Assembly: GCA_964234715.1 (NCBI GenBank)
Contig: OZ174277.1
DNA: 64,000 nucleotides
DNA from: Podarcis melisellensis
Lineage: Eukaryota
Strand: one strand, 5' to 3'
Part shown: positions 1 to 64,000 of the stretch, in pieces
Layout of the letters: every line of letters starts with the position of its first letter
Numbering within the stretch: the first letter of the stretch is position 1
The notes under the pieces: generated by a model
Database searches by the model: none
Seen by the model: the letters and a program-made list of their open reading frames with translations, nothing else
Told to the model about the DNA's origin: nothing
Made by a program: the position numbers and the translations under genes

Positions 1-642
1 AGAGGCAGGAAGTTTCCAGTCACTGGTGGAATTCCATCTCCCTTGGCCACTCAAGGTTTATGATATCCTTGTGGCTGGAGGCCCACTGCTGCACCTAAAA
101 GTAGGAGCACCTTTCACTAGCTCCACATAATAAGGAAAACATGGTGTGTGCACACATCCCAGCAACTTTGCTGGGGGTGATGGTAGAAGAAAACAGCTCT
201 GAATACCAAGTACCATTTTAGAGAAACCGTAAAGATTCATGAGAGATTCTATGAACAGGAGCAGTTTATAAACCCTGATGACAAAGAGAAATGGGTTGAG
301 GGCAAAACTATTCAAGAGATTTTGAAAACATGGTACAGTCAATGCTAGAAAATATCTAGCAAACAATGAATGATTTTGTAAAACCCTGCTACAGGAGCTA
401 CTACCAGCAATTCATATTGCCTGTCCAGGAAGACACCTCTACAAATAGAATTATGCTGCTGCCCCAATATCATAACTGACAAGAGCATTTATTCACCCAC
501 AGAAAGCTGACTGAGCTGCCCACCACAACATACCAATTCAGTGCAAGACTTGCAATAATGCCACATGCTCTTGGTATTGTTTGCAAGAGGATTTATTTTG
601 CACATTGTCCATCCCATTAGGGTTTAAGAGTGATCCACTTAC

Positions 643-1062
643 CTTCATAATACTTTTTAAATCCTGCACATACGTCCTCTCTGTCTCCAGGATTTCTTGG
701 ACCACTCTGTCAACGTACAGGAGCTTTGGGCTTGGAGGCTCAGCGATCAAGGACATGACACAGTTTCTGCTACTTTCCTTAGATTCAGCTCTCCGTGGCA
801 TACTTGGCCTTCTCCCAAGACTTCCGTCAGAGGTCTGCTCCTTTGAAGGGTTGTTTTTTCTCAGCTCCTTGCTGGAAAATCGCTGGGCCGGGCTCAGCTC
901 TAGCTTTATGGCCCCTGCTTCCTTATCCTGGTTGAATAAGCCCAGGTGATTGTTTGAAACTAGCGTTGTTCTGCTGCCAAAGGAACAGTGGCTATCCCTG
1001 GAGGATGCAGAAGATGAGGTGGAGCTGAAGCTGACAGGACGGTCACTGTCTGACAGTTCCAT
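643..1062 (-). CDS. PLEKHG1: PLEKHG1 (pleckstrin homology and RhoGEF domain-containing G1) coding exon: N-terminus and start of the DH domain. Whole exon 643-1181; the gene continues beyond the left window edge
   Basis: Translation [56 protein letters not shown]...[30 protein letters not shown] matches the PLEKHG1 N-terminus as I recall it. Phase-0 donor AAG|GTAAGT at 643/642. Pyrimidine-tract acceptor ctttttcctccccttaaag|ATGGC at 1182/1181. Confidence 0.95.
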
Positions 1063-1424
1063 GGTCTTAATCCCACAGTAGTGGAAGTGTCCGTCTTCTC
1101 TGTGCAGGCTCTCCCCTGGTGTCTTGGGGGTCGTGCCTACCATCACAGGAGGCGGCACGGCAAGAGGCAAATGGTAGCCATCTTTAAGGGGAGGAAAAAG
1201 AAACAATGCCTTTGTTAAATAAAGTGTCATTATCATTGAGTATCCTCCCCAAAATGGGAGACGTCCAACCTGCTTACCTTTGACAGCTGTTTGAAATCAT
1301 CAGTCACAGTCCCAATTTGCTATAATAAACCAGCTTCCCTACAGTCTCTCCCTAGAGACTTCCTTCAGGCCTATATAAACAGCCATTTGACTGATTACTG
1401 GTACTGAGAAAGCATACCTTACAG

Positions 1425-1603
1425 CAGGCATGTCCAAATTCCGTTTCACAGGCCGAATGCAGCCCACTGGTCGGTTAATCAGGCCCCTGTGGCAGTTTAT
1501 TTCCTTGGGTAAAATCCTAAAAACCTCAAGAACTTTGGTTGGCCCTCAGGGCTCTTCATTTTATCAAATCTGGCCCTCTTTGAAAAAAGTTTGGACACCA
1601 CTG
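1425..1603. mobile_element. hAT-type non-autonomous element (MITE)
   Basis: TIRs CAGGCATGTCCAAA / TTTGGACACCACTG; 8-bp TSD ccttacag / ccttatag. Confidence 0.8.
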
Positions 1604-2991
1604 CCTTATAGGTAAGGGAAGCTTCAATAAGTTGGCAAATAAGCTAGTGAAACATTTGGTGGGCTAGTAACGATTGTAAACTGGTTTGTAAAATTTCCTT
1701 GTATGTTTTCCACTGTACTCTTTTCCTCTCTCTTTCCTTCTTGATACTGTATGCGGACAGGAGAGCTTTCAGATTCAAGTTTTATCTTTATATATGTGGA
1801 TGAGATTATATTCCACCCCTTTTGTTTCAAGAAGGAACACTCAAATTAGTCAGCTGAAGATCTCTTGGCATACTATTTACTGGACATATCTTCTATTTCA
1901 CATGTGTAAGTAATGGCTTAACCTGTTCACAGTGACATTACAAATTCATTAGGTTTTCATACTTTAATTTAAAAGGGGAGGGAGAAGAAGAATAATATAT
2001 GTACTTAAATAATAAATTTGTTAAGACTTTAAGGTGCGGGCAACACTTTCTCATTTTTTACTGCAACCGAGTAAGCAAAAACCCTGATCCACCATGCTGG
2101 AGTGGGTTTGGAGGAATTGGGAAGACACTACTACCGAAATGAAGTGTTTTCAGAGAAGGGATGAGCCAGCACAGGATCTGCCCATATGCTATCAAGCAAC
2201 ATAATTGATCTGAGTCCCTTTGCTGCACTAGACTGGGAGCTGGAACAGCAGAACAGTCTCTGTTCTCCACACTCTGCCCTAGCTGGTACTAGCAGTGAAG
2301 CTGTGGATATGATGCTCCATTAAGCCTCACCATCGCACTCATGCACAGCTCTCTCTCTCTCTCTGTGCCCAAGAAATAATAAAAATATTATGTTTTTTGT
2401 GATTAGAACTAAAATTATTACAAAAATTAGTATATGCAGCTTCATTGAAAAAGGAGTAATTTTCCTTGGTTTCTGATAAAGAATATGTATATGTGTTATC
2501 AGCATTAAAAACACCCCTAAAACCAGAATAAAAATACACTGCAGATTTAGACTGGCTTGAAACCTGGATAAATAAGATAACTGGGAAAGTCTTCCGTTAA
2601 TTTATCACAAAGACGTATAACTTAAAATCTGTGACAAAGGACACCTGATTAGCTGCCTTAGCTGAGGCAGAAAGAGTTCCTGTTTCTTTCAATCACTTTG
2701 TAGTCCTTCTTCCTGTTTCATTGATACGCTGTCTCACTTACAGATAACCTGAATGAACTAGTAAGTCATGTTTACTTTGTCAACACCGCACAGTTCAGTA
2801 ATATAAACTATAGAAAAAGAAGCAAAGAATCCTCAGGAGGGGCCACATTTAAGGCAATACAAGCAAAAAGGAAGATATTGTGCAATGTAAGATCTTGATA
2901 GTTTTTTACAACCACTTAGCTTTAATTAAGTTGTAATTTGCTGTGCTCTTAAAAACCTTCAAGTTAGAGCACCTTGACCCAGGGTTTAGGA

Positions 2992-3124
2992 CAGGAATGG
3001 AGAACCTGAGACCTGCAGATGTTGCTGGACTCCAGCTCTCATCAGCTGGCATGGCGAATGGTCAAGGATGGTGGAAGGTGTACTATATAGCAACATCTGG
3101 ATAGTCACAGGTCCCCTATCACTG
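2992..3124. mobile_element. Short palindromic hAT-derived MITE, degenerate. Related copies near 21940-22030, 23440-23573, 31805-31930, 36901-37083, 37226-37361, 41360-41483 and 61380-61500
   Basis: Shared core ccagatgttg..ggactacaa..cccatca..gatggga..tgtagtcc..aacatctgga with an inverted-repeat layout. Confidence 0.65.
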
Positions 3125-3204
3125 GTTTAAGAGCATGAAAGCTCTGCAATCAAATTCATGGGATTTGAATATTACAAAGCTGTGTCTGAAAAATTTAAGA
3201 CTAA

Positions 3205-4029
3205 CAGGTATTGAGGAGATGTTCATCGAACTTGCAGATGACACCAAACTGGGAGGGGTAACCAATGCTGCATTAAAGATGACCTTAACAGATTGGAGAA
3301 CTGGGTCAAAACTAACAAAATGAATTTCAATAAGGACAAATGTAAGGTTCTACACTTAGGCTGCACAAATATAATGGGGGAGACACATGGCTTGCCAGTA
3401 GTACATGTGAACAGGATCTAGGGGTCTTAATAGACCAAAAGCTTAATATGTGTCACCAGTGTAATGCAGCAGTGGGAGAAAGCTATTCTAGGCTGCAACA
3501 ACAGAAATATAGTGTCCCACTCAAGGGAAGCAATAGTACCACTCTATTTTGCCTTGGTCAGACCATACCTGGAGTATTGTGTCCAGTTCTGGGCACCACA
3601 ATTTAAGGATATTGACAAGCTGGAATGTGTGCAGAACATGGGAATCAAGAGGATAAAGAGGTTGGAAACCAAGCCTTATGAGGAACAGCTGAGGGAATAG
3701 GGTATGTTTAGCCTGGAAAAGAGGAGACTGGGAGAAAATTTGATAGCCATCTTTAAATATCGAAAGTGCTGTCACATAGAGGATGGAGCAAGCTCTGAAG
3801 GGTAGGTCCTGAACCAATGGATTCAAGTTACAAGAAATGAGATTCCGACTAAACACCAGGAAGAACTTTCTGACAGTAAGAGATGTTCAACAGTCGAACA
3901 GACTCCAATGAGAGGTGATGACTCTCCTTCCTTGGAGTTTTTAAGCAGAGGTTGGATGGCTATTGGCCATGCATGATTCAGTTGAGATTCCTGCATTGCA
4001 GCGGGCTGGATAAGATGACTCTCAAGGTC
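3205..4029 (+). mobile_element. CR1 LINE 3' fragment, degenerate (RT C-terminus and 3' UTR)
   Basis: ADDTKLGG and AILGCNNRNIVSHSREAIVPLYFALVRPYLEYCVQFWAPQF motifs typical of CR1 ORF2. Frameshifted. 3' UTR gagattcctgcattgcag... Confidence 0.92.
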
Positions 4030-6271
4030 ATAGTAGCAAAGGAAACTTGCTTATCCCAGGCCATTTAGTCAAGTAGCTCAGTGTTGTGATTGGCAGCATC
4101 TTTCCAATGCCACAGGCAGAAGTCCATCACCTGCAACCCAACCATTTAACTGGAAATGATAGGGATTTAGCCTGGGGCCTTCTGCATACTGCAATTATCC
4201 GTTTCTTTTGTCCTGTCTTAGAGGCCTTTTAGTAGGGCAGACCTGGCCCAAGGAAAGCAGTAAGTGACACTGAAATTTTTAGTTCAGGTGGATATCCAGG
4301 TCTGCTGCTGAATGGTAATGCATAGAGGCAACACTTGTTACAAAGATTAAAGTCACGATTATAAATATATGTGGGTCTTTAAGGAGATCTAGAATTGTAA
4401 TAAACGTTAGACCAAAAGAACGGGATGCTGCATTTTATGACCTATGAGATCCCTTTAAACACTGTAATCCTATGGTATATACAGTACCTCTGCAGAAAGC
4501 ATACTTCAGTGGAAATACCCAAGGTGCTTGACATGTGGTTGCTGCAGAAAATGGATGTTTGTGTCAAGCAAAGTGTCCTACTTTATAAGATTTGGTTAGG
4601 CTTAACATTTCATTTCCCCAAATTCTGCCACCCTGCTCCATATCACTGGCTGCCAGTTGTAGAGGCAAGGAAGTACTGGGGTAAATCTGGCAAAATTATA
4701 CTGGAGTGGTGGTGGGTAACAAGACGACAGCATTTTGGGCAACAGGTTTTTATCAAACATTAAATCCATTTTCACCCTTTTATTGTGCACTGGGGCAGGG
4801 AGAAGAATGCCAGCTCTATATGCTTTCATAGATCTACAACTGACAGGGCTATGGTTTGGTTTGTGCAAGCTAAGCAATGGAAAGAGGGCTAATTGCATGT
4901 TTATCAACACTCACAGATAAATGTGTTTCAGCAACATGATCCCTTTCTTGCCCATACCTTTCCACAAATGTAGTTAAGCTCCCCACCCTGTCTGGCCTAC
5001 TGCCTGTGAAGGCACATACCGCTGATATGCCAACAAGAGACTTTAAACACAAACAAATGCACAGAGTGAACTAGAGAGACAGTGATACAATATCAGGCTG
5101 GGAAATGCACTCACAGGTAACTTTAGTACTAGAAACTGTATGTTGCAAGATCAAATATGAAAAAATAAGTTTCCCATGGTTAATAGTCTAATATTAACTT
5201 ACATGAGGTTTTGATATCAAGCATGCCATATTCAGGTTTTCGCCATTCATTATGCATTTTAGGAGATGCTGATGCTTTCATTGGTTATGCTTACAGCAAT
5301 TGCTGAAAGTGCTCTTATTTCTGACAATTTCAAAGGTCAAAATAATGTAGCTTGATAAATCTAACAGGGCCACATTTGAGACTTCACACCCATTTGCATT
5401 CCTTATACTAATTGCTGAAACTACATGCGAACATCTGCATCCCACATTAAAGCACACGATTCATGCTGTTGCCTCCCTGAAACACTTAATTTTAAAATTA
5501 TTATCCATAATCAGCATTACACCACTAAATAATTATCATTCATTCCAAATGTTAATCTGAGCTATTTCCATTCTTAATAATTTAATTAGGGAGCTTTTAA
5601 GCAATTAAGGTCATGCTGCTGCACAACACAAGAGTAAAAAAGGTTGCTTGTAAAAAGTTGTAATCAAATTTTATTTGAAAGGTAAGGATGGCATGCTCTA
5701 GAGCTTGTCCACCTTACAGTGCGCACACACTCACAGGTGCTGTTACTGTCACAGAAACTTCCCACACAGAGACGGCACTCTGTCCTGAACATAGATGACA
5801 TCAAACACCACTTTGCATAGGCAGCATGGGCAGTTTAGCTGCAATGTAATAAAAAACAAACAAACCACAATCATCTTCAACAGTCTTCTAACAGGGCCAC
5901 TAAAACTGTATTCATTACAGCATACAAAGTAAATTCAGCACACTACACAAATATTAAACAGCCCATTCAAGAATTGTGAAACCTGCAGCCAGTGATGGGC
6001 TCCTTTCAAATGCCCCCAAATGCCCATAGGAAACTACAAAGTCGCCCACCAGTTTGCCTTTTGTTTCCCAAGCTCAAATAAGCTACCTGGCTCTATCACA
6101 CAGCCTTCTGTCATAGCATACAACATGTTTGAGTCCCCAAGCACTGTTCCAAAGGAAAGTCCTCTGCGACGGTATCTCACCACTGTGGAATGTCTTCAAT
6201 GCTCCTTACGCAGTGAACGGGCAAGCTCCCCTCTCTCTCCCTTACGCTCCCTCGCACAACTTGCAACCTAC

Positions 6272-6422
6272 CTGTGTAATAGAAGATAAATGCTTTCTCC
6301 AACTCCGGCAGTTCCCCCAAATCACCTCGCTCCGGCGCTAAGGTAAAATGAGATGGTCTCGCTAGCCTATTCAGCTCCTTTGGTAGAAATACTGCCTGAG
6401 TCAGCTTTCGGCTATCGAAACC
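6272..6422 (-). other. Candidate alternative PLEKHG1 exon (151 nt) in a locally CpG-rich patch
   Basis: Acceptor ccttttgtgcattag|G and donor ACAG|GTAGGT. Open 50-codon frame ending in phase 1, compatible with the phase-1 acceptor at 1181. No homology recognised. Confidence 0.3.
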
Positions 6423-7390
6423 CTAATGCACAAAAGGCTCCACAGGAACCTGATTCACAACTTTCTCATTGCCCACACCAAATGCAGTCGTCGGCATGGC
6501 TAAGAGCCTTAAATGAAACATGACATCATTCAATTCAGGAACAGGACAATAGACACCACTGTGGGTAACTTTAAATGCACACTTCACTGAGCAACACGCC
6601 ACTAACTAGTCTCTTTAGGTGGGGGAGGGAGCAGCTCCCAACATTCTGAGTGCTTTCCTTCAACTAGTGATTAACTCTATACAACACTGAGAAAAATGCA
6701 AAGAAAATATGAGCTGGGACAGATAAAATCACAAATGTCCTGTTAGTGCAGGAGAATAATAGTTTTAAAAGTACAGAAATAGGTAAATTGACACCCCTGA
6801 ATTGCACCAACATGTGAAGACAGTTTTGGCATATTAAAAATGGCTGATGCTGCCCTGAAAATTTAACAGCAATATTTTGGCCTTTAACTTTTTATCTGCC
6901 CTCCGCCACCACTGCAAAAAATAGAAATCAAAGATTTCCTTTAAATTAAAAGGATGCATTCTTGCTTAAATTTTTTTAAAATATAGGACAGAGAGGAGTT
7001 TGCATACACATATACCCGATGAAGCATTTAAATTTTTAAAGAATATAAAAACATGAACAGAAAACGCTATAAATATTTTTAGTGTTTTGTTTTTTTAAAA
7101 AAATAATTCAAACTATAATATGCAGCCATACAACAAAATAACATCAATGCCAGGTAATGGTATCAGTAACGGTATCAGGGCACTTATTATGTCCAGTCCA
7201 GTTCTGCACTTCCCGTTATACCTGGATCAGGTGCTTCTAAAATGTTAGTAATATCAAAACTACCAGGCCAAAATTTCACAAATTTTAGTCTGTCTAATAA
7301 TTGCACCGCACACAGATGGAGCACACATCTTGAATGTAAAAGGTCTCCAACGATCTCATCAAACCATCATGGGTTGTATGGTTTCTGGTA

Positions 7391-7615
7391 CAGTGGTACC
7401 TCAGGTTACAGACGCTTCAGGTTACAGACTCCGCTAACCCAGAAATAGTACCTCGGGTTAAGAACTTTGCTTCAGGATGAGAACAGAAATCGCACAGCAG
7501 TGGTGCGGCAGCAGCGGGAGGCCCCATTAGCTAAAGTGGTCTTCAGGTTAAGAACAGTTTCAGGTTAAGAACGGACCTCCAGAATGAATTAAGTACTTAA
7601 CCTGAGGTACCACTG
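7391..7615. mobile_element. Tc1/mariner (pogo/Tigger-like) MITE, family A
   Basis: TIR CAGTGGTACCTCAGGTTA / TAACCTGAGGTACCACTG; TA flanks on both sides; highly similar to other copies in the window. Confidence 0.9.
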
Positions 7616-8261
7616 TACACCTATGGGAGATAGCAGTCAAATTCAACAATGCATATTCTTGCTACCGGTAGTTAGTAAGTTTTGGAACTAACAAGCACAG
7701 AGGTGTATTGAGGATAGGCAGAGACTCAGACCATAGAAATATAATTGGCAGAGGGCTCTTTATGAAGTCATTTCCCCTCCTCTCTGGAGTGGGAAGAAAC
7801 AAAGAAGTATTTCATGTTCCCCCCTTCCTTCCTTTGACCAGCAATGAGGGCAGACATGCCCTCTGCTTGCTCCAGCTCAGGCACATGCCTAAGACTGTTT
7901 CTACTGTAAATATAAGTATTTTACCTGCATATAGCCTCTCCTATATATTAAAACCCATCCCACAAAACCAACTATCACATATAGATTTCATAATATGCTC
8001 GACCTTGGTCTGACCCAGCAATGTTTTTTGTTGTTTTTTAAATGTTTTTCAAGCAAAAGTGCATACTCAAACAGCACTACATACATATTGTCTATGCCTT
8101 AAGTACTGAGAGAATGTGAGTATGTCATACTGGTTTGTAAATTAAAAACCCTATTATCTTGCCTTAGCTATATCAGCCCTTGGTGACAAGGCTGCATCCA
8201 CCTTTGCTGCCTTCTACTTTATTCCCCCCACCCGCCAGCAGCTGATTGGGGCCTTCTCTAG

Positions 8262-8407
8262 CAGTGGCGTAGCGTGGGTTGTCAGCACCCGGGGCAAGGC
8301 AAGTAATTTGTGCCCCCTAACCCGTGGATTTGCGCACCCTAACCCTTACCCCCAGATGTTGCGCCCGGTGCAGCCGCCCCCCCTGCACCCCCCACGCTAC
8401 GCCACTG
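8262..8407. mobile_element. GC-rich hAT MITE, young
   Basis: Perfect 17-bp TIR CAGTGGCGTAGCGTGGG / CCCACGCTACGCCACTG; perfect 8-bp TSD TTCTCTAG; CpGs retained. Confidence 0.9.
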
Positions 8408-9162
8408 TTCTCTAGTCTCCTATGAGGCTCTCCTCTCTGTCTGAAGGACATAGGGGAGAGCTAGCATTCCTTGCTTCCTGTTCCACAGTCGCAAGATAAC
8501 TTCCATCATCCAACCCCAGTTTCTACAACACCCCTCCCCAATTCTCCTTCATCCGCCTCACCTGTCTAAGCCTGCCAATTCATGCCTGATCCTGATAGAG
8601 CCTCATGACTGATGACATCACTTCAGGTTTAGGCGATTGACCTTAAAAACTCTCAAGCTGATACAAGATATGATTCAGAGAAATTGAAAAACTACATTTC
8701 AAACAATGCACAATGGTCACATAAGGGACGTTGTCTCAAACTGTTCTGTGGACATCTTTCTGCAAGGTATGTGTCAGGGCTCAGGTGTGCTCATTCAGCA
8801 GGTCTAAACCCTGCAAGCAACTCTGTCACTATGCTGATCTCCATTACCATGTGGTACACTGTGGACCAGAGGTTTAGCACTGAGTATCGGTTCATGTAGT
8901 TTTGTTTTTACATTAAAAGCTTAACTGGCAGCATGTGGAATTCCCACATAGACATGGTTTATTGCAACATCGAAATAAAGTTTTCTTTTTAATCTACAGT
9001 AAAGTTACTTTTACTACTATCCAATGTAACGACCTCTGAAAATTCATAGAATTGCCAGAGCAAGAAATGGAAGATGTGGACATTTATAAAAGGATATCCT
9101 ATAAAGAGAATATTATTTTGTCCAAATGGGATATCAATTTTGTTTATTGCTGCAAGTCTCTA

Positions 9163-9169
9163 TAATAAT

Positions 9170-9200
<31 letters not shown>
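9163..9200. repeat. (AAT)n microsatellite
   Basis: Direct reading. Confidence 0.9.
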
Positions 9201-9206
<6 letters not shown>

Positions 9207-10250
9207 AAAAATAAAAAGCTGTCTGTTTGAAATGTTCAGAAATGTATGGTGCCGAGTGCCCCTTTGCCATAAAAATTAACCATGCTTTCAAAAACATATA
9301 CATTTCCTAAATGCAAATCAACTATAAATGACCGAGGGGGATATTGTGGTCTCAATTTAATGATTTGCAAGCATTAAGTTTCCTACTTCAGGAATCTTAA
9401 CAAACCATAAATGAACTGCAGTCAACTCAGGATCTTCTAGAGGACATTCTGACTTCTTCCCCAAAGTGCAGGGCAATGTATTAATAACCCTCTGCAATGC
9501 AGTGCAATGATTATTTAAACCTGTACATCATACTGCAGAGATTTCTATATAAAACAAAAGCTTTTATCTTGCTGATATGCTAAAAACCCAAGTTTTGTAT
9601 ACACATTGTATATACATTGATTCCAGTTTGCGGAAAATGCTTTCTTAAAAGTTTAATAAGATGCTTGACAGAACACTGTTTGAAAACCCCCACCCACCCA
9701 ACCTTACAGCCAAAATTATTCCAGTTGTGATCTGCAATGTTTCCACTATATTCCAAAGCACTATGGAGGCAAATACATTATCCTTCTAGTAGTAGACTGA
9801 CAACATCACTGCTAATTCTAGGAGTGCAATATATTCCCACCAATAAGATCTATTTCCAGTTTGTTGTTTGTCAGTCACCTTATTTTCTTTCTCAGGATCA
9901 TAACACAGAAATGCTAGAAAGGTTTATTTACACAATGCTTCTGTTATTTTTGTAAACTCTAGATTATGGTTCTGTTCATCAAAATTGATTTTTCCTCCTC
10001 TGCAACTTACAGCAAGAGAGGAAGGGCTCCCTCCAGACTTCCTGCAATAGACTTCCTCACTCACCTCTTGCTCAAAAGCCTCCTTCTGTGGAATTCAGTT
10101 TCCCCAAACCACCATCACTGGGTTCCATTTATTACCCTACTATTCTTTGAAGTCTGCACAGCTATCACTTCTGTAGCTAAAGAGATAAGCTTTTTTATTT
10201 AAATTTTAAAATTTGTACCAAAGACTAGCTTGTCTCTTCAACAGCTAAAC

Positions 10251-10505
10251 CAGGGGTCAGCAAACCTTTTCAGCAGATGGCCAGCCCACTGTCCCTCAGA
10301 CCTTGTGGGGGGCTGGACTATATTTTTTTGGGGGGGGGGGAATGAACGAATTCCTATGCCCCACAAATAACCCAGAGATGCATTTTAAATAAAAGCACAC
10401 ATTCTACTCATGTAAAAACATGCTGATTGCCGGATCGTCCGTGGGCTGGATTTAGAAGGCGATTGGGCCGGATCCAGCCCCCGGGCCTTAGTTTGCCTAT
10501 CCATG
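10251..10505. mobile_element. hAT (Charlie-like) MITE
   Basis: Ends CAGGGGTCAGCAAAC / GTTTGCCTATCCATG; perfect 8-bp TSD AGCTAAAC. Confidence 0.85.
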
Positions 10506-10903
10506 AGCTAAACAGTTAAATGGCCAGTCACCTAGACTTTGCTGTTCTTACTTTCCCATTCAATTAACTGCCCTTCAGAGATAACTGTACATGAAGACAA
10601 AGCAACTGACTTAGCCTCTTCCAAAGAAGATTACTCCACAACTTTATGACAGTTCAAGTCCAGCTTTAGCCTGCCCCTGAATTCACAACACAGAGACATG
10701 TCTTCCTTCCCACAAGTTATCCTTGCATCAGAGTGAATTCAAAGGTGGTGTGGGATGTTCTATTCATGCTGGGCAGGGTAGACAGAACTCTCTTGGCTAC
10801 TCAGTCACTCACCTTGTGCAATGCTTTAAAGACATTTGGAAGCACCAAGGTTGACCCTTGCTACTTCTAAGCAGCAATGCTGGCGAACTTCATAATACAG
10901 TGG

Positions 10904-11277
10904 TAAAAAGGTAAAGGTAAAGGTACCCCTGCCCGTACGGGCCAGTCTTGACAGACTCTAGGGCTGTGCGCTCATCTCACTCTATAGGCCGGGAGCCAGC
11001 GCTGTCCGCAGACACTTCCGGGTCACGTGGCCAGCATGACAAAGCTGCATCTGGCGAGCCAGCACCAGCGCAGCACACGGAAACGCCGTTTACCTTCCCG
11101 CTAGTAAGTGGTCCCTATTTATCTACTTGCACCTGGGGATGCTTTCGAACTGCTAGGTTGGCAGGCGCTGGGACCGAACGATGGGAGCGCACCCCGCCGC
11201 GGGGATTCAAACCGCCGACCATGTGATCGGCAAGTCCTAGGCGCTGAGGTTTTACCCACAGTGCCACCCGCGTCCCC
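10904..11277 (-). mobile_element. Sauria SINE, full length
   Basis: tRNA-like head GGGACGCGGGTGGCACTGTGGG..GGTTTGAATCCC on the minus strand; (ACCTTT)n 3' tail; TSD TAATACAGTGG at 10893-10903 and 11278-11288. Confidence 0.9.
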
Positions 11278-11282
11278 TAATA

Positions 11283-11524
11283 CAGTGGCACCTCAGGTTA
11301 AGAACTTAATTTGTTCTCGAGGTCCGCTCTTAACCTGAAACTGCTCTTAACCTGAAGCACCACTTTAGCTAATGGGGCCTCACACCACTGCTGTGCCGCC
11401 GGAGCACAATTTCTGTTCTCATCCTGAAGCAAAGTTTTTAACCTGGGGTACTATTTCTGGGTTAGCGGAGTCTGCAACCCGAAGCGTCTGTAACCTGAAG
11501 CGTATGTAACCCGAGGTACCACTG
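11283..11524. mobile_element. Tc1/pogo MITE family A, opposite orientation to the 7391 copy
   Basis: TIRs CAGTGGCACCTCAGG / CCGAGGTACCACTG; TA flanks. Confidence 0.9.
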
Positions 11525-14459
11525 TATAAGTTTGTATGTGTTAAACTGAGCATCAACTTTCCAGCTAGAAAGCAAAGGTACAACACATGTGCAGTTGGCA
11601 TTCATGACTACAGGGGTGTTTTGCAGGCATATGAACAAAAGTGGCGGAGAATCTTGCATTTAACAGCTAACTTCCACCCCTGAGAATTTTCAGAAAATGG
11701 TGATAAATACTAAACGAATTGTCTCAAAACAAAGCAAAACCCAGATGAAGTGAAACTAACTCCTTCCCTGAATCCCCTTCTCAGCACATTTTGGAATAAT
11801 AAAAGGATGTGAAGGGTTTGTGGCAACCACCAGTAATGCCCAGTTACCAATGACAACCAAAACTGGTTGACTCCTTTGGATTAGTTTGCACTTTTAATTA
11901 ACAGTTGGGCTTGAAGCCTTGCCTCCAGCCTAATTCCTTACCTTACAAGCTTTTCAACCCACTAGCACTTAGGTCAACTCCATTTCCAAAGTATTCCCCA
12001 CTCCCTGAGAGAAGATTTGGAAAAGATGTCGACTTGTTATGTTTTTGTAGAATACACCCTCCTTCCACTCACATTACAAATGCTCCTCCAGGTAGTCCTA
12101 ACACAGGTGATGGATGAGCATATGGAAAGAAGGAAATCTTAGAACGAGAGCATATAATCAGAGGGTAAAGATTTTCCTAATCCTACACAGATATGAAATG
12201 ATTTGGAATATGGTAACATTGCTGGATCTTAGGAAACAGAAAAAATTGGACAATTAAATTTCTAGAACACGGGTCTCAACAAACAATGTTTGGGAATGAC
12301 AAGTTCCTGGATAATATATATGTTTATAAGTTATTTACAATGCTTTATTAATTGATCAGGTAAAATATATTATTTATATATTAGGATACTATTTTTCTAA
12401 GGTTTGAAATAAAGTAAGGTAAGCCTAGGTATTTGTAGGTGGCGGACTCTGTGCTATGATTTTTTGATCTGCTAAAAATGAAGACGTCACATTTTTTGGA
12501 ATGATTTGGAGAAATCTAGCTCTCCAGTTTATCCTTTGCCCATATAACTAATATCAGCATATTTCACATCAGCGGGGAGCAAAAGCTAGCAAGAGAAAGA
12601 ATAATCTAGGTACATGCTATAGGGAACACTGGGATTGACTGCTATAGCACTTTCCGTCTTTCTTGTGGGTTTTCCACGGGCATCTGGTTGGCTAATACAG
12701 GATAGGAAAGCTGAACTAGATGGACCTTTGCTCTGGTCCAGCCAAGCTTCTTACATTATTAGGAATCTAGAGACTAAGAACCGAAGTCTGACTCCCCAAA
12801 GCTTTCTCCCAAGAAAATTGGTGGACTCCTAGTTAAATCAGGGGTGGAGAAACCTCCAACTCATGGGACAAAATTGACCCGCAAGGCAATTTCCTAAAAA
12901 CACACCCGCCAGTCGTCACTGGTGATGCCAACTGATAGGTGGGAAGGCAGCATTTAATCCTGCACTGGCGATGGGCACTGCTTCCAGCAGGGAAAACGAT
13001 CCTGCAGCCAAGGCAGCCAGATTTACTCCTTGCTCATCAGCTGGGAAGTGAGGCTTAAAGCCCTTAGCAGAAATGCTGTTTGAAGCAGCACACACTTCTC
13101 CTTTAAGTCAATGGGCTGGCAGCAGTGGAGTAAGGAAGAGGAGTCCCCCCCCCCCCGCCACTGCCATTGACTGCCCACTTGCTTAAAGAAGTGCAAGCTG
13201 TTTCAAACAGCACTGTGTTAAACAGGCTAATGCCTATAAAATCTACAATGAACTAGTTGTCTAGTTCAAACAGACTTAAATATAACTGTCGTATTTATTG
13301 TCTTAGGCATAAAGCAGCCAACTGTGCGAAAATAGTTTAAGGGGCATTGGCAAAGTTGCCATTTTTAAACGCAACTGCCCTAAACGTTCATGAATACATT
13401 CAAGTGGCACAGGGCTTTGCTGCATTCCACCCTGATCTTTCCCTACCCCATGGGTCGGCATAAGAAAGCCTTCCACACAAAAGTTTCCAACACAAATGAG
13501 TAACAGCAAAACACTGACCACACAGAAAGGTCAAGCTGCTCTCATTATGTGTGCACAGCAGGGCCACAGCATGGTAGGCATCAGAAATTTCCCCGCAGAT
13601 ATAAAACACTACACTTTTTCACTTTACATTGTTGATTCTATTTTTATTTTTATTTTGTAACTGAAGGGTGCATAATTAGGAACTTTCAGGGTATATTCAT
13701 CTATTAGCATGAGTTAAATTCAGGAGCAACAGACACAAAGCTTCTTTCTCCCTTATCTGAGGTAATGGACTATCCTGGATTAACTCAATAAACCAGAAAT
13801 TTACCTCTGTATTGCAATTTGTAACTAATTTATAAACTGACCAGTACTGAGGTTCAATCTTGCATTGCAAGCATGTTCTCAAAAGCCTTTCCTTCTTGTC
13901 TCGAACTTAACACTGAGAGGGTTAATGGTGGCACAGAAATGTCATCTGTGATAGCGAAGTCAGAAATGGAGCTTGTAATGAGGGAGGACTACGCAACATT
14001 TATGCACAAATTTGGGTTTCCGCTACCTTATATACCCCACCAGTTTTCATGTCAAATAGTTTTGCAAAAAAAAGAGGAATTTTTAAATTCATAACATACT
14101 GTGTGTTATGCTGATGTTACTCCTTCCAAATGACATTTCTGACCTTTAGCTGCTATGGAAACAAGTCACCTATATAGGCCAACTCTTTAATTATGCAATG
14201 ACCCATTTTCAAAAGAAAAAGGGGGGTGTCCCAGGCTATCTGCTTGGCAAAAGACACTGAATGTTGAACACTGTTCGTTCTGTAGTAAAGACTTCTAAAT
14301 TTAAGTGTGATGAACAGTACAAAAACAATGTATAATTTGCTGGACAATAAGGGGGCAGGAAAAACCCTACCTTTGCACACAGGATGCAAAGTGGGGTAAT
14401 TCAGGCTACACACAGCAGGAATCTACCATTTTCAGCTGACTGCAAGAGGTAGACTAGAC

Positions 14460-14714
14460 CAGGGGTGTCCAACTTCCAAGAGACTACGATCTCTACTCCC
14501 ACTATAAATAAACTGGCAGTGATCTACCCATTTGATTGACCAGAATTGTTGAGCTTTTTTTTGGGGGGGGGAGGACAAAAGTTGTAGAGCTTTTTTGAGG
14601 GGGAGGGGAGGGACCAGAGTTGTTGAGCTTTTCTTAGGTAGAGATCAGATCAGAATTGTTGATCGACCAGGATCAACCAGAGACAGCCTGCGATCAGCTG
14701 GTTGGACAGGCCTG
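14460..14714. mobile_element. hAT MITE with internal gttgttgagcttttt repeats
   Basis: TIR CAGGGGTGTCCAAC / GTTGGACAGGCCTG; TSD gactagac / gactaggc. Confidence 0.8.
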
Positions 14715-15215
14715 GACTAGGCCATTCCTAATATTTTCAATTACGATTTAGCATTGCACAATGTAATATGAAATCAGAATAAAACTGCTTTTTAAAATGC
14801 AAAATACCATATCCAGATTGGATCTCATAATATTTCTATTCTTCCCGAGTGAAGTAGTAGGCTCAGGGAGGGGTCTGTACCCTCTCACTTTAAGATTAGA
14901 GCAAGGCACCAAAATCTTTTCTTAAACTTACCTCCCAACTGCAGAACATTTAATTGATCAGTTTCTATAAGTAAAGTCCTACAAGAAAGACTCCGTGACT
15001 TTAAAAATATATAGCAGAGAGCACAGGCACCAGGATACATGAACAAGAATGTGGCACCTCTGGAAAGGACAAATGAAAGCTAAGGGCCTGCTACCAATCG
15101 AAGAATGCTGCATTATTAGGCCACTAGGATCAACGGAGTAAAGTAGTCAGTGAAACCAACATAAATTGTGAGCAATTTGCGGGAAAGAATAGAACTGAAG
15201 CAGCTAAAGAAAATA

Positions 15216-15464
15216 CAGTGGGCGCTCGGGTTGCGAACGTGATCCATGCGGGAGGCACGTTCACAACCTGCAGCGTTCGCAACCCACAGTGCCGCGTCTG
15301 CGCACATGTGGGTGGAAATTCAGTGCTTCTGCACATGCGCAAAGAGTTATTTAGCGCTTCTGCGCCGAAACCCAGAAGTAACCCATTCCGGTACTTCTGG
15401 GTTCGGCGTGATGCACAACCCAAAAACGCGCAACCTGAAGCGTCTGTAACCCGAGGTATGACTG
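15216..15464. mobile_element. Tc1/pogo MITE family B (related copy at 28082-28295)
   Basis: TA|CAGTGG...CGAGGTATGACTG|TA; internal similarity to 28082-28295. Confidence 0.8.
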
Positions 15465-18345
15465 TATAGTTGTGCCACATTGTGATCATCATACAAAGAC
15501 TGCTGGAAGTGGTGTCTTGTGTGATGATTTACCGTATCATACCGTATCTTCGTTCTGGCACGAAGAGTTTTCACACTGGTATCAGCCTCCTTCTAGAAGT
15601 AGTAATGCTAATTCTGGTTACATCACTGAAGAAATGAGATAATTGCAACTTCTCAACTTTTAAAAGGAAACAAAAAGCCAGTAACTCTCAGCCTGTGCAG
15701 ACGTTTCATTGCTGAACAATGCGGCACATTCACTACTGAATGAACCCCAGAGCATGGCGAGTCTCTGGGAGGCCACTAGACTGGTTATTATTGCACTAAG
15801 CATAACCCTCTCATAAGAGCTATTAGATGGCATGCTTGGCGGAAAATCAGTGTTTCTCTGGAAGCAGCTGTTAACCACTACCACCCCGCTTCAATTCTCC
15901 TTTTTATTTAAAAGGATAAGGAATGACTAGGCTTGGCATACTCCAAGTTTTCCATGCAAATTTTTATCTTTTAGAACTCTCTCTATGCAAATGATATATA
16001 TAAAATATCTGGGCCAGAATCCAAAGAGTTACTTACTATGAAATAGTTTTGCCCACCCACTCCCCAACTCATGCCATATAACAAACTGTTCTTTAAAGTA
16101 CCCTATGTTTCTAAAGCAGTTTGTCATGCCATATACTTAAGCTTAGGAAACACAAATCTAGGGCCAGCTGGATGTTTGGAACTGCTTATACAGTCTCTTT
16201 GGGTCCCAGACCTGCCAAAATTCAACTTTTTTGCTTTGGTACTAGGTAAAGATTATGGTTTTTTTTAAAAAAAATATAATGCAAGAGTAGTGAGCAGAAT
16301 GAACATGTGCATTAAGGACAGAATCATTTATACAGCAGACTTCAGCTTTGCATTATTTCCAGCAGCAGTTCACAAGGAGTCTAGCTGTTGTACATTTATT
16401 TTTAAAAGAGCTTGCCTCTTTGGCAGTGAAATAAGCCAGCTAAGCAGTGACTGCATATAGACAATGCAGCTACAAAGCCACAGATCAAGTTCAGTAAAGC
16501 CTGTAACTGTATCCAATGGTTACATTTAGTTATACAAACTAATGAGGGAATACATACATTGTATGTATATTGCTTTAACTGTTCAGCACAACAAATAAAC
16601 ACAAAGTGTGGAGTATCCACAGCAAGAGAGATTTTGACCAGATGTGTATGTAAAAGGTATATATGTAGCAGAGATTATGCTAAAGCAAGAGCCCTCTCTT
16701 AATTTTTGAACCTTCTGCCTTGCACTGCAGTCCCACCTGTTCAGGAGGGACCCCATATCCTCTGGAAAGTGTTATTGGGGGGTGTACATGGGAGGAAAGG
16801 AAAAATCAGGTTTGCAAGCTGCCTTTCACTCACACCAGCAGTGGAGACAACTCACTAATTAATTAACAATAGAGTTTGGAATGCAGCATTCAAAATCTTC
16901 TTGTAACCTTGCATCTAGTGGGGAATGCTTTGTCTGGAAGCAAAAAATGGCATCCTATTATAGTTGCAAGGATGGTGGAAAGTACCAGACAAAAGGATTA
17001 TGGCTCAATTTGTAATTCCAGAGCCCTTGGCTTTGGTCAGAATTTATTAGCAGCACAAACTGTCATGGAATGTGTGCTCCATCTGCTTCTTGTTACCTTC
17101 ATTCATAAGTACTGCCATCTAAAAATGATAATTTCAGAGTAATTTTTTCCATATACATACAAAGCTTGATAAAAATTCAAATGTCCCTTTAATATGATTG
17201 GTAAAGGACATTAACCCTAATGGGACATTGTAAACATAAGTAGTTTTGTGATACCAAACTCACTACTGCCACCACCAATGTAAATGCTTTCCCTAAAACC
17301 TTAAATTATATAAATTATAAACACCTGCATTTCCATAGGTTTGTATCCTTTACATATGGCATCTCCTTTTTATAGGGCACTAAGTGTGCCAAAATGGGGG
17401 CAACAAGCAAAGTCATCATTTTGACATTAGCCATTCTGACCTCAAGATGACAGTCAGGATCTAAGACCTTAATGCTGATGCAGAACAACGTGTGAAAAAG
17501 GTTCACCTCTGTCTGTCCTGAGACAACTGCACTGAGAAGTACAGTGGAGGAAAGTATCATGGTGGCAGGCTAAGTTTTTTTGGGGGGGCAATTGCCCTTC
17601 ATTCCTCTTTACCAAGTTCATCAGGTAAAGGAAGAGGAAAATGGACACCTATCCTCACTAAGCAGGAGGTAAGAGGTAGCTTCTCTCTTTTGGAAGTATG
17701 GGCAGAATGAACATGCATCTCTTGAAACTGACTGAGGGGGGTTGGAGGAGCTGAATCAGATTTGAATGTTTTCAGCTATGTTAGTTGAAGGCAAACTGAT
17801 TTGGAAGGTTGGGAGTTTCAGAAAGCTTAGATCTCTCTCTGCTGTCAACTCTTCCCCTTTCTTGCGAGGAATCCTATTTGGAATAAGGGAATTTCCCTTA
17901 AAAAAAGGGAAACATTGACAGCTATGCCTTGAACTCAAGTTTGTAACCTTGGGCAAGTCACTTGCCATTCAGCCTCACTCGTCTGTCTTCTGCAGACTGG
18001 GTGGTGCAGAAGCAAATGTGGGATCAAAGGGAGCAATTGAATGTTTAGCCCCCACCTCTGCCCTTGCATCAGATTGTAGTCTTGGGCTATTCCATTCAAT
18101 GGCACAATCCAAAGAGCAGTGATACCATCCCGAAAATATTTTACATAGTTTTCAACTAAAAGGAATTGTCATTATGAGATGGCTGCATTTATCCCCAAGG
18201 ATATCTAACTCCTTTGGAAGAAACTTCCAAGATGCTATTATCTGAAGACTGAAATGCTTATTTCTGGACAATTATCAGGTTTCTTTCCTAAGCTTTGGTT
18301 ACCCCAAACCCCTTATCTATTTTCTTAGACTGTTGACTCTATAAC

Positions 18346-18346
18346 A

Positions 18347-18380
<34 letters not shown>
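18346..18380. repeat. (CA)n microsatellite
   Basis: Direct reading. Confidence 0.9.
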
Positions 18381-18384
<4 letters not shown>

Positions 18385-19310
18385 AAGGGCAAAAACAAAG
18401 CTGCTGCAGTGTGTTTATAACCTTTTTAAATCTATAAATATTACAAGCAATAGGACATTGTTTTCATATATTTACATCCTAATCCATGCAAGTTAAATGG
18501 GACTTGTTTCCAAGGAAGCAAGCCCAGGACTGAAGGCTTTTGGCAATCACAAGAAAGCAGGCTATGAAAAGGCATAAAAGCTGAAGCTCACAAAACGCAG
18601 TTATATTCATTTTTTAGCAAAATCCCTTCAAACGTGCTTAAGACACACAGTTATAAAAACGCAACACAGTACGTGTAAAGATGCATAAGAGGAGAAAACA
18701 GACACAGAGGAGAGTTAACAAGAATCAAAGGAAGTACAAGAAAAGAATTGCTTACCCTACAGATGCTTCCTCTGCAACAAACAAGCTCATTTTTCACAGG
18801 GCTGGATGGGTAAGCCTACCCACACTCCATTAAATCAATTGTTCATTCTGCAAATTGGCTTAAGGCTGCTCTTGGGCATTTTATACATAGAGATGCAGCT
18901 GCCTAGAAATGCATCTGCAAAGTGAGGCAAAAACAAACAACACCACATTCACATGCCGATGAGAGAGAGAACGAAAGAAAGAGAGAGTGCAGTGCACACC
19001 CACGGGATCGCTAATGAATTCTCCGAAAGAACCAGCCTAAATGGCTATTCACTGAAAGATGTTCAACACAAGATTAACAAGTGGCTAAGAGCCACCCTCC
19101 GGTTTTGATTTTTAAAGCTGCAGTTTTTTGATACCACTGCTGGCATCCAGCCATCACTGCAGGCCTCAAAAAGTAGTGGAAAGCTTAAAAGGGGGAAAGA
19201 GCCTGCCGGGAAAATTCTTCTAAGCCTGCAGCTCTGCAGCACTCTCGTTCTTTACAATAAGGAAGAGCAAGAACCCTCATCCCATCGCCAGTCTTTCAAT
19301 GCAAACTCTA

Positions 19311-20972
19311 TTTTTTTTTTTTTTTTTAATAATTTTTATTATGTTTTTTCAGACGTATACAGAAAAAAGAAGAAAAAGAGAAGCAAAGAAAAAGCAAGCA
19401 ATAGACAAAAAGAAAATAAAAAATTCATAACCCTTCAACAACTTATTTCAACTTTCTATCGAACTTCCCCACATCTCCCGCACAATGCATTCTTAACAAT
19501 AAATTTATCAGCAAATTATAACCTTGTTTCATATATTTCTTTTGTACTTTCAATTGCAGTTTAAGTTTAAATCCCTTATTGCTCGTTTACTCTAAAAACA
19601 GAACATATTATCATTTTTAACATTTAAACTTGGGTTCTTTCAATAATGTTATCCAATTTCATAAATGTTACACACTCATTGCTGGGGCTAGCATTTCAAA
19701 TTATGTGTCATTTTATAGTTCATATAGCTTATAAAATTTTTGCAGATAATTCTTAAATTTTTTCCAGTCCTCCTCCATTGCTTCTTCTCCCAGATCTCGG
19801 ATTCTGGCAGTCATTTCGGCCAACTCCATATAGTCAATCAGTTGCGTTTGCCACTCTTCCAGTGTGGGCAAATCTTGAGTCTTCCAATGTTTGGCGATCA
19901 AAATTCTTGCTGCCGTGGTGGCATACATAAAAAACGTTCTATCCTTCTTTAACACCCCTTGGCCCACAATACCCAAGAGGAAGGCCTCCGGTTTTTTAGA
20001 GAAGGTGTACTTAAACACCTTTTTTAACTCGTTATAGATCATTTCCCAGAAGGCCTTCACTCTTGGGCAGGTCCACCAAAGGTGGAAGAATGTTCCTTCA
20101 GCTTCCTTACACTTCCAACACTTGTTATCAGACAAATGGTATATCTTAGCAAGTTTAACTGGGGTCATGTACCACCTGTATATCATTTTCATGATGTTTT
20201 CTTTCAAGGCATTACATGCCGTAAATTTCATACCGGTGGTCCATAACCTTTCCCAATCTTCAAACATGATATTATAACCAATGTCTTGAGCCCACTTTAT
20301 CATAGCTGATTTAACTGTCTCATCCTGTGTGTTCCATTTAAGCAGCAAGTTATACATTCTCGATAATACCTTGGTCTTTGATTCTAACAGCTCTGTCTCA
20401 AGTTTCGATTTTTCCACCTGGAATCCTGTTTTTTTATCTAACTTAACAACCTCGTTAATTTGGGCATAATGAAACCAATCTTGCACCTTATCTTTTAAAT
20501 TTTCAAAGCTCCGCAACCTCCAATTGTCATCAATTTTTTCTATTAGTTCCCAATATTTCGGCCAGCCGACCTCCATATTGGGTTTTTTCCGCGCCTTGGC
20601 CTCCACTGGTGATAACCACCTCGGAGTTTTACTTTCCAATAAGTCTTTATATTTCATCCAGACCATAAAGATTGCTTTCCTGACAATATGGTTTTTGAAC
20701 ATTCCATGTGTTTTTGCCTTGCCGTACCACAAATACGCATGCCATCCTAACGAATTGTTAAAGCCTTCCAGATCTAGGACATCTGTATTCTCTAATAAAA
20801 TCCAATCTTTCAACCAGCAGAGGGCTGCTGCCTCATAATATAACCTTAAGTCCGGCAGGGCAAACCCCCCTCTTTCTTTTGCATCAGTTAGTATTTTAAA
20901 CTTAATTCGGGGCTTTTTGCCCTGCCAGACAAACTTTGATATATCCCTCTGCCACTTTCCAAAGCATTCCAC
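19311..20972 (-). mobile_element. 5'-truncated L1-clade LINE, young: uninterrupted 419-codon ORF2 C-terminus (19713-20972), 3' UTR and poly(A)
   Basis: KERGGFALPDLRLYYEAA and zinc-knuckle-like CWKC..GTFFHLWWTC motifs. AATAAA plus poly(A), seen as poly-T at 19311-19327. 15-bp TSD TCAATGCAAACTCTA at 19296-19310 and 20973-20987. Confidence 0.95.
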
Positions 20973-23639
20973 TCAATGCAAACTCTAAAAAGGAAATGCA
21001 AGGAGGTCTATGTGACAATTCACTTAGCCCAGCTCTAATATAGTAAATATTATGACCTGAGTATTCTTGCAAGGTTTGAACATGTGGGCTACTCTTAAAA
21101 ATAAAACCACACACACACAAATATCAAATATGTTCTCGCCAGCAGCAACATGGGTAAAACAAGGGAAGAGAATGAAGATAATAAAGCTAAAGAAACAGAT
21201 TTTCTCAGGCATTTCTCCTGTTTCAGGAACTGACGAAGGGGAAGTTCCATAATCAAAGATCAACAGCATCAACCATCAAAGAAATCTTTATATTTTACAT
21301 ACATTGCAATTTATGGACAACCACTTGTTTCAGTCTGACATTAACCACAGTCCTTTATATACACAATGTAAATAAAGTATGCTGTGCTAATAAAACAAGT
21401 CCCCTTTCCCTTAACAAGGAAAGACACAAACCTAATAAATATATGGTTTTACAATATAAATCACAGTGGAACAGCTTTCCTTTCATATGTTTTACAGTTG
21501 TGCATTTCATTGTTTAGCTCTGTCTATATTTTAGGATGCTCAGCTTTATTCTTCTTGGAAAAATTATCTGTGTAATTTCCCTATTAACTTTTATCTTAAC
21601 TGCTGTCACACTGAAAGAATTCTGTAGAAGGTTTTAGGAAATGTGAGTTTAGGTTAGTTTCCAACATATTAAATTGCTGTGATTTAATGTTCTATATGTC
21701 TTGCGAGTCAAAGAAAAACAAAAACAAAAAATCCTGTAAAACACAAATGTCTTGTGCATAGATGAAATCTAAAGTTCAGCACTGAGACTTGAAGAAAGTT
21801 TCCAAGTTTCAGTAAACTGGTCATAAAATGTAACTGCTTGTTACATTTGCTGGAAAAGTGGGGAGATAAATAGTTGCCTATAGGTGGCAAAAAAACCAAA
21901 GTCAATGGTAACTTTTTAGAAAATGTTTGACTAACTCAGCCTTGCCCAGCCTGGTGATCTCCAAATGTTGCTGGCCATATTGACTGGGGCTGAGGGGAAT
22001 TTTAGTCTAAAACATTTTGTTTGGTGACTGCTGCCTATGTCATAATCTCAGAATTCCAAATCTGCCCAGGGTGCCAAAAAAACTTGTGACAACCAGATAG
22101 TATATTTTCACAACCTGGTTTAGTCCATAGGAGCCAACTCCTATGGGCTGAGGTCCCATTGCCCTCCATAAAATATTTGAGGGGGCTGCGCCCCTAAGTT
22201 GATGGGCATTGCCATTCAAATGGCGTGTGTGTGTGTGCTGCATCTTGTGATTAATTATACCTGGGGCCCCCAATATTTTATTCAAGTTGGCACCACTGTA
22301 TAGAGAGGAATAGGATTCTCTAAAATTATACCCTCAAACCTGAGTTTTAACCAAGCTTAGCAAGTGTCGCAATAGTGTACTTAAACCAGGAAGAGAAGGG
22401 TGGGATGCTATTTTCTTTAATCACAAAATAAAATTTCTGTATTCAAACTAAATAAGCCACCAGTGTTTAGGCTAAACATATTTGATAGAATTATTACAAA
22501 AGTAACCAAAAGAGAGAAATGTTTGGATATTACATTCAGGGCTATTTTGTTGAGAAAGAAAAAATTGATGACTTTAGATAAGAATCATGTGGATGTCCCG
22601 GCACAATCCTGTGCTAGAATGTTAAGACCACCACATTTTTCTTTCCTCAGTTCTCAAATATATTCAGTAATTATTTTAACCTGAACTTTGCAAGGCCTTA
22701 AATGTAAAAAGCAAGCACACAGAACAGCTCTACTCAGTGCTATTTGGGTGGTATAATAAATAGGAATGATACTTGAAAATATCAACTAACTTCAAGCTGA
22801 GGACAGGAGGAAGTTCCTTGGCAAATAAAAATATATTGCATCATTACATGCTACATTGTGATGAAAGATTAATGACAAATCCAGTCCAGGAGGGATTGTT
22901 GTTTGAGGAGTGACACCAGACAATTCTTAAAAATACTCAATTAGGAGATTAAAATGACTGATCCCATTGTGGTTCATACCATAGATTCAGGTTCTTTAGT
23001 CTGAACAGGTAGAACACAACACACTGCCATTCAGCTATCACTTTAGCTGATTTAAAACTGGTGTTTACTTATTCTTTCAAATTTTCAATCCATTACCTAA
23101 ACCGATGGACAAATGTATTAGAACACAACAAAGGCAAATAGTCTACCTTCATACAGTACTTTCTTTTACTGTTCAGAGTAATCTTTGTCCAATCTTGTGA
23201 ATGCAAGATGCAATTAGAATAAAAGGAAAATAAATCAGATGTAAAAGCCTTTACCAGCAAGGTTTCCTCAATGACTTGTCACAGGAGCCTTTCTTAAACC
23301 TTGACGTGACCTCAAAAAAGATGCTTGGTCTTGATGACAGCACCGTTTCCTTAACACGAAGAGGCTTTGGGGAGCCTAAACACATGACTATCACCAACAA
23401 GGACTACCATCAAAAGATAAGTCTTACTGTTACTTGTTGCAGGGGTGGGAGCATGTAATTTTCCAGATGTTGATGAACAACAACTCCCACCAGCTCCTAC
23501 TCTTGGTCATGCTGGCTGAAGCTGATGAGAGCTGGTATGTAACATCTGGAGGCCCACAAGTTTCCCATCCCTGGACTGTTGAATGGCCATGTTTAGCCAG
23601 TTATATCTCAGCTCATTCAGATAAGATGTACAACAACCT

Positions 23640-23851
23640 CTTGACCCTGTGTGCTGCCCATTGATCATCAATGAGTACTAGGCATGATGGCTATGCTGTG
23701 CCTGCACAGCTGGAGGCGGTTTGCTTCTGAATGCCAGTTTCTGGAAACCACGAGAGGGGAGAGTGCTCTTGTGCACTGGTTGGCCACTGTGAGAACAGGA
23801 TGCTGGACAAGATGGACCACTGACCTAATCCAACAGGCTCTTATGTTCTTA
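23640..23851 (+). mobile_element. Old retroposon 3' fragment with a CR1-like tail. Related copies at ~12630-12760 and ~35530-35712
   Basis: Recurrent ctggttggccactgtgagaacagga..tggac..gatgg..cc..tgatcc..cagg..cttatgttctta. Confidence 0.55.
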
Positions 23852-25232
23852 GGGAGTCTTAGATGTACCTACTTCAGGGTTGTTGTGAGGACAAAACTGG
23901 GGAAGGGGCGAACTGTGTTCATCACTTTGAGCTCCTTGAAAGAAAAAAAGGGGGTATGTTTTACATAGGACTAAGTAAAATTTCTTCATTGAGGCTTTAG
24001 AATATCCATTTAACTTTTAGATATAAGATTTCAAAGGAACCAAGATGCGGTGCACAATGTCTGAGTTTTAAAGGAGCCAGAACTCTTGCAATATCTATTA
24101 CAACTGAAACCAATACCCTAAATGAATATTTGTAACAATTGTATTTCCCAAGGCTGAAATATAAAGCAGCAAATAATTTCGCTTTTTGGCAGATGGCTAA
24201 AATACCTCTAGCTCTGAATCTTTGAACTGGAATTCTAGTTTATTCCATGTATCAAAGTCAGTCCGCCAAACACAATAATTAAATGCCTCCAGAATAAAGG
24301 AAACTTGCCAGAATTTGCAAGTTCAATTGAAAAATAAGCATCAACTTGCATAGTCAAGATGCAGCAAAAAAAGTTGAACTTTATACCTCAAGTTATAGAT
24401 GAAAGCAGATGCTAATATTTTTGTTTGTGCTGTCTCCATAGGAACTAAAAGCAACAAAAGATGAAGATTTCCAAAGGACAGTTATCAGGTTTGATTTAGT
24501 ACCTCCAGTTCACACGTACTAATACTTCCCTTGAGTCACAAATATTGAAATAACGTGAAGAGAAGCAAAGAAGACCCATCTTGAAGCCTCCCAGTTATCC
24601 CTAATCTGAAATATTACTTCCCTCTTGGGCTGGTCCCAAACTTTTAGATAAAAGTTGGATCATAGCAGTTAATGTCAACTTAAACACAGATACATAGTTA
24701 TGTCCAGGGGATCTGGACTGAGGGATCTAGCCTTCAATAATACTGGTCTCATGGGGAGAATCCCATTCACCTCCCAGTCTCAGGAAGCTGACTATGCCTG
24801 ATCTATGTGTATGCAGCTGTTAAGGCACACCTCTGCATTGTTTAGGTTAAATGCATTGTTGGGCCCAGTATCATATACCCCCAAAACATTCCTCAGATGA
24901 AAATAGGGACATTTCTCACTCCCCTCCCAAACTGTCTCTCCTTGACCCCTCATTTTTTGTCCCTCAGCCAGAGCATTCTACCACCACTACACCAACGGGC
25001 CTTTTCACCAACACCCTTCATGATCCTGAAAACCCCTGAACCCTAATTTTATTATATTCATTGGTAGATTTGCCAAAAGAAAAAAACAAACCAATAACTA
25101 AATTTTAGAGAGGTACAACTTTTTTCTGGGGGTACGCATACCCCTAAATATTTTGTGAATCTAAGTTTTGCCTCATATTTCAATATGAGTAGGAAAATGA
25201 GAGTACGCCTAAACATTTTTTAAGAAAAGAAA

Positions 25233-25263
<31 letters not shown>

Positions 25264-26869
25264 AAGTGCATGTGTGTGCGTGTAAAGACTCTTTTCCTTT
25301 CTTCATGTCCAGGGTGTCCCTGCCCTCTGCCTGCTTCTCAGAGCCTGTTTGTGTCACAGCCACTGCTGCCATCACTCAGAACAAGCACCAGCTCATTCTC
25401 CACCCTGAGCTCGGTGGGGAAAATAGGGACATTTTGGGATCAGAACAGAAGCTGGGGTGGCTTTCATACTTCCAGGACTTTCCCTGGAAAATAGGGGCAC
25501 TTGGAGGGTATGGGTTGCCATGCCATGCCAAGGAAAGTTGCCGTGTTATTGCCATGTTATTGGCAACCAACTATATGTACCTCCATGCAAATGGGTGCAA
25601 AAGAGGACGGGCGGGGGGATACAAATATTAGGTGCTCTCTATATACAGCACCTCCTGTACAGTTTTTCTGCTGTAAGACCCAGTTTACACCTTACTGCAA
25701 AAAAGAGAGCTCCAAATGAATATGAGTAGTTAATACTATGGGTACAGGATCTGTCTGCATTATTCTATGATTCTATGTCTTACAGGTATGCCACCATCTA
25801 CTTTATTTTCCTCATTCTCCCCCAAGTGGGATGAGAATTGAGCTGCAAATATAGTTTGGCAGAAAAAGAACTCTGCTCATCCCAATAGTAAACTGCACCA
25901 ATGGAATACATATTCCCTACACACACAAACCCCAAGCCCAAGTAAAAGGACTACAATTAGCTGTTGTGGTTTTCAAAAAAAAGCTAGTAAATTTTAAGAC
26001 TTACAATTGTCAGTTACTTAAAGAAAACACTGGATGTACCTTGAAGCTTTTTTTGGGCGGGGGAGGGGGAAATCCAGCATGGAGATTTTCTGAGGTTCCC
26101 ATCTCTATGGTTTGCTATATCAGCTTGCCAATTTGAAAGTTAACGTAATAGCGACTATACCTCCAAGCCTGATTTTCTGAAGAAATAACAGTTTAGTTGT
26201 TTGACCAATCTCACAGAAAGAACATATGCTTTTCTATTAATATTTTATTGCTTATAAAACATCAAAGCTGGCTGCCTTCCTACTTTGTCAGCAAGCAACA
26301 ATCTCCCCCTTTTAAGCTAATTCAAACCACAGGGAGCCAATTAAAAAAAGTGAAGCTTAACACAACTATTTCCTTCTAGTAATCTCTCTAAATTTGGGGT
26401 TTATCAGGCCTTATGGGGTCTTCTTTCCAGAGCAATTGGCATTTATTCATTTAACTACCATGTGTGTAGCTAAGGGAATGAAACAAGTTCAAACGTTACC
26501 ACTTGATTTCAAATTGAGAAAGACAGAATTTATTTAAAACACACTTGAGATTTCTTCTGAAAAGTTTTTCTTTTAATACAAGGAAATATGTTACAACATT
26601 CCTTCTTCCTTTGTCAAAAAGGGGCTAAATTAGTATTTTGGCAGTCACCAAAGGCTTTTTCCAGTAATATTAAATTTCGCCATGTTACAGGATATGGACA
26701 CTAAAAGGCTACTGAAGGCTAATGTTGCTGTTATTTTAAAAGAATCCTTAGTTGTTGTTTTTTAAGGCAATGATGTGCTTCAATGAGGTAATACGAAAAC
26801 ATTTCCCCATTTTTTTGTTTTCGTTTTTCAGTGAAAAAAAAGTTGGGAAGGGGGAAACAGAAGCATATA

Positions 26870-27110
26870 CAGTCGTACCTTGGAAGTTGAACAGAATACG
26901 TTCCAGAAGTCCATTCGACTTCCAAAACGTTTGAAAACCAAAGCATGGCTTCTGATTGGCTGCAGGAAGCTCCTGCAGCCAATCGGAAGCCCCGCCGGAT
27001 GTTTGGCTTCCAAAAATAGTTTGCAAACCAGAACAGTCACTTCAGGGTTTGCAATGTTCAGGAGCCAAAACGTTCGGGAACTAAGCTGTTGGCCTTCCAA
27101 GGTACAAATG
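26870..27110. mobile_element. Tc1/pogo MITE family C (inverted relative at 35985-36214)
   Basis: TA|CAGTCGTACCTTGGAAG...CTTCCAAGGTAC; internal palindrome tgattggctgcagga..tcctgcagccaatc. Confidence 0.8.
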
Positions 27111-28081
27111 TATTAAATTCTTAGTAAATCCGGTGAAGTTTCAACTTCTGTTTTTGATTTATCTGATGTTTTTAAAACAAAAAGCACTTTTATCTGTCCT
27201 GACCACGCAAAATGAACTCAGTAATCTCAGCAAAGGAATGCAAACACCAGCAATGCACAAGATGAATTGCAAGTCCTGTGTTAAAGCTATCTAAAGCTTC
27301 AACATTTACATGCAATTGCATACTGAAAAACTGCATGCAATTGCAAAATGCATAGAATTATTATTATTGTTATTTTGCATTATGTGAGGAATGTAGATCT
27401 GCCTCTTTGACGAGACACTTTCATCTCTGCTTTAGTTTTAATTTAGTAGTTTGTGCAGAGAAAGGAGATGCAATTGAATACACAGTAGCAAGGCGCTTTT
27501 TGGCCTGAGGGCAGAAGCTTCCATACCCCTGGGCTAAAGGTTAAAAGATTCTGATAAACCTTCCTAAAATAAGCCAATCACAATCAGAGAACAAAGTACT
27601 GTGTTGCATGAACACAAGTGTTTATTTGAGCAGCTAACACCCCTTTTTATATAATTCTTTTCCATTTTGTTTGCATTACATTTTCAACTCAGAAATAAAG
27701 CAGAATGGAAAATAAAGAAACCCTACAAACATGTGTATATATATAAAACTTGGCAAAGAGGAAAGTGGGACATCCAACAATTTAAAAATTGTTCTCTATG
27801 GTAGAATTGACTAGATGTCAAAATAAACTGTTTTTAAAAACACCTTCATGTGGTAGCAATTTTATCCAGCAAAAATCCTTACTTGAAGCAAAGAATTCCA
27901 AACAACAGAGCTGCATAACAAATTTCCAAATCACCCATGATGTGTAGCAGGTGAAAACACATGAGCTGTGTTATTTAGATTTGTTTAAGGGAACCTATAA
28001 AATGCTTAGCCTCCAATAATTTGTTCAATATCAGATCTAGTTGGTGATCTTTAGAATAACAATTGGCAGCTCACTGCAATA

Positions 28082-28295
28082 CAGTGGACACTCAGGTTGT
28101 CAATGTGATCCATGCGGGAGGCACATTCACAACCCACAGCACCACGTCTGTGCACATGTGGGTTGCGATTCGGTGTTTCTGCGCATGCCTGACCACCGAA
28201 ACCCGGAAGTAACCCGTTCCGGTACTTCCAGGTTTCAGCACATCCGTAACCTGAAGAAACGCAACCTGAAGAGTCTGTAACCCGAGGTTTGACTG
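28082..28295. mobile_element. Tc1/pogo MITE family B
   Basis: TA|CAGTGG...CGAGGTTTGACTG|TA; similar to 15216-15464. Confidence 0.8.
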
Positions 28296-28963
28296 TAATG
28301 AAACTCTCAGGGCTGCATCGCGCATTACAAGATTTGTTCCTAGAAGGCTGTTTAATGAAGAGAACAATGCTATTGTTGGTATTTCACAGACTGATGCTCA
28401 CAGCTTCCCTCCCCATGTCCACAACAAAAACAAACAAGCCACCAGCACATGTATTAATCAGATTATCACATCATTTACAGACTACTCAGACAATATTTTT
28501 TTCAGAGGTGCCTTCTGCCTAGGAATTCTGTAAACATGTGAGGAGAGTCAGAATCTACAACACGTGGAAGCTTTCATCAGTGACAGCTATTTTTAGCCAC
28601 CTATATACAAATCCAAATTGCTGCTAAGAAGGGTAAACAACATAGTAAATTCATGGCTATTTTTAGAAAAAGGTATTTAGCACTGCACTTTGACATATGT
28701 ATCATCTGACATATATTTAGTACCTTTCACTAGCAATAATCCATTCGCCAAACCCGTGTGCTGGCATTGATATCAGCATGTGACACCAGAGTAATTTAAG
28801 TATTCATGCCTCCTACCAAAAAACATTATCATCTATAAAAAACAGGCAAGCACCCAATACAACTGGTACATAAAACTCCAAATATATTAATGTACTCTAG
28901 ATTGCAGTAAGTATCTGTGAACAAGCCCCTTTAAAAACTCTTTCCTTATTTAATATTTATACT

Positions 28964-29106
28964 GGACAGCTCAGTTGGTTAGAACATGGTGCCAGTAACA
29001 CCAAGGTCGCAGGTTCGATTCCCATGTGGGACAGCTGCACATTCCTGCATTGCAAAGAACTAGATGGTCCTCAGGGTCAATTCCAGCACTACAATTCTTT
29101 GATTCT
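28964..29106 (+). mobile_element. SINE with tRNA-Ile-like head and CR1-derived tail (Squam3-like)
   Basis: AGCTCAGTTGGTTAGA..GGTCGCAGGTTCGATTCC (A and B boxes) followed by attcctgcattgca..ctagatg..caattctttgattct. Confidence 0.8.
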
Positions 29107-29655
29107 TACAATAAGTACAAAGGGATCTGCTTAGCAGGTGAGAGAGTGGATTTTCATACAGCTATTTAAAATAAAAAATCGTATTATGTTTGAGGCCAAA
29201 AATAAAGCAAATCAGGCAACTTCTCTCAATACTTAACCACCAAAAGCACTTCAGTCTAGCACAGGGAGGGATTTTAACTGAGCTCAAGATAAAGAAGGAA
29301 GGGTTAACTTTCATGGAAAACTCACGCAAATAGGCTTGTGTCTGAATACATCCCCAACTTCTGAGCACAATTAGCGGCTGTGGAATACTGCCTGTGCCAG
29401 ACTGCTGGAAAGGCGAAATGGATATCCAGGGGGAGGGAAGAGGGGAAGGAGTATCCTGGAAAAAGGCATGGATGACCGAAACTTTCTACAGGAGACCTCT
29501 CCACAATGCAACATTTTGTTATAGATCCCAAATGTGCTTATATATTACACACTATGATTTATGGTGTATGTTGTTTGGGATTTCTAATAAATATTTCAGA
29601 ACACTGAATATTTCAGTCCCACCATCCATCCAACAGAGATCATATAATACACACA

Positions 29656-29660
<5 letters not shown>

Positions 29661-29692
<32 letters not shown>
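29661..29692. repeat. (TG)n microsatellite; others at ~25236-25263, ~40375-40402 and ~42557-42583
   Basis: Direct reading. Confidence 0.9.
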
Positions 29693-29696
<4 letters not shown>

Positions 29697-30023
29697 AAAG
29701 TCACACACACCTTAAAACTCACAGGCCATTCAAATTTTACAGGCATAATTAAAAGGAGTATTAGATCACAGCTGACTGGAATGCTGAACTCCAGCTGGAC
29801 ACCAGCCAACCGGGACTCATGGTAACCATTGTGTTTTTAAAGATCCATTTTAAAAGAGTCATTAATATTCTCCTCAGGACTTCAAATGCATGGCAAGTAA
29901 TCCAACTTGGCAACAAACCTATGGAAGATGGTGTTACTTTCTACTTTCAGCCAACTCAATTTCTTGAGCAGATTTGAAGGGTTAAGGCCCAACACTTGCT
30001 TTCATGCATCAGGGCATAACCAG

Positions 30024-30258
30024 TTACAGATAGGTAGCCGTGTTGGTCTGCCATAGTCAAAACAAAAAAAATTCTTCCAGTAGCACCTTAAAGACCAACT
30101 AAGTTAGTTCTTGGTATGAGTTTTCGTGTGCATGCACACTAAGGTGTATCTTCAGATACAGTGTATCTGAAGAAGTGTGCATGCACACGAAAGCTCATAC
30201 CAAGAACTAACTTAGTTGGTCTTTAAGGTGCTACTGGAAGAATTTTTTTTGTTTTGAC
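30024..30258. mobile_element. Penelope-like element terminal fragments in inverted arrangement
   Basis: 85-bp inverted arms (30056-30140 / 30174-30258, one mismatch). 14-bp direct flank CAGGGCATAACCAG at 30010-30023 and 30259-30272. gtagcaccttaaagaccaac motif that I associate with reptile PLEs. Confidence 0.8.
30163..30200 (+). ncRNA. Minimal type-I hammerhead ribozyme motif, PLE-associated
   Basis: GTAT-CTGAAGA-AGTGTGCATGCACAC-GAA-AGCT-C-ATAC: core boxes CUGAnGA and GAAA, stem II hairpin, palindromic AGCU stem III, stem I GUAU/AUAC. Confidence 0.7.
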
Positions 30259-30541
30259 CAGGGCATAACCAGCAAGACTTCATGATGTAAACCCAGGTAA
30301 ATATTTGTTTTGTATTCTATTTATAAATACTTTAATTACAAATTGGTTTAATGTAGGGTGCACTAAACGCTATATAATTTTGATATTCCTTCAACTGTAG
30401 CACATTCAAAGACAGCTGAACCCCAAAATACCTGCCACAAGGTTTTCACATTCAACTTGTTTATCACAGTCTTTTTTACTTTCACAAATACTCTAAGCGG
30501 TGTTGGAAACTGACATATGAAAGCTAGGAGCTAAATGGCAC

Positions 30542-30975
30542 TGTAATGGTTCTAGGGATTGCTCGTCCGTAAGTTGCCGCCACTCCTGGCTAGGTTGCCT
30601 GGTTGAACCCTTTCTGTCTGGACAGCCTTTCACCCGTGGCTGTCTCAATCGCTGGCAGAATCCGTCAGTGGGCGTTTTGTGAACTTCTTCCAGCAAATAA
30701 GTTCTTTGACGCCAAGTCTCCTCCTACTCTCCCTGCGTGGAAGTCTTCTGCGCAGGGAGGGTGTGGGCAGCGGAGTACCCCTGCTCTCCCCGCTGGTCTC
30801 CGGTGAAGAGTCCTGGAGCCTCCTCTCCGATTCCCCCATCTGCCCCCCTTCACCACTGGTGTTACGCTGATTTCCTTCCCCAACAGATGGGCTGCCTCTC
30901 TCCCTACTGGGACCCTCTCCGGCATCCCTCTGGAGCCTTCCCTCCACCTCTGGCTCCGATGGCTGTTCCCTGACA
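30542..30975 (-). mobile_element. Solo LTR (434 bp), probably Gypsy-type; strand is that of its internal reading frame
   Basis: TG...CA ends; 5-bp TSD GGCAC (30537-30541 and 30976-30980); homologous to 56291-56725. Confidence 0.8.
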
Positions 30976-32349
30976 GGCACCTTAAGCATAGGTTATGGGC
31001 GCAACAATGGAATGTCTAGGCCCACTTTTTTATAACAAGGATACAAAGCAGAAAATGAATGAACTGCAGCTAAAATCTTATATTCATTTTTCACATGGTC
31101 TAGTCCTCATCTGAAGACTGCAAAAAAAGCCAAAGCCATGCTTCCCCTGCCCGCCCCACTAATATTCTTAAAAGAGGGTCTCTTCTCCAGTCTTCAGAGA
31201 GTGGCTGGAAGTGGGGAGGCAGAAAAAGGTCCTCCTTTTCTTCCACTCTGCAGTTTCAATCTGAAACCTTAGGTGCAGTACTGTGTCCAGAGCTCAGAAA
31301 TGGCTCTCGCTAATGAAATTCCTTGTCGCAAAACGCGCCTAGAACAATGGGAGTTTCGAACACTGGCTTTAAGATAGCAGCCCAAATGCCTCTTCTTAAG
31401 CAATGTATATGGATTAGCTTGAAAAATGACCTCTTTACAATTACCGTATAGTGGGAGTAATTTCTACAAGCAGACCAAAGGAGGGGTAACAGCACCAAAG
31501 CCAATACTTTTCAGATTGGAAAAAAATAACAACTTGCAATGCTTATGACTGCCTCATGAGTTGTTCTTCAGTGTAGTTTGTAAATTTATCCAGAGAAGGA
31601 ACCCTCTCTCCCTGCCCAGTTCCCTCCCAGCTGATCATTTACCTGCCCTAGAAGTAATAGCAACAATAGTAATAAATTTCTGGAGGCCTCTCTCCCTGAT
31701 ATCTGGACTCTGAAAATGTTATGACAGTGTTCCAAGAGTGAGAGGCCATTATGCACTCACTTCAACAAAACTAAGTTTTACATCAGCTCTAGAAGATGCT
31801 CGACCAGTGTTTCCCAAACTTGGGTCTCCAGCTGTTTCTGAAGCACAACTCCCATCATCCCTAGCCAGCAGGACCAGTGGTCATGGATGATGGGAACTGT
31901 AGTCCAAAGACAACTGGAGACCCAAGTTTGAACTCTGAGCTTCAACTCTGGACAACCTGGAGGGAAAGAGAGGCCCAAATTTAGAGAATAGTTGTTAAAT
32001 ATGTCTGTCTCTCTGCCGGCACCATTCATATTTAAAACTTGACAAATTCTGGCCCATGTTATTTAACATCTTCTGCATTGAACGGGAAGAATAATTCAAG
32101 GTGTTCATTGTCATCTATATGCAGGTGACATGTAGCACTTTTAAACTTTTCAACCTAATAGAAAGGAAGCTGTTGAGGTTCTGAACTGAAACCTGGAGAA
32201 ATTAATGAGCTGGATGAGCACTAAGAAACTGAAGATGAATCCACACAAGACACACATGCTCCTGATCAGGAGGGAGATGGCATTGGAACAAGAATTCTGC
32301 CTGGCTTGAATGAGAATGCACACACATAAACACATCTTGAAAACTCAGG

Positions 32350-32830
32350 TTTGCAGTTTGAAAGTGTTCCTAGACTCAGTTTTCTATCTGGATGACCTGG
32401 TGGCAAAAGTGGCCAGTTCCAAGAGAGTCAGACCTGGCTACAATTAAGAAGAAAGAGAGCCTGAGTTAAATCAAGATCAGATTAGTGCTATGTGCTCTAA
32501 ATGGGGCAACTTTAGAAAAACCTTTAGAAGACACACTTGATCCAGAATGCAGCAGCAAGCTCATCTATAGGACCATGTGACACCTGCAACCTCTGTGCCC
32601 ACTGCCATTTCTTCCAGACACAACTTTGGCAATTACCTTCAGATAGCTGAATGATTACCTATACCACCCTGTTTGTTCCCTAATATCTGGAGAGGTCCTT
32701 TTTGTGCCATGTAGCTGTTTTAATGGCTGCATCCATATTGTGGGACATTTTGCTCCATAAAGTTTGTATGTCCCCTCTCAGGCTATCTTTTGGCAGTAGG
32801 GAAAGACATTATTATTTAGATACGCGTTTA
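32350..32830 (+). mobile_element. Ancient L2 LINE fragment
   Basis: Degenerate similarity to the L2 at 54000-55015 (…ttag..ta..gtgctct..atgggg…ccagaatgcagcagc…). Confidence 0.5.
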
Positions 32831-35800
32831 CTCAAGTATCTGCTATAAATAATCATGGTTTATCAATGCCTTTTATTATATTTTATGATATTGTTGATTC
32901 TGAATTACAGTAAGCCACTCTAGTGGGATAGAATTTCTATGGGAGTATCACAAGAGGACTCTGGTGCACCAAGGAGATCAAAATGGAATATATAAGCCAT
33001 ACCTGAGCTACAATTTTTAACAGTGTGTTCTCCCCCTCCCAGAGTGACTTAGACTTTTTTTGTATTCAGGGGATGGTGTGGAGGGTTGTAGTAATATTAC
33101 TCATGACAAAGGATCCTGCTGAGCAGGGAAGATTAGCTACTCCGGTGGTCCAGAGTGTCCCATTACAACCCACTCAGGGGGGGAAATGGAAATATGTTAG
33201 ATGCTGTGTGACAACTTAATCTACTACTCCTTACAGTGTACAGACATCTGGCTCAGCCTGTATAGACATAATTCGACAGAAGCAATAGAGAAGACAGAAG
33301 TTATCACCAAACACACACATTTACTATCCTCTGCATTGTCACTTGAATTATTATTAGTTTAAAATGTGACCTCTTAAGTTTTTATCTACACAAGAATTTT
33401 ATTCTCCATTTGCAGCAATCTCTTTGTGTTATAAATTATCATGAACCAAGCCTTTTTATTTGGATACACACACAAAGGAAGATAAAAAAAGGAATACAGA
33501 GTCTGGATAAATTTGTCTCCTACAGCTGTCCAGGAAGAGATGCTAAAAATGATGGTTTATCCAGATGACCTACAAAATCTAGGGGAAGCAGTCTTCAAAA
33601 TAATGTGAAAAACTTATCTGGCTCACCAGGAGAATACAAATGCCTTGTTAGGTTACTACATCCCACAAACTAGCCAGCTGTGAAGGAAACAGCCTGGTGA
33701 CAAACCATACCAGGAAAGCAGGTCAGGATTTCCTGCTGTAATAGAGCCTGCTACTCAAAGAGAAGCTAAAAAGAGGGTCAAGCTGCAAAAAGGTTTTCTT
33801 GTAAAAGCTATGTCATAAATTGATAATAAGTAGCAGCCTAGAATTGGATTTCCATTCCACAGCATTTTCGATTTTGTGCCAACCTTAGACTACCCAAATT
33901 ACCTTGGTAATCAAATTTTCCATAACCTTTGCACTACAGGTGCAAACATACAGCTTTAGCTTCTGAGCGGCAAGTAATTCCTTCCTAAACCCAAGGTTTT
34001 TGTATGCAGCCCACAAGCTTCCGTTGAAATGCTGATAAACTCATGGACATTTTTAAAAAGGCTCTAGCCCTCACAGATTTGAATATATGAAGGTCAAGTT
34101 TCTAATATGAGGATTAATGCCAACCAGGATGCTTGTGACATGTTTAAACAGAAGTTATTTCAGATTGCTCCAATTCTCATTCATACGCAAAGTCACGAAC
34201 AATTTTAAAAAGGAAAATATCACTGAACAGAAACACTGGAACTACATTAGGAACAATCTGGGCTAACAATCTGCATAACAATCTACTCTTGCAGTTCTAA
34301 CACACTTCTCTGTTTCACTATGGACTAGCATAATAGTTGTTCACTAGAGAGTGGGTTTCAAGGCTGTGATTAAGAAACACACAAATAAATTGTTTAATGT
34401 ATTTGTATCTCTCAATAATGTTTCCATATATTCCTCATGTGCGCACACAAAACAAAACAAAACAAAACACCATTGCTTTGGTGAAAGAAAGTAGACCAGA
34501 ACATTATAGGTAATTTTTGTTGACCAAAAGGGCTTGGTGGGAGAGAAGATTAACAAACTATCTGCCAATTTTTAGTAAAGTAATCACAAGACTTTCTTTC
34601 ATTCACTTCTGTTTATTGTTTGTTTACATGTGTATGCAGTGGCAGCTGGTAGCATTTTGACATTTTGGTAGCATTTTGACATGGTAGAGCTGCAATGCTT
34701 AACCTTGCTTTGTTTAAACTTCAGGAAAGTGTGCCAATACACATGTGCTAAGTGCTACTGTCTTCTCCTCACTAAATAATAATAATAATAATTCACCCTA
34801 ATGTCCCAAAGCGAGTTACAACATTAAAAGACAATTGGAGCTACACTTCTATGCACAGCTAGGTGGGAAGAAGCTGGCTGAGGCTGATGGGACACTGAAA
34901 CGAACCAAGAATTTCATTAAATCCTACAACCTGTAGCAGAACACAAGATAAGCAAACCAACGCTGTGGAAAATACTGGCTGCTTTCAGGCTAATCCTTAG
35001 CAACTAGTGAATTTACAGTATTCAGCAGGCAAGGGAACTAATTGGATATTGATGAGTTTCTGTGCTGAAATATTAAATCCCAACACATGTCATTGAAGCA
35101 ACTTGCATTGCAAGAGAATGAAGCTTCACTGCTCATTTTTCTAGAGTACAAAAAATAGCTTTTAGAGACTCTTCCCTCATCATAACAGCATCCTCTTCTA
35201 TTTCTGAAGCACTGTCCGGAGTTCTAAGCTATAACTTAACATGACGGACAAAGTCCGCAGGGCCAATAAAAATCTGAAACACAATTAATTCCTTGTTTGA
35301 CTATCTTCAGAAAAGAAAAAGTGATAGCAGCACAGAACCCCAAACAGATGACTGACATTACCAGATAACAATTAGTTAGGTTAATGGGTAACACTTTGTC
35401 AGGCTCCTACAAATGTCAATACAGCACATCAATAGCTATAAAACACCCAAGGGAATGGTTAATATCACTCTAAGGCAAACTGCCTTATTGAGGAAAAAGA
35501 TGGACTGGCTGATCAAGTCATTACTACCAGTCATGGTTAGCAGTAGTAATGCTTCTGAACACTGGTTGTGGAAACCACAGAAGGAGAGAGTGTTCCTTTA
35601 CTCAGATCCTGCTTGTGGGTTTCCCATAGGCTTCTGGTTGGCCACTGTGAGAACAGGAGGCAGGACTAGTTGGGCCATTAGCCTGACCCAGCAGGTCCTT
35701 CTTACGTTCTAATTATCTTACCATCCCCCCTAATTAGAAAGCAAAACAACAAACTCCAGATTAACATGGAAAATGCAGAGCTTAGGCCTTACTTTGCTTT

Positions 35801-35984
35801 GGCTATTTATTGTGTTCAGTTTTACAAAACATGGATCTGAAGTGAATGTTGAAGCATCAAGTGACTTTATTACTGTTCAGGCTGCAATCCTGTAGCCACT
35901 ATAGAAGTCAATAGGACTTACTTCCAAGTCAATACATACAAGATTACGCAGTCAGTTTAATTTTGCTGTGCAAGTGGACTTACA

Positions 35985-36214
35985 CAGTTGTACCTTGGTT
36001 GACGAACACCTTGCGCCTTGAACATTTTGGCTCCCGAATGCCACAAACCCAGAAGTGAGTGTTCCGGTTTGCGAACATTCTTTGGAACCAGAACATCCGA
36101 CACAGCTTACGCAGCTTCCTTCAGCCAATCGGAAGCCACACCTTGGTTTCTGAACGTTTTAGAAGTTGAATGGACTTCCGTAATGGATTCCATTTGACTT
36201 CCGAGGTACCACTG
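35985..36214. mobile_element. Tc1/pogo MITE family C
   Basis: CAGTTGTACCTTGG...CCGAGGTACCACTG|TA; inverted similarity to 26870-27110. Confidence 0.75.
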
Positions 36215-37225
36215 TACTTACCAAACATTGGCTATTACACATAAAAACCAAATACCACACCCACCCACACCCACACACCAAATACCACACCCACCCACCC
36301 ACCCACACACACACACACCATAAAGTAACACACACCATACAGGAACCTAACATGTCCCTAGCCACACAAACATTGTTTGAATCATCTCTCTCACTTTCCC
36401 TCACCACAAACTAACTTTTCAGAAATGAAACATTTTTACATAATCATGCTTAAAATAAGCAGGGAAGGAGAGAAACACTACATTTGAGAAGATAGTTTCA
36501 CCAAAAAAGGATTGCTATTATATTTCCTACAATATGTATTCTGAGAAAATGAAAGAACAAGTTTTCTTAAGAGAAAAACAATACCGACCTTCATTCCTGG
36601 ATAAGGTTTCTTTACCCTCTGGTGTTTTATCTGGCATCTCAGCCGAGACCAATTCAGTGAAACCTGAGGGACATAAAGAAAGAAAACTGTTCTCATACCA
36701 AAGCCAGCAGGGGAAAACTTTTCTATAAGTTCAGGATACTGTTACAAGCTAATTCACACACATCCTATAAAACACTTCATCAAAAGGGCAAACAAAGCTA
36801 ACAATTTAATATATGTGAGCACAAAGAATTTGCTGACCCTATCATGTGTCGTTGAGCTTGAGTAAAGTACCAGCAGTTTGCGGAAACATTTCCTTTAAAG
36901 CAGGAATAGGGAACCTGAGGCCTCCAGACATTGTCTGACTACAACTCCCATCATCCCTGACCAGTCCCAGCACCAGCTGTTGGCCACATTGGGCACCCAC
37001 CCAGGGCCTGACCACTTGCCCTGCTGGCTGGGAATGGTGGGAGTCCCAAGAACAACAGGAGCTCCACAGATTAGTCATCCTTGTTTAAGGAATACACAGG
37101 CCCATATAATTGAAAAAGGGGCTTTGGGGGGGTCAGTTAACTTAAAAATTCAACAGAGAAGTCCTACTAGTGAACACTAGCCAGTGAATCAAAGATGAAT
37201 GAAAATATCTGGCAACCCCTTAGGG

Positions 37226-37361
37226 CAGGCATAGGCAAACTCCAGCCCTCCAGATGTTTGGGACTACAATTCCCATCATCCCTGACCACTGGTCCTGTTG
37301 GCTAGGGATGATGGGAATTGTAGTCCCAAACATCAGGAGGACTGGAGTTTGCCTATGCCTA
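37226..37361. mobile_element. Palindromic hAT MITE, well-preserved copy
   Basis: ~55-bp inverted arms CAGGCATAGGCAAACTCCAG.. / ..CTGGAGTTTGCCTATGCCT; TSD ccttaggg / ctttaggg. Confidence 0.85.
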
Positions 37362-37699
37362 CTTTAGGGCCTTCAAGTCAAAACAGTAAAAGCATTTTTG
37401 AAAAATAAAGCACACACCTCTCCATTCTCTGTCCAGCTAAGTAAGTCCCACCAAGTTCAATAGGAATTGTTCTTGTTTGCACAGCATCAACCTCAAGACA
37501 TCCAGAGGAATGCCAAGCAGAATAATTTAATCCCAGCCATTACCCCACTATTTGCTTCACTGTGAAAATATATTATAACCTCGCTTTATCAGATATCAGG
37601 GTGATGTACAAAATAAGGCCAAAAATAGTAATGAGACCATAGATAACAACCATAAAGCAGAAGCAAATGTCAGTGCATATCCCTCAGGATCAATTTAAC

Positions 37700-38110
37700 A
37701 TAATTCTCTCTGGCCACACCACTTAACATTTTGGCAACCACGTTCTGCATTAGCTGAAGCTTCTGGATCTATATCAGGATCTGCTGCCCCTGTGGATCCT
37801 GCTGCCTGAGGTGGTCACCTCACCTTGTCTCATGTGTGGGCCAGCCCTGTTTCTGAGTCATCTTCAAGGGCGGCCCCACTTACAATGCATTGCAACAACC
37901 CAATTCAGAACACGGACTGCCATGGCCAGTCTATCCCTGTCTGGGAACCACCTGAAGCTGGTAAAAGGCACTCTGAGCCACCAAGGCCACCTGGTCCTCA
38001 AGTAGCATAGCTGAAGCAAGTCCAAGTTATGCACCTCCTCTCTCAGAGACAGTGAAACCTGAGACAAGAGAACCACCTGCTCACTGAGTCTCAAACTTAA
38101 TGGGATTCAA
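37700..38110 (-). mobile_element. Degenerate L2 LINE fragment
   Basis: Reverse-complement similarity to 54590-54665 (tgcaatgca.tgta.gtggg…cagaa.cttcagct..tgcagaa). Confidence 0.55.
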
Positions 38111-40372
38111 CTTCAGCTCTCTGGTCCTCATACTGCCCATACAACTGGAACCCAAACACAGTCAATTTAAGGGGGGAGCAGGGTGCTGCACTATTAAAAA
38201 TTACCTTTCTCTCTGTTCCACTGATAAGATTCCTTCTGTAAGTAGACAGTCACTAGTAAGAGTTTTGCCTCTGGTACAAGGACATAATTGGTGTCTTCAA
38301 GCTAATAACAAAACCTCACCCCAGTCCCAACCAACCAGAAATACTTCATAAATTCAATTACTTAAAATGGATTATTATTTGTTTCATCAACCAAACCGCA
38401 GAGGAAGGTTTCTATTTCCACACATTTCTGGGAATAAGCCCTACAGAACAAAATGAGACACATAGCATTGTACGGTAAGTGATCATTTTGAATTTTTAGC
38501 TGTAGAATGGGAAAAGCCGAATGAGTACGTTGGGTTTGTGTTTTTTTTAACTTAAGTGGCCTATTAAGTATCATGAAACCTTAGAACATCATCTTCACCC
38601 GTGCCAACTTCCATGCCTAATTTTAGAGAGATGTGAAAACAATGTCAAGTAGCAATTTGCTCAAACTTCAATTAATCTTTCTTTGCTAACAGTACACTAC
38701 TTGGCCATGAAAGCATCATGTTACAAGAAGCACTCAGTCACAACAGAACTGAAGTGATTTATTTAAAAACCTTCCCTGCTTGTATGCTACCACAAGAATG
38801 AGCTGTGCTGGTTAATATTGTATTGGCTAGACACACTTTGGGGCTGCATTGTTGCATTAGTTTTGCTGGTTATAATGCTAGCACTTCTGTCCTGATTTTT
38901 AATGTTCCTTTTACACTGCAGGCTGTGTAACTGAACTGTGGCTTTTTGAATGACATACTGCTTTGCTGTGCTAAATTTTAAAGGGCAGAAAATATAAATA
39001 TTAAAACATTAACAGTGGAATTTGAATTGCTTATTTCCCCCAACTTATGTGGTCCTTAAGCCTAAGGTCCCAAAAGTCTACCGGGGGGGGGGGGCACACA
39101 TGAAAGAGAATGAACTTGAAGAAGAATGAGAAATTATTAGAAGTTCAACACTGATACAGACTTAATTGGCATTTTGTTCACCCAACAATTATGGAAATGG
39201 CTTCTACAGGGCCAGCACACCCATGAGGCAGAGTGAAGCAGACATCTTAGGCAGTGCTTTTTCCTAGAAAAATAGGTGCCGGTATTCACCATGAAGTTGT
39301 TAGAGTAAGTGCCACACTGTATAACAACAACAAAAAGAGGTGCCTGTACTGCATACCATTGAGTACCCCCTGAAAAAAACTGGCAGGTGGCAGAATTCCC
39401 TGAGATGGCACCACTGCAAGCACCCTGCCTGCCCCATCACAGCTAGAGTCGTAATGCAGGCATCAGCACTGATTTCCGCTGAATTTTTGCGAGATCTTGC
39501 CAAAATTTCATGAGACTGTGTCAGAATCTGCCATTAGAGCTGCTTTGTACCGCTACTGCACAACTTAGGGAAGAGAGGCTTTGGTGAAGGCGGCGTGGCA
39601 CAGGAGCGCCACCATGTCATGGCCGCACCTCTCATTTCACCTCAAGTGTCAAAATGGGATGCACCGGCCCTGGACTTCAAGGTGTAGTTCAAAGATCACT
39701 CAACTAATTCAGTGAACTTTGTTAAACCAAACTACTTCATTCCAAGCACTTCACAGAAATATCAAAACTGTGTTTTCATGATTACATATGTTAAGGCATC
39801 ATATTCTTAACAACTCTTAACTCGATTTGACTGGTTAAGAAAAGAATCCTCCATTATCATGAACACACAAATAATTAGTAGGGACCATGATTAGCATATA
39901 ATGATGGAGACACTGGTATTTTATACTGAAAGTACTTTGTTATATGGTTCGTTATGTTCTCAGTCTAAATGGGATCTGCCCTGTCTAAAAATACATCTCT
40001 AATATCCCTATATTTTCTTCAGACTAAACTACCAAATACAATAGCTATTATGTGTAACACAGGATATGCTTCCCCCTGTCCCCCGTCTACTGATAATTGA
40101 GAATGGATGCATATACAAAAACGAACAAATATCCATATCAAATCTGAGTTCATCACGTCACATGCTGATTTGTAGAGCGGTTATCGACAAGCTGCCTATG
40201 AAGTCACATAGCCTTTGTCACTAGAGGGAGTCCTGATCACACAGCATGTTCGGTAAGGCAAAACAAAAGGAATGAAAGGATGAGAAAACTGCCAGAAAAA
40301 AAGATTGCAGGCACTTTTGAATGTTTCTACAGATTTCATCGTAAGAAATGTTTAAACAAAACATGCCTGTTG

Positions 40373-40405
<33 letters not shown>

Positions 40406-43400
40406 CCATCAACCAGCATGACTAAAAGTCAGGCGGGAGGGAAGTTCTTGCCCAGGAACATCTGCAGGGCCACAGGTGAGTCACACCTGCTGTAAAGGCT
40501 GCAGAGACAAGGCAAAACAAACCATTATGTAGCAGACAAGTACAATACAGTAGACTTTTGGTAGCTTTTTCTTTTTTTCTAAGCAGATAATGGATTCTAC
40601 AAAATATAGTGGGAAAAGTTCTAAACTCTTTTCCCTAGGGGGTCATTCTGATCAATAGGAGGGAAAGATATTCCACAACAGATAATGGGTGTAATGAATA
40701 AAACAGTTTCCAATGTAAGTGCATGAAAAATAATTATGTGGGCTGTCCAAATGCATAAGATTTGAATGTTTAGCCAGCCTGACCCATTCCAGTGGCTGTT
40801 TCAATTTAAGGTCTCACATTAAATGCAAAGGAGCTTACTGGGAGATGCTGATACACGGAAAAACACTCACTCTGAAGACAATTTAAGACCTGCAGCACAC
40901 AAACAACTGAACTTTACACAAGGGCAAAATTTTACAACTATAATTTGTACTGGCAAGGAGAGAACGAGGAAATGGGGTAATGTTTGGCTTGGCATTCCTT
41001 ATGGTTATCCATGAGCAAAAGTCTATTTAAACCTTGCGAGCAAATCATTGTAACATTGCAATGTGGCAATGCTGCTGACTCATTAATTCTACCTAACAAC
41101 CTAAGGCAGTTAACACTTTTGTTATCCCAACGAAGTCAGCATAAATAGCCTTTTAATAATCTTCCAAGGTTACTTAATGTGCTACCAAACAATGTATACT
41201 CAGTACAACCTATTTTCTTTGAACTAAAGCAGAAAGTTTAATTTCAGTTTGCCGAACTTATAGCATTCAGTCCAGGAGCAGATCTGCAGGTAGAAATATG
41301 AAATGCATCTTGGAAGATTATGCTGTGAACAACCCAGACACTGAAACCAGTAAGTTACTTAGGCCCTCCAGATGTTTTTAGACCCCAATTTCCATCATTG
41401 ACCCAACCACTGACCATGCTGACTAGAGCAGATGGGACTTGGAGTCCAAAAACATTTGGAGGCCCAAAACACCCCTCACCCTGCACGATACAGCCTCATA
41501 TTGTTAAATAATAAAGTGGAGGTAAAGCTCAATGGTTCAGTCTGATCTCACCACAATTCCCAGCTCTGCCTGTGTCAGTCAGAAGGTATTTCAAGAAACA
41601 ATGCCCTCAGCTATTCTCTGCAGTATAATTGCACAGATACTGATAAAATGAAAGCAAATCAAACAAGGCCTGACGGACAGACAGACTTTTGTTACTGGTG
41701 CGCATCCACATTATACAAAGAATAGAATGAGTCATGCCTATTGGGCAAAAAGAGTTTAGGGGATAGATGCCAGAAAGGTCACAGTGCCCTACACCAGCTT
41801 ATTCAAAATAGTATGAAGACTGCTGTGCACCTTCACTGGCTGGCACATGTCAGCTTTCGAACCAAATCATTACAAGAAACAGTTCTCTTAGAGGAGAAAC
41901 ACTACAGGTTTCTGGTTAAAGAAAAATAGTGACCCAAAAATTGAAGTTGGACATGTGCACAGCAAGAGTAAAGTGCCCCCAAAAATTTTAGGCTGGTATC
42001 AACACGGCCAGTTCGACGCCAGCTCATCAGTACTAAGTACATTTGTCACCCACAGACAGTTAGGAAAGGCAACCAGGCACTTCCATGAATCATTTGAAAT
42101 GGACTGTTACATTTATGTCTATTAGCCTGTCTCCCTTTAGCAGCAAATTCTAAAGCCCCACATGCTGCAAATTCTGTAAATCCTTCCTCATCACCAAAAA
42201 ATGATGCGTTTTTAAAGGACCTATATTGTACTTAGGCCTTTGCCAGCACATGGGCAGTCTGAGATTTTTTTCCCCTCAAGTGCTACACAAAAACACAGGG
42301 CAAATGTAGTCTAATAAAAGTTCTTTGACTGCAATACTTCTAACCATGTCTAACTGAACAAAGTTACATATAACAAAGCAATGGGCTATGAACACATTAT
42401 GTAATGCAATACTGTATTAATAAACAATCCATGTACTCCTGCCAGCGCACTTCAGGGTAGGTCCCCTTTAAAGATGATGACTCATGTGTACAGCTAAAAC
42501 TAGGTCATCAGGAACAGCAGTCTTGAGCCAAGGAACCAGTTGGGTGAGGGGAACACCACACACACACACACACACACACACACTATAACCCAAGAGGTGG
42601 GAACACATTATGTTGCCAGGAAACACAAATAAGGAAAGGCCTCACTTCATTCAAATTTTCTCACAGACTAGTGAATAGCAAAAGAACCCAGTATACTTTC
42701 TAGCAACATGCACAATATGAATATAATGTAATTGTCCATTTCCCGATGTCTTATCTATATTATGATGGTGATGATGATTTTACTTGTGCAGACATTTTAT
42801 AACTTTGCAGGTCTAGAGAGAAAAAAAAAAACATTCTGTTGACTCCGCAAGACTTTGCCAGAGCCCAGGCTTCCATCCATACCAACATGCTTTAGAGGGA
42901 AGATAGCAAAATAGACTGTCGTAACGTACAGAGTTCAGTCTCCATTGCAACTGTGGCTTGCGGATGCCTTTCTGCTGAATCTGCAGATTGCTAAGAGCCA
43001 CAGTGATGAACTATAATGTGGAAGGTAGCCATTCAGCCAAAAGCTGTCATTTTCCCAAGCTTATCCTATGTAGAAGTCTTTAATCATCTGCTAAGATAAA
43101 AGCAAGATCCATTTCCTAAACTTGGCAAGCAAAAAAATGTGAACGTGCTCATTTCAAACCCATTAAATGCAACAATTATAATATTTCAGATTTTCATTTT
43201 TAAGGCAAAATAAATAAAGTTTTTGCTATCTTTCAGTTATTTAACGAATATTTTGCACTCCTTGTGGTACAAGTGAGCTCGGGGGCATATTTTTATAGGC
43301 ACAACTTGCATATGGAGCATCTACATATGCTTTTCAAAGTTCCCAGTGCAAAGTCAAGATGCTGTATTGAAGTTCACATCAAGTTTGATGAAATTCACTA

Positions 43401-43432
43401 AATAATTCAGAGGGGGCCAATAAGAATATGCA

Positions 43433-43560
43433 AAGCATGAGACTCTAAATCTCAGGGTCGTGGGTTCAAGCCCCACATTGGGCAAAAGATTCCTGCATTG
43501 CAGGGGGCGGACTAGATGACCCTGATGGTCCCTTCCAACTCTATAATTCAATGATTCTAT
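43433..43560 (+). mobile_element. SINE with tRNA-Lys-like head (5' eroded) and CR1-derived tail
   Basis: AGCATGAGACTCTAAATCTCAGGGTCGTGGGTTCAAGCCCCACATTGGGC resembles tRNA-Lys(CTT). Tail agattcctgcattgcagggg..ggactagatgacc..tcccttccaactct..atgattctat. Confidence 0.82.
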
Positions 43561-44017
43561 AACCCTCCTAAGATGTATAAGAAAATATGGCCCAAGTCAT
43601 TAGGTGGTACAATGCAGGCAGAGGCAGAGCTAGCTGCTCCAGCACCCGGAGTGGCCCGCAGGGGTGGGGCTAGCTGCCTGCGGGGGTACACCGCCGCCGG
43701 GCGTCCCAGGGGATGCACTGCAACGGTGCATGTCCCGGGGGGGGGGGCTGCCTGCAGCGATGTCACTCCCCCTCAGGGATGGCACTCGGGGCAGACTGCC
43801 CCAATCACCCCCACCTTTCTCCACTACTGAACACAGGTATGAGCATATATCCTGGCCATGGGATTTCTCATTTTCCATGCAATTGTGAATGGTTGTTGTA
43901 TTTACTATGTGCATGAACATCAGCTGATTCACAACAGCTGTCAGCTTAGAAATTTGTGGTCACAAATCTTCAAAGTCCAGTTAGGTATACCACAGCTCTC
44001 TGCTGCAATCATGTCTA

Positions 44018-44142
44018 TAAGGTTACCAGATTTTTTTCCAATGAATCCGGGGATACTTTTCAACTTCAATGGATTTTGTATGGGGACTGATTTGTAAATC
44101 CGGGGACTGTCCCCAGGAAAACGAGGATGTCTGGTAACCTTA
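44018..44142. mobile_element. Short MITE, hAT-like TIR
   Basis: TIR TAAGGTTACCAGA / TCTGGTAACCTTA with internal ccggggac repeats; no clear TSD. Confidence 0.65.
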
Positions 44143-45578
44143 TTCTAGAACACTTTGGTGTAGCTTTCCACACAAATGGTCAACAGATGTAATATGTCTC
44201 AGGAATAAAACCACTCTTGACTTTTGTACTGTACAGTACTTTCTGCTAAAGAGATTCCTAGTCAGATTAACAACCATCCCTTCTACAGGTCAGAAAATTC
44301 CACACACACTCTTCAGAGGTGCAAGAGAGGTGAATCATTTACCATGAGATACATGTTTAGAGGATTCTTACAGGTGTTATAGTGCCACACTCTCCTTTGC
44401 CCAGTATTTAATAGCAGTTTTGGAAACCGACAATTAAAATAAGTAAAAAATGAAGTTTGCCTTTTCTGTGGAAATTCCGCCGTTGCTGCCGCAATCTTAA
44501 AAGCAAAACAAAGCCTAAACAAACAACAGCTTTGGCAATAGTGACATTCCTTTGATTAGGCTGAATGCTCAACTCCTTCAAAATAAAAACTATTAGAAAA
44601 ATATTTATTTTTACAAAGGGTCAAAGGAAAAATATAATTTTTCCAGAGGGAAGCCAGATGTTTAGTTTCTTCTCCTCCAAAAGCGATACTTTTGCTGATA
44701 AATAACATTTAGTCACTGTTTTTAAAAAGGTTCGTGTTTCACTTCCTCTACTTTAAAGATCCACATCACAACATTTAAGCCAAGTATTCCATGCATGTTG
44801 AAATCGTTCCATGTACTTTTGTAGGAGAAAAAGAGACAAGAAGCATTTTCCTAGTACAAGCATAGATGTTAAGGCATTCAGATATAAAATGCTGCTGCTC
44901 AACAAGTCATTATTAATTTCAGTAGCTAGTAGTACTAGTAGTTCTAGTAGTACTAGTTGGTACTTGTTTACATCAGCAGCCCAGTATATGCTTTGCTATA
45001 CTTGTACAGGTTCTAGGTTACCCCACTCATCTCAGTAGAGGTAGCAGCTCTGCTTATTCTATTCTAATGAACAACAAAGACATCGGAAGTGAGGGGGACT
45101 TTGTGGGTGCACATCTAAGACCCTGCAAAGGGTTTGGAAGAGATGCTAATAATTGCCTGTGATTTGGAGTTGTGCATACCCTGTTTTTGTGAAAAAGTGT
45201 CCCTGAAAATGCAGCAGAAAAACATTAAGAGAGCTAGAAGATAAACATGAAATGTCTGGGTCTTGTGGGTACTGAAACATGATAGATCTTAAAGGGGAAG
45301 AGGAAGAGACATTTTCTGCAGAAAAAAAGAACACCTCCTTGGTTCTCCTAAGTCTATATTTCAATTTGTAACACACATGCTTTTCAGTGGGGAATGCAAT
45401 GAAAATTTACATCACTTTCAATACATCCATATCTCACAGTGAAGCTTAGCCTATATGGTTTTTATATGAGCTTCAAGAACAGAACAGTATATGATTTTAA
45501 AGTCAATCAGTTCTTGTTTAAGCACTTGTGGATCCAGTCACCAATTTGAGGATTTAAAAATGCACACTCATTTTGAAT

Positions 45579-45828
45579 TGCAGATCTGAATATTTCTTGT
45601 GCATTCATGTTTTGAGTGTGATGTCATAGCCACACCAGAGATTTAAAGCACATGACTTCCCCCAAAGAATCATGGGAACTGTTGTTAAGGATGCTGGGAA
45701 TTGTATCTCTCTGAGAGGTAAACTACAGTTCCCAGGATTCTTTGGGGGAAGCCATGTGCTTTAAATCTCTGGTGTGGCTATGACCTCACACTCAAAACAT
45801 GAATGCACAAGAAATATTCAGATCTGCA
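45579..45828. repeat. Long inverted repeat (104-bp arms, 3 mismatches, 42-bp loop) around a palindromic MITE core
   Basis: Arms 45579-45682 and 45725-45828 are reverse complements by manual comparison. Confidence 0.9.
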
Positions 45829-45940
45829 TGGCAATTCAAACCACTCCATGGATATTTGTGGATATCCAAAGATGCAGGAAGGCAGCATTATGGAAATGAA
45901 AGATGTTTCACATAACATATATATATATATACATATATGA

Positions 45941-46062
45941 GTCCAGTAGCACCTTAGAGACCAACTAAGTTTGTTCTTGGTATGAGCTTTTGTGTGTGGA
46001 CAATTTATTTATTTTTTATATATATTTCTACTGTGTCAGACCAACTCAGCTACCTACCTGAA
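45941..46062. mobile_element. Penelope-like fragment, same family as 30024-30258
   Basis: tccagtagcaccttagagaccaactaagtttgttcttggtatgagctt plus inverted cagaccaac..gctaccta.ctg. Confidence 0.65.
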
Positions 46063-46259
46063 CCTATCTCTAGATTAGGTAGAGAGTTAGGAGAAAGCAC
46101 TATTAAAAGATTAATCCTGTCCTACAGAAATTTGCTTTTAAAAAGCTTCATACATTTAATTGAACTCACTTCTTAAGGCACACAAAATGCTGCTACTACT
46201 AATAGAGAGCAGGCAGTTACTGAATCAAACTACGAAAAGCAGTTTACACTGTTTCTATA

Positions 46260-46613
46260 CAGTGGTACCTCAGGTTACATACGCTTCAGGTTAGACTCCG
46301 CTAACCCAGAAATAGTGCTTCAGGTTAAGAACTTTGCTTCAGGGAGCCAGCTCAGCCCAGCGGTCCCATCGAGCAGAGCATTAGCTTAGATCCCCTAATC
46401 GCTTCCAGCGGTTTGAGATCCGCGGGCGCTGCCTGGCTTTTTTTTTTTTTAAAAAAAAGAACTTTGCTTCAGGATGAGAACAGAAATCGTGCTCCAGTGG
46501 TGCGGCGGCAGCAGGAAGCCCCATTAGCTAAAGTGGTGCTTCAGGTTAAGAACAGTTTCAGGTTAAGTACGGACATCTGGAACGAATTAAGTACTTAACC
46601 TGAGGTACCACTG
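46260..46613. mobile_element. Tc1/pogo MITE family A, interrupted by a retroposed insert
   Basis: Complete TIRs and TA flanks; colinear with 7391-7615 except for the insert at 46344-46456 and its TSD. Confidence 0.9.
46344..46456 (+). pseudogene. Vault RNA (vtRNA) retrocopy
   Basis: 5' AGCCAGCTCAGCCCAGCGG..TCGA (A-box-like) and 3' GGTTTGAGATCCGCGGGCGCT.CCTGGCTTTT match the conserved vtRNA ends. Terminal stem AGCCAG/CTGGCT; T13 then A tail; 17-bp TSD AAGAACTTTGCTTCAGG. Confidence 0.85.
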
Positions 46614-47720
46614 TACATACATAAAACTGCTACATTCAAAGGGCGCAGGAAAACTTGTAAGATCCAAAACTTGAAGGAAGTTCATTTTGAAAGCTATCTT
46701 GTGCACATGAACATAAACACACAATAAGCAAAAATAAAAGTATACTTGATGAGATGAACACAATGGAATGTTAGATACCCTTGTCCAGCTAGATCTCAAT
46801 TTTGTTCGTTTAACCTGCACTGTTTGGCTGGCGCCATAAACAATATTTAGATATAACTTTATGCTTCCCAACAGATGCCACTTTCCATTTGATTATTTTC
46901 AGTTAAGGAAGTGCAAGAAAGATTATAAAAATCAATGAAGAACTTATGCAAGTTTACACATAAGGCAAGCAAGTCATGCTCAGTGCACATCTCGACAAAT
47001 TTACAAATATCCCTTATGTTGTGGATTAGGCTGTAATCCTTACCCCACTTTCCAGTGAGTAAGTAGCATTTACGTCTGAGCAGACTTTGTTAGGACTCTG
47101 CATCAAAGGCTTTTGAAAAAAAGAGGAGTACAATTACTGTGCAGAACTACAACTCAAAAATGCAGACTATGCAACTGTAACTTCATAAGATGCTTTCAGT
47201 GATACACACGATACAATATACAATTTTGTGACTAGCTTGAGGGAAATGGGGATGGGGTTAAGTAATTAATTTATGTCTGTAGCCATATCTGTAACTGTTA
47301 TAACAAAGCAAACATATGCCTCCATTTCACCTTTGCTGTGTGGGTGGGGGGATACTGAAGACAGTTTCACCCACATACAGGATACTTAACACAAAACAAC
47401 AGATGTGCAATAATCACAAATGTCCATTCATTTCCTTTATGTCAGCAAATACAAGCAGTTGCTAATTAAGAATCTCTATCTATTGGATACAAAAGGAAGT
47501 TTACACATTTCCCTGGTCATTTTGAAATAGAAGATGGAGACAATAGAAAATGTCACAGGAAGAGAGCAATCTGCTTCCCTGCAACTACCATGTCTTAGCG
47601 AAGTTATCTTTTCCCTTAAAACTGTTTTACACTGACTAAGGAAGAACAACTACAATAAAATACTAACTGCAAAAATGTAAGATCAGAACAGTTAGGAGCT
47701 GTACAATTCCGTCTTGCCTT

Positions 47721-47829
47721 CCTACAACTACGTGGGGTTCCCAGAAGGTCTCCCACACAGACAATGGCAGGATTCCAGACCTGCTTAGCTTCAACAAGGT
47801 GACTGCATTGCATGTTCTCAGAGCATGGC
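47721..47829 (-). pseudogene. Degenerate 5S rRNA-derived sequence (5S pseudogene or 5S-SINE head)
   Basis: Minus strand reads GCCAT..GAAGCTAAGCAGG....GGGAGACC..CTGGGAA..GT.GTTGTAGG, colinear with the 5S internal control region. Confidence 0.7.
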
Positions 47830-48637
47830 AATAGATTTCAGCTCAGGGGTTGGAATTCTGAACTCCTCAAAAGAGCAGGTAGCTGTTGGATGCTGTGGAC
47901 CATAATTGGAGGCCTCCTTAGAGAGGTTTCAAGTTCCATCATGGTTGCTGATCTGCCTCGTGTCCTAAGGTCAAAAAGTGGGTGTTCCAGGGGAATGACA
48001 AGGGAGGATTAGGGGACGCTTTGGATCTGCAGAATCCATAGGCCCCTCATCCCCCAAACATGCTTATGGAATAGGCGATGGGGGGCTATGCCAGCCTTGG
48101 AGTTGGTGTGGCTATTTTGCCTGCCACTGGAACAAAAAATTAAAATTAACCCAACATTTAAAAGAGGAACCAGCAACAAAAAGGCAAGGGGCTAGAAAAA
48201 GCCACATATAGACACCAATTCTGTCCTGGCCCCAGCAGGGCTTTGGAATTGACAGCCCATTGGGTCAGACTCCTTTCCGTTCCCCAACCTCTGAAGGACG
48301 GCTCTATCCAAAACTTCAATAATTTCCCACAGAAATAAAGTGAGACTTAAGGTGTTGGCCTTTCTGTTTGTACTCAGCAGCTGGCTGCAATCCAGATATT
48401 TGGCATGTCCTGTGTGGTCTATTTTGCCTTTTTTTTTTAACTAGTATGTCAGGCTATGGCATGTCAAGCTATGCCCTACTACAAAAGCATATTGAACTAA
48501 TAGTTTTTTTAAACAACAACAACAGTGGTCACTTCAGTTTAGGAATCCAACAGCTTATGAAGCTCTGGCCCATTTTGGCCCAGTGCAGCCAATGGCCTCA
48601 TTCATACTGACCTTCTCAGAATATACACACTGTATAT

Positions 48638-48720
48638 ACCGTATTTTTCGCTCTATAGGATGCACTTTTTCCCCTCCAAAAATTAAGAGGAAATGTGTGT
48701 GCGTTCTATGGAGCGTAGGC
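48638..48720. mobile_element. Tc1/pogo-type terminal fragment; a second similar end lies at ~49232-49262
   Basis: TA|CCGTATTTTTCGCTCTATAGGA occurs twice in the region. Confidence 0.5.
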
Positions 48721-49897
48721 AGGGTCCTTGGCTTCAGCAATAGCAATGTGAAGCCTCTGAAGTGCAGAGGGAGCGCTCCCTCCACGCTGAGGCTTCGTGT
48801 TGCTTTCGCAGGGATAGCTGCCTGAAGCCTTTGGAGCACAGTGCGAACTCGCACTGTGCTCCGAAGGCTTCGGGTTCCTTTTGCTGAAGCCGGGAGAGCA
48901 ACACTCTCCCAAACACTTTGCTGTTCTCTTCATGATGCGCTTCAATAATACAAGAAATAAATTGTGGTTTCCCATTTCTGCTGAACAAGATGACTATGGT
49001 GACCAACTTTGAAACAAACCAGAATCTTAAAATTTCAAACTGTGGCTTTAAGATCATGGTTTGTTCTGAAGCTGGTGGTTATAGTTTCCTGGTTTAGAGA
49101 AATGGGAAACTGTCATTAATTAAGCCTTTCTGATTTTATTCTTCTAATTAGTAAAGCACTTGCTTGCCAAAATGGCTCCCTAAGTGGTTTAGAAGTAGAA
49201 AACGGATTATTAAAAATATAGCTATGGTGTGTACCATATTTTTCGCTCTATAGGACGCACCCGACCAGGAAACCAGGAAACTCTAAACCAGGAAACTGGG
49301 AGTACTGGATATGGTGAAAGTGTGCAACTCCACTGTCCACTCACATCTGTTAGGAGTGGTCTAAGGCTCCTTAAGGCACAATGCGCGCACACACACACTA
49401 TCAACCCAAACATTATGGGACTCCCTACTAAGTTGTCTGTTAAACCTGAGATTACTAATTTCAAGTTCCGCACAGGAATTATATTTAAAGATTATATTTA
49501 GCTCTAAAGTGTGGCTGTTAAACTCAGGATTCCCCCATGTCTACTGCTCTGGAGTTTTGTATAAGGGGTAGTCTATAAGTAAAAGTAAATAAATAAATAT
49601 GGAAAGCACAGTTCCCATCAGCCATAACCAGGCTGTAATTAAAATACATTTCCTGACAAAATACAAATATTGGTTTGGATCCAGAGAAGGGCTCCTTTCA
49701 TTTCTACAAGAAGTTGTGACTCAGTAGAAGCTGCTACTCATGTATGGGGGAAAAGAAGCTGAGTTTTTACCAATTCCCTCTTCCCCAGCAGTCCCCAGCA
49801 CCACCTCCCATGCTCTTACAAAGGGTCCTTCAATCTTCTGGAGAAGATTTTCAGAGATTTGCAGGGGAATCAGCAAAAACGACTTCCTTGTCCCTTT

Positions 49898-50183
49898 CTG
49901 AGGTCCAGCGCCGAGGGCCTTCTGGCGGTTCCCTCACTGCGAGAAGCCAAGTTTCAGGGAACCAGGCAGAGGGCCTTCTCAGAAGTGGCGCCCGTTCCGT
50001 GGAACACCCTCCCACCAGATGTCAAAGAGAAAAATAACTACCAAACTTTTAAAAGACATCTAAAGGCAGCCCTGTTTAGGGAAGCTTTTAATGTTTAATA
50101 GGTTATTGTATTTTAATGTTTTGTTGGAAGCCACCCAGAGTGGCTGGGGGGACCCAGCCAGATGGGTGGGTCCTAAATAATAA

Positions 50184-50237
<54 letters not shown>
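49898..50237 (+). mobile_element. L2-clade LINE 3' end with (TAT)n tail
   Basis: ORF end ..AFSEVAPVPWNTLP..FKRHLKAALFREAF typical of L2; 3' UTR followed by a long (ATT)n run. Confidence 0.85.
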
Positions 50238-50760
50238 TCTGTGAGCTGAACTTTGCTCATGTAAACTGCGGACCCATAATGCTTAAAGGTACACAGCAGC
50301 AACCTTAGATGGTAAAGTAAAATACTGTCAAATAATTAGCATAAAAACAACAAGTTGTAAATTTATTTAATTTACACCACACAGTAGTAAAATAAAGTGG
50401 TTGGAGAGATGTGGATATTATTAAGTGTATTATTTCTGCAGAACTCCTAGCTAAAAGGTTTCAGAACTTCCTTGAAATGTGTGATTAATTACAATGATAA
50501 TCCTTCTCATCCAAAGGATAGTACGACTGCACTAATTCTCACCAGATGTAAGTTATGGAAGGCATTAATTTAACTGCTGCGCCACCAAAAATCTGGGAAT
50601 GAAAATGCTTATAAGTAAGGCTGTAAACATAGTTGAATTCTCACTTTCATTATTAAAACCATTATGACAGACTTAAAAAGAACCCGCAACGCCATCATAT
50701 ATTTTAGTTCTCAACACATTTTTAAGGCATGAGAAGGCCTAATGGCAAATAAGTTACAGC

Positions 50761-51210
50761 CAGGGTTCGAAATTAGCCGGGTGCCAGACACATTTTGCAC
50801 CTAAAGATTCTCCATTTGTGAAAAGTCCAAAAGTCTAGGTGCCATTTTTTTGCACCTGGCTGACACTCAAGAATTACTGAAATGAATGTGCTTTGAAGCC
50901 TTGAAGTATATGTTAAGGATAGACAATACGATAAGGAATTTAACAATAAAGAGTACAGTGTTTTGAAAACTGAAGTATGATACCAATATTTTTATTATAA
51001 ACACCAAATTAAACATGTATTAACAATTTCTGGGGGAAAATGTGTCTCTAATGTAAATTGCATATTAATTCATGCTTATCAAAATAATAAATAAAAAGTG
51101 ATGACCCCCCGCACACACAAATGGTGGCTAGACATTCTGTTTTGGCACCTACAATCCAGATCCCAGGAGCCACTTGGCTCCTAGCTTTTCTGTCCCAGTT
51201 TCTAACACTG
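50761..51210. mobile_element. hAT non-autonomous element (450 bp)
   Basis: TIR CAGGGTTCGAAA / TTTCTAACACTG; perfect 8-bp TSD GTTACAGC. Confidence 0.8.
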
Positions 51211-51373
51211 GTTACAGCTTCTGCTGAAGAACAGGTTCCAACTGTAAGAACAGCTAATAAGAGGGAAAGAGGCAATTTATGCCCATATGTCTTCCACTGG
51301 AATAGCTGTAAGAAGGTCATATGAAGGACAGATTAAGATGGAATGTAGGTGCTTCCCTAGAAATGCTGCTATA

Positions 51374-51545
51374 CAGTGGTACCTCGGGTTACATACGCTT
51401 CAGGTTACAGATGCTTCAGGTTACAGACTCCGCTAACCCAGAAATAGTACCTTGGGTTAAGAACTTTGCTTCAGGATGAGAACAGAAATAGTGTGGTGGC
51501 GGTGCGGCAGAAGCGGGAGGCCCCATTAGCTAAAGTGGTGCTTCA
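51374..51545. mobile_element. Tc1/pogo MITE family A, truncated
   Basis: TA|CAGTGGTACCTCGGG..., colinear with the 7391 copy; right TIR missing. Confidence 0.85.
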
Positions 51546-53999
51546 TGGGATTTAATACCGAGGAGAAGGGGGACTCTTGTAAATATGAATATGAATTTGA
51601 TTTGTCCCTGAGCCACAGTGTTTGTCACTTGGCTCTGACTGATTCTAGTACAAAAAAAAGTAGACCCAAAGCCTGAACATGCCCAACCTAATGCATTGAG
51701 ATGGTTATTTCCTGCATTTAGCTGTTTCCTAGGGCCACAGTATCTACAGGAAGCATCAGTACTTGAACTAGGATCCCAAGAGAGATGTAGATATAGAGGT
51801 CCTCATTAGTCACAAAGGGCTGCCTTTAAAAGAAAGGCTTCACATGCATTTTGAACCCCATATACCACATTGCCAAAATAACATAGTTTCTTTCAAAGGC
51901 AGCAACTTTTAAGAAACAAGACTCTAGTGTCCCCCCCCCCCAGTCTTCCAAGTCACTTTTCAAGGTAAGGCCCTGGATAAAGAAAAAACGTTTTTAGTAG
52001 AACACTAAAAGGTGTGTTCATATACTTGGAGTGGAAACTTTGTGCATCCAGCTGCAATTGATTTCCTGCATGGCAAAATACTGCAGGCATTTTACTAGAT
52101 GGGAACATTACAAAGGCTTCCTACACATCACTAGGTTTTCAAACCAGGAAGGTATTCCCACATGGCCATTCCTTTGTCAGAATAAACAGCCTCTACTGAT
52201 CTTTCACTGTATATGGTTTGCTTCTTCCCAAACCATAAAAAGGTGGGGGGGAAAGTGGTTTCAAAACACCCAATGACATGAAATATTCTCCTCTTTTGAA
52301 GGAAACAGTAAATTACAGTATTTAGGTATTTCTTCTTTCCTCTCACCAGAAAGCTATACAGCACCTAGCAACAACACATCCTTTCATACTTCTTTTAAAA
52401 AAAAGACCTAGCCAAAACCATCAACGCTACAGCAAAAGCAAGCCATGGGAGAATTTCAATGAAACACACTATTAAGACTTTCTGGAGTATTTATACTTCT
52501 AATCTCATACATGGGGGAAAAACTCTCTGTACATGTATCTAGTGAAGAAGGACAATTCTTCAGGAAAGAAAGAGAGCATAAGGTGAACCCAGCACCAATG
52601 GTCCCATGCCTCTGGGAAGTACACAAGCAAGTTATCTATGCACAGTCCTCCTTCCTTTTTTGCAATAAGCAGGAAAACTTTCTGAGACCTTTAGAAATTC
52701 CCTTCTCCAAGGTGCCTCCTTGAATGGAATGGGCCGTCTGTGCCTCAGCTTTTCTCCATGAGCTTTGCTGCCACTGAGAATGTAGCATACTCATGTAGCA
52801 TAATTCACATTTACAATTTGGAATTGTAAGCTCTATACTTACCCAAAAGGCATTAGTCAATCTGAAATCACAGGAACTGGCAGTGTGTATTATCTGGGAG
52901 CTGAAGATCAATACTAGAATTTAAAGTGGAAGAGAAGCCCAATACCAGTGTCTAGATGTCTTTTTTTAAAAAAAGAACTTATAAACAAAAAATAAATTTA
53001 AACACAAGAGACAGAGCTGTTTAAAATATAAGTTGGCAAATGGTTATCTGGTAATGTCCCAAGTAGTCAATGCAGAACTTTTGGCATCTCATGCTTCACT
53101 CGCAAAGAACCAGAGATGTGAAAAAATAAATTCTACTGTCAAACATGTGGCAATTCAAATCTTTTATTTCTTGGCTGCCAGCAACCATGTTACTTCCTAA
53201 AGAAAAGGGTGTTCAAAAGGTTCAGCAGCCCAGTTCCCAAGATGACCCAGAGTTAAAGGTCCCACTGAAAAGAACGGGGCTTACAACAATGGGATGTGTT
53301 CATGACGCCAACAGCAAGTTCAAGTTGAAGCACAAGACAGAGTTCACACTAACGCATCCTCAATCAAAGGCATATGTTGCACTCCTCCTATTGTGGCAAT
53401 GAGGGCCAAAACTGTGGACTGTACATTTCATGTTTGCCAAAAGGAATGTACATTTTTTAAAAACTTCATCAGAAGTCATTCAATCCCAGACTGCCATAAT
53501 TTCCTCCCTTCATGACCTAAAAAGTAATCAAGCCAAGACCTCCCAAAAAACCATCATATGTTTTCTGAATCCTAGCCAATTTACAATATCTTCCTGAATC
53601 CGAAACCTCTCCTAACAGATGTGATGTCAGTATATCAAATCAGCATTCCGATCTAGTTTCTGGCTATAGTATACCAATATAAAACTGTTTCAACATTTGG
53701 TTTCGATTGAACAATTGAAGCAAGCCTGTAATGAGCTCTGAAGTACAACATCATCTTCCCGTTTACCAATAAAATATGCATTCACTGAAGCTTTTGTCAT
53801 GAATTAAAATTGGCAAATAGGGACATATCCAAAAGATACAGCTACATTCATTTGCAATAAGAATTACTTGAAAATGGCAGCCATTAATGGTATAGCTATC
53901 AACGGTTTCCATTAATGACTTTTTCCCTGCAGCAAGCCAGAGAAGCATGGCTCAAAAGGCAAAGTATATTGCTTTTGCTTACAACGGGACACTAGGATT

Positions 54000-55015
54000 T
54001 CCCAGGTTAGGGGTGGGTAGAAGCACTTTGTGGTGATTCTACTTTACTTGGGTGGTCATTTCCAGAAGGTGATGCTTAGGGAGTGTTCTTTGGCCCCATG
54101 GAACCTTCAATGTGGGGTTCCTCAGCATTCGATTTTATTCCTCATGTTATTTAACATCTACATGAAACCTCTGAGTTCATCCAGAGTTTTGGAGTCCATG
54201 GTCAGCAATTTGTTGAGGACACACAGCTCTACTTCTCCTTTACATATGCAGGTGTTGACGTGGATGTACTGGACCATTGTCTTGCCTCAGTAATGGACTG
54301 GATGAGAGCCAATGAACTGAAGCTCAATCCTCCACCTTAGGGTAGTTCGCTAAACCAGATGGATGGGAGGTTGCCTGCTTTAATGGAGTTACACTCCCTC
54401 TGAAGGAGAGGGTGGTGCACAGCTTGAAGGCACTTCTGGATCCATTGCTGTTACTTGAAGCTCAGGTGGCACCTTGGTGGCACAGAGTGCTTTCCATTAC
54501 TTTTGGCTGGTGGCCCAGTTGCGCCCCTATCAGGATAGGGATAGCATAACTTCTGTTGTCTATCCTCTGGTAACCTCTAGGTTAGATTACTGCAATGCAC
54601 TGTATGTGGGAGCTGCCTCTTAAGATGGTTCAGAAACTTCAGCTGGTGCAGAATTCAGTGGCCAGGTTGCGATGATTTGAGCATGTGGTGGCAATCCTGG
54701 CCCAATTGCACTGGCTGCCAATTAGTTTCTGGGCCCAATTCAAAGTGCTGTGTTTGATCTATAAAGCCTCAACCTGCTCACAGCTGTAGTACTCCAAGGA
54801 CTACAACTCTCCATATGAACCACCTCAAGACCCTGTGATCATCATCCAACACTCTTCTACGTGTGCCTCCTCCACGAGAGGTCTGGAGGGCAGCAACATG
54901 AGAGCAGGCTTTTCTGTGCTGGTTCTCCACTTGTGGAAGGCTTTCCCAAGGGAGGTCTGCCTGGCATCTTCATTACATATATTTAGGCACCAGGCAGAAA
55001 ATGTCCTCCATTGGA
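54000..55015 (+). mobile_element. L2 LINE fragment, degenerate RT C-terminus
   Basis: CGVPQHSILFLMLFNIYMKPL (L2 GVPQGS..FNIYM motif); downstream LDYCNAL-, HWLP- and FKVL-like segments; frameshifted. Confidence 0.85.
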
Positions 55016-55823
55016 CCTAGTGGCTGCTTGAGTTTGGACTCACTATAAAAGTCAGCTTCATAGGTCATGATTCCACAAAAACCATAATTCCCTTGCCCAA
55101 TTCCATTTTTGGAAAGCATTCAGGAAACCTCCACAAGGCCCAATAAAACTTAGCAGGTTGCACATACTGAAAACCACTTCTGCATGTAGGGAGATGTCAT
55201 GCATTTTTAGTTTTATTTAGAACTTTCAGGTCAGGGCTTCTCAGATAAAAGCAGGGTTCCTCCATGCTAAGCGAAAGAAAATAGTAAAGCCAACTTTCTT
55301 CCAGCAGTGTCTGGCTGAGATTCTCTGGAAGCATCATTAAAATAAACAGAACCATGTGCAACAGCCATGTATTAAATTACTTTATATATATGTCTTGTTG
55401 ACTTCAAAGCAGTCTGCACAACAGAAAAATACAATTATGAGTGTAAAGATGCTAGCAATATTGACAGAGAACCAACCTATCCATCTCAGAACCTGCGTTT
55501 TTCATATGCCTTCAAAGGTAAGTGATCAGAATTAAACTTTTAACTTAATAGTTCTAAAATACTATATGGCTCTCCTGAAGATTCAAAGTGAATCTCCTGC
55601 CTGAAGTCAGAGGCTTCAAATGGATATGGCAGGCCTGCAACCTATGTGAGGGTTATGTTCTGGGGATGGCACCTGAAGCCAAAATTGTATACAGTCAAAA
55701 CCCATTGGGCTCAATGGAGAGTGGGATTTCCAAAGTCATTTTTCCTGAGACCCTGCCCCCCTTTTAATTTTTTTTTTATTGCCACACACATCAAGTTAAA
55801 TGCACATAAGTTATGGGCTTACT

Positions 55824-56045
55824 TAGGGTTGCCATACGTCCATAATTTCCCGGACATATCTGGAATACTGCAGTTGGAAGCAGAAGTTGTAAAAATGACC
55901 AGGAAAATCTGGACATATGACAACCCATGCTGCCAATGTCATTTTTGGTGAATTTTCTTAGCGATAGTTCAAAAACCTCTCTCTTTTTTGTGAATATGCA
56001 ACTTTTCTCTCTGGGTTTTCACTGTTTGAAATATGGCAACCCTAG
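55824..56045. mobile_element. MITE with TAGGGTTGCCATA termini
   Basis: TAGGGTTGCCATA / TATGGCAACCCTA, with an internal second end ggacatatgacaaccc. Confidence 0.65.
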
Positions 56046-56290
56046 CTTACTGCATACACATTCAGAAAAGGTGCATGGCATAGCCTTCCAAGGACTATAC
56101 CACCAAAATCCGAATTGTGGAATCACTTGTGCGTGACTATTCCATCACATAAATAGCAATGTACAGTAAACTAACACATCTGAAGAAGGTAAACTAGATT
56201 TGTTTCCTAGTATGCTACTTTTGCAAGGAATATTCATTCGTATATTCCCAATCATACTCCAATGTGGCATCACTCCAGATGGACTGTACG

Positions 56291-56725
56291 TGTCAGGGAA
56301 CTGCCATCGGAACGAGAGGAGGAGGCGAGGCTCCACAACGATGCTGGAGAGGGGCGAAGTAGGGAGAGAGGCAGGTCTCCTGTTGGGGAAGAAAATCAGC
56401 GCAACACCAGGGATGGAGGGGGGCCAATGGGGGAAGCAGAGAGCAGGCTCAGAGACTCTTCACTGGACACCAGCAGGGAGAGCACAGGTCCTCCGCTACC
56501 CACGCCCTCCCAGCGCAGAAGACTTCCACGCAGGGAGAGTAGGAGGAGACTGGGCGTCAAACAACTTTTATGTTGGAAAAGGTTTAAGAAACGCCCACTG
56601 TCGGATTCTGCCAGCGACTGAACAGCCACAAAGTGAGGGGCTATCCAGCCAGGAAAGGTTTAACCAGGCCACCTAGCCAGGAGTGGTGGCAACTTACGCA
56701 CGAGCAACCCCATATAACCATTACA
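56291..56725 (+). mobile_element. Solo LTR (435 bp), same family as 30542-30975, opposite orientation
   Basis: TG...CA ends; 5-bp TSD GTACG (56286-56290 and 56726-56730). Confidence 0.8.
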
Positions 56726-57899
56726 GTACGGTTTTCCTTTTCCGACTGTATCAAGATCAGGCCACAGGGACAATACATATAACCACGTTTTAGGGTTATA
56801 ATTGGCTTATCGTGCTTCTTTGGTGAATTATGATTAAAGGAGCCATCCTATCGTTAAATCGGCATTCATGCTTAAGGTAGTGCACCATGACAGCTGCCTC
56901 ACTGCCTTCACATTTCAAATCTCAGCTGGCAACAAGGGAGTTACTCAAAATAAACTCAGACTGTGGTTGTATGAATTGGCTCCTAAGACAAAGATTAAAT
57001 TTTCCATGCAGACTTCCAGCTTTCAAAATCTGTTTAGACATCCATAAGAACAAATATTTGTGCTATGTGTAGATGCTGGCATAGTATATGAATATATATA
57101 ATTCACACGCAGAAAGACACATACAATGTAAAAAATATTCTAGTACTTCTTTACCAGTCAAGCTAACTGAACATATGGTGCCATATTAATTTAGGACTAC
57201 TGGGTGTCAGGAAAAAAAATTAAAATGTAAATTGTAAAGTTTAAAGGCAGCCCTATACTTCGCCTTTCCAAACACAATTACTTATATATCCCATAGCTGC
57301 TATTTCCAGATTTAGCTTTACTACAAGCAAACAGGATTCCATTATAAATTTAGCTAGAGGCCAGGACCACAAGCAGTTGTGGAAATTTGAACCACAAGCC
57401 TTAATCAGTAAAGGCTGTTCGCTCTGAAAAAGGAAGGAAGGCATTAGATGAAGACTTCTTCTAACACTGCTATTTTATTCTAAAATGTTATCTTTTCAAT
57501 TATTATTTTGATCACATTTATAAATATATATTTCTGTTTATTATTATTATAAAAACTGAGCAAAACAGCATTCACGGGAAAAGCTGAGTAGAGCAACTGG
57601 GCCTCTATTGCTACTGAAAGACATCCGTTTGAATCTTAACTTCCACTAATGGAACAGAGTTCATAGCTGAGGAATGGGGCTTTCCTGCTTCCAATTCCAA
57701 GTCCCCTCTGCAGTGCCTTGTGTTTTCACCAAAAAATAATCCTGGGATTGGGACAGTGCTGGGAAGGGAATGGAAGCTGCAGGCAGAGGGATAACTGTGA
57801 GTAGTCAATGGGAAAGCAACTAACACTCCAATCCTTTGCAAATATTGAGTTGAGCTGCTGTCCATCTATCTCAGGAAACAATGGAGGACTGCACATTTG

Positions 57900-58230
57900 A
57901 GGGTAAAGTCAAACTGCTGGAGAGTCACAGTGCCTGTGGTTGGCTGTCGAGTCCAACATGGGAGAGACATGTTTTGTTGCAGCTGAGGCAGATGAAGGTG
58001 TCCGGTTGTGCTGATGCAGGTGTACCACGGCATTTCTTCTTTCTGGCTTCCTCCCAGTGGCCATTCCTCTTCTGGTCACTGCTGTCTCTAGGCACTGAGG
58101 TCATCTGCCCCCCCCCCCATTTGGTGGCGTTAATGTTGCCAGCCTTCATGTCACATTTGGAGACATATTTGTAACAAAGAGTTGGTCTGCCAACAGGCCT
58201 GGTACCTGAGGCCAGATCCTCATATAGCAC
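57900..58230 (-). mobile_element. RTE-clade LINE 3' fragment, distinct from BovB
   Basis: LYEDLASGTRPVGRP..YK and a C-terminal C2H2-like FICLSCNKTCLSHVGL, typical of RTE ORF ends. Confidence 0.7.
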
Positions 58231-58316
58231 TGTTGATGGTTTTAGTCTAACACTGTTTTAACTGAGCTTTATTTTATTTCTTAGTTCTACTTTTTACCCT
58301 CTATAGTTTCAACTAT

Positions 58317-60049
58317 TTGTTGTTGTTGTTTAGTCGTTTAGTCATGTCCGACTCTTCGTGACCCCATGGACCAGAGCACGCCACGCACTTCTGTCTTCCA
58401 CTGCCTCCCACAGTTTGGTCAGACTCATGTTTGTAGCTTCGAAGACACTATCCAACCATCTCGTCCTCTGTCGTCCCCTTCTCCTTGTGCCCTCCTTCTT
58501 TCCCAACATCAGGGTCTTTTCCAGGGAGTCTTCTCTTCTCATGAGGTGGCCAAAGTACTGGAGTCTCAGCTTCAGGATCTGTCCTTCCAGTGAGGACTCA
58601 GGACTGATTTCCTTAAGAATGGATAGGTTTGATCTTCTTGCAGTCCATGGGACTCTCAAGAGTCTCCTCCAGCACCATAATTCAAAAGCATCAATTCTTC
58701 AGCGATCAGCCTTCTTTATGGTCCAGCTCTCACTTCCATACATCACTACTGGGAAAACCATAGCTTTTACTATACGGACCTTTGTTGGCAAGGTGATGTC
58801 TCTACTTTTTAAGATGGTGTCTAGGTTTGTCATTGCTTTCCTCCCAAGAAGCAGGTGTCTCTTAATTTTGTGGCTGCTGTCACCATCTGCAGTGATCATG
58901 AAGCCCAAGAAAGTAAAATCTCTCACTGCCTCCATTTCTTCCCCTTCTATTTGCCAGGAGGTGATGGGACCAGTGGCCATGATCTTCATTTTTTGATGTT
59001 GAGCTTCAGACCATATTTTGCGCTCTCCTCTTTCACCCTCAATAAAAGGTTCTTTAATTCCTCCTCACTTTCTGCCATCAAGGTTGTGTCATCTGCATAT
59101 CTGAGGTTGTTGATATTTCTTCCAGCAATCTTAATTCCGGCTAGGGATTCATCCAGCCCAGCCTTTCGCATGATGAATTCTGCATATAAGTTAAATAAAC
59201 AGGGAGACAAAATACAGCCTTGTCATACCCCTTTCCCAATTTTGAACCAATCAGTTGTTCCATATCCAGTTCTAACTGTAGCTTCTTATCCCACATAGAG
59301 ATTTCTCAGGAGACAGATGAGGTGACCAGGCACTCCCATTTCTTTAAGAGCTTGCCATAGTTTGCTGTGGTCGACACAGTCAAAGGCTTTTGCATAGTCG
59401 ATGAAGCAGAAGTAGATGTCTTTCTGGAACTCTCTAGCTTTCTCCATAATCCAGCACATGTTTGCAATTTGGTCTCTGGTTCCTCTGCCTCTTCTAAATC
59501 CAGCTTGCACTTCTGGGAGTTCTCAGTCCACATACTGCTTGAGCCTGTCTTGTAGAATTTTAAGCATAACTTTGCTAGCATGTGAAATGAGCGCAATTGT
59601 GCAGTAGTTGGAGCATTCTTTAGCACTGCCCTTCTTTGGGATTGGGATGTAGACTGATCATCTCCAGTCCTCTGGCCACTGCTGAGTTTTCCAAACTTGC
59701 TGGCATATTGAGTGTAGCACCTTAACAGCATCATCTTTTACAATTTTAAGTAGTTCAGCTAGAATACCATCACTTCCACTGGCCTTGTTATTTGCAGTGC
59801 TTTCTAAGGCCCATTTGACTTCTCTCTCCAGGATGTCTGGCTCAAGGTTAGCAACCACACTACCTGGGGTGTACGAGACATCCATATCTTTCTGGTATAA
59901 TTCCTCTGTGTATTCTTGCCACCTCTTCTTGATGTCTTCTGCTTCTGTTAGGTCCTTACCACTTTTGTCCTTTATTATGGTAATCTTTGAACAAAATGTT
60001 CCTTTCATATCTCCAATTTTCTTGAACAGATCTCTGGTTCTTCCCATTC
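58317..60049 (-). mobile_element. BovB (RTE) LINE, 5'-truncated, with stops and frameshifts
   Basis: QAGFRRGRGTRDQIAN, FIDYAKAFDCVDH, NNLRYADDTTLMAESEEEL and WRALVHGVTKSRT motifs; (CAA)n tail; TSD TTTCAACTAT at 58307-58316 and 60050-60059. Confidence 0.95.
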
Positions 60050-60100
60050 TTTCAACTATACTTTTTGTTAAATGGCAGAATAGAAATGCTGTAAATAATA

Positions 60101-60310
60101 CCTCTGGCACCTCTGGTTACAAACTTAATTCATTTCGGTAGTCCATTCTTAACCTGAGGTACCACCTTAGCTAATGGGGCCTCCTGCTGCCGCTGCGCCG
60201 CCGGCACACAGTTTCTGTTCTCATCCTGAGGTAAAGTTCTTAACCCAAGGTACTACTTCCGGGTTAGCGGAGTCTGTAACCCGAAGTGTTTGTAACCTGA
60301 GGTACCACTG
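60101..60310. mobile_element. Tc1/pogo MITE family A, diverged
   Basis: Colinear with the 62597 copy; right TIR GAGGTACCACTG. Confidence 0.8.
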
Positions 60311-61940
60311 CATTCAAAATGAGCTGAAACCCAGGAATGAGGGTTTATTGGTCTCCAGTTCCACATTTTATAATTTGTGCTTCACAGATAGGATTATTTA
60401 CTATGCAATCCTGTACATGCCTATTTGGAAGTAAACTCCATTGAACTTAATGGGGCTTACTCCCAGGTTAGTGAGTTTAGAATTACAGCTTTAGCCTCCA
60501 ACAAAAGCACCTCAGCCAACTAAACTGAAATCTGTTGGCATCACTCCATCATCACCTCAATTCTTTAGTCTTTCCAGCTTCTGACTGTAGGGCTTAGAGT
60601 TTAATTTTTTTTTCTACAAATGTATGTATACTTTGTCATCTCATTTGTATCTATATGACTGTGTTAAGTGCCTCAACTGTCATCCAACAGACGTTCTGAT
60701 TGTGCTGTTTGTATACAAGACCATCACTAGGAATTATTTATACCATTTTTGCTATGAGGAGTGAGTGGGAAGAGACAATGTTATCCATTGGCTACAGTCA
60801 GTAGCCTGAGAGACTTAGATTATAATCACACCTTTGCTATGAGCTCAGTAGGAGATAGCATGAAAAGTATCATGTGTCACACAATAGCCTTGAATGTTAA
60901 TGCTAGGAAACCGGATAAAAAAGCAAGTCATGCCTCTGACATAATCCAAAGGGTAAATGACTTTTGTTCTATGTGATTCAGAAAAATATTTTTAGAAAAA
61001 CGCAACTTAAAAGGACATATCGAACACTTGACAATTAATACCATTTTTCCAAATTGCTCATCATCTTCTAGGTACCACTTAGCAGAATATAATTTTTTCA
61101 GATAAAAACAAGCCATATAAGTTAATCCAGTTCAGATATCAAAGCCAAACCATTATTGTTCATCATAAAGAAACTTTGTACCTGTGTACTCTCCTCCTCC
61201 CAACTTTCCCCTGTACACTCCAATTCTGCCTGTCATTTCCTGATTCACATAACTATAGTTTGCTGTTGTGTCCGAAACAAGCAAACTATGGTTACTGCAG
61301 ACCTCAGTGGAACTCTAAATAATAAGTGGAATCCCAGATCAAGCTGTACTTTGCTGCTGTATCTTATTTTCAGTTTGGTATGGGCAACCTGTAGCCCTCC
61401 AGGTGTTTCTAGACTACGATTATGAGCCAACACTGAGATAGTGGTTTGTCTAAGGATGCAGAATGAGTTCATAAGGTGTACCAAAGGTCAACCACCTTCC
61501 TGCTTGCCCACTTAAATACTGAACTGCACTTGCTCAGCACAGTAGCACATCATCTCCACACTAAGATGCATAGCCGTCATGCATGTAGGCACCATGTATC
61601 ACACAATGCCTTGCATGTACCACCCCTCCTATAAGCATTCACCAGAAGGACAAAAGGTGGGTGTGTTCATGACTCCCATTTTCCATGCTTCAGCATGGCA
61701 TCCCAAACCACCTGTAGCTCTATATGAGACAGAATAGCACTGACATCTACATGTATCACAGTTCTGTGAGAATGAGAGAGGTAAAACTTGTAAAGTGTAC
61801 CAGGTTTCAGGAACTGCTATATAAAACTATGAGTGTTGAAATGCAGCACAATTCAAGGGAAGACAGAACCAATGGTCTTACTTTGCTCTCTTGGTATAAC
61901 TCTTCCTAAGAATTGACTTCACTAAAAACACGATGGCTTT

Positions 61941-62164
61941 GATCCAATGCAATGCAAAGTAAGCATCTTATTAGTGCAAGGATGTCCACTTCTGCAGGGG
62001 GATTTTCTTGCCTCTCCACCCCCCATGCACCCTTCAAATCTGTTTTGGGCTTCCCCTTTAACTTCCAGAGCAGATTTAGGGAGGGAGAAGATGGGGGGGG
62101 GATCCTGTTGCACAAGAAGTTACCCTTGCACTGATGGGATGCTTACTTAGCACTGCATTGATAC
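61941..62164. mobile_element. Old MITE-like element with ~40-bp imperfect terminal inverted repeats
   Basis: caatgcaatgcaaagtaagcatcttattagtgcaagg / ccttgcactgatgggatgcttacttagcactgcattg. Confidence 0.55.
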
Positions 62165-62596
62165 ATGTCAAAATCTCTCTTTTTTAAAAAACACCTCTCC
62201 TCTCCTAGCTCCCACTGAGCATATCATCCCCACTGCAGTTTGAAACTCAAAAATTCAACGTAATCTGCTTTTCTCATCTGTGAAGCTCTAGGACAAAAAA
62301 AAAAGCTATTTCGATTCCGCATCTTCATTTAATGTTTAAAAGCTCAAGAGCTTGTCTCATTAAAAAGTTTGCAATCCTAGTGAACACATGACCTAGTACA
62401 AACTGAACCAAGAGAGCCAGTTGTGAAGGTGGAAGATCTAGTTAAATAAACTAGTGACTGATAAACCACTTCATTAACTTTCCGTACATTTTCAGATGAG
62501 CAATAACACCAAGTTTAGATGCAGTTTTAGAGCAACAACAAATATCGCAACCAAGATGTCACTTTTATGGAGTCAAAGATGTTACAAAGATGACTA

Positions 62597-62816
62597 CAGT
62601 GGTACCTCAGGTTAAGTACTTAATTCGTTCCTGAGGTCCGTTCTTAACCTGAAACTGTTCTTAACCTGAAGCACCACTTTAGCTAATGGGGCCTCCTGCC
62701 GCACCGCCATAGCACGATTTCTGTTCTCATCCTGAAGCAAAGTTCTTAACCTGAAGCACTATTTCTGGGTTAGCGGAGTCCGTAACCTGAAGCGTATGTA
62801 ACCTGAGGTACCACTG
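62597..62816. mobile_element. Tc1/pogo MITE family A
   Basis: Perfect TIR CAGTGGTACCTCAGGTTA; TA flanks. Confidence 0.9.
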
Positions 62817-63795
62817 TATTTGTAATATGCTACTGAATAGGATTCCTACGTGATTTCGTCATCAAAAGAAAGCGCCCTCCCAAATTAACTGTCCATAGCT
62901 CACATCACATAGCAAGTCCTATGAAAAAGTAAATGAGTTCTGTATAGAACACATACCACATAAAACAGATTTTTAAGAAAAAGAAAAAAACAGGAGCAAT
63001 TGTTACAAGAGGAAGAAAACAGCTTATGCAGTCTAGACAAATTAATGGGTGTTGTTCATCAGAAGATATAATAACCAACTGAGTGGAGTTTATTCTAACA
63101 ATCCTCTAGTGTGTATGGAGAAATCCCTTAACTAGAAGTGAAACACTTTTATTGAGAAGTTTCCACTGGCTGCATGCTTAACAGAAAGAAATCAGAGAAT
63201 CTGTCTACATGCCACCTGGAATAGCAGTTACTTTCAAGAAGAGGGCTAGCATTGTTTTAAGTAGCAGCAAGTCTTTCTCCTCAGATGTCAGAAATCCAAC
63301 AAAGCTGCAAACCACCAGGTATTTATTCCCCCATGCCACCTGAGCATATACCCATATATTTTAAAAAGGCTCGTTCCAATAAGAACAAAGAGAAAGGGAG
63401 GTGTTATCAAAAATAAAACATTTGCCCAGCGATCTGACTCTACAAACATCCAGTGTTCTTTCTCTTCACAGCTACTTCATATGGAACATTCAACATACAG
63501 ATGTGTCTGGGTGAGATGTGCACAGCCATGTAAGCAGTCATAGGTCAGGAATGCACACCTGTCTATTTAGCCATGCACGCTCACTTCAGACACCCAGTGT
63601 AGCTAAGTGTAAGCTTCACAATGGATTGATACAAGACGGACAAAAACCAAACAAACCCCACATTATTCAGAACATAACTGCATACACAAGCTACCTCTAG
63701 GGCCAGAGATGCAGGTTTAAAATAAATTTACACACACAGCCCAATGCCAATGCAATTCCATGCAGGGAAAATATGTATGCTGTAATGGGAGAGCA

Positions 63796-63797
<2 letters not shown>

Positions 63798-63848
<51 letters not shown>
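63798..63848. repeat. Compound (CT)n(CA)n microsatellite
   Basis: Direct reading. Confidence 0.9.
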
Positions 63849-64000
63849 GAGTTACAAGAGCTTTAAAAACACTCCTCCTTTGCTGCTGTACAGTGTCTGT
63901 TGCCAAGTCTTTTCAGGTAACAACAGATAAGGATACTATGGGCACTTTCTGAACTACCCCAGCTTTTTGTTTCTGCCTGCAACCTGAGAGCACTTTACAT

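Follow-up and report, generated by a model that had tools for sequence, protein, structure and literature searches.

Two solo long terminal repeats (LTRs), here called A and B, lie in a 64,000-nucleotide stretch of Podarcis melisellensis DNA (the window), and each carries an uninterrupted frame of 109 codons with an arginine-rich end. Why do two separate insertions hold the same open frame, and which protein would it belong to? A first-pass annotation of the window described A and B as independent, diverged insertions with a frame that runs from LTR base 2 to the same TGA without an indel, and this description stands: the target-site duplications (TSDs) are GGCAC and GTACG, the two LTRs are ~84% identical, the frame is open in both from base 2 to a TGA at LTR bases 329-331, and all indels between them lie 3' of the shared stop codon (Table 1). 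The count of 7 synonymous-only and 7 amino-acid-changing differences in the last 44 codons was reproduced; over all 109 codons there are 11 synonymous and 29 nonsynonymous differences. When the substitutions were re-placed by shuffling with their types kept, P was 0.024 for the last 44 codons, a window picked post hoc, and 0.21 for all 109, and the frame stayed open in ~30% of shuffles; the A and B pair alone is therefore weak evidence for a selected frame. A Pfam search with the two window peptides returned no match.

Table 1. Positions, in the window, of the features of the two solo LTRs.
Feature	Position	Length	Strand	Remark
Element A, solo LTR of subfamily A	30542..30975	434 bp	-	TG..CA ends; strand is element sense
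Element A TSD GGCAC, left copy	30537..30541		none	
Element A TSD GGCAC, right copy	30976..30980		none	
A: end of Pol/integrase frame, severed from remaining pol	30645..30974	109 codons + TGA	-	
A: conserved C-terminal block	30648..30773		-	Pro/Arg-rich, then LGVxxL(I/L)CW, then basic; bipartite NLS pattern
A: internal ATG	30837..30839		-	in putative U3; not conserved by other subfamilies
A: self-primer site, LTR bases 307-317	30659..30669	11 nt	-	complementary to PBS of full element
Element B, solo LTR of subfamily B, same family	56291..56725	435 bp	+	TG..CA ends
Element B TSD GTACG, left copy	56286..56290		none	
Element B TSD GTACG, right copy	56726..56730		none	
B: Pol/integrase tail	56292..56621	109 codons + TGA	+	
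B: conserved basic/CW C-terminal block	56493..56618		+	
B: self-primer site, B variant	56597..56607		+	one base unlike A; compensating change in B-type PBS

Both window elements are solo LTRs of a high-copy lizard Ty3/Gypsy chromovirus of ~5.6 kb; homologues and a PSIP1 exon of 98% identity likewise indicate a lizard near Podarcis as host. Element A is 95% identical to both LTRs of the two-LTR element L064, and element B has 96-97% identity with those of L061 and L062. Searches of the genome with the two LTRs gave 3993 and 3163 first-look candidates, of which 40 each were scored. Fifty-six of 60 fetched loci are solo LTRs, three follow a polypurine tract (PPT) and one precedes internal sequence; the 5-bp TSD is perfect at 49 loci and imperfect at 7, and the remaining 4 loci are joined to internal sequence. 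The 109-codon frame is intact in 52 of these 60 top-scoring copies, a set selected by highest identity and hence tilted toward intact copies. The TG..CA ends, the TSDs and the existence of two-LTR elements with an internal region confirm that the elements are LTRs, as had been supposed.

The two-LTR elements encode, in Ty3/Gypsy order, Retrotrans_gag, a zinc knuckle, protease, RT, RNase H, integrase, SH3 and Chromo domains, and the domain search detected no env in them; their best PDB match is Ty3 Gag-Pol (E 4e-122). The chromodomain lies at the integrase C-terminus (PF00385, E 1e-10 to 5e-10) and lacks the aromatic of the HP1 WKGY motif; the third cage aromatic is absent. In full elements the PPT precedes the TGTCAG of the 3' LTR. 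Where gag and pol overlap, 6 of 7 elements inspected have a GGGAAAC heptamer, which is probably a -1 frameshift site giving access to pol, a role assigned from the biology of PEG10.

The genomic distribution of the family deserves separate mention. Of the 40 best matches to the internal region, 25 fall on one contig of assembly G000 (C19, 38.8 Mb, 2.5% of the 1.57-Gb genome), from which the query itself was taken; for the LTR queries this contig accounts for 1/40 and 5/40 of the best matches. Our guess is that C19 may be a W-like, non-recombining chromosome. One internally deleted element recurs in at least 30 near-identical copies with the same flank (L175-L204, on C19 and C218 of G000), which points to recent amplification of a segment on C19. 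With its TGA in the motif, this element had the look of a non-autonomous lineage, a reading that was rejected: all 30 fetched copies have one common 3' flank, and the element is therefore a single insertion amplified segmentally and uninformative on selection. In the window itself, fragments of two ORF2s, presumably of LINE-like class, occupy 19713-20972 (minus strand; without a Pfam match) and ~58300-60140, and long, near-perfect inverted repeats of MITE-like appearance lie at 30049-30265, 45579-45828 and 37218-37369, one of them ~280 bp from A.

The full-length elements reveal where the LTR frame comes from. Past the chromodomain, the integrase frame continues through an acidic linker of ~120 residues, reads the PPT as codons, and then adds an LTR-encoded tail of 71-109 residues; subfamilies differ in tail length but preserve the frame up to the CW motif. 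This stretch from chromodomain to LTR is in frame in 31 of 43 distinct copies of internal region plus 3' LTR, and no stop codon within it is common to more than three of the 31 in-frame copies; the other 12 have lost the frame, mostly by indels in G-runs around the PPT, which we read as post-insertion damage. Thirty further loci, which overlap the earlier ones in part and include distant subfamilies, have an identical phase at 25 of the 27 junctions that were located. One copy (L008) has 500 open codons up to the LTR; another (L157) has a single 1076-residue ORF that matches RT, RNase H, integrase, SH3 and Chromo and terminates at the LTR stop; and two UniRef Pol proteins of Podarcis muralis (P0006 and P0007) terminate in the LTR-frame peptide. 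Because the integrase frame continues into the LTR and the UniRef Pol ends in this peptide, the LTR ORF is the end of Pol copied into every LTR; since the two LTRs of an element share one sequence, this piece of the frame is present in all LTRs, including the solo ones. We consider it highly probable that the 109-codon frame is the C-terminus of the chromovirus Pol/integrase, running via the PPT into the 3' LTR, and that its basic end is likely a nuclear-import signal. The proposal that the parent retroelement encodes an ORF running into the LTR is thus borne out by full-length two-LTR elements, oriented by PPT and primer-binding site (PBS). In AlphaFold2 models the chromodomain has a pLDDT of ~90 and the other ~200 residues are of low confidence; the LTR-encoded tail is predicted to be disordered.

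The PBS indicates how and where this frame would be expressed. The sequence after the 5' LTR, which starts with GC and not TGG (judged by the start letters), complements an LTR site ~128 nt from the LTR 3' end (153 nt in distant subfamilies). The comparison excluded ten of the 23 regions fetched, which hold no LTR pair inside the stretch; among the 13 two-LTR elements compared, the complement is exact over 10-11 nt with at least one LTR in 8, has one mismatch in 3 and two mismatches in 2. The two sites covary, with five distinct matched pairs: between the A, B and L158 types a change in one site is compensated in the other, and in two distant subfamilies the pair is formed by entirely different 10-mers. 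The duplex also appears in the RNA fold (z -1.9, for the whole segment). In L163 and L169 the PBS and the LTR primer site come from different variants (2 mismatches), which suggests inter-subfamily recombination or post-insertion change. From these complementarities we infer that reverse transcription is self-primed in the manner of Tf1/sushi elements, which in turn would place the transcription start at about LTR base 307. With that start, the frame would fill U3 and be translated only from the 3' LTR of the full-length RNA, as the Gag-Pol terminus. The self-primer site of A overlaps the last codons of the frame and would mark the start of R and of the transcript; the DNA encoding the CW motif lies 26-31 nt upstream of this putative start, so promoter constraint may add to the conservation of the motif, and the same DNA would double as core promoter and primer besides encoding the Pol end. 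RNA reads of a related species (three raw runs and one contig set, at low depth and mostly <95% alike) gave no starts, no pile of read ends and no splice joints. An AATAAA-like signal is absent from R-U5 in three A/B-related LTRs scanned (e.g. L064:519-646), and two distant subfamilies have AATAAA at LTR bases 285-288.

We have shown that the LTR frame was under purifying selection while the lineages were active. In a codon model of 15 real copies from several subfamilies, omega is 0.47 for the whole LTR frame (2dlnL = 40 against omega = 1), 0.53 for the LTR spacer and 0.38 for the LTR terminal block, values that include neutral post-insertion changes and come from copies chosen for an intact frame and high identity; the latter choice biases the open-frame counts upwards. 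Two copies were excluded from these estimates, L099 for a compensated frameshift and L127 as too divergent. Shifted-frame controls give 1.32 and 1.31, and the integrase core with SH3 and chromodomain gives 0.13; constraint on the LTR part is far below that on the enzyme domains. Comparing 30 A-type with 29 B-type copies pair by pair (L025, which has the same flanks as L007, was excluded) gives a net omega of 0.39, divided into 0.55 for codons 1-45 and 0.26 for codons 46-109; other frames give 1.63, 0.77, 2.14 and 1.03, and a value of 0.34 belongs to the antisense frame that shares third positions. The coding constraint first read from two copies is therefore real at the level of the family, where the comparison of the frame with other frames had been proposed as a check, and weakly visible in the two copies themselves.

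Selection has not, however, kept the frame open in solo LTRs. Their frame was inherited from active parents and then decayed neutrally: within B, omega is 1.25 and private mutations number 11 synonymous to 34 nonsynonymous. Within A, omega is 0.38 and variants are shared more (10 synonymous to 8 nonsynonymous), which fits several active parents.

What, then, does the tail do? Its terminal block has the form basic-LxxL(L/V)CW-basic, with a Cys-Trp pair that is invariant in 23/23 copies and comprises the sole invariant residues near the tail end. A bipartite NLS pattern (two basic residues, a spacer of 10-12, 3 of 5 basic) is found in 21 of the 23, in keeping with the earlier description of an NLS-like end; the pattern is a weak one, common by chance in Arg/Lys-rich sequence, and an NLS leaves the invariant Cys-Trp unexplained. 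Ty1 and Ty3 integrases carry C-terminal bipartite NLSs (PMC7175516), which the lizard tail resembles in its basic bipartite pattern near the C-terminus. The NLSs of Ty1 and Ty3 are not known to be LTR-encoded. On balance, we lean toward the view that the terminal block acts as an NLS. In that case the integration complex would be imported by the ~35 C-terminal residues (RR-10 residues-KKFKK around LxxLLCW), which might alternatively bind chromatin or nucleic acid; the hydrophobic core of the block suggests a further partner.

A second conserved feature lies just upstream of the LTR. In the acidic linker before the PPT, 13/13 copies from all subfamilies carry two motifs, each composed of an aromatic anchor, an acidic Ser/Thr stretch and FxGF. 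All four Phe and the two Gly of the FxGF parts are invariant in this set, as are the two aromatic anchors upstream. In the 15-copy codon model, the two motifs have omega values of 0.16 and 0.22, vs. 0.56 for the rest of the linker. The acidic linkers of the motifs span 7-9 residues, nearly all with Ser/Thr; the region has low pLDDT in AlphaFold2, and the helix anchor is predicted from the pattern only. These features resemble the TND-interacting motifs (TIMs) that bind LEDGF/HRP2, defined in PMC9987994 as a helix, an acidic linker of 8-16 residues and FxGF, at times in tandem, within a disordered region; the same source gives the FxGF form as common to all known LEDGF and HRP2 partners. The TIM pattern matches twice in 20 of 23 copies and once in the other 3. 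The TIMs of JPO2/CDCA7L, IWS1 and KMT2A share the helix anchor, the acidic Ser/Thr linker, FxGF, the tandem arrangement and the disorder (PMC9987994), whereas the lizard candidates lie in a retrotransposon integrase; PogZ, a transposase-derived LEDGF partner, binds PSIP1 (PMC8422350). A parallel with pogo transposases as carriers of an IBD-binding motif was not confirmed and was dropped, the term being absent from PMC7386202 and PMC9219625 having no bearing on it.

It is possible, though somewhat doubtful, that the tail serves mainly for target selection and not import, with the FxGF motifs binding TFIIS-N-terminal domains (TNDs) of LEDGF/PSIP1 and HRP2 and the basic/CW block making a second chromatin contact; such a role would be compatible with the explanation of the frame as a Pol tail with an import signal. 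The invariance and low omega of the motifs, their fit to the TIM definition, the presence of PSIP1-like and HDGFL2-like exons in the genome, and a chromodomain without the HP1 WKGY aromatic all speak for it. The likeness is, however, that of a short linear pattern: PDB profile searches with the FxGF region brought up no TIM-containing chain among the matches, and a search of a representative library found only Podarcis-type copies and two unrelated low-complexity chance matches (P0132 and P0133). A complex prediction for the Podarcis PSIP1 IBD and the first FxGF motif, run without alignments or folded controls, scored 0.29 vs. a mark of 0.34, a value that counts neither for nor against binding. 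We regard as rather unlikely, if worth stating, a further proposal in which mark-reading by the chromodomain has been replaced by mimicry of a host motif, tandem TIMs docking LEDGF/HRP2-type TNDs together with an LTR-encoded basic/CW module that overlies the promoter and self-primer.

Could the conservation instead act on the DNA, as core promoter, self-primer and att end, with the open frame a tolerated read-through that has no protein function? The best-conserved codons do lie 26-31 nt upstream of, and within, the putative self-primer, the compensatory primer change accounts for the T/S difference in the last codons, and the tail is predicted to be disordered. The codon pattern contradicts this reading, which is largely refuted and in our estimate very improbable: near-fixed A/B differences fall on third positions in 23 of 44 cases; omega is <1 also in the spacer distant from the promoter and >1 in the shifted frames; and changes of length between subfamilies preserve the frame. 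Moreover, the Leu, Gly and Cys of the motif are encoded by several synonymous codons, a variation that argues for constraint at the protein level.

Even less probable is the original proposal of a separate accessory protein, of nef, sag or Rev type, expressed from the internal ATG or through a spliced RNA. The coding sequences of HIV nef and MMTV sag overlap the U3 of the 3' LTR, but each is an ORF of its own in an env-bearing retrovirus, with its own start and a spliced RNA, whereas the lizard frame is fused to pol in an element without env. There is no stop between the LTR frame and pol, the frame being uninterrupted with Pol/integrase after the chromodomain, which speaks against a separate gene. 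The internal ATG, proposed to start a 64-aa peptide, is present in both window copies and kept in 58 of 59 A/B copies; selection is stronger 3' of it (net omega 0.26 vs. 0.55), and the Arg-rich end would suit such a protein. In other subfamilies, a Met at a comparable position is present in 14 of the 22 copies parsed (L071, with an unparsed junction, was excluded) but is missing in the other 8, which retain the C-terminal motif. With a start at base 307, moreover, the ATG at LTR base 137 is upstream of that start, in U3 and outside the own transcript of a solo LTR. A scan of three elements for a polypyrimidine-AG acceptor, over the 500 nt that precede the 3' LTR and the part of the LTR 5' of the ATG, found none in any of the three, and the three raw RNA runs, at low depth, gave no splice joint. 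Co-option of both solo LTRs by the host as peptide-coding exons, in favour of which one may cite that both copies are still open and that A is on the same strand as a neighbouring RhoGEF gene, has a negligible probability, as 52/60 top copies are equally open and the window copies' own departures from their groups are mainly amino-acid changing (6/8 and 4/5 codons).

The neighbouring ORF (window 538-1296, minus strand) is exon-like and finishes with the first part of a RhoGEF domain (PF00621, E 4e-4, a match short of the cut-off); we take it to be PLEKHG1-like. Relative to the strand of this ORF, both LTRs are upstream, A in sense and B in antisense orientation.

Having identified the LTR frame as the end of Pol, we can compare the family with known systems. 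It resembles the Tf1/sushi chromoviruses (Tf1, Tj1, fish Sushi; GyDB V-clade) in its Ty3/Gypsy domain order with a chromodomain, in a PBS complementary to its own LTR and not to a tRNA (PMC4600332, PMC6317226 and PMC7175516), and, for Sushi, in LTR ends that fit the att motifs TGTYANR and CNTNACA (PMC3601003 Table 3); the likeness refers to priming, domain order and att ends. It differs in having ~230 residues after the chromodomain, 109 of them LTR-encoded, and our literature search found no such post-chromodomain tail described for the group. In plant CRM group A and the Reina 'Bingo' elements, the gag-pol ORF likewise extends past the PPT into the 3' LTR; for CRM, a putative targeting domain is ascribed to the LTR-encoded part (PMC3059260 and PMC3605345). 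In CRM elements, however, the PBS is of the tRNA-Met type and a CR motif takes the place of the chromodomain, whereas the lizard element keeps a chromodomain upstream of the PPT, is apparently self-primed, and has an unrelated-looking tail. The P. muralis UniRef entries P0006, P0007 and P0008 ('Gypsy retrotransposon integrase-like protein 1') belong to the same family, with an annotated Pol that ends in the peptide; they are automatic annotations in which the LTR overlap and the motifs are unmentioned. A literature search that covered few subscription journals and did not include Repbase returned nothing on the tail of the lizard family or on FxGF in a retrotransposon integrase. A Pol that runs into the 3' LTR is a known layout of plant chromoviruses, and the novelty lies in two motif-level features: a conserved C-terminus of the form basic-LxxL(L/V)CW-basic, which is likely a bipartite NLS, and the two conserved, putatively helix-anchored acidic-FxGF motifs just upstream of the LTR.

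In conclusion, the frame gives reason for caution: thousands of solo LTRs in this genome contain an open and seemingly selected frame only because the integrase of their parent ended inside the LTR. A stretch of ~40 nt would appear in three capacities, as protein end, core promoter and self-primer, with compensatory changes across subfamilies. Lentiviral integrases bind the same host domain through another surface; if host-motif mimicry is true, a retrotransposon would have reached the lentiviral integration tether independently, by way of a linear motif. If the FxGF motifs bind LEDGF/HRP2, the family would offer a vertebrate retrotransposon with a defined host tether and thousands of insertion sites.

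Follow-up and report, generated by a model that had tools for sequence, protein, structure and literature searches.

The insert and its host MITE

The locus consists of a MITE copy, flanked by TA dinucleotides at 46258-59 and 46614-15, which carries a nested insert of 113 nt (46344-46456) located between two perfect 17-bp copies of AAGAACTTTGCTTCAGG. The window, i.e., the whole 64-kb stretch of DNA that was analysed, has no N. The features of the locus, and the family members of the host element, are as follows:

46260-46613, + strand: host MITE, TA-flanked and Tc1/mariner-like, with TIRs CAGTGGTACCTCAGGTTA... (TIR matches and six-copy alignment)
46327-46343, + strand: left copy of the target-site duplication (TSD), equal to 46457-46473 and single in five sister MITE copies
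46344-46437, + strand: vault RNA body of 94 nt, beginning at the first transcribed base and stopping just before the T run (RF00006)
46352-46363, + strand: box A-like internal Pol III element TCAGCCCAGCGG, aligned to UUAGCucAGcGG of the Rfam consensus
46410-46421, + strand: box B-like element GGTTTGAGATCC, aligned to GGUucGAgACCC of the Rfam consensus
46438-46450, + strand: T13 run, corresponding to the Pol III terminator/U-tail of the RNA template (UUUU is the end of the Rfam model)
46451-46456, + strand: short A tail, A6 (A8 when the first two TSD bases are counted)
46457-46473, + strand: right TSD copy, equal to the left copy at 46327-46343
MITE family copies in the window: 7391-7615, 11283-11524, 46260-46613, 51374-~51560, ~60100-60310 and 62597-62816

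The host MITE, which measures 224 bp without the nested insert, is one of at least six family copies in the 64 kb, and its terminal repeat returned 15 matches in the window against 0.05 expected. The 17-mer AAGAACTTTGCTTCAGG is itself part of the MITE consensus (7 matches against 0.04 expected). In a MAFFT alignment of the six host-MITE copies of the window, all five of the others were found to possess one unbroken 17-mer and to be devoid of the insert. The 17-bp duplication, whose two copies (46327-46343 and 46457-46473) are identical at 17 of 17 bases, thus represents a TSD rather than a chance repeat. Some copies of the family carry an internal duplication of the first 16-bp unit, while the one at 51374 is cut short on the right.

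The insertion site reads GGTT|AAGAAC, and resembles the TT|AAAA endonuclease target. The boundaries of the insert are those of an RNA, extending from position 1 of the Rfam model through the terminator U run and the terminal A's, with parental flanks absent. The usual terminal U run of Pol III transcripts comprises four to five residues, and the T13 run is accordingly longer. The observed/expected CpG ratio of the insert is 0.76, whereas that of the window is 0.25. A previous, sequence-only reading of this DNA had described a 113-nt insert flanked by a perfect 17-bp duplication, which agrees with the present data in both coordinates and letters; the T13 run (46438-46450) and short A tail (46451-46456) that it placed at a TT|AAGA site, as well as the CpGs that it considered to be kept, were likewise recovered. 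Insertion in the antisense orientation was also considered and was rejected, since it would give no 3' A run and would involve a nick site, CAGG|ATGA, that is not T-rich.

Vault RNA identity, copy number and age

A search of all of Rfam by means of Infernal returned a match of 46344-46443 to the Vault family (RF00006), with a score of 61.7 bits (gathering score 34) and an E value of 1.7e-11. This match spans positions 1-99 of the 99 positions of the model and is not truncated, the first base of the insert corresponding to model position 1, and the alignment reaches into the T run, of which it takes in the first 6 T. The conserved 5' part, which includes the box A-like element, and the conserved 3' part, with the box B-like element followed by CCGCGGGCGCUG..., are aligned with high posterior probability, and the weak match is confined to the variable centre, as is usual for vault RNAs. 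Furthermore, the structure line of the RF00006 alignment has the outer helices paired, with non-standard pairs marked solely in the innermost helix, and the MFE fold (-37.9 kcal/mol, z -2.15) retains the terminal stem. A tRNA-derived false positive was rejected on the basis that no RF00005 match is present at the insert even at E<=1, and at this same threshold cmscan returned neither a tRNA nor any other competing Rfam family at the insert. As judged from the covariance model, the vault RNA identity of the insert is secure, and the vtRNA assignment of the sequence-only reading, together with its statement that the terminal stem is kept, is upheld by this full-length RF00006 match.

The box B-like element GGTTTGAGATCC exhibits a T in place of the C of the tRNA-type consensus GGTTCGA. 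No variant at this T is listed in the contigs of four public runs (X1, X4, X7 and X10), and the T is therefore probably a feature of the family and not the result of decay of this particular copy.

Functional vault RNA genes possess upstream promoter elements and occupy a syntenic position between ZMAT2 and the protocadherin cluster. At the present locus, the sequence upstream of the vault body is that of the MITE up to the TSD, with neither the upstream promoter nor the synteny of a vault gene, which indicates that this copy is not a native vault gene locus.

The abundance of vault sequences was assessed from contigs of the same four runs, which represent three related lizard organisms (A, B and C) and which were aligned to 46000-46900. 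The depth of the single-copy flanks is ~84-108 in X1, 9.6 in X4, 25 in X7 and 14.5 in X10, while the total depth at position 46376 is 385, 58, 110 and 83, respectively; this equates to ~4-6 times the single-copy level, where summed contig depth is to be read as an order of magnitude for vault copies at >=90% identity and not as a true copy number. Two bins inside the vault sequence reach at most 8-11 times the single-copy level in X1. By contrast with the vault core, the MITE bins exhibit a summed contig depth of 10^6-10^7, or ~10^4-10^5 times single copy, across the four runs and three organisms, so that this measure would have revealed a high-copy vault family. Though an order of magnitude, the depth is considered enough to reject a family of SINE size. 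Within the 64-kb window, no second vault match was returned by cmscan at E<=1.

At least three variants are common to the organisms, namely 46373 G>T, 46376 G>A and a 1-nt deletion at 46383, all of which are located in the variable centre, and the A at 46376 is the majority letter in every run. Low depth combined with variants that are shared among organisms up to 5% apart points to a small gene family rather than to a recent burst of retroposition. The retrocopy is thus, on the evidence of depth and shared variants, one of a small family of vault RNAs, with ~4-6 copy equivalents at >=90% identity, that related lizards have in common. A candidate for the parent is found in a 1363-nt contig of X10 (record 10), the last 83 nt of which correspond to 46344-46426 with 2 differences, while its 1280 nt upstream of the vault part do not fit the MITE. 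This contig, which is the sole G-type contig at 46376 in X10, represents a different vault locus. An exact 28-mer of the vault 5' part returned no match in metagenome contigs.

The contigs also bear on the age of both elements. In organism B, which is ~5% different in the unique flanks, a contig (X7 record 25) joins 46257 to 46614 in the form ...TTTCTA|TACATA..., representing an exact empty site with a single TA. This suggests that the MITE inserted after the split between organisms A and B, precise excision in B being the less likely alternative, and that transposition of the MITE family went on beyond that split. This contig of organism B also has a 13-nt insertion behind 46166. In organism C (0-2% different) and in a second sample of organism A, the MITE ends adjoin the same unique flanks (records 9, 16 and 24), and the contig records that place MITE ends beside unique flanks in organisms A and C are, in full, 1, 7, 9, 16 and 24.

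The vault insert is, by these comparisons, younger than the MITE, because the sister copies represent empty sites and because the MITE itself is missing at the orthologous site of organism B; this is the order that the sequence-only reading had put forward. The perfect TSD and the undecayed CpGs (0.76 versus 0.25) are further signs of the youth of the insert. When 31-mers of the insert and its TSDs were sampled, only the three runs of one sample, S1, were found to contain 7-8 of the 11, while all other runs, including those of another sample labelled organism A, contain at most 5 of 11, which is about the number expected from words that lie wholly inside 46344-46426. This suggests that the junctions between insert and MITE exist only in sample S1, which may be the source of the assembly, although the assembled contigs from which this was read are better evidence of presence than of absence. 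The G at 46376, which is the letter of the window, has a depth of 157 in X1 (~1.5-1.9 times single copy), and of 11.1 in X4 and 13.2 in X10 (~1 times single copy). The retrocopy may accordingly be restricted to the lineage from which the sequenced individual comes, or it may be polymorphic. The locus thereby provides a dated lineage marker in relative terms (the organism B split, followed by MITE insertion and then by vault insertion), and a possible presence/absence polymorphism.

Probable retroposition of a vault RNA and alternative readings

The reading that we favour, to which a probability of roughly 85% is assigned, is that a full-length vault RNA gave rise to the insert as a single processed retrocopy of very recent origin. 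The combination of a full-length vault RNA, the T13/A6 end, the TT|AAGA site and the TSD indicates L1-type target-primed reverse transcription (TPRT), and the hallmarks of this process to which the sequence-only reading had pointed (17-bp TSD, 3' A run and TT|AAGA site) are all present. It is proposed that a Pol III vault transcript, extending from its first base to its U-rich end and bearing a short 3' oligo(A), would have been taken in trans by the endonuclease/reverse transcriptase of an L1-type LINE. The bottom strand of the MITE copy would have been nicked at 5'-...GTTCTT|AA-3', upon which the T-rich 3'-OH would have primed on the A tail and the whole RNA would have been copied, while staggered cleavage of the second strand 17 bp away would have generated the duplication. 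Since the parental upstream promoter is missing, the retrocopy would most likely be a pseudogene with little or no transcription.

Certain aspects of the insert fit this mechanism less readily. For an insertion by L1 that is still young, its A tail of 6-8 A is very short; the reverse transcriptase of L1 normally requires poly(A) in its template, and a Pol III RNA ending in U's would have had to gain its A's. None of the U6 pseudogenes found in Anolis was of the poly(A) type, the copies being LINE/SINE chimeras or 3'-truncated (PMC4476161), and an A-tailed full-length Pol III retrocopy is thus at least not the common lizard pattern; by analogy, this retroposition route may be rare in lizards. 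A Pfam scan of the eight largest ORFs of the window detected no reverse transcriptase or endonuclease, and no LINE partner was identified in the window. An event which resembles L1 TPRT, but which would have been performed by a non-L1 reverse transcriptase (of another lizard LINE clade or of retroviral origin) or have occurred at the DNA level, was also weighed. The short A tail and long U run are atypical of L1, several LINE clades are active in lizard genomes, and the Anolis U6 pseudogenes are chimeras with L2 or SINE2 and not of the poly(A) type (PMC4476161). Nevertheless, the 17-bp TSD, the TT|AAGA nick site and the terminal A run constitute the signature of L1, whereas L2/CR1-type insertions have TSDs of 1-9 bp and the LINE's own 3' repeat (PMC4476161), neither of which is seen at the insert, and the exact RNA ends speak against a DNA-level copy. 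This alternative is consequently regarded as very improbable.

A second question is whether the insert represents something more than a processed pseudogene. The sequence-only reading had raised the possibility of a vault-headed SINE-like family, whose multiple members would spread by means of their A and B boxes and the L1 machinery. Re-transcription and re-mobilisation are possible in principle, as the A and B boxes, terminator and A tail are intact; the vault core is moreover multi-copy (~4-6 times), and unitigs of organism B break exactly at 46344 (record 26), which implies several copies with a common 5' end and different upstream flanks. However, the ~4-6-fold depth is alike in three organisms, one of which does not have the host MITE at the site, and at least three variants are shared, a pattern that corresponds to an old small gene family and not to a recent burst. 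Furthermore, there is one vault copy in 64 kb, a LINE-derived tail is absent and a short A run is found instead, and our search of the literature found no paper describing a vault-derived SINE. The claim of such a family was therefore not sustained, given a vault core at ~4-6 times against ~10^4-10^5 times for the MITE and the absence of a second copy from the window: a parent with few copies amounts to an ordinary processed pseudogene, and the existence of the family is, of all the alternatives, the one to which we give least credence. SINEs with heads derived from small RNAs (tRNA, 7SL, 5S or snRNA) likewise combine an internal Pol III promoter with a 3' end that is usable by a LINE, but, unlike them, the vault insert exhibits no amplification to high copy number, no LINE-derived or composite body and no dispersed family.

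It is likewise conceivable, though unlikely, that the retrocopy functions as a new vault RNA gene and adds a paralogue to the lizard's vault RNA complement, its transcription by Pol III relying on the internal boxes together with chance upstream sequence of the MITE. Such a role is compatible with the retroposition mechanism, and the full-length structure, the family-like boxes A and B and the strong T13 terminator are all intact, while the CpGs have not decayed. This intactness, however, is expected from youth alone, and vault genes depend on upstream elements (TATA, PSE/CRE-like), whereas the upstream sequence of the retrocopy is that of the MITE; human vault pseudogenes are also without the proximal CRE-like element (PMC7058938). 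In addition, none of the listed runs that contain the stretch is recorded as RNA, although small RNAs are easily missed.

A processed retrocopy, which remains the preferred reading, has clear counterparts. The human genome contains two annotated vault pseudogenes at non-syntenic sites, without the conserved proximal CRE-like upstream element (PMC7058938), and a 2023 report describes a vault RNA retrocopy in humans, found by retroSeeker, which has poly(A) and perfect TSDs and is ascribed to L1 (PMC11727581). VTRNA2-2P, VTRNA3-1P and the retroSeeker retrocopy resemble the lizard copy in their non-syntenic site, perfect TSDs, A tail and lack of the parental upstream promoter. In contrast to these human retrocopies, the lizard one is nested in a lineage-specific MITE that supplies its own empty-site controls, is apparently very recent and possibly polymorphic, and has a 13-T run before its 6-8 A. 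Retropseudogenes of Y RNA, U6 and 7SL represent a similar case, in that small Pol III RNAs have been mobilised in trans by LINE machinery to give RNA-length copies with TSDs (Perreault et al. 2005, as cited in PMC11727581; Doucet et al. 2015, PMC4476161). Those families number hundreds to thousands of copies in mammals, whereas the lizard vault sequences amount to a handful. The retropseudogenes of tRNAs are a further well-known parallel. The lizard insert is thus a clean case of a known kind of processed pseudogene and does not mark the beginning of a new SINE family; what sets it apart is its youth, the empty-site controls that come with it and its T13+A6 end.

With regard to this end, we tentatively raise a more specific scenario, which is on balance doubtful, whereby T13+A6 would preserve in the genome the 3' tailing that the template RNA had undergone, and the insertion would be so recent as to be still polymorphic in the species. 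Four to five templated U's and ~8 untemplated U's, added by surveillance tailing of the TUT4/7 type, would make up the 13, and oligoadenylation of the U-tailed vault RNA and its capture by L1 would have followed. In humans, vault RNAs undergo uridylation by TUT4/7 and decay by DIS3L2, and CLIP typically reveals oligo(U) tails of 6-8 nt (PMC5069555, PMC5137419). By analogy with the human data, an oligouridylation origin of T13 is plausible, and a long parental T run, slippage of the reverse transcriptase and later replication slippage are equally open as sources. If the tailing scenario were true, present-day wall lizards would have an L1 that still mobilises tailed Pol III RNAs, and the 3' ends of RNAs could be read from retrocopies of this kind as from a natural archive.

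The significance of the locus, provided that the retroposition reading holds, is that the LINE machinery of a lizard is capable of retroposing an entire small Pol III RNA in trans and has done so very recently. The insert also preserves one full-length squamate vault RNA sequence with its 3' end, and offers a small clue on the U- and A-tailing of vault RNA; it reveals no new SINE origin.

Other elements of the window

Several further elements were observed in the window. The region 43415-43541 comprises a tRNA-like head (RF00005, 37.1 bits; ARAGORN calls no tRNA) and a short spacer, followed by GGACTAGATGACC...CCTTCCAACTC, a motif that occurs once in the window, and from its sequence this region resembles a SINE copy of tRNA origin rather than a tRNA gene. 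Just downstream of this SINE-like element, 43600-43790 is GC-rich, with a G9 run and many CpGs, in a window that is otherwise CpG-poor with 41% GC.

Near-perfect palindromes at 37231-37356 and 31812-31936 match mir-5408 on both strands, with 66/65 and 37/28 bits, respectively, all of which are below the gathering score of 90; these look like hairpin-forming MITE copies and not dedicated miRNA genes. An almost perfect inverted repeat of ~185 nt at 30066-30250, positioned between A and T runs, probably represents a further hairpin of the MITE type; both of its strands give sub-threshold matches to MIR1222 and mir-466. Finally, on the minus strand (538-1236), the end of a 232-aa ORF weakly matches positions 1-25 of Pfam RhoGEF (E 3.4e-4; 21.3 bits, under the cut-off of 27.6). 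This ORF may represent an exon from a gene of the RhoGEF family, in which case the region would lie within or close to that gene.
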